Source: Dimargaris cristalligena (Eukaryota). Taken from it: a DNA stretch of 41,448 nucleotides. Every line of letters begins with the position of its first letter. Position 1 is the first letter of the stretch. The stretch is from contig ML002328.1 in NCBI GenBank assembly GCA_003614675.1, positions 1 to 41,448 on the forward strand. The letters are read 5' to 3'. The position numbers were made by a program, and so were the translations under genes. Shown piece after piece: positions 1-41,448 of this stretch. The notes below the pieces were generated by a model. That model did no database searches. It saw nothing but the letters and a program-made list of their open reading frames with translations, and had not been told where the DNA came from.

Positions 1-3000
1 TTTATTATCTATCTTTTCAAATAAAGTTCAGTTTTCAAGGATTTGATTTCAGTTCTTTACAGCTATTCTCCACCTTTATACCAATAATGGTGTAATTGAT
101 TTATATGTCTCAGTATTGGTCCTCAATATAATTACAATTCTTTAACCTGTAATACAGACCTTGTTCATCTGCTTTCCTATAAAAACACAAGATTTAAATC
201 TCCGTACTAATACCCAGTCGAGTAAGTATAGTTCCCTATTCACTATTTAAGTTGGGATTGAGTACGTGTTGGTGAAGGTCAAATTATGGAATATTGCCAT
301 ATTGACTGATGAATACTGACTGGTGGTGCTAGCATCCTATATTTAACGAGCGTAGTGTCCCATGGAAATACACACCCTCAATATTTGGGCATTCTTTCAA
401 TATAATCAGGTTTCATATTTGATCACCATTCACCCACTGGCAGGCTTCCTAGCTAAGGGTAATATCATGGTGCTCTCGTAACATTAAAGTCACTGGGCCA
501 ATCTGCCAAAACCAGTAACTGATGGACATACATAAGCCAAATAGGCTGTTCACCACTTATGCAGACTACAGCTGTACATATATTATCAATTGTGCGGGCG
601 AGAAAATAAATTATAATTACCCATCCCGTGGTAATCTGATTGAATTGGGCTGTATTGGAGATGATGGCCAGCATAAGGATCTGTTTTGAGAGGGTATTAC
701 TACCGATTTAACAATCCCTTAAACCAAGAACATCTTTCTGGATTATATCCAAAGGTTCATGGGGTTATAATACTCCATATCAGGGTAGTTTAGACAATCA
801 TATGATTACTTCTGCTGTTGGACTGTTATGTGCCCCCAAATTAACTGCTGATGGCCTTTGGGCCACTCCTTACCTCAGCAGTAATATGCTCACAGCTAAA
901 AACTCTAAATATATAAATACATGCCCACTTGTCTTTAACTTTATACCCATAATTGTGTAGTGCAGGCCACGGTGTCTATACGTCCATTACCCACCATGGC
1001 TAGCCCGGCTATAAATATTACTGTTTTATTATTATTATTGCATAGCCGCTAAGTATTGTGAAGTAGTGCCGATATGGGATTGACGAACGCTGCTTATCCC
1101 TGCTGCTAGGCAATAGAGTAATCATTTTAGGTAGGGCAGAGTTTAACTGTGAAAGAAATACGCTCCGATTTGCTCACGGTAAATGTGGGTGGATCTAAAG
1201 CGGAATAAAGGAAGAGATGGAACTGCCTACCTTTTCGCGCTGTAGTGGATTAACAGCGGCATTATAATGGATCCATGGTGACCAATTGCCTTGGCGGTTT
1301 AGTTGATTGGGCAGCCAAAGGCTAATCGCGATACACGATGGTGAGGGCAAATTAAAATCCGTAATAGTGGATCGGTTTAAACTAGAACAGCGACTAAGCG
1401 GAATTAAACGGGGCTAACTAGGCTGTGAAATAGGAATCCTCCGATTGGTATATACGCCATCCCTTATTTTGGTGGTTGTGTAACACCACTAGACTTGCTC
1501 ACAGTACTATTCGAAGGAATTAATAAAGAAAATGAATTACATCCATAGTTATTTCTGTTGAAAATTGATTTACCCACATTGCCCCATTATACTAATGAGA
1601 GTACACTGCTGGCTATAAATCGCTGGGGTGCTATTAGTTAACTCTTTCCTAAAAACTAAACCGCGTAGCTCGGTGGTCGACTTAGCGGTTCCCTCCCTTT
1701 TACATTAGTTTCGACTCATTCTATAAATCAGAATAAAGCAGGCGGCACAACTTTTTCTTTACATTTAGGCATTTCTGTGAAATAGCACTAGATTTCGGCA
1801 ATCCAGTACACCGATGGCCAACCATACATCAAGTCCGACATGCTCCCTTGCGAAAAGAGGCCATGTGGCCCTTTTCCCGAAATAAGTGCAAGCGAAATGC
1901 AGATTCGGGGTTTGGGCTGACGGATAGAGTCGTCCGAGATGCTGACTGATGAGTTTATTGGCTCTACTTGGCGGTGGAGCTGTCACTTTCGTTTCCGCTT
2001 GACTATGGTCTGGACTTGAGTGGAACAGACTTTGGTTGAATGGCATTCGAGTAAGGCCCCTGTTCTTTTAGCGGAATTCGAGTGAGTGTATGGTATAAGC
2101 GAATTATAGACTTAAACTATGGCAGTACCCTGCTACCCTTGGCCGCTATACTGTACAACCGCACCCACTGTTTAGCCCGCGTATGCAGTGATCTATAACT
2201 TAACCTGGGGCATCAAATCGACCAATAAGATATTAGGACAGATATACCATCAATTCGACGCCATCTTGGCCTAGTTGGTTTTCATGCCGACCGGTCCATA
2301 TTAATTGACAGTACCAAGCCTAATTAGGTGACGAAGGGCCCATATATGTTAGGGAGGTGTAATTCTGCGACGGCAAAGTGTATTAGCCTACACTTTTTAT
2401 GAAAAAGATTCACGATGAATCGAAGTTCGATTACTAAATGAATGACCCACCCTGGACTGTCCGCCACAAGAAAGTCCAGAGGGGCGAAGTGCACTCCGCG
2501 GTATGCCCTTCGTATTACCTCGCAGGTTAGTTTATAGGCATATAATATTAATAATGGGCTGACTTGGCGTAATTCGATTTCGCATAGGGTTCATTTGGCA
2601 ATGGTACTGGGGAATACTGAGGCTCTACTTGAGGAATTCCTTCTTTTAATCCTACCAAATAATGGGTGTTCATTAAGTCTAAGTGGCCAACCCCCGAATT
2701 CCATTTAACCTAAACCCAGTTCTATAACCTAACAGACATGACCGCTCCGTCTTTAACTGGCCCTTATCCGCCTTTAATCGCAGACATGCCAGTCCTGGCC
2801 GTCCGCTTCGGCATACCGTTACCGCCAACGAATGCTGCTGGGGGCGCTATTTAGTCTTGGCCGATTTTAATCATACCCAGCCCTGGTCTATTACACTTAC
2901 GAGTCCGGGCCATGAAATTGAAATGGTGAATGGGAGCAGTGGACCACAGGGTAGGCTGGAGTTAGCTATGTTTGAGAGTGTACGAAACCCACATCTAATG

Positions 3001-3814
3001 GATGCTGGCAATATGCCAGGACAAGCTTTAGAGACGCTTAGATGAAAGACCCTTTTTAGGAGCTGGCAGGGAACAAGGGTATAGCACAAAGGGCAGACCC
3101 TTGTGACCACAGCGACCTACAGTCGAGGGCTCCTTTGACGCACCCCACGTATAATTAGTAATATAGCCAGTTGGCCCATATACTCGCGGGCATTATTGAT
3201 TTACCCTATAGAAGGAAAAACGGTTTTCCCGATATAGCGGCTAATACACCAACCAGAGACACTTTTTAAGAAAAGGGGCATTCTTTTATTTTCCGCCTCT
3301 CCGTTTAACTAAACCATAAAACAGGGGATGGGGTGACTACGGAGACGCCAATGCAATTGCCCGCTAAAAATACACTCACAAAGAGCGGAATGGCAACAAG
3401 GCCCCCCATCCCACCCTAACCCTATCTCTAGCCTCAACAGTGCCAGGGCAGGTGCTATTATGGAGCCTAGCCGCGACGGAGAGTGAAGCAGGGAAGGGGA
3501 AATGGGAAGGGGCAACGGGGAGGGGGTCTTTCTCTGATACGCTCCCTTTGATACTCGAAGAGATGCCAGTGCCAATCCAAGCGGACGATCATCGGATTCA
3601 TTTAAAAGATCCATTTAACAGTAGGAGAGGAGTAAATGGGAAGCTTCTCCATGGATAATAGGCCAGGTGGAGCTTCACTGTGACTCCCCGACGCCCCAAC
3701 CGCCAGCGCCCATAATCCGGTGCATCGCAATAGGGAAAAACTACTTTCCAATACCCGCCCTTTAGTAAGGCTTAATTATGCTGTCCAATTTGGGATGGTT
3801 GAAGGTGGTCGCCT

Positions 3815-3822
3815 TATAAAAG
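3815..3822 (+). promoter_or_regulatory. Putative TATA box of the C2H2 zinc-finger gene
   Basis: TATAAAAG about 260 nt upstream of ATG 4077, followed by a pyrimidine-rich leader. Confidence 0.4.
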
Positions 3823-4076
3823 GTGGGTTCGTCGCTCCCTATTCATAGTTTTTGATTTTACCATCTATAGTCCCTCCAATATCATATTTATTATTATTCC
3901 TTGTTGTGAGCTCTGTATCCTCCCTATCGAACTCTCACCAATAGACGTGAGACTAGCAATTCGCCTATTCGTTTTCCTTTGCGGACACTGGCCTGTTCAT
4001 CTACAGAATCCCCGTATTTTATCTAGTCGGCAAGGCATAACACAGCCCGAAGTTTCCAAGCGGACATAAAGCCAAC

Positions 4077-5078
4077 ATGTCTATTCCTGCGTCTGACTCA
4101 CTACACGCATCTAGGCCCCATCCGACCGACCAACGCTCACCACACCCCATGCTTCCCCATCCGCTCAACGGTAGTATACCCTTCAGCTTGGGCGGCCCGA
4201 TATTCGGAATGGGTCTAACCAAGGAGCTGCGTCTGCCGTCGCTACTGGAACTGGAAACTGGAAAGCGGGCCCACCAGCCCACTATCGGTTCTCCCCCATT
4301 TACCACCACCGACAGCACCCGGTTGCCGCCGGTAGACTCGCTGTTTCCAAAGTCGGAAAATAGGTTTAATTGCATGTCCGCGGGGTTGCCCGTACGCCTG
4401 CCCTCGATTACTGAATTGAGCGATTTCCAATGCGGCCGTAGCCGGCCTCTGGGTGTTGTCCGACGTTTGTCGGATACGAATGCTGTGCCTCTAAGTCGTG
4501 TCCTCGATTGCCGACGCTTAAGTATGTCACCCAGTGTCTCCGTCTTACCAGTAAATGTAGTAGCGCCGCCCCCGTCCTTCCCACCGCGGCCCATTGCTAA
4601 ACCCCGGTACCGGCCTATTCGCTGCTTGACCCCCGAGATTAGCGCCTCCCTTACGAGCAGCACGACCTCCGTCCCAGAAAACACCGCCTTTCCGTCGCGC
4701 AAACGGTGCCTCTCGGAAACCCCTTCGACGGCACCTCGACCCCGGCGTCCAGCCAAAGACAGACCCCGGTTCCAGTTTGCACTCAACCTCACACCCGATA
4801 AGTGCTCGCAAATGGCCAAGCAAACCCCCACCAAGACACCCGCCTACTCACCACCCAGCCATCAGAAGGAGCGCCCCCGAAGCCAGAGCGACTCTAAACC
4901 GCGGCGTGAGCGTCGGGAGGTTACGCCACCCCCAATCAGCTATGCCCCGGCCTGGCGTATTCCTAACCATAACGTCAAGATTTACAACTGCGAGACCTGC
5001 GGTAAAAAATACAAGAATGTGGCCTCCCTTGTCAAGCACCGTGCAGAACACGAAAGAACTGCCTCTCTATCCCTATAG
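4077..5078 (+). CDS. Single C2H2 zinc-finger protein (333 aa), Pro/Ser-rich, probable transcription factor
   Basis: Good ATG context (gccaacATG). C-terminal YNCETCGKKYKNVASLVKHRAEH fits C-x2-C-x12-H-x3-H. Three LP(S/P)-hydrophobic motifs (RLPSLLEL, RLPPVDSL, RLPSITEL) and basic NLS-like patches (SRKR, KPRRERR). Confidence 0.85.
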   Translation: MSIPASDSLHASRPHPTDQRSPHPMLPHPLNGSIPFSLGGPIFGMGLTKELRLPSLLELETGKRAHQPTIGSPPFTTTDSTRLPPVDSLFPKSENRFNCMSAGLPVRLPSITELSDFQCGRSRPLGVVRRLSDTNAVPLSRVLDCRRLSMSPSVSVLPVNVVAPPPSFPPRPIAKPRYRPIRCLTPEISASLTSSTTSVPENTAFPSRKRCLSETPSTAPRPRRPAKDRPRFQFALNLTPDKCSQMAKQTPTKTPAYSPPSHQKERPRSQSDSKPRRERREVTPPPISYAPAWRIPNHNVKIYNCETCGKKYKNVASLVKHRAEHERTASLSL

Positions 5079-8000
5079 CCACAAAAATTGCCCAGTATTA
5101 TTTAACATTAAATAATGCATTAGAGGGATACCTGTCATTTCACACCCCCACGCCAACTATCCCTGGCCCTGTATTTAATCAAAAATGCACGTAATCAATG
5201 TAGTGCAATTTTTACCGTCTCAACGACATATCCTCTCCGCCCGGCGCCCCTGATGTTTTAGCCAGTCGATGTACTTATTTAACGGTATATTCGTTTCGCT
5301 TTTCATCCCGCCTCGGGTATTAATATTTAGGAACACCGTACTATCATGTAAGACATGTCGCTCGCACTAGTCTTTAAAAATAATGACCATTCGGCTCGCC
5401 AACTCTGTATTCTAACCATAAATAGTAAATATGCCTAATTTATTTATCCGGTAATATTTGTCGCTGGGATAGAAGGGTTGCCACTTGCCTATGCTGCACT
5501 CGGCAGTGGGGCAGGTTGATGACGGAAGGATTCGTGATTGACCCCGGTCATTACCAGTGTGAAGAGGATAGGGAGGCGTAAGGTTTTGATGCCTCGCTAG
5601 CCGGCTAATTAGCATGAATATGGGTATTCGAGTGTTGCTAAATATAGCTACAGGATAATCTACCCGAGCGAGCCAATGGCGGAGTGACCGGATCCACCTG
5701 TACGGCCCTCCAGCTCCCATCCAATCATTTCAATGCTAGGTGCGATCTATTCATATTTTCATCATCCGACTTGGACTTTAGGGGAGAGCATCGACGATTG
5801 AATTTCACTCAGGTGACTAGGACTAAAGGGGAGATTACCCGCCCCTGGGGCTTCATCGCCCCCCCTGCATATCTTTCGAGGGACCAGTATGTTTCACTAG
5901 TGAATTGGCTGTGCTACTCTTGGCTCTTCAGGATTAATGGGATCGGGGTAGAGTGCAGATATCTAGTTGATCCAACAAGCACAGTGAAATTAGGGGAGCT
6001 TCTCAATTCCTCGCTTCCAGATTGCCCTGATGTGAGTTCGGGCTCCCCATCGGTTCCGGGTAGTGACAGGTCCCCAAGTGGTGACCAGCTGTCCTGATCG
6101 ACATTGTCCGCTATCATATGCATCGAATAATTCCTTGAGGTGATTCTTCACGACAGGGCACCAGGAGTTTACACTTTAGTGCATCTCCTAAGGTACCCTG
6201 TCTCGTTGAGAACATTGGTTCCTGAGTGAGGCGAACTCCCTTTTAGAGTAGTGGCGATCCATTTCACAGTTGGCCTTGAGACCACCCCGAGCCATGTCCT
6301 ATTATTTGACTTATAGTAAGTGCAGGACTAGTTCTTCTGCGACCCATTGACCAGGCCTATTTGAATATCCTATCAGAAAACTTAGGGGGCCGGCGGGGTC
6401 CCATTTACCCGTCACCCCATCCCCCTAGGCGGATAGGGCTAATTAATACCTCTGGTCGTAATTATCATTTAACCAAAAACGGACATACAATTAAGTTTGG
6501 ATAATTGGCGACATAACCACTTAACTATATATTCGAGATTATCCGGTGTAGATATATAAGTATATATATACATATATATATATATCCAGGCACATGTTGT
6601 TGTCGATCTCCAAATAGGTCATTCGAAGCTTGGGGGCAGTAGACTATCTATCTAGTCCACACTGAACTTAGCATAGATACAAGAGAGACCCTCAGCAGTA
6701 CGACGTGGATCAGACCAATAACTCCAGTTTAGTGGAATAGACAGACTTCAACCAAACAATTTCTACAAATGGAAAGGGCTAAATCAATCTACTTTTGGAT
6801 TGCTCCATATACCAGGATCCACTGCTATAAGGTACACTGTGGGTACCTCCTCCTGACCAAGTGGATTAGGCCAATAAGGTTGGGATTGGCGCCATAGTAA
6901 CCACCACAGCTTTTAAGGCGCGAGGTTTGGACGTACAGAAATATCGAGACGTTCCTAATAAGTGTTATTTGACCTCGAGGCACCAGTTGGCCAGCAATTA
7001 TATTTTTATCTGAACATGATCACTGTTACAAATCTAGATAGGAGGAAGCATGTGGAGAAAAGAAGTGGTTAATTGGGTCTTGCCGCGATGAATAAAAAAG
7101 TGCACGCCGTCTACTTGCACATCCCATTATAGCACCCCTATACTGTTGGGTTTAATAATTAAAGGCAATCGGGCATCCGACCTGGCGCTTGAGCTAATCT
7201 TCAAAAAAATACACTGATTACAATCGAATGGCTCACTTACGGCACATTACAGTCGAAAGGGCCCATGCTAGTATTGGTGCAATACGCTCCGGATACGTAA
7301 AATAACCTGGGAAATGACCAGAAAGGGGTATAATATGGACTATTGCTCCTTGGCAGGTTAATTGATGTGTAAAAAAATCTCTACCGTCTATAAATACACT
7401 TCAACTTGGAATCCAAACTTGGCTAACCTTGGTAAATGACAAGAGGAGCTCCGCCAATCCATAGATGCGGCATTACAAGAACGGATGTTGCCGAAAGTAG
7501 TTGTTACATCACCAACACCTTTTCTGCTGCTGCTCCTTCGGATATTATTCGATTCCTATTAATAATGTGCCGTCTTTTTAGAGACCAGGCTTTTTCCATT
7601 GCTGATCATTTATTTTGGACTGCTTAAAGCGGGCTTGACAAGACAGAATACCCACACTGAAGTATTGGATAGTGTACTGCCCCAAAACATATTGACCATA
7701 CTGCCTCTTCCCCCCTTTTCCAGCGATTATATTTACAATGGCACCTCCACTTCAGCACTGACTCTTCTCAACTAGTATAATGGTACTTCATTTACGGGGG
7801 ATTCTCTCAAATTAAAATACACTCCCAACTACAAGCGGTTGCCCCATTAAGCTTGCACATCCCCCGATATCCCCATGGTAAGTCCCTATACATTTGTGAT
7901 CCAAGGGACTTCTCTGAGAGCACTGTATTTGGCTGATAATCATTGGGGGTTGCGACTGGGCTGCTTCCACAACCACGCCACCCCATCGCTGACATGTAGG

Positions 8001-11000
8001 ATCCTTTTTATTTATGCTGGGATATATTACATGCCATCAGCAACGAACATTATGTACAGTGCCAGGAACACACTAGTCTTACGCAGATTTTTATCGACTA
8101 TTACACTATACCTTAGTTTAAAAAAATATGGCTACATATTACCCAGTCCAATTACTGTATATATTAAATCTCGGGAAAATACGACAAAGCCTTGTTTAAC
8201 CTAAACTATAGATTTCGCCCACCTCTTCGGCAATCCGCGCTCCGCAGAAAATGCGCATTCTAACTTTACAGTCCGCCTTTCAAAATCCCAGTTGCACCTA
8301 TATGAATCGAGCCTCTACCGTCTTAGAATTAGACATTTGACTAACTATGCAATCAATTCAATATCCGCAATCCTCTGTCGTTCCGGGTAGAAATACCGTG
8401 AACCCGCCTACCGTCTGGATCAATCATCTATAAATATACTGATTTGTACAACTTCATCCTGTTCTCTAGAAATTCAGCAAAGGCTTAAGTTTAATTCCCT
8501 CCAATTATTATGTTGTGTCCAATAGTGAATTTAGCGCTAAGGGGTGATATTTCCTTGGGCAGTTCATCATTATTTTTTTTAGATTGGACCACTTACCTAA
8601 TATTTATTCAGAAACCGTGTTTCCCAGTTGGGGCCCTGGGGAATAGTGGCAGCGATATTTCTAAGAGAAATAGAATCAGACCCTTTCTATACTTTAAAGT
8701 TGTATTTGATCGGATTTTTTCGCAACCCATAGTGCGGACTTGCTGGATACCAGCTTCATTCGTCAATTAGACCATAATGCCTCTTTCTCGAAATCAAGAT
8801 ACATAGGAGGGTGTCTCCAGATTACAACGGGGTAGTCAGGTTCGTGTAGAGTGGGTGTCCAGATGATTCTAGATTAAGCCAGCCGACATTCTCTCTAAGC
8901 GCTCCTTCTAGCTGTTTCCAAGTTGGATGTACCGGTGTATGGGAGAAGTATAACAACGCTAAGATTTGGTAATCGTAGTAGTTACCAAAATAATTATACA
9001 ATCTCGAAATTATACTGATAAATATTATTAACATCTAGACTTTAAAAAACCTAACTAGGAATGTACGGTAAACTGGTGACTAGACCTTTTAACAATAATT
9101 ATTACATAAATTTCGACCAAATGAATGCCGCCATCAAAATAACCTAAACATGGTGTTATTACAATTAAATAATCCAGCATTATGATGTTAATTGGATCTA
9201 AAAACCCAATGGTTCAAGAAATATCACCTGTATTAATCAATATAGATGCTATTTACATGCTGGCCATGGAACAGAAGGTTTTGTATTCCCAAGGGACTAA
9301 GCAAGTCTATCAATCTTTGGACGACCCACTTAAGCACTTGAAGATTCAATTCCTAGTACTGCTTGTTAAGGACTTAGTTACAATAGTCTACCGGAATACT
9401 AATGCCCGGGATTACCCCATTTACAAGAGGACAGGCATTAGACACCCACTCTCACCCTCCATTTATTTATTTATAGATTTTTTTAGATTATGTTTTTCTG
9501 TATCTGGTTCCCCCAATTTTCCGATCTGCGAGGTCTGCCCTGGTTCTATAGCCCTGCACGCCAGCAATGACCTGTTACTGACCCCTTCCCAGTGTGAGAC
9601 TCTTACTGGTCCCTATAGTGTGCTAAATTAAATATATCTATCATTTTGCTGGCTAATCAATATGGGAGAAGTCCAGCAGGCGGTATAACGAAAAATCCCC
9701 TGGATGTGGTAAGTACTGCTGGTAAAAATTGAATCTTCCGCCTATTTTACCTTACGCATATCATTTAAAATCTTATACTGCTGTTCCGAATGTCGTCCAT
9801 ATCGTACCAGCCACCACACCCCAATCCCAGGGACTATAATAATCAGACTATGGCCATGGACAAATTGGATCTTATATGAGGCGTCTAGAGTATGACATCA
9901 ATAATTTACACATATTTGGTCCTAAATCGGCTACTATAGGCTGGTTCCGTATAACAACTCTAACCTGACAAACCCTATAATTTATAGCAAAAATTAGCCA
10001 TCGTATTTTTATCAAATGCCTTGGTGGCCGATAGCTCGGCGGAGTTAGTACCGGGATTGTTATTATTGATTTTGATTTTTAAGATGGATCGAAGTCGGGT
10101 TAATAAATTCGACGCTTTGTTCCCTATAAATGGCCTGAGATACACGTAGCTTCGGGCGGAAACGCATATTTGGTCTAATCCCAATCTAGGCACGCGTATG
10201 ATATAGCTTCCTGATTGTGACGAACCTGTACTCCGCCCGAGGTGGCTGGGACTTCCGGATACTATAACCAATTTGCAATTGTTACTTAGTATGTTTCTTT
10301 ATACCTGGATACTGAACATGCTGTAACTCTTAGCCAACTCGACTCAATCGACGAAATAAGCGCTATCATAAAGTCGTTACATTACATCGGGCTCGGCGTA
10401 ATCATTAATGTACCGCATGACCCATGCACCTCCAGTGGATCCATATTGCACGAGCCCGCTATGGTCGAATTGGTAATCCAGCAGGGTCCTGACTATTATT
10501 ATGAGTAGTTAATATAGGGCTACTTTGGCCGATTTTGCCGGTGGGGCACCTCCCGCCCGCCCTATAGCCTCTATCGAGTCTTGGCCGCTATTATCGGAAA
10601 TATAGTCGTGAGCGGGGATAATAAAAAGCAACACTGAGTCCGGGGTCCCATTTTCGAGCTTCGCTAGTTAGCTGGGGGTCGATTTCCGCTACCGAATTGG
10701 ACTGAGTATAGCACTGCGATTGCATTGGTAAAATGAGTTAGGGCCGACTCAAAACCTAGCTGACAGCGCATCGGCTTTGGACTCTATAGTCCTTGAGGAT
10801 TCGGCTGGCCCAAAATAATGGTATGTAGTAGTTTTTATGGTATCCTTGGGCCCAAAGTATGCCGAGTAACACAAACTGTGCCACACCCAACTTCCAAGCC
10901 AGCCCGCGCTGCTCACCACGGGGCAGCACTGATCCAATCCCACATCCCCATCCGGATGAATAAACGGCCAGTACCCTTACCCGCCAGGTTGGTTATTAGT

Positions 11001-14000
11001 CTAAAAACATCACCCAACCTACTTGAATGGATATTGGTCGGACTCCCTGGTCAGGCGAGGGACTACAATTCACCAAAGGCAAAGTCATAATGATGTATTG
11101 CTTATTTATGCTAGGGCTGTAAACCAGCGGTTGGGCTAATCTATGAGGTAAGAGAGTTTATCGGAGTTGTGGAAACCAACACGGTAAGTAATATGCGATT
11201 GGATATGGCCCCTCTAACTATAAGTACAGTATACTAAACTTAACGAAGTAGGGGGATGCCAGTAATTCGCTATTGGCGTATGCAGACTCGGCAAACTGGC
11301 ATCTCCAAGAAATCACCCCCATAGTTGATTCTGTTCTTACCCGGGGAAGGGGACAAATAATGCGACATGGCACTAGGAAATGTGGGCCGAGTAAAAGGTT
11401 TAGGGACACTTTTCAATGCGCTGTATTTAGATGGAGCAGATACTGGGGCGTGGCCACGTCCCGTAGAGGCAGTGATGGCCATACCTGCCCTCAGACCGGT
11501 TTAAGTAGTCTAGCACTCTGAGGATTGGGAGCGCTTCGGATATTGGGGAGGCTTAGCCTGGCCCTGGTGCGGCAGACTAGGGAGGCACTCGAGGGGACCG
11601 AAGGATGGTGGAGGTGGAGGAGTATCGGATTGTCTTAGAGGAAACTGACGGGAATATTCCGTGTCTGGTCTTAAGTAATCGGAGGGATGTCTGTTTCGGG
11701 AGACAACATAGGGGATCCATTCGTTTGAATATTGAACAAACCTTAACGAGCGGAGAAAGGCCTCTGGGAGATTGGATGCAGGGATTCTAAAAGGATGGGC
11801 CTATGGAGCCAGTGTACATTAGTGGATATGGTAGCAAATTAATGTGGCGGGGGGGGGGGTAAGTTGAAATGAGCTGCGACAGTGCTTCTTGCTCAAAATA
11901 GGCCTCGGGGTAGACTCCATTATCATTTTTCTGCCCCAGTATATTTGTGTATTGATCTACACTTGATCCGGCCATTCAAATTCCTTAAAAATCTGCCCAG
12001 TAAACTATAGTATGCAATACAACTAGCCATCCAGAGGTACTAACCGGCCTCTGGTTGTTTCCTTCCCTTTTACACGATAGTGTTGGCATGTAGCACTACT
12101 ATTTACAATACGCCTTATACCGTAGGGAGCACGGACCTTTACTGTATACAAGAACGATGGAAAAGTTGACTTACATAGTCAAGTAGTGGCGCTGGCAAGG
12201 CAGGGTAGGATGTGAGGGCAGCGGATATCAGAGGAAGACGGAGTTGGCTAAAACTGCTAAAGCGGATATGGTGAGAGATACTAAGGTGTTGGGGTAGCGG
12301 GTTTAGAATGTAACCGTGGACTAGTCAGATAAACAAAACAAATGGTGTGTACGGAGACCAAAATTAGAAAGTTAGCAATATCTGGTGGGGGGGTCTCAGT
12401 CGAATTTCGTTTCTGAGGCAGGAGGACTATCTTGTCCTTATGTGAGACTGTATATTCGTACCTCGTCAACTGAGAAGGATCACCGACCGCGCACCATGCT
12501 CAAGGGAGTGATAGGGACTATGAAGTTACTCTATACCCTGGCAGTCCACATGGTTCCTTGCGAATAGGGGTGTTCCGGTACGTGCACCACAGCTTCGTAA
12601 AAATGAAAAATAGCCTCCAATTACACGGAAACGTGCTCAACAGCCACTAAGTTCCCTATTATAATCGGCCCTGGGCGAAGAAATTTGCCAAGACCTGCGT
12701 ATATAAATAGCCGCCATTCTCGAATTCCGAAACCCCTCTACCAGCCCTACTAAAATAGGACAAACCTAAAAGTGCACGCTAGTGTCGGATATCCGAGCCT
12801 TGGGCAGTTCAGTTGGTAAGAAAAACAACCTCCACGATATACACCCAAGGAACCTGGCCAGCCCCACATTACCGCATGTAGAAACTGGCAATCGTCAAGA
12901 AACGAAATTTACGTTTATGGAAGCTAAAAAGCCTCGGCAATCACAATAATGAGAGACTTGTTCCAGCCATTGGAATTACAGGGGATAATGATCAGCACCC
13001 CTGCCACACCATTGGATTTGGCACTTTCCTGGGGCCAGTTCGAATCAGCATAATCCCGACTGTCGCTCCGCGGGCCCGTCTCGCCTAACTGGCCAGCCTA
13101 ATCAACCCCACCTGGCCCCGCTTGTAACCCTGATGCCTGCTTCACCGGCGATACAGGGGACAATAGGCATTAGCAGGGTGGTTTGGTGAGTGGGCCGACT
13201 GAATGAGGGTATGGACAGGTTACTCTGTGTGGTTCAGCGCTACTCCCCCGCTTCCTGTCGAACTAGCCCATGCAGCCACAGGCTCAGCCAGTGAAGAGCG
13301 CGCGGTTGCGGTAGGTTAGCGCCATATGTATGTATATCTGAAGAGCTGTCTTAAAAACGCGCTGGTCTCAGGCCAAGTAGAGTATGGAGGGGGGTAGACC
13401 CTCTGGGCCTTATTTTCAATTGGGAGATGATACCTAGCTAATCCTTGGAGCGAAATGGTTCTGATGGCGCGGCATGGGCTCGTTGACTGGAAACGCTACA
13501 TCTGTATTTGGGCGAATAGCATGCGAGCGTATCCTTGCCTGCCGAGAATCCCAGGACATTCGGAAACGGCCATTTGGTCACACTTCAACCACCCCCATTC
13601 ACAGTCGAATATCTGAGAAGATAGTCCGTCGGCCAGTAGTATTAGAATGGGTCTATCGCTAGGCGGCGGGCTGCTCGAAAACGGAATAAGCCAAGGAGAA
13701 GAAAGGACGGGGAAGTTACAGAAAGAGGGGGGCAGTTTACTTTCATGTGCAGCTTTTTCAGTGACCACCACCACTGCCTATTCACTGCGGCGTTCATTCC
13801 GCGCATATACAGAGCATTAGCATAGTTGAATAGCACAGCCCCCCTGCCGTTGGTCGTGAAGCGAACTGACGAGCTTCTCCTCACTCCCTCTCTCTCCCCC
13901 GTCCTTTCGTCTCCTCGGCTTGGCACTGGGATAGTTCGGCGGACTCCAAGGGGATAAGGACATACTCTGAACTCCACCCCTCTAAAGTTGTTGTTAACTG

Positions 14001-14519
14001 GAGGGCCGATCCTATTCTTAGCCTACCTTCGTGTACCACCAAGGCAGTGGGGGGAGGAGAATGAAAGAGTCCATTTCACCGTCTTTTTCACACACAGGCA
14101 TACATGCATACAGGTACAGTACGGCCATCGCTCAACGGACGGGTGCATACACAGACTGGGGAGCATATACATACACACAAGCATATATATATATGCTAAC
14201 CCCTCCGCCCCCAAACTCAACTTCCTGGTTCCTTGATGGCTTCACGTTAGTTACTTTTATCATCCGTACGCACAGCTGTTTCTTCTTCCCCTGTGGCCTA
14301 GCATTTTATCCCGCTCCGTCATCTCCCCGCGCATCTAGGGCGACTATTTCATGATTTGTTAACGACCCTACCACCCTTTTTTGACGCTTGCCCCCCACCC
14401 CTATCCTCCGCCGGTTATTTAATCCATTTACCGTTTGATACATCCATTCATTGCTTAGACCAACTATCATCTTCACCTTCACCTGGTACCCCTTCCCCCT
14501 TTCATTACCTCTCCACCCC

Positions 14520-15143
14520 ATGCATCGTCTTATCCGCTTCGCGATTGTTGGTCTCGTCCTGGCTGGGTCCGCCATGGCTCTAAAGGTCGAGATTCTGGAG
14601 CCCTACAGCAGTGTGGCTTGGAAGACTGGCTCACCGACTGTCATTAAGTACAAGCTTCAGCCCGACGAGGGCGAAAAGCAACTCTATGTCAACGCCGGGG
14701 AGACCTTCGATGCCTATCTCCTCCGCGATAAATTCGAGTTTGTCGCCAACATCCAAACGGCTGTCAATTTGGACAAACTCAGCATTACTTTTGATGTACC
14801 CCCCACCCTGAAGAGCGGATCCGACTACTTCATCCAAATCGGGAACAAGGAACACCAGTACTACTCTGGCCGTTTCTCCCTTAGCAACCCCAACCCTGCT
14901 GTTCCCGAAAACATTGACCCTGGCCAGCGGGCGGCCTACATGGGGGTCTACCGGAGCTTTGATCGGGGTTCAAATGTCAGCAGCTCGTCCCTATCCGGGG
15001 CCAGTGCGTCGGCCACTCGATCGCATACTAGCTCGGCCACATCCACGGACGACAGCGAGTCGTCTGCTGGGGCGACTGCCACCGGTATGTCGATGGTAGC
15101 CATTCTGGCCCTCACCTCGCTGCCTCTTTTCCGTTATCTCTAG
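14520..15143 (+). CDS. Secreted Ser/Thr-rich GPI-anchored cell-surface protein, Kre9/Knh1-like N-terminal domain (207 aa)
   Basis: From ATG 14520: signal peptide MHRLIRFAIVGLVLAGSAMA; beta-domain with ILEP..W.TG...I.Y and VPPTLKSGSDYFIQI...YSGRFSL; S/T-rich stalk; small-residue omega region and hydrophobic tail (MVAILALTSLPLF). Confidence 0.85.
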   Translation: MHRLIRFAIVGLVLAGSAMALKVEILEPYSSVAWKTGSPTVIKYKLQPDEGEKQLYVNAGETFDAYLLRDKFEFVANIQTAVNLDKLSITFDVPPTLKSGSDYFIQIGNKEHQYYSGRFSLSNPNPAVPENIDPGQRAAYMGVYRSFDRGSNVSSSSLSGASASATRSHTSSATSTDDSESSAGATATGMSMVAILALTSLPLFRYL

Positions 15144-17045
15144 GGGAGGAGGATACTTAGACGACCAAGATCCCCGGGGAACTCCGCTTCCCTAGTGAGA
15201 TAACCATCTCTCTACTCGAGGCGACTGAAGGGAGAACCGCACCTATGTTCCATGATACCATCATTTAATTTCACATTAATCGTCTGTGTCCGCTATTTGG
15301 AGGAGGCGCCCCCCGGCCGCCACTGGGGCAACCCAGTCCAGTCGACGGCCAGGGATCATTGGCGCAGCCTTAACCCCCTCAAGACTGTGGGGCATTACTA
15401 TTTAGTTCAATTATTAGTTTATTATACTTTTATTTTCCGGCGCTCTATTGGCGTTCAATAAACGGACTTGTCGAGCGTTTATGCAAGTTATGCGGAATAA
15501 TTACGAGCGTAGAGTCTCGATTGTGCTGATTTGTAAGGTTACGGAAGGAGGGGGATCTACGCCCCACTGATAGGGGAGGGGGGTCTTTCGTATTACAAAA
15601 AGAGGGGGAGTGGGGAAGGTTCCTTTCCCGTCCCCCCTATTGTGTAAAGGGCATTGATTAAGGGACGATTGGCCGATTCTAATCGCTTGGAGCAGGCCAT
15701 GACGATGTACACTTGGTTTCACTCGAAACGGAACGTATGAGCGGAAAATGGGACCGTTTCAGATGGTTAGGGTACACATTAATTTAGGGAGGTTGGTTGG
15801 TTGGTACACCCCTCCTCCCTAGACTAAAACCACGGTCTGGTATCGGTTTGGGCGGGTGGATTCAACTGCCGTTTCACTTGGGACTGTCCATGTATGCGCC
15901 TTATCCGTGCTCGGAAACATGGCATGGCTTCGTACGCTGTTCTTCTTAATAGTATACCCCACCTTTGTCGATTTATTTCTTATATACCTCCGTTGCTTCG
16001 ATGAGGAAGTGTTTGAGCTTCTTCTTGTTGGCCCCACCTCTCATATGTGCAGTATACTATATTTTTTATAACTCTTTCGACCGAATCCCGACGCATTCGC
16101 GTAGGCTCCTCCTCCACACCCACCCTCAAAAAAAGAAGAACACCCCGGCCTCACGCACCTTCGTACTATAAGTGCACTGTGCCCCTCTATTCTATTCTGC
16201 TCGGAACTGGCCAGCAGTTTTTCTTTTTGTACGTGGTTCACGGGTGACTTCCATTCAGTCTAGAGTGCAGGCCGACTCCACCCTTCCCTTGGTTTGCTAT
16301 TCAGCGGGATATTGTTGCAAAGGTAGGTAGGTTGACTGTACCCTCCTCAAAGGGGTACGGATAGGATAGGATAACCCAAGGTGAATAGAGTGGCGAGGCT
16401 CTGGGCCTTTGCCATTTTTACCCCATTGGCAGTGGTATTGTATTTAGCATCCAGCGCATAGTCAGCAGGACCTCTCCGTTTATTTTTACGCTATCAGGCG
16501 CCCGCTTTTCTTTAAACGTGACGATTATATATTTAGTACGATGGTTGATGAGAGACTTGTTCTTGTGGGGGGCAATAACCCTAAAGGAGTGGAGTGGTGG
16601 TTTTACCTATTATACAGTCTTAGTAGGCCTGGGACATTTCGTCATGTCCGCCTTGCATAGCTATGCAGCTCCGCTTGCCACACTGCGAATGGCTGCTGTT
16701 CTTATGGCCTGCTTCTTTTTAATGGCGCTTGGGCCTATTCCTGCTATAATTCGTGGTGTAGTGTAGCAGTGACTCAATCGATCATCTGTAGGGTGTAACA
16801 TGTAGGAAGTGGAGCTTCGGAGTTGGAAGGAATCTCTTACCTTATCGCAGGCCGTTTACTATATACCCCCACCTAATCCCTCTAATCCTATTAACCCTAA
16901 AGCCTCTTTTTCCTCCCTTTTTAGGGAGATGGGCGAGCTATACCAAGCATGCGTAACGTCGTCGTAGTTCACTGCCTTTTCTTCCCCCCCCCCGTTCCCT
17001 TTCTCCTAGTATTATTAGCCCAGGGATGGTTCTCTTCCCTTTGTC

Positions 17046-17085
17046 TCCTACTCCTATAATTACTCCTACTCCTACTCCTACTCCT
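17046..17085. repeat. Imperfect (CTCCTA)n tandem repeat upstream of the F-box gene
   Basis: ctcctactcctataattactcctactcctactcctactcct read directly. Confidence 0.7.
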
Positions 17086-17366
17086 GCCTTACCCTTCCAT
17101 ATATCTAATGACATCCACCAGTCCGCCTTGGCCGCTTATTAACTCGTTTTGCTCGTATGCTTCGTGTATTTCGGTGTATTTTTACCGTACCCTCCTGTAA
17201 CTAGAGTCCGAACCCTCTCCCCTGGCCGCCAGTCCTAACCAACCCTCCCGTTTAATAACGTGGTCCCCCTGATACCCCTCCTCCTATCCCAACCGCCGAT
17301 ACCCCGCCTCGTCGTATTCCCCCTATCGCTGGAACGTCGAGCACCCCTTCTCCTACTAGACCAACC

Positions 17367-20312
17367 ATGCGGCACACCACCTCCTACTTCGTCAACAAAT
17401 GCAAGTCCCTCAAGCAGATTTGGTACGGCAAGAAGGGCACCCACCCCGCTCATTCGGAAGAACCCGTAGTCCTTAGGGAAGAAACCGACCCTGCGTCGGA
17501 CCGCGAAGACGACGAGGAGGGCTATCCCTTGCCCACGGACCAGTCGGGGCCCTATCTCCACCCCAACAATTCCTTCGACACCAGTTTGCTGGCCCACCTG
17601 GATATTGACGCCTATTGGAATGATGCCTACCGCCTAGCCGCCGGGTACTTCCCCACCACCCCTACTCGACAGTCCCACCCGCACGAGGCTAGCACCAGCC
17701 AGCTTCCCAGCTCCCTGCAGGGCCACGATAGCTCAATGCCCACGCCGGAGGGCCCGTGTCGAACCCTGTTACCCTCCCTGCCGTCCGAGTCAGGTGCCCC
17801 GCCCCGCCTATCCGGTGCTGCGTCTTCGCTCAGTCTGGCCACCCTCGCTGACTATCCCGAACTCTCGTTGCCCAGTGGATCTTCCACCGCACCTGCCACT
17901 ATGGCCTGCCGAGGTCCACCCTCACGACGCCGGACCGCCAAGTGCCGTGTGGCTCAGCCCGGCTCGACCTCCCACCCCGGCCCCGCTAAGGTGCGCGTCA
18001 AGAGCGTAGGGTCGGCCAGAGGCATCGGCTTCCTACGCTCCAAAAGTCTTGAGGACTTCCCCGAATACCTTCGATTACGAGCATCTTTGCCTAACCTGGC
18101 ACCCCTCTTTCATCGCCACACTCCGCCCAAGGTCAGGGGGCGATCATCGGAATCCAGTGATCACTGTGCCATTGGTAAGTTTTTTTTCAGGTCTCGGCCA
18201 CGGTGGACCCTTGCCCAAGAAAGGGTTCATATGAATTGATATATACTCTACCCATTCGTTTACCGAAAAAATGAAAACCACATGCGTTGACCAAGGGGCG
18301 ACCCTTGGGGTTCTTCTCGACCCCAGCCTTATCCAGACGCAGTCGTCGGGCGAGGCTCGGCCTCGGTCTCTACTGGACATGTCCCGATTCCAATATATAT
18401 ATATATATATGGGTCCATGGGAGGGCCCAGTGGCCTGGCCCTTTTCTACATGCTAGTCTACCTTTTATCATACTTCCAACCCCCGTTGTAATTGAGCATA
18501 GCCCGGCGGTTAATAATCTCCGTTAAAGAGGCTACTGACGGGACTTATTCAGCTGCAGACGTGCGTGTGGTATTCTACTACCCCAGATTCTCCGGTCTCT
18601 TCATACCGCCTTGCTCCTGCAGAGTTCTATTCTTTGAAACAGCGTATAGCTCCTTTGTACTTGGTTTCCAAAATTTCGGAGATAATCCCTTGATGCTCCC
18701 ATTTTTCCCACAGCTCTTTTTGATATATATATCCATACTGTAGGCATCATGTGGAGAGTCGATCGGCGAAGTGAGTGAGCGAGTGAATCTATCCGCTAAC
18801 TATTTTTTTTATGTTTCAATTTTCATGCCAACTACCTGTGTTTCCCTTGTCCTATTAGATTTCCTCACTGAACTACCCCCCGAGTTATCTCTACAGATTC
18901 TAAGTCAGCTCGATGCCGAGTCATTGACCCGCGCGGCGCTGGTTTCCCGCGACTGGCACGGCTTTACATTGGATCCTTTACTATGGCGGCAGGCCTTTTT
19001 ACAGCAGTCCGAGTGGACGTACACGTATGGGCTTACACCCGGCACACGCAGCCGCCCTACCGCTACTTCCCCCCAATGCACCAGCAGCCTACCCGCCCCT
19101 TCCGAACCTCGCCCAGTCGATTGGACCCCACCAACCTCCCCCAGCAATGGGGTGGCCCCGATGGATATTTCTACCGAATCGGTTGGCTGGACTGCCGAGG
19201 GCGCCGTGGAGCATCGCCCCCCCAAAGCGGCCCCATTGTCCCCCATGGCAATCGACTCGGTGCATTCGGATCACCCCGAGCAGGAGTGGTCGTCGTCGTC
19301 ACCCACCCACCGTCTCTCTACATGGGACGACATGATGGCCGGAATCCGACCTTGGCGGACCATGTATCAGCAGCGCCACCGGTTGGAGAAGCGGTGGACC
19401 GCCAACGGGCCCAAGACCGTGCACTACCTAAACGGCCATAGTGACAGCGTGTACTGCCTCCAGTTCAACGACGATCTCCTGGTCACGGGATCACGCGACC
19501 GAACCGTGAAATTCTGGGATTTGAGGGACGACTATCGCTGCACACGTACCCTGGCTGGTCACGAAGGGTCGGTACTGTGCCTCAAGTACGATGCCCGGCA
19601 TTTGGTGACGGGATCCAGTGATTTTTCTGTCATGGTGTGGGATATGGACCAGCCCCCGGAGGCAGACCCGCCGCCACAGGGCCCTGTAATGCAACTGCGT
19701 AGCCACATTGCCGGGGTTCTGGATGTGGCCATGAGTGACCAAACCATTGTATCGTGCTCCAAAGACTGCACCATCAAGCTATGGAACCGGGCCAACGGGG
19801 ACCTTCTCCGGAGTATCCCGGCCCACCGACGCCCAGTCAACGCCATCCAAATCAGTGGCCACCAAATGGTTTCGGCATCAGGGGACGGCCTTGTCAACCT
19901 CTGGGACGTGGAAACGGGGAATTACATTCGGTCGTTCGAGGGCCATTTGTCGGGTCTGGCGTGCGTGCAGTTTAAGGATAATCGGATTCTCTCTGGGTCC
20001 AATGATAAGACGATTAAAATGTGGGATCCGCGCACCAGCGAATGCGTAAGCACTCTTACAGGCCACCAGGACCTAGTCCGAACTCTCCATTACGCCGGTG
20101 GTCAGCGGCTCGTGTCGGGGTCCTACGACCAAACGGTGAAGATTTGGGACCTGGCCGCCAACAAGTGCAACCTGTCCCTGGACAATGGCCACTCGTCATG
20201 GGTGTTTGACGTCCAATGTGACCTGACCCGCTTGATTAGTGCGGGGCAGGACCAAAAAATCCTGGTTTGGGAGTTTGCCCCCGATTTGGATGACACCCTA
20301 TTGGTGGCCTAA
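17367..20312 (+). CDS. F-box/WD40 protein, beta-TrCP/Pof11/FWD-1-like; exons 17367-18174 and 18859-20312 (753 aa)
   Basis: Donor ATTG|gtaagt at 18175 and acceptor ctattag|AT at 18858 join in phase 1 to give CAIDFLTELPPELSLQILSQLDAESL (F-box). GCTAAC near 18795. Seven WD40 repeats, e.g. GHSDSVYCLQF...TGSRDRTVKFWD and GHEGSVLCLKYD...TGSSDFSVMVWD, typical of the beta-TrCP class. Confidence 0.9.
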
Positions 20313-21220
20313 ACAGTGGAGGTGCGAGGGGAGTAGAAAGAACCGTTACACCATCGAGACCCACTTGCACCTAACTCGCCGTTTTATGCGGAGTTGGACC
20401 TATTTTCCGTACCTATGCATGGGGGGCGAGTCCGGAGGGGGAGTTCAGGCGTTTTTATCGGTTCGACCAGCACAATCCCTCCTCCCGCCCCTTCCCCGAC
20501 TTGGGCCAGTTTTTAGCCCGCTTCAGCCAACCACACCACTATCCCTATATATGAAAAGTATCCATCATTTTTGTATCTTCTGAATCAAAACAGGAGATGG
20601 GCATGGAATTGTTGGGCTCATACACACACACACACACATCGCATTGGGAGTAGTATCGTGATTTCAGTTCACCGAGCCGTCCGTCTTTTTTTTAAAAAAA
20701 AAATGTTTTTTTTTTGCTTGACCTCATCCCCCATCCCATGTATATAGTCATTTTTGGACATTCAGATGTGGCCAAGATGGTCACATATGCAATACTTTGA
20801 ATATGATTGTAAGTAGACATTAGATGTATTTAATTAAACCGTATATAATATCAAAAATTATCTTCTATTGTGCCGGGGAATACAGGGGGAGGGGGCACAT
20901 GACCGTGCCTCGGTGGTGGTGTAGGGACAGGAAAACTATTAATGGGAGAGGGAGACTTTCCAGAAAACCATACCAGTCAGCCGGTCCTAAACAGAACGAG
21001 TATGGGTGGGTTTAATTAAGGAAGATTACTAAACTGTATTGAATAAGATAAGGTAGTGTAAGTAGGTTCATAGCAGGGTAGGGAGAGAATAAGATATGTA
21101 AGCATCAGAAGGGAGAAGGCATTAATCCGAAAAAGAGGGTGGTGATAAGGGTGGTTTTGCCCAACCAATGGCTCGGGGGCAGGGTAATTAACAAGAGGAG
21201 GTGGTGGTGGTTAGTCGGGA

Positions 21221-21910
21221 TTAGTCCGATTTCTTGGGCTCAGGCCGTCGACGGGGGGGCAGATTATTACTATTGCGAATGGGGGACGAGGGGGAGTCCT
21301 GGGGGGCCGGGGCACCTTGGGCCATCAAGACGGTACCCAGCAGAATGAGACTAGAGCCGAACCACCAGCGCAGGGACAGGGGCTCGCCAAAGACCAAGTT
21401 GCCCAGGAGGGCGGTCAGGAAGAAGTTTACGGCGGTATTGTACACGGTCACGGTGATGGACGAGTCGGCCTTGTGGAGGGCCTTGGAGAAGAGGGCCCAC
21501 ATGAGAATGTTGCTTAAACCAATTAGAACAAGGCAGGCGGCGCGGACCGAGTAGGCGAACGAGTCGTCCGACTTCAGGACGTCAAAACCGGTAAAGTGGT
21601 GGAGGACTTCAGCGGCGGTGGCGCCTACGGCAAGCAGGAATTCGGATAGAAAAACCCACATGGACGGACTGGCGGCAGGCTGGGGGTAGTGGTGGGGGGC
21701 GGTGTGAAGGAGCAGAGTCTGCAAGTGCGAGGCTAGTTCGGAGGTGCGGGCATCGATGGCGAGTTTGGCGAACAGAGAGGCGGCGGCGGCCAAGGAGCCG
21801 GCCAGGATGGCGTGGGTGGTACCACAAGGCAAGGCATTGAAGGGCCGGGGCAGCTGACACACCTTGGAGCCAAAGGTGGTGCGGTAGTTGTCGTAGTGGA
21901 TTTTCGGCAT
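21221..21910 (-). CDS. TMEM42-like DMT/EamA-superfamily membrane protein (229 aa)
   Basis: ATG 21910 in tccgccATG context. Motifs AILAGSLAAAASLFAKL, SNILMWALFSKAL, VTVYNTAVNFFLTALLGNLVFGEPLSLRWWFGSSLILLG are characteristic of TMEM42. Confidence 0.85.
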   Translation of the reverse strand: MPKIHYDNYRTTFGSKVCQLPRPFNALPCGTTHAILAGSLAAAASLFAKLAIDARTSELASHLQTLLLHTAPHHYPQPAASPSMWVFLSEFLLAVGATAAEVLHHFTGFDVLKSDDSFAYSVRAACLVLIGLSNILMWALFSKALHKADSSITVTVYNTAVNFFLTALLGNLVFGEPLSLRWWFGSSLILLGTVLMAQGAPAPQDSPSSPIRNSNNLPPRRRPEPKKSD

Positions 21911-22125
21911 GGCGGAGGAGATGGAGAGGAGGGCAAGGGACTTTGGAGGAAAGGGAGGAGTTAGCTGGGTGAAAAGAATAACAAACCCTTTAGGGACACT
22001 GACAAAATAAAGGTGGCGAGTACAAACAACTGAGCAGTAGAGACGAGACGGGTTTTTGAGACGCAATGTGAAACGGGGCAAGAAGCTTCGTGCGACCGCA
22101 GTTACTAAAGAGGAGATCTAGAGAG

Positions 22126-22160
22126 GAAAGGAAAGGAAAGGAAAGGAAAGGACAGGAAAG
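22126..22160. repeat. (GAAAG)n pentanucleotide microsatellite
   Basis: gaaaggaaaggaaaggaaaggaaaggacaggaaag; forms a pyrimidine tract on the coding strand upstream of the TMEM42-like gene. Confidence 0.85.
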
Positions 22161-22527
22161 AAGGTGTGGGGGAAAGTTTACTTAATAGCCGCCGACCCAT
22201 AATGAATGTTGGTTATATATATATATATATATTACGCGGCCACCTGAACCTCTGAGTATAATAGAGGTAGGGCCAAAGCATGCAGAAGATCCACACCACA
22301 CCCCACCAGCAAAAATATATTTAAAAAAAATAATACCAGTGATGACGAATGGGATACTACGCATTCCGGCTCCCGCCGATGGGGATGGATCAGCATCATC
22401 CTATTAGAGCCTGGCTCTGGACTTGGAGTGTCAGTGGTGTGAATAGGGAGATAGAGAGATAGATAGATATAGATAGGTTGTTACATAATAAAACCAGTCA
22501 GCTGGCTGTGTGGCCTCTGCTAGGCGA

Positions 22528-22623
22528 AGTGGTAGTGGTAGTGGTAGTGGTAGTGGTAGTGGTAGTGGTAGTGGTAGTGGTAGTGGTAGTGGTAGTGGTA
22601 GTGGTAGTGGTAGTGGTAGTGGT
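22528..22623. repeat. Perfect (AGTGGT)16 hexanucleotide microsatellite
   Basis: 96 nt of uninterrupted AGTGGT units; explains the poly-V and (LP)n ORFs. Confidence 0.97.
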
Positions 22624-23060
22624 TGAAAAATTTGTCCGAGACCTCCCCTCCACAATCTGGTATATCCAACACCTGGAAGCACAGTAGAGTATATATCAGG
22701 ACGGCCCGATAGGGTTAACCCGCAAAACTCAACTCCCCCTCCTCTCCCACTTACTCTTCTCGACTGTCTCTGTGTATGTGTGATCAGGCCATTACTACAT
22801 GGCGCTAGAAGAAGCAGGTAAATCTGGCGAATATGCCAGATTTGTCCCGCAGCATACCGCAATGAGCCGAGCGGATATCAATAAAAAGCGCAAATGAGCA
22901 TAATGATTGACATACTAATACACTAACCTAAAATGGGGTACCGTACAATTGGATATATTAATAAATAGACTAGGTGATATCAATAGTTTATTAGCTGGTT
23001 TCATACCGCAGTATCTTCTCGGCCATCTACCGGCAAGAAATGAGAGAAAAAAAGAGCTAG

Positions 23061-24197
23061 CTAAAGGGCATCCTCCTGCTTCATGTCAGCAACCTTACGG
23101 CGGAACAGAGCCTCGGCCTCGGTCCAAACCCGGGCGGAATGGCGCTCGGGAAGCTCCAGCAGCGAAGGCAGGAGGTCGGTGGAAAAGGCGTGGCTGCTCT
23201 CGCGCGGCAACATAGTGGGGAGGTGATCAATGGCCACAATATCCACGGGCTTTTGGCTGGGGTGCTGGGTGGGCACGGCCAGGGTGGGATGATCAAAGGT
23301 AGTATTGACATTGTAAAAGGGGATGGGGTTGTTGGGGTTGGTGGTGTCACAGCTCACATCCACAATGACGGACAACTGGCGGCTAGGGGCATCCAACTGC
23401 GCCTGGGTGACAAAAGGGGGGATCTTGTGGGTCAGATAGATGCAGTTGACAAAGATGTCGCTGTCGACAATTTCGTGGAAGGGGCCTCCCTTGGCGGTTT
23501 CGGCCATGTCCCACTTGAGGAGCTGGTCCTCGGGGATACCCACCTTGCGGGCCAGGTCCAAAGCACCCCGGCCGCAGCGGCCCAAGGCACCAATGACCAT
23601 GAGCCGCGGGTAGCGACCGACGCGGGCGACGGTGGCTTGGAGTTTGGCACGCAACTCGCTGATCAGGGCATCCTCGTTGGGGTACGGCTTAACGACGGGG
23701 AACGGCTGGGCGGCCTGGGCGCTGTGCTGGTGGCACCACACGTCGATGCCAACGGCGGCACCCGCGAAACCAGCGTGGAACCCAAACGCGGCCACCCGCC
23801 GGCCGTTGCTGTCATTGAGGAACTCTAGGTCCAGGAGGGTACCCTGGCCCCGGTCAAAGCGACCGAGCACCTCCTTCCAGCCCCCCTGGTTCTTGAAGCA
23901 GTGCGCGAACATGATGTGGGCGTGGGGCAGGGGGGACTCGTCGTTCTCAGGCAGCTCCTTCAGACCGGTAATGTAGGCGTCCTTAGGGGCCTCCGTCTTC
24001 CATAGACCGCCGGGGACCAGGGTGCATCCAGCCTGGGCGTATTCGGCATCGTCGAAGATGCGCTGTTCCGAGCGTTCAACAGTCACTTGGAAGCCGCGGG
24101 CCAGTAGCTGGCAGCACACGTCGGGCGAAAGGGCAGCGCGGTGCTCAAAGGGCTTGGTCTCTTCACGGAGCCAAATGTGAGTAGGGGAGGCGACCAT
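23061..24197 (-). CDS. LYS1: Saccharopine dehydrogenase [NAD+, L-lysine-forming] (378 aa)
   Basis: HIWLREETKPFEHRAALSP, GLKELPE, HIMFAHCFKNQGGW, LLDLEFL, GRRVAAFGFHAGFAG, VIGALGRCGRGA, DVSCDTTNPNNP, IDHLPTMLPRESS; intronless. Confidence 0.97.
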   Translation of the reverse strand: MVASPTHIWLREETKPFEHRAALSPDVCCQLLARGFQVTVERSEQRIFDDAEYAQAGCTLVPGGLWKTEAPKDAYITGLKELPENDESPLPHAHIMFAHCFKNQGGWKEVLGRFDRGQGTLLDLEFLNDSNGRRVAAFGFHAGFAGAAVGIDVWCHQHSAQAAQPFPVVKPYPNEDALISELRAKLQATVARVGRYPRLMVIGALGRCGRGALDLARKVGIPEDQLLKWDMAETAKGGPFHEIVDSDIFVNCIYLTHKIPPFVTQAQLDAPSRQLSVIVDVSCDTTNPNNPIPFYNVNTTFDHPTLAVPTQHPSQKPVDIVAIDHLPTMLPRESSHAFSTDLLPSLLELPERHSARVWTEAEALFRRKVADMKQEDAL

Positions 24198-24355
24198 AAT
24201 AGGCAAAACGGGTATGTTGGGGGAAAATAGAGATATGAGGGGTAGGAAAATGGGAGGACCGTGCCAAATAAGGGCACCGGCGGCAGAATGTAGTAATAAA
24301 AGAGCGGGTGGTTCAAATATCGTCTAATAGAGGCGAGGGGGGAACAGGGCCGGTG

Positions 24356-24386
<31 letters not shown>

Positions 24387-25783
24387 ACGAAAATCGGCAG
24401 TGGTTCGGTTTAGTTTAGCTGGTGGGGGGGAGGACACTGAGCTAAGGAGCTATAATAGTTGGGGGAGTTGGAGCCAAAAGGTTCAAAAACCACTGAAAGT
24501 CACAGGGCAGAAGATACTGAAAAAGTGGGCGGTTGGGTTGGACAAGGGATCCACAAGTGGGGTATAACTTGCTGAAAGGACGGAAAGGAAGAAAACCAAA
24601 TGGGAAACTGACGTAGTAGTTAGTTAATATAAAAGAAAACGGGAAAGAGCCGGAAGAGTCAGCTCAAGGGCCTTTTAAATAGAGCGCATATAGAAAGAGA
24701 GAGAGATTTTATATTGACTGGCTCTGCTACCAAATTGGCTGGCATTTACTCTTCTGGTACTCCTCCCCCCGCCATTGGCCTCGCTAGCAAGCTGCCCACT
24801 CACTTGACCCTTAGCTAACTTACTTAATAAGAGGGTACTTGGTCGTATCTCTCTCTCTCTGTCTATAAGCTGCCTATAAGCTGCCTAGGCCCAACCCCCC
24901 CACACACCACAAGTCTACTGGAATCAGCTTCATGATGATTCATTATATAATTTTTATATAGCATTCCCCCCTCCACAGTCACACTAACTGTACCATATTA
25001 TAGTGTGATTCCCCTACGAAGCTAGAGGGATGGCCAACCAAGATGACTAATTAGGCAAAAATGGCACCAACCCATCTGCTTCCTCCATTATGTCTGTCCG
25101 TCTATCCCATTGGTAAGGTACACTGTGATTGGCTCCCAAACACTGTCCATGTTGCTGCGCTTCATGGCCCTGAACCCCCCCAACATATGCCACGAAAAGG
25201 TGTGCAAACTAATAACCAATTCTTCCAGAGACCACCGCACTCAATGTTCGGAAGACCAAAAGAAATACCACCGCCACAAAATAATAACTTAACCCGACGG
25301 CCGGGCTCTTCAAATCTTTATTGTTAAGGACAAACCGACTCACAAGGAAACACTATATAGTCATTGCATAGACTCCAATAATACAGAAGTGATCACCTCA
25401 TATAAAACTGCTTAAAAATATTTACTCAAAGTTCAGCGGGGTGAGTGAAATCTCAGGTTCATCGAGGATAGTGACATAATAATAATGATAATGGTAATAA
25501 TAATTATAGGATTTGGTAATGCAGACTCAAAGGACTTCCCGAAAGGCTATAGAAACTGAACCTGAAACTGATTAAACAATATGTATGGTTGCATAGGAAG
25601 CGGTGATAATGGGCTGAATGCCACCCGAATAGCCAGTCCCACCAAAAAAATTAAAGATGGAGCTATGGTAAGGTTAAATGGCCCCTCCTAGTCCTTTGTA
25701 AACTGGAGGAAGCCACTGGTCCGGACTATATCGGGTCTGGGGATAGTGATGTTCTAGGAAATACTCGTTAACGGCCTAATATT

Positions 25784-28700
25784 TTAATCGGATACCTCAA
25801 AGATAGGCTCCACATTGGTCCACTTATCCTTGCCTTCGCTAACCTGCTCGCGCTCCTGCCAGTATTCGTGATTGAATTGCCAGAATGGCTCGTTAGTATC
25901 CGGTTCGATACTACGGCTAAACCACCGTGGCTGCCAGGGTCCTATCGATGGGTCCTCCTCCCGTTCGCGCCTCCGCGCCCGCTGGTGCTCTTCCAGTTGC
26001 GTTTTGAGGTCGCTGGCTTCATCATAATGCCCCTTCTCCATAGCTCGCTGATCGGGCCGGAAGCGGGAGTCGGTGGGGCATAGGTAATCGTCCAAGTGGT
26101 GGCTTACTTCGTTCAGGGTCACCGCAAACCGAGTCAGGTTGAAGGGCAGGGGTGGGTCGGGGAAGGGGGTGCCCCGCCAGAGCAGAATGGGCTTGCTCTT
26201 GGTGCTACTGGCAATACTCTGCACATCCGCGTCTGCCGCCAAGTCCTTTTCCGTCAGCGGCCCCTGCCGACTACCCTTATTAATGCGCCGCGCAATCAGC
26301 CGCTCGTTCCACTTGCCCGCCAGCTCCCACTGCTCGTTGCCCTGGGCATCCTTGGTCTTGCCCTCCAAGACATACAAATTATTGCCCCGCCAGCCGTTCT
26401 GCTTAAACGTCAGGCGGCAGGTCTCTCCCGTGCGGTGGTTCACCACGTCCATGTCACCGTAGTGCTCCATCCAGGGGCTACCCGCAATGAGACCCTGGAC
26501 GGAGGTAATGACCTTCTTCCACGAGTAGTGTTCGATAAAGAAGCCGCCTTCCCGGTCAATGACTTTCGGTTGGGCCGGATCCTGGGGGTCAAGCATATGG
26601 AGGGGGACCTTGAGCTCCACGTGCGATATCCCCAGCGGGCAAATCTCAAACGATTTACCGTAGAACTTGGACTTGACGTTGACCTCGGCATAGAAGTTGT
26701 AGTTGGGTCCGTCGCAGTAGCACGCGCTAATCGGGGGGTGGTGGGACACTTGTTCGGAGACGTACCGGTAGGTCTTATCCGGTCGCACATATTCGAACGT
26801 TTCGCCCAGAAGGGGGTTAAAAGGTTTGGCTATCCGGCCCATGGTCGACGAGTAGTTACTCATGGCCCAAGCCGTCACGAACAGAATCCGCTCGGAGCTG
26901 TGACTGTGGCGCACCGCCATATCAAGCAGTTCGCTGTACTCCATATCCTCAGCCATGCGCTGCAACATCGAGTTGGGTTCGTTGAACACCACAGGCATGG
27001 AGATTTTGGTCAAGTCCTTGCCGATGGAGTTCTTGAGGATCGACCAGAACGAGATGGCGGGGGGCTTGTCGCAACCGGGTCCGAGTTCAGTTCGGAAGTT
27101 ACCCTCCGGAGGATAGCCCCTGTAGGAGCTGGCAATGTACACCTGGGACCCTGGCGTCACATTGGTCACGGAGCCAGCGGGCTCGTCCTCCAAAATATCC
27201 GGAACTAGCTCGCCCACATCCTCGGCATCGTAGAATTGGTCATCATCCTCGTCCTCCTCATCAATAACAAAGGCATCAAGGGGTTGGGCAGCACCCGCGA
27301 AGGGACTATTGGCAGGCTCGCCTTGGGGAGCGGCACGGGGTACTTCGGCGGCAGTCGACGGTGCGGGCTCGGTCACCTGCGGCACGGCGGCGGGGATATC
27401 CACCGCAGGTGACGACACCGTGGGGGTCCGGCCCAGTCGCTGCTGCTTCGTGCGCTGACGTTGGGCACGCATCACCTTCTCCAGTTGGTCCTGCTCCAGA
27501 ATCAGGGATCGGAAGCTTTCGGCCAGTACATTCTGCCGCTCCGTCTCCCTTTGGTATTGGTTCAACCAAAACTGTTCCCGGTCGCGGCCCATTTGCACGG
27601 TTTCGCGTAAGATTTGCCGAATGTCGGCGACCGAGCGTTTGTAGGCCATGGCCAGTTTCTGGGCCGTGGCCGGGGCCGAACTGGACAGAGTGGCAATGGT
27701 GGCTTCGAAGAGCTGTTCCTGGGCTACCATTTGGGCATTGAGGGAGTTGATGTTGAGGTCCAGGGTCTCCTCATGGGGAGGCACGGGGTGATCCTCGTTG
27801 GAGGACGTACTGTCGGCTTGGGAGATCTGGTCAGCCCCGGGGAAGCTGTTAGAGCGACGGCTAGCCTCGTCCTGGCTAGTGGTTGGGCCGTCGGCCTCCG
27901 AAGCAATCGATTTAGTCTCCATGGGGCGGTCGGTGGCGGGGGACGCCCGGAAGCCCGAGGTGGACATATTGGGATGGGTTCCCGTGGCCCCCGCACGACG
28001 GGTGGCTAGGGTGAGGTTATCGGTCGACTTGTGGGGGATGGTCTCAAGGGCCCACTGCTTAGACTGGGTCAGAGCTAGGATCCACCGCTTGGCTTCCACG
28101 GGCAGCTCAGCGCGGAGGCGGTAGCGTACCGATCCCTTGCCCTGTACTTCAAAGTTACCCTGGTCCTTGGCGTCGAAGTTGATGGTGGCAATCTTCAGAT
28201 TAATGGCGCCACGACAAGCATTGCTCGCGTCATCCTTGTCCTTGTAATAGGACAGCACGCCGTTCTCTAGAACGAAGTAGCGGCGTTTGTAGCCTGAGGC
28301 AAAGTTGGTCCATTTGAGAAGGTAGCCCTGCAGACGAGGGGCTTTGCCGGGGGAGGTGGGGCGCAGGGCCACCACCGGGGCATGCTCCAGGACATTGAGG
28401 GTCCGGGCATCGGTGGTTAGCTCGGCGGGGAGCTTGCCGTTTTCGTTACGCACAAATACATCGGCACCCCGGCTGCACCACCACTTGACCAGCTCAAAAT
28501 TTTTGGTCTCGACGGCCTCATGTAGGACGGTATTCCCGTTATTCTCTAGGTTGGGGGTATTAATGTCAACTAGTTTTTGAAAGCGGATGTTCTGGAACAG
28601 CCGGTCGAGCCCCACCAAATTGCCCTTCAGGGTCATGTCATGCATAGACTCTACGCTCTTGCTGACAAAGTCCAGGCGGTTGCCCTTGATCAACTCCGCC

Positions 28701-29732
28701 ACGTCGGGAGACTTGGCGATACGAATGGGGTCCCGGCCGTCGTGGTCGATGATCAGATCATCGATATCGGGCTGGTTTAGGAGGAGTCGAACGACCTCGC
28801 CCCGGCCGGTTTTGGCGGCATGATGGAGGGCGGTCCAGCCGTAGTTGTCCTGGCAGTTGAGGAGGTCGGGGGATTGGAGAGACAGAATAAACTCGATGGT
28901 GGACCGGGACGCGAATTGGATGGCCAGGTGGAGCGGAGTCACTTGGGAAGGGGACGGACCCACCGGAGAAGGGGCGGCACCCTGCTGAGGGCTGTCGGCG
29001 CGGTGGTCGTCGGACCAGTCCCTCAGGGCCTGGGTCAGTTCGGTCTGGTTGCCTAATAGCACGGAGAAGTATTCGTAAAGATGGGGAAAAAGAGTCGGTA
29101 AAGAGGCGTGAGTCGCGGGGATTGGAAGGGTTTTAGAGAGGGCCGGGCGAACCCTGACGAGGGTGCCCATGCATCACCCAATTAGCGTGATCAAACAATA
29201 GAACATCTCGACGGGTAGGCTGATCAAAGGGATCACTCTACTTTGCCCGTTTCAATCTACTATATTCAGCCCATCCATCAACAACTCCTCTATACAAGGA
29301 AAGAACAGCCCACAGGAAGGGAGGGGGGTACAGTTCTTAGGGACACTTACCAGAACGGAGGGCTTCGACTAGCTGGAATTTTTTGAGAGCCAGGTCGGAG
29401 ACTAAAAACGGCGAGAGGGGTAGCATACCATACAAATCAAATCAACAGAGGGTTATAGTCCAATGTGTATATTAGGGACCGATTACAGGTGAATTACAGT
29501 GTCACGGGGTAGAACCATCGATGGTTGCGCACGTGTAGACCCAGGCCCTTCATTCCTAGGGGGGGATGGTACAGGAACACCGCCACAAGCCCGAAGGCGC
29601 GCTCCAAGATGAATAAGGGTTATATGTATATATCAACAGAGACGAGGGGGGCAGGTGCCACTTACCCTGGCTTTTTCGCCGTTCACCGGTATCGCCGGGA
29701 AGAACGAGCGAAGGGGACGTGGCGTCGCTCAT
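25784..29732 (-). CDS. OSH1: Oxysterol-binding protein Osh1/Osh2 (Swh1)-type with ankyrin, PH, FFAT and ORD; exons 29732-29666, 29401-29351, 29052-25784 (1128 aa)
   Basis: Ankyrin repeats (TPLHLA, TALHHAA, TVLHEA); PH domain (GYLLKWTNFASGYKRRYFVL); FFAT-like QFYDAED after an acidic tract; ORD with EQVSHHPP and DSRFRPDQR. Both upstream exons have gtaagt donors and tag acceptors and join in phase 1: MSDATSP...SQV SDLALKKFQLVEALRSG NQTEL. Confidence 0.93.
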
Positions 29733-30796
29733 GGGAGGCCAGGAATTGAGCAGACGAAGAATAGGGTGGAGACGGCTGGGAGTAGTATAGAGTTCCCTTG
29801 ACGACGCGGAAGGAATTAAAAGGAAAGGATAAAGATGCGGACAGAGTCTGCTGAAGAGAAGAGGGAAAACATATAATAGAAGGAGGAAGGAGAAAGAAGA
29901 GAGGCAGATGAGGTAGAGCAGCTCGGTGGTGGATAACAAAGAGACGAGTCGGGACGGGAAACGATGCTGTGGCAGTGAATGCATTCATCGGTGCATACAC
30001 TCACGAGTCTCTAGGCTTAGGGTTGCGCCCCTGTCGCCTCCCCAACCTGTTAATCATGCCACCCCACTCCAGCGCCAATCTGGGAACCCTGTAATAACGC
30101 CCGAGAAAACAATAACCGCCGGCAAAGGAAAGGAGAGGAGGAGGACCTTGCAGGTCGGTTTCGCGTTTTGGTTGGTCTTGTTGGGCCCACCACATGAGCG
30201 ACCGTGGTCATTAGCCGCGGGTATTGAATTCCAACCGCCATCACTATACCTACAACTAATACTATAACCATAGCAAAGTCGGGGAGTTCCATCGTATCCG
30301 CCGTTGGAAAGGGAACCGGCCGACTGAAAATAACCGTGTTTCCCAGTCTGTATTGGAAAGCCCCACTGGCAAATGCCCGATTACTAGGAGTGGGTTTACG
30401 CTTGGCAATTAATTTTGGCATTCATTTTTGGGCTGGAGCCACTGCGCAGCAAAGGGCGCAACCGATCCCTACTCGAAATAGCTAACCCCTACTCTGCCTC
30501 ACGAAGTACCCCCTAATCTCTTGGGCCATAGTCATGCGACCTTTTTTAATATCCATCCAAACTCATGGGTGTACGAGGAATGTGGGGAGGGGGTATTGTC
30601 CGACGATGGTCCCCCAAATTACAATTACACCACCACGGTAGGGCCGGATAGAAAAAACCAGCTTATGGGGGTGTTCCAACTATACTTTATTATTTAGAGT
30701 AAGTAAACTAGTAAGTGGATGGGCTGGTCCCGCTAAACGGATACGGAAATAGAGGAATAATGAGGGACAGTAGGAAGTGTCCGTGAGAGCCTAAGG

Positions 30797-31258
30797 TTAA
30801 AGCTTGGAGATGCGCGTCTTCGAGGGCCACAGGGGCTTGTCCGTCTTTTTGGCCCGGAGCCGCCGCTGCTTAGCCTACAGGGTTTACAACAATAAGGCGT
30901 AGAAGGGATGGTTAGGGTTATTAGGCTGGGAAATGGTGAGTTGGCGGGGATAAATGATATTCCGGGTCAAAAGATGACCTGCACCGAAACAGACTAGGTG
31001 GCCCTCTGTGATTAGTGGGTTATAAGAGGTTAACGCAATATAATGGGAATAATTGTCCGGTTATGCCTTGTTATCAATATAACCCATCTGTTTTACCTTG
31101 AGCATGGTTTTGTTGCAGATAGTATTACGGGCAAACTTGTGGTTCTTGGAGAGGGCTCGCAGTGGGGTGGTTGTCAACTCCAGGGCCGAGCGAAAAACCG
31201 ACTGGGGGGCAAGTTGGCCAAGGTTCAAGGCCGTTTGGAAACGCAGAATGAAGGACAT
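30797..31258 (-). CDS. Small basic protein (79 aa) with mitochondrial-presequence-like N-terminus; exons 31258-31097 and 30874-30797
   Basis: Donor AAG|gtaaaa, branch CTAAC (plus-strand gttag 30911-30915), acceptor ctgtag|, phase 0. Product: MSFILRFQTALNLGQLAPQSVFRSALELTTTPLRALSKNHKFARNTICNKTMLK-AKQRRLRAKKTDKPLWPSKTRISKL*. Exon 2 has the C/G-ending codon bias of neighbouring genes. Confidence 0.7.
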
Positions 31259-31823
31259 GGTCGAGAGAATAGCAATCTATATATTGCGATTGTGGGAGAT
31301 CCAAGCTGGGGTGGAATAGGAGGTGCACTCAGGCAACAGGGGAGGAAAAGGGCAAGTAACTATTATTCAGGGAAAGTACAGCAAGGCTGGATTATGCTAT
31401 ATATAAAATGGGTATCTGATTTTTAAACCAAAAGGAAACTCGTTAGAAACATGGCCTATTCTTGAAGTTAGATGGTATTTGCTGGCATGTGGGGGATTCG
31501 GGGCCAACGAGGGAGGGGCACGCTCTCATAACCCGTCTGCATTAAGCCTGTTACAAAACTCTTACATAGTGGGTGAGGGGACTTACCGTCCCATGGGCAG
31601 ATCCGCTAACTAACCTACTTACTTACTTACTCCCCAGATCAGTTTTACAAGGGCGGTCTCTCTCCAGGTGAATCGACTCCACACCATATATACCCACTTC
31701 CCCATTTATTTTAACCGATTTGCCCCTACTAGGCTCTTTGCTTTTGGGTGGATCTCTCAACCGTTGTGCCCACTAACCCCCTACTTTATTGGATTCCCCA
31801 ATCTTTCGATTCCCTCTTCGCCC

Positions 31824-32594
31824 ATGTCCATGCGCCTGTGGAAGTCCCTCGCCCTGCGACCGGTTCGGCTGGGCGCCGGCCCAGTAGGCCAGCGTTTTTC
31901 AACCTCCAATGGCCCCCAGTGGTCCCGTAAGAAGAGGTACCAGACCGCCATCCGTGAGCTTGAAGAGCCCGCCTGGCTAGACGAGATGCCGGGCAAACAT
32001 CTGGGCGAGCTGACCCGCCCCGGTCAGATGCTGTGGCTCAATGTACGCGAGGTGGAAAAGTACATTCACAAGCTAAAGACGGAGGTCCCCCAGCTAGCCG
32101 TCCACGCCCGGCCGGCCCCCGCGAGCGTGACCGGGAGCGAGGCCTACGTGGCCCCCCGCGTACGCGAGCGCACGGCCCTGGCTGTACCTACCGTGGACCC
32201 CGCCAACCCCGTCCTTCGTTTCCGGAGTGCCAATTACGCCCTAGAGACCAACCACAGCCGTCAGCAAGGCATGATCCTAACCGTCTCGCTCCCCCAGTTG
32301 CAACTTACCGACCCGCAGCACCATAAACTCAAGCTGCTGGTCGGGGTCGAGGCCTACCGCTTTGAATCGGAGGAGCTGGTGCTCGGCTGCAACGACTTTA
32401 GCACCCGGGCCGAGAACAAATCCCATCTGGTCCAGATTCTCCGCAACCTCCTTCAAGAAGTCCGGGAAAACTCGGACATGTTTACTGACGTACCTGCCCC
32501 GTCGGTGGGCTACCTCCGCCGCAAGAAGTTCGCCATGAAGAGCCTACGCTTCCCCGCTGAGTGGGTTCGGCCCAAGGCCACCCCGGGGGTTTAA
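31824..32594 (+). CDS. RSM24: Mitochondrial ribosomal small-subunit protein mS35 (Rsm24 / MRP-S28 domain), 256 aa
   Basis: Presequence-like MSMRLWKSLALRPVRL...QRFST; EVEKYIHKLKTEVPQL, VLRFRS..Y, QHHKLKLLVG..Y, CNDFSTRAENKSHL..IL..LL.E, D.F.DVP and FPAEW match the mS35 pattern. Confidence 0.85.
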   Translation: MSMRLWKSLALRPVRLGAGPVGQRFSTSNGPQWSRKKRYQTAIRELEEPAWLDEMPGKHLGELTRPGQMLWLNVREVEKYIHKLKTEVPQLAVHARPAPASVTGSEAYVAPRVRERTALAVPTVDPANPVLRFRSANYALETNHSRQQGMILTVSLPQLQLTDPQHHKLKLLVGVEAYRFESEELVLGCNDFSTRAENKSHLVQILRNLLQEVRENSDMFTDVPAPSVGYLRRKKFAMKSLRFPAEWVRPKATPGV

Positions 32595-33479
32595 AGTTTT
32601 GCCGTGACTTCCCTGGAAATAGATATTTACGCCCGTTTTATTTTCACATTTATTTTTATTCTTATTTCCTATTCTTCGTAACTCTAAGTAAAGGCTCAGT
32701 CAATGGCGTCCACGTTGTTGTGTACAGTGCTAGACACCATTGATTTGGACGACTATTAAGAAGAATCGGGGGTGGTCATAGAGTAGCGGTAATGTTGCTC
32801 AATGTAAACAGGACAGTATAGTACCTGCTGATAATATTCCTTATGTACATAATCCGCAGATGGAAGCCAGTCAATATAGTCGTCGTAGCCTGGAGTGCGT
32901 TACCAATTTAAACACGATTAGGGCAACCGAGCTTTAGAGAAGCTGTTATCCCGCTTGAGACTAATCATGTTTGATGCCCCAGCCCTTCTTCACCGGGAGG
33001 CTGGTCCCGCACCCAGATATATTTAACGCAGCGTACCCTGCTGAATCCAAGGGATGTCGCTTTCTATGCGATAACCAAGAGAGTAAATGATCGGCGAGTG
33101 AGTATGGTGTAGTACGTATTATAATGAGAGGCCTCGATAGGGGGGGGGGTGGAACGGAAATATGCCTTTGGATAGAGCTGGTTGCCAGCGGCCTAAAGAG
33201 CCACTCCCCGGACTCTACTGGAGAGACACGCAACAGAGTCCTTGAATGTAAAGCCCCGGTTTTATTAGGGAACCTCCCCCATATTCCCCCAACACCACTA
33301 TCACACTATACTACTCCTTGCATGGCACTGAATTCGATCGATTCGCACCTCCGTAGTTATCCCTTCTTTTTTTCTCACTCTCTGTTTCTCTCGCTAGACC
33401 GGCTTCCATACCTAGATTCTTTGTCGGATTCACTCCCTCCTCATTTGCTAACTCGGATTCCAACCTAATTTTGATAAAA

Positions 33480-34698
33480 ATGTCGTTTGTTTCTCCGATC
33501 AGTCGTCCGTTGATCCGCGGTGCCGGACCTGTCACCACAATTGGTAAGTACTCTGGGTTCAGTGGTCTTCTTTCGCCCTCCCGCTACAAACACCGTCCCG
33601 TCCCCGGCCCTTTCTCTATAGCACCCTATACGCATAATTCTGGCTTACCTTGGCTGACTTGCAGACGCCCCAAGCACCTGCTTCAGGACCCATTGCATTG
33701 CTAACCGAATCTTACTTGATCTCACCCGATACCATCCGATACTTTCCATATTCGATAGGGCGTTGGGTCCACACCACCAGCCCGGTCACTGCCAAAGTAT
33801 CCCTCCGCAAACAAGAGATTCGGGCGTCGATTAAGAAGGCCCAGGAAGAGGCCGTCCTGCGCCGGGAGGAACGCCGCAAGCTAGTGGATACCCCGTTTTT
33901 AAATTCCCTGATTGACCCGCAAAAACTTTTCCAAAGTACTCTGGAGTCGTCCACCCGGGCCCCAATCGAAGAAGCGTCCGAAGCAGTACCCCGGGCCATC
34001 CTAGGGCTAACGACGGACGATCAAAAATTTCTGTTAGAATCGGTTCCCCAGGTTAAGTTGACCCACAGCAAATTGGCTAATGAGGATGATACGTGGGCGG
34101 CTCGGACGGCGGCGGAAAATGTTGCCAAAGTGCTGTCTTTGGAAAATGCGGGAAGCCCCGAGATCACCAAGTGGAATAAGCAGTTGGCCGTTCGCACTTT
34201 TGGTCGGAAGGAACACGACACGGGTAGCTCGGAAGTGCAAGGTAGGTCCAAGGATAGTTAGTTTAAAGGAGAGGAGCGTGTTTTGATGCTTAACCATATA
34301 TATATATGTATCAACGGTTAACTGCCCTTTTTAGGCCAGTTTGGTTTTATTTCGAAATCATGACTTATTGTCACCTATACTGAACTCGGCACACTCTCTG
34401 CAATCCTATTTTTTATATATTATTATTATTGACACGACGCATGTATTTACACCTCTCGCTAGCGGCTATCTGGACCATTCGCATCAATAATTTGAAACTT
34501 CACCTGCTGAAGAACCCGAAAGACAAGTACAATTGCCGCCGGTACATTATGCTTCAGCACAAGCGGGCTAAGATACTGCGCTACCTCAAGCGCTGCAGTC
34601 TGGAGCGCTACGCCAAATGTATTAAGCAGCTCGGCCTCCGACCTGAAATGGTGGAAGAGCAGATTAAGCCTATTTCCCGGGTGACAGAAGAAGAGTAG
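33480..34698 (+). CDS. MRPS28: Mitochondrial ribosomal protein uS15m (yeast Mrps28); exons 33480-33543, 33759-34241, 34463-34698 (260 aa)
   Basis: Both introns are phase 1 (gtaagt..gatag; gtaggt..ctag). The spliced product has the S15 signature DTGSSEVQAAIWTIRINNLKLHL.KNPKD...R......HKRAKILRYLKR and a presequence-like N-terminus. Confidence 0.92.
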
Positions 34699-35327
34699 CG
34701 CGTTTTATGGGGGTTTTCGTCTGGTTGTTGTTGGTTTTTTCGCGGGGACGCGTATCTCTATTTCGCCGGTGGGGGCACTCCGGGTCAACCCATTATGACA
34801 ATGGGGCCGAGTGGCTCGATTTCTATTTGTTTAGTGCATATCATTTTATTACATATAAACTGTACCGTTTCTGAACAAGTTCAAGTGTGATCAAAGGGGG
34901 TTACCGCTGACAATGGCGTTGGTGCTTCATCCTGATAAATGAGGCCTATTGTAATATTATATATTCTGGTGTATGATGAAGACGGCTCTTGATATATATA
35001 TATATATATATGATATAAATAGGTTGGTGGGCCGTTTCCCTCTGCCACCAATCCGATTCCTGGGTTGGGGAAGGAAAAACCACCCATGAGAGTGGTTCTA
35101 AGGGCCAATAAGTTATTATTCCCCCACCTATGAGGGTTTCAGAACCAGTTCAGATCGGCCCTTTGGTTCCACCTGGTTCGCATTCAGTACGGGTGGTGCA
35201 GTCCCGCTCTGCTCCTTCCCTTCTTTCTTAACCCCAGTTTGTTCTTACCCTTACGACTGTTTTTGGTCCGTAGTCGATTAGCTGTAACCAACTTTTTACT
35301 ATTTTACATAACTAACCCTACCTAACC

Positions 35328-35612
35328 ATGGCCGCTCTGCTCGAAAGTAACTGTCCGGAGTTGACGCTCCTGTCGCGGGGCAAAGTTCGGGATCTGTATG
35401 CAGTCGACGAGAAGTCGTTATTGTTCGTCGCCACCGACCGCATTAGCGCCTTTGACGTGGTTATGAAAACGGTACGTTTGCCGCCGGGTGCTTTACACTG
35501 ACAGTGCTCTGACGGGTTCGTCCCTATTTGACCTTTACTTATTATTGAATATATAATATATATATATATGGGTCTTTGAGGGTTTAGTATCTAGTGTCTG
35601 GTATTTAATTGA

Positions 35613-35646
<34 letters not shown>

Positions 35647-36454
35647 TTATGGCTTTGTGGTTGACTACTTCCCTCTCTGTTGCACGGGGTTCCAGGGTAT
35701 TCCCGGCAAAGGCAAGGTTCTGACTCAACTGAGCGTGTTTTGGTTTAACTACCTTGGGGATGTCCTGCCCAACCACCTAATTACGGCGGACATGGACCAG
35801 ATGCCGGCCCAGGTGCAGAAATATCGGGATCAATTGGAAGGTCGCTCGCTTTTGGTCAAGCGCGCCGAAATCTACCCTGTCGAGGCGATTGTGCGGGGCT
35901 ATTTGTCCGGATCGGGCTGGCAGGAGTACCAAGCGCAGCAATCGGTGTGTGATATTCCGTTGCCGCCCAACCTGGTGGAGAGTGCGCAGCTTCCGAAACC
36001 CCTGTTTACGCCCAGCACCAAGGCCGAACTGGGGGAGCATGATATGAATATCCACCCTAGTAAGGTGGTGGAGATGATTGGGGAGCCTGCCGCACGCGCC
36101 ATGGAGTCGGCGGCGCTGGCGTTGTACGCCAAGGCCCACCAGTATGCCCTGGAGCGGGGCATTGTTATTGCGGACACTAAGTTTGAATTCGGCCAGTTAG
36201 TGGGAGGGGACTCTTCGTTGCTGCTGGCGGACGAGGTGTTAACTCCCGACTCGTCACGGTTCTGGGATGCCCAAAGCTACCAACCGGGCAGCAGCCCCAA
36301 GAGCTTTGATAAGCAATACCTGCGCGACTATTTGAACAGCGTGGGGTTCGACCGTCAGACCAGCATTGATCTGCCCGAGACGGTCGTGCAGAACACCATT
36401 GCCAAGTATATCGAAGCCTTTCGTATCCTGACGGGTAAGTCGCCCCAGCTATAG
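35328..36454 (+). CDS. ADE1: SAICAR synthetase; exons 35328-35471 and 35696-36454 (300 aa)
   Basis: Exon 1 RGKVRDLY...[16 protein letters not shown]; intron gtacgt..ccag, phase 0; exon 2 [76 protein letters not shown]. Confidence 0.97.
35612..35646. repeat. (ATT)n microsatellite in the ADE1 intron
   Basis: Run of attattatt...; source of the spurious poly-Leu start of ORF 35609. Confidence 0.9.
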
Positions 36455-36700
36455 AAATCGAAATAAATCACCAACCACTGGGGCATTAGTCCCCCCGTTC
36501 ATCCAGAACCACAATCTACTGCGCTTCGTAGGGAGATATCCTGGTTGCTTCTACATAATTTGGGCATGATTAATCATGGTTTATTGCTACGACTATCGGT
36601 GGAATTGGCAGCTGAGCTCGGCGAAGGCCTTGATTTAACGGGGGGTGGAAGGTGGGTTAACGAAGGGTTGGGGGGATCAATGCTGGTTAATAGAGGGTTA

Positions 36701-36724
36701 GTACTACTACTACTACTACTACTA
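36701..36724. repeat. (TAC)n microsatellite
   Basis: gtactactactactactactacta read directly. Confidence 0.85.
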
Positions 36725-37386
36725 TATTCTATACTATCAATAATATTTGACTTGGGGAGGAGTATTGATGTACTACTTAACCTAAAATAATGGAATGTAC
36801 TGGGGAAGGCCAATGAAGCGGCGGGGCTCTTCTTGATTGGTGCGGGGGAGGAGTGAATAGGCGCTAGCGATGCACACCTGGGCCAAACAAATGTACAATC
36901 AATCCTATGTAGTGTAAACACACACACATCATAAGGTGTGGTGGGGAGAGGATACAATATATACAATAGGGCTGGGAAAAAACAAGGGACCACGGCTGGT
37001 CCTTTTTTTTCTCTTGTAAAATAGTAGGTGTTTAGGTTTGCCCCGCGTGTTTGTTGTGGTTAATCAAGTAAAAGCGCCTTTCTATGTATTATATATGTAT
37101 GTATGTATTGTGTGTATTATTTTATTATAAGGTCATCTGTTTCCTTCTTTCCCGCTTGTTTGATCTCAACGAATCAAGCCAAGTAAGTCTCCAAAGGCTT
37201 TTTTGAATCCCACTCGCGTTGCCTTTTACCTTTAGCGCCCCTTGCTCAGGGCAAGACACTTTTAGCTCCCCTGACCACCCTAACTAACCTCTTCTTTTTT
37301 GAGCCCACGCCCGAGTCTTTTGAAGCTGCCGCCTCATATTCTCTTCTTCTCTCTCTATCACTTAATTCCCTTTAAATTCCTTTTAA

Positions 37387-39000
<1,614 letters not shown>

Positions 39001-40663
39001 AGAAAAGACCTTAATCTCTATTGCCTTTGTCTTTGTTTTTATTTTATTTTACCGAGTATCCTTCGGTTGCTCGCATTCACCTATACTATCTGATTTCGGG
39101 ACGACCTCCAGAGGGGCAGGAACTGGGTGGCGGAGGAGGCGTCCACGCTCTTCTTTAGGCTTCGGGGGTTCGGCTGGTCGACTTCCCCCCTACCTAACTA
39201 AGGGTAAATATGTCCTCTCCAACCCTCTAGCCTTCACCAATGACCGCTTTTACTAACGACCTTGAGCCATTTTGTTGATTGGTTGATTTTATATAATCAG
39301 CGGCGACTTTTTATATACCTCTTTATATATTTCAATCAAAAGCCAAAGTTGGCTGATGTGCATTCGAGGAGGCCAAACTACTAACTAACCCTCTAACTCT
39401 CTAAAATCCCCGTTCATTTACCCCACCCAGTTGTTGTTTTTTTGATCCTCTAGGCTGTAATTGTAACTATATTCAGGAATGAGTCTTCTATCTACTATTC
39501 CATTCAATTTTCCTTTTTGCTTTCACCTGGCGCATTCTCCGAAACTGAGCCTAATTATGGGTCTTGGTTTTGACTATTTAATCATTTGGTTGTTTTTTAC
39601 TCTATCCATATTTTTACTTATAATTACTTTTTGAATCCATTTTTCCCGATTTACCTGTCATCCGCAATAAATGTCAATATCAAGGGATTGGGATGCTACG
39701 GGTTCTCCCTTCTGCTCACGACGACCGATGACCCTCTAAGCCCCTAAACTTTGCGGGTGGGTGGAGGAGGTCTCTTCTCCCCTGGTGTTGTTATAGAGAC
39801 ACTGTGTTATTTCCATTTTGTTGGGGTCTAGGGACAGGAGAGGTCTCTGATTGGTGGAGCATCTTTTCTTCCCAAAGGGGTGCGATGGGAACATTTATAT
39901 TTATATTTATTTCTAGAGGTATTGGGAGAAGTGAATTCTAATAGTAATAATAGGATTGTTTACACTATCATTATGATTGTCACTAGCCCTCACGGTATAC
40001 GCCACTGGCAGTTTAGAGTTGGGCAAAGAGGGTTTCGCTCACTGCAACTCTATATCTCTTGTAAATAGCCTCTCTGTTATTTACTTAGGTCTGCCTATGG
40101 AGTGTTTATGTTTACTTTCGCTGCCTTGAGCTGGACACTATTTACTTATATCTCTTTCCGTGTTTCTAACCCGCTAACTCTAAGGTTCAAACTTACACCA
40201 ACTCGAACGCGTCTTTCTCCCCAAACCCCCGCTCTTGTCCTACATTGGTCCTCCACCCACAGCATCTCTTCCCTAGTGCGAAGTAGTACTACTTCCTACA
40301 CCTAGTTGCTCCTTTTTGAAGCCCTTTGAACTGCTCTTAATTGCCAACCTCTTTGGTCCCGCTTCATAACTGCTGGTACTCCGTGGTGTGGTCATAACAC
40401 AACCCTAACCCTCTAAGCTTGATATTGTTCGCCATTTCCTTACTCCTCCGCTCCTTTGTTTATATGCTCTACCAACCCTAGAGCCCTGGTCAGATCAACC
40501 CGCTCCTCCCCATTCAAATAACCCGCGCAAAGGCCTTGTCCGACCTTTTACTTTGTTTGACCTTGTACTTTTGTCTTTTGAACCAAATATACCCCGTGGT
40601 TGTTTGTTTTTTGACACCGACTTGTGCTAGTCGCACTTGCTTAAACCATCTCTCTTCCATAAA

Positions 40664-41443
40664 ATGACCGAAAAAACGGTATCACTCACGCGTTTCCTAC
40701 CGGCCCGCAAGGCCAATATTGCCCGCGATGTGGGTAAACAGCAACTCACACCGGTCCAGTCCGTCAAGGTAAGTCCCGGCCCCGTTGGAACTCCATTTTT
40801 GGGTTAAGCTTGGACCATCTATCATTGTGGATTATGATCGATGAGAATGGCGATGTCTAAGATGATTTAATCGCCGAGTATTGATCACGGCCACCGTTTA
40901 AATTTGATTGATCCTTATCCATATATATATATATATATATCCCGTTCCTGGTGGATAGAAGCGCAAATTAGAGGAAGATGCGTCCCTGCCAGCTCCCGCC
41001 CACAAGTTGCTGCTATCCGTGTTTGGCGAACCCGGAGGGGCCCATCAAGTAAGTGATCCAGACGGGCCTGTGCCGACCAGACCATGTCGTATTGATATTC
41101 CTTGGATTTTCGTGCCCGATAGTGAGGGTGGCTGTAGCCCCGGCCCATTCGACTCACCCGGTTTTTCAATTTCGTATGGCGGTCCAATTCCCTTCATTAG
41201 ATTCGCAGGTCCCCCCGAGGTCACCAGACAACTCCAGGTCGGGTCGCAGCCACGACTCCCTGTAGGTCCGCGCGTACGCAAGTCATATCCGGCGAACCCA
41301 CTCCGCCATCCACCAAACGGGCCCGCGGCGCTCCTCCTACCATCCGCTCCAAATCCCAGCCCCAATTGCAGTTTGCCCCGGTTACTACGCCGGTTAATCC
41401 ACCCCCCCACCCCAAGGACGCCTCGCCCACTGTGCCAGCCTGA
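40664..41443 (+). CDS. Spliced gene, exons 40664-40768, 40959-41048, 41201-41443(?); basic, disordered, S/T-P-rich product that may continue past the window
   Basis: aaaATG start, two gtaagt donors and tag acceptors, all phase 0: MTEKTVSLTRFLPARKANIARDVGKQQLTPVQSVK-KRKLEEDASLPAPAHKLLLSVFGEPGGAHQ-IRRSPRGHQTTPGRVAATTPCR...TPPSTKRAR...; TGA at 41441 follows C-homopolymer runs. Confidence 0.6.
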
Positions 41444-41448
41444 CTGGC

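Follow-up and report, generated by a model that had tools for sequence, protein, structure and literature searches.

The window analysed here, that is the whole stretch of DNA under study, comprises 41,448 nucleotides of contig ML002328.1 (GCA_003614675.1) from Dimargaris cristalligena, a fungus placed in the Kickxellomycota, order Dimargaritales. Its minus strand carries a small gene in two exons which, once joined by coordinate, give 240 nt coding for 79 amino acids and a stop codon; the features of the locus are collected in Table 1. As an earlier note on this DNA had pointed out, the small gene stands head-to-head with the gene of the mitoribosomal protein mS35, and the region between the two start codons presumably acts as a shared or back-to-back promoter. 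Further along lie the gene of a second mitoribosomal protein, uS15m, then a SAICAR synthetase and a forkhead/FHA protein, and the opposite flank is occupied by a gene for an oxysterol-binding protein. The two small-subunit genes that the note had placed beside the small gene are both recognised by their Pfam domains (PF10213 and PF00312). Two genes for small-subunit proteins of the mitoribosome within 3.5 kb make a suggestive setting; in fungi, gene neighbourhood is weak evidence for shared function.

Table 1. Position and main characters of the features at the locus of the 79-aa protein.
Feature	Position	Strand	Description
Exon 1	31097..31258	minus	162 nt, 54 codons (MSFIL...TMLK); ATG at 31258, A at -3
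Intron	30875..31096	minus	222 nt, phase 0, GT..AG; donor GTAAAA at 31096, acceptor CTGTAG ending at 30875
Exon 2	30797..30874	minus	25 codons (AKQRRLRAKKTDKPLWPSKTRISKL) and TAA; ends in SKL
AATAAA hexamer	30686..30691	minus	105 nt past the stop codon; possible polyadenylation signal, consensus match only
Divergent intergenic region	31259..31823		565 bp, from ATG 31258 to mS35 ATG 31824
mS35 gene	31824..32594	plus	256-aa ORF; PF10213 MRP-S28, E 2.4e-19; head-to-head with the small gene
uS15m gene	~33.7-34.7 kb		PF00312, E 5.1e-16 for the last exon; ~2.5 kb further on
Ankyrin/PH oxysterol-binding protein gene	25784..29170	minus	Opposite flank of the small gene

The gene model put forward from the sequence, namely two exons that join in frame across a canonical intron with a branch site, is borne out by the coordinates and by the 79-aa splice product. 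Within the intron, a branch-like CTAAC has its A 37 nt upstream of the 3' splice site, a CTAAT is found at 46 nt, and stop codons are present in every frame (3, 5 and 6). If left unspliced, the frame of exon 1 would stop 11 codons into the intron and give a 65-aa ORF (31061..31258), which is indeed the ORF that had been described as exon 1 reading into the intron. Since the intron of the neighbouring uS15m gene is close to it in size (~220 nt, 34242..34461), an intron of 222 nt is normal at this locus.

The gene had been presented as hidden, and this part of the earlier description has to be abandoned, since the same 79-aa model is already deposited at NCBI and orthologues are annotated in three relatives. 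The spliced product corresponds letter for letter to 'hypothetical protein H4R33_003033 [Dimargaris cristalligena]', and a search with exon 1 as sole query returned a single 79-aa protein, 100% identical. What was already known is therefore a gene model, listed as a hypothetical protein without function; sequence comparison places it in a conserved family that matches no known one. We did not count the NCBI model as transcript evidence because draft fungal annotations are frequently made ab initio, and the four concordant gene models of the family may all be predictions of this kind, in which case they are not independent of each other as regards transcription.

Conserved homologues, which the earlier note had named as a check on the gene, were found in three other Dimargaritales and, as a core match, in a blastoclad. 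A search with the profile A1 recovered a 66-aa protein of Tieghemiomyces parasiticus (E 1.7e-30), which was also found independently by an exhaustive phmmer search over 1.84 billion representatives (E 5.2e-5), and profile searches recovered an 83-aa protein of Dispira parvispora (E 1.1e-11) and a 73-aa protein of Dispira simplex (E 1.8e-11). All three orthologues (66-83 aa) are annotated as 'hypothetical' and bear no Pfam domain. The fifth member is a hypothetical 174-aa protein of Paraphysoderma sedebokerense, the sole hit among 4,423 longer candidates (profile match, E 1.3e-4), whose core, KTERYKAMLKAKQRRLRRGKTDGPP, shares 18 of 27 core residues with Dispira. A 687-aa tandem-repeat protein that phmmer also returned (E 2.8e-8 over 8 stretches, 21% identity) was discarded as a repeat-driven false positive. 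In metagenomes, 416 stretches matched the pattern in the search with profile A3 and none of them was confirmed, and a scan with the degenerate DNA pattern AKQRRLR..KTD.P gave no match. So far the family is seen in the Dimargaritales, and its core can also be recognised in one blastoclad. That protein databases show it in no other fungi carries little weight, since two-exon genes with some 70 codons often go unannotated.

The way in which conservation is distributed along the protein is the main argument for the gene model. The alignment of the four Dimargaritales proteins contains 27 invariant columns, 16 of which fall within the 25 positions of exon 2, and the three other proteins agree with the Dimargaris protein at 16-18 of 25 positions in exon 2 as compared with 12-17 of 54 in exon 1. 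In these three species the protein runs uninterrupted over the position of the junction (KTMLK/AKQRRLR, the slash marking the exon boundary), where 12 consecutive residues are identical, and the block C.KTMLKAKQRRLR..KTDKP is continuous over the boundary in all four. Because the invariant MLKAKQRRLR spans the junction and because exon 2 is the best conserved part, both the splice and the coding status of the gene are supported, and this pattern among the predicted proteins confirms the exact splice junction. A leader that drifts, a core that is frozen and ends that stay in frame are, at the level of sequence, the signature of a translated gene. We consider it very probable that a genuine two-exon protein-coding nuclear gene is present in Dimargaris cristalligena. 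That the gene has no function, being either an ab initio artefact repeated in related genomes or a piece of conserved DNA serving something else, is highly improbable: the protein is tiny and its recognition value in a protein language model is low (1544, against 2300, a value reached by 91 of 100 known-family proteins), but conservation tracks the protein rather than its DNA context, with a near-invariant module of 36 aa beside a leader that varies freely, in-frame ends are kept in four genera with a further match in another phylum, and the splice signals are canonical around an intron that is closed by stops in all frames.

The protein falls into three parts, namely a leader, a conserved P-[LI]-R-x-x-S and a core module. 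Residues 1-36 of the Dimargaris protein form the variable, acid-poor leader, which in the family is rich in S/T/L/R, and the strongly conserved core, which starts at residues 44-54 (..NTICNKTMLK) within exon 1, continues into exon 2. The near-invariant module of about 36 aa consists of a predicted, strongly basic amphipathic helix (C.KTMLKAKQRRLR), followed by KTDKP(P) and by a short basic tail ending in SKL. With 13-15 K/R in 36 residues (K+R 36-42%) among the family members, and 13 in the last 36 residues of the Dimargaris protein, the remainder of the chain is as rich in lysine and arginine as had been stated from the sequence, and hydrophobic residues recur at helical spacing among the basic ones. 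AlphaFold2, run on the alignment of four sequences, proposes one long helix over residues 33-65, best defined at residues 51-60 (pLDDT 85), the model as a whole being of low confidence (mean pLDDT 60.7, pTM 0.27).

This layout invites comparison with known families, and the earlier note had stated that the core could be matched to none of mS38/Cox24, bL34m and bL36m; our searches agree on this point, whether made with Pfam, with a bS22-type profile or with proteobacterial profiles. None of the five family members obtained an accepted hit in Pfam, and none matched NCBIfam; for the Paraphysoderma protein, Pfam proposed SopE_GEF with 14.4 bits (E 0.05) against a cut-off of 25, which we regard as spurious. 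Foldseek returned no hit. Sequence searches against all chains of the PDB, solved mitoribosomes included, gave only matches at chance level (E 0.45-4.4), and none at all with the profiles A1 and A2. The matches set aside on this ground were a designed repeat protein for the Dimargaris protein (E 1.5), growth hormone, carbonic anhydrase V and eL19 for the Paraphysoderma protein (E 0.45-4.4), the archaeal eL19 entries having E values of 2.3 and 4.4, and, with profile A3, the N-terminal RRRREGKTDY of microsporidian uL18/L5 (E 2.4), the eL19 and uL18/L5 values being what chance provides among 177,635 sequences. The ESM Atlas gave no usable feature hit for the Dimargaris protein or for the Dispira core, and the structural rows for the Dispira protein consisted of short helices of unrelated families (model pLDDT 0.36).

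To the eye, a short basic helix looks like many a ribosomal protein, and we therefore turned to targeted profile tests. The resemblances noticed in this way (mS38, bL36, bL34, bS21, bL35, bL20, THX, eL19, eL39 and uL18) are so many that none of them counts, and those put to a profile test failed it. Profiles were built from 24-30 proteobacterial members each of bL34 (PF00468), bL36 (PF00444), bS21 (PF01165), bL35 (PF01632), bL32 (PF01783) and bL33 (PF00471), and the five cores were scored without filters, 400 shuffles of each serving for comparison. With these six profiles the cores reached -2.0 to 2.8 bits, and 29-372 of the 400 shuffles scored as high or higher; hhalign comparison of the core alignment with each of the six gave probabilities of 0.07-1.18%. 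Hence no known family detectably fits the core.

The most specific proposal of the earlier note was that of a divergent mS38-like protein, and in its strict form it finds no support: the Pfam model for this family matches none of the five members, and an actinobacterial bS22-type profile performs no better on them than on shuffled sequences. According to the description of the yeast protein in PMC6582356, mS38 has 111 aa, with a short targeting sequence, a divergent N-terminal part and a conserved C-terminal helix of 31 aa rich in arginine and lysine that runs along rRNA helix 44; the bacterial protein bS22 is described in PMC10081302 as sharing the PF08213 domain, in a family whose members measure about 30 aa in bacteria and more than 500 aa at the other extreme. 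One may imagine the Dimargaris protein as a far-diverged representative of the mS38/Cox24/bS22/eL41 group: its basic C-terminal helix would follow rRNA helix 44 of the small subunit where the two subunits meet, the place that mS38 takes in yeast and human. Its layout is that described for the yeast protein, the size range of the family is wide enough to hold it, the 33 positions of the PF08213 model (COX24_C, cut-off 23 bits) come near the 36 aa of the core, two small-subunit genes adjoin the gene, and the bS22 profile aligns its 'mrKkKHKKl' with 'MLKAKQRRL' in a register that is also seen by eye. Against this, PF08213 retrieved none of the five family members at E <= 10, HMMER filters possibly hiding values above about 0.1, although in six-frame searches the same model is sensitive enough to pick out 30 of 61 genomes of Actinomycetota. 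The bS22-type profile, made from 25 actinobacterial PF08213 proteins after exclusion of the rows of three unpublished genomes, of a match interrupted by a stop and of another below threshold, gave the cores -5.2 to 1.2 bits (hmmsearch --max), values equalled or exceeded by 48-353 of 400 composition-matched shuffles, and by 53-206 of 400 when the null2 correction was omitted. In addition, the cores are less basic than the bS22 set (K+R 36-42% as against 56%), the helix is interrupted by D-K-P-P, and a motif of the KHK type is missing. We consequently regard membership of the mS38 group as quite unlikely; the protein may still work in a similar way.

The leader may hint at the destination of the protein. 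With 30-47 aa in the Dimargaritales and 99 aa in the model from Paraphysoderma, the leader varies in length, and its sequence differs between species, but in all five proteins the part that precedes the core has 4-10 K/R and only 0-1 D/E, is rich in S/T and hydrophobic residues, and shows a hydrophobic moment that peaks at 0.56-0.72 when taken over 11 residues. In the Dimargaris protein the first 35 aa (3 K/R, 1 D/E, 7 S/T) are nearly free of acidic residues, as had been noticed, and the same layout of a presequence-like leader followed by a short basic core extends to the homologues. In the four Dimargaritales the core is immediately preceded by P-[LI]-R-x-x-S, in which R34 and S37 are invariant (R34-A-L-S37 in Dimargaris); the looser pattern R-x-x-[SA] is likewise present directly before the core in these four and is not found in Paraphysoderma. 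An R-x-x-S at this place fits the R-3 type rule for processing sites, and a presumed cut after R-x-x would leave mature peptides of 37-43 aa with a computed pI of 11.7-12.0. It is this pattern across homologues that leads us to read the leader as a putative presequence. Crude counts at the N-terminus would not do so: the neighbouring oxysterol-binding protein, which is not expected in mitochondria, has 3 K/R, 1 D/E and 6 S/T in its first 35 aa, so that such counts give no separation, and this similarity weakens the mitochondrial reading.

The same similarity to a cytosolic neighbour can be turned into an argument for a nuclear, nucleolar or cytosolic basic peptide, in which KAKQRRLRAKK would act as a nuclear localisation signal or as an RNA-binding helix and the N-terminus would not serve targeting. 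The basic cluster does resemble a classical nuclear localisation signal, and the ribosomal proteins met at chance level in the PDB (eL19, E 2.3 and 4.4; uL18/L5, E 2.4) are all cytosolic. These matches are non-significant, no nuclear protein family was matched, and a variable, acid-poor leader of 30-99 aa, presequence-like and kept in five of five proteins, would be left unexplained, which makes this location unlikely in our view.

Another feature of the family, the invariant SKL end, is absent from the earlier note and points toward another compartment. The C-terminus reads R-[IV]-S-K-L in all four Dimargaritales, with S77, K78 and L79 invariant, so that a PTS1-type tripeptide is present in four of the five family members; the Paraphysoderma homologue ends in RVWN, which is not a PTS1. 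SKL is the classic peroxisomal PTS1 tripeptide, within a consensus [SAC][KRH][LM]. From the composition of the core, an end that fits this consensus is expected by chance in about 0.5-0.7% of cases, and SKL itself in about 0.06-0.14%.

The invariance of SKL in the Dimargaritales argues for a second or another destination, and one may consider a peroxisomal protein, or one shared between mitochondria and peroxisomes, whose SKL would be read by Pex5 as a PTS1, alone or in competition with the leader. Such an end is improbable from composition, the tripeptide is preceded by basic residues, and there are precedents: PMC10906886 and PMC7217942 document fungal proteins in which a PTS1 is combined with a mitochondrial signal and which can shuttle between the two organelles or tether them. 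The RVWN end of Paraphysoderma implies that the function shared by the cores needs no PTS1; moreover, the four proteins with SKL all belong to a single order, so that the tripeptide may represent one inherited state that is kept for another reason, for instance contact with RNA, and a peptide of 4-5 kDa with a pI of 12 has no obvious peroxisomal role. Peroxisomal or dual sorting thus appears unlikely too.

The reading that we prefer brings the leader, the core and the neighbourhood together. The leader would be a mitochondrial presequence, cut off behind R-x-x by the processing peptidase of the matrix; cleavage would release a peptide of 37-43 aa with a pI of about 12, and its target would be RNA, most likely in the mitoribosome, of which it would form a small constituent that is either specific to the lineage or divergent beyond recognition. 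Expression of the small gene would go together with that of mS35, transcribed in the opposite direction. By analogy, a mitoribosomal role for the Dimargaris 79-aa protein is plausible, and the link to the ribosome is weakened by the fact that we found no match to ribosomal proteins in sequence or fold. Since import, cleavage and RNA binding, as well as association with the ribosome, are all steps that we infer, we assign a modest probability of roughly one in three to the whole chain, that is to an imported and processed basic helical peptide of the matrix that binds RNA, probably on the mitoribosome. More tentatively, and with some doubt on our part, the family may represent an unrecognised component of mitochondrial translation in early-diverging fungi. 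With a mass of some 4-5 kDa and a pI of 12, the peptide would derive from a precursor bearing a mitochondrial leader and, in the Dimargaritales, a conserved PTS1; it would then be a hitherto unrecorded mitoribosomal protein specific to the lineage, or else the smallest protein known to carry competing mitochondrial and peroxisomal signals.

Very small genes with introns are often missed or left as 'hypothetical', and time and again small basic proteins, mS38, bS22, bL36 and bL34 among them, have proven to be parts of the ribosome that affect decoding and antibiotic sensitivity. If the mitoribosomal reading is right, the family adds to the poorly known inventory of the mitoribosome of early-diverging fungi, its gene being the divergent neighbour of mS35 in a mycoparasitic order. 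If the leader and the invariant SKL both act as signals, they offer a compact natural test case for the sorting of two-signal proteins. Should neither hold, there would still be a validated orphan family, whose signature C.KTMLKAKQRRLR..KTDKP can be used to find unannotated copies in early-diverging fungi.

Compared with known systems, the protein resembles mS38/Cox24/AURKAIP1/bS22, as far as these have been described, in its putative short organelle leader, its divergent N-terminal part and its conserved C-terminal module of about 30-36 aa, rich in arginine and lysine and predicted or known to be helical, and it is encoded next to two genes for proteins of the small subunit, to which mS38 also belongs; it departs from mS38 and bS22 by the lack of a PF08213 match, a lower K+R content, a helix interrupted by DKPP in a low-confidence model and its SKL end. 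Like bL34m, bL36m, bL35m, bL32m, bL33m and bS21m, it combines a putative presequence with a very short and very basic mature protein, and the bL34 and bL36 proteins extracted for our profiles have 36-48 aa, close to the 37-43 aa of the putative mature peptide. Zn-ribbon cysteines are typical of bL36 and an HGF motif of bL34, and both are absent from the Dimargaris family. The likeness to uL18 (RPL5) is confined to a local motif in its N-terminal 5S-rRNA-binding tail (RR.R..KTD against RRRREGKTDY), and that to archaeal eL19 to an ungapped alignment of residues 84-136 of the Paraphysoderma protein; uL18 and eL19 are large cytosolic proteins in which nothing else aligns. Finally, with Ptc5, Cat2, Lys12 and other fungal proteins, as these are described in the literature on competing mitochondrial and peroxisomal signals, it has in common an N-terminal presequence-like leader and a C-terminal PTS1-type tripeptide. 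Those proteins are enzymes of normal size, whereas the Dimargaris peptide would measure about 4-5 kDa after the presumed processing, has no enzymatic domain and carries two putative signals.

All four Dimargaritales homologues of the 79-aa basic protein, that of Dimargaris cristalligena included, share an SKL C-terminus directly preceded by R-[IV], an ending that we take to be a peroxisomal signal of the PTS1 type. Judged from its sequence, the N-terminus of the same SKL-ending protein looks like a mitochondrial leader. The SKL ending is absent from the earlier note. Outside this order, the core homologue from the blastoclad Paraphysoderma sedebokerense (P0008, 174 aa) has a Ser-rich N-part of 99 aa and extends by about 47 residues beyond the conserved KTDGPP; either family members beyond Dimargaritales are larger, or an intron or a stop was overlooked in this gene model.

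Upstream of the ATG of mS35, the gene head-to-head with the small gene, lies a stretch whose sequence resembles a short intron within the mS35 5' leader. If this intron is real, the two divergent transcription starts would be closer than the 565 bp separating the two ATGs. Beyond mS35, the uS15m gene has an acceptor (GCTAAC...CGATAG) ending at 33758, and positions 34242-34461 form an intron roughly 220 nt long; the gene's last exon matches Ribosomal_S15 (Pfam, E 5.1e-16) and the middle exon, of 160 aa, has no Pfam match. Farther along, the stretch 38001-39000, which is GC-rich (GC 0.62) and strongly skewed (GC skew -0.42), falls within the Pro/Ser-rich portion of the forkhead gene.

Features of the window discussed here
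Feature	Position	Strand	Details
Oxysterol-binding protein gene, ankyrin-PH	25784-29170	minus	Oxysterol_BP, E 1.6e-141
Codons for last residues of the 79-aa protein	30797-30808	minus	
Candidate short intron, upstream of mS35 ATG	31573-31637	plus	65 nt; GTGAGG ... GCTAACTAAC ... CCCCAG
uS15m gene	33700-34698	plus	at least 3 exons
SAICAR synthetase gene	35609-36454	plus	E 5.2e-57
Forkhead protein gene with FHA domain	37387-39000	plus	forkhead, E 2.3e-36; FHA, E 3.3e-9

The Pfam model of the C-terminus of mitochondrial mS38 (PF08213) finds matches in 30 of the 61 Actinomycetota genomes sampled (loci L246-L275), all of them small ORFs of 28-33 aa, and Corynebacterium glutamicum, among the controls, is matched as well. 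These matches fit the published relationship between bacterial bS22 and mS38.
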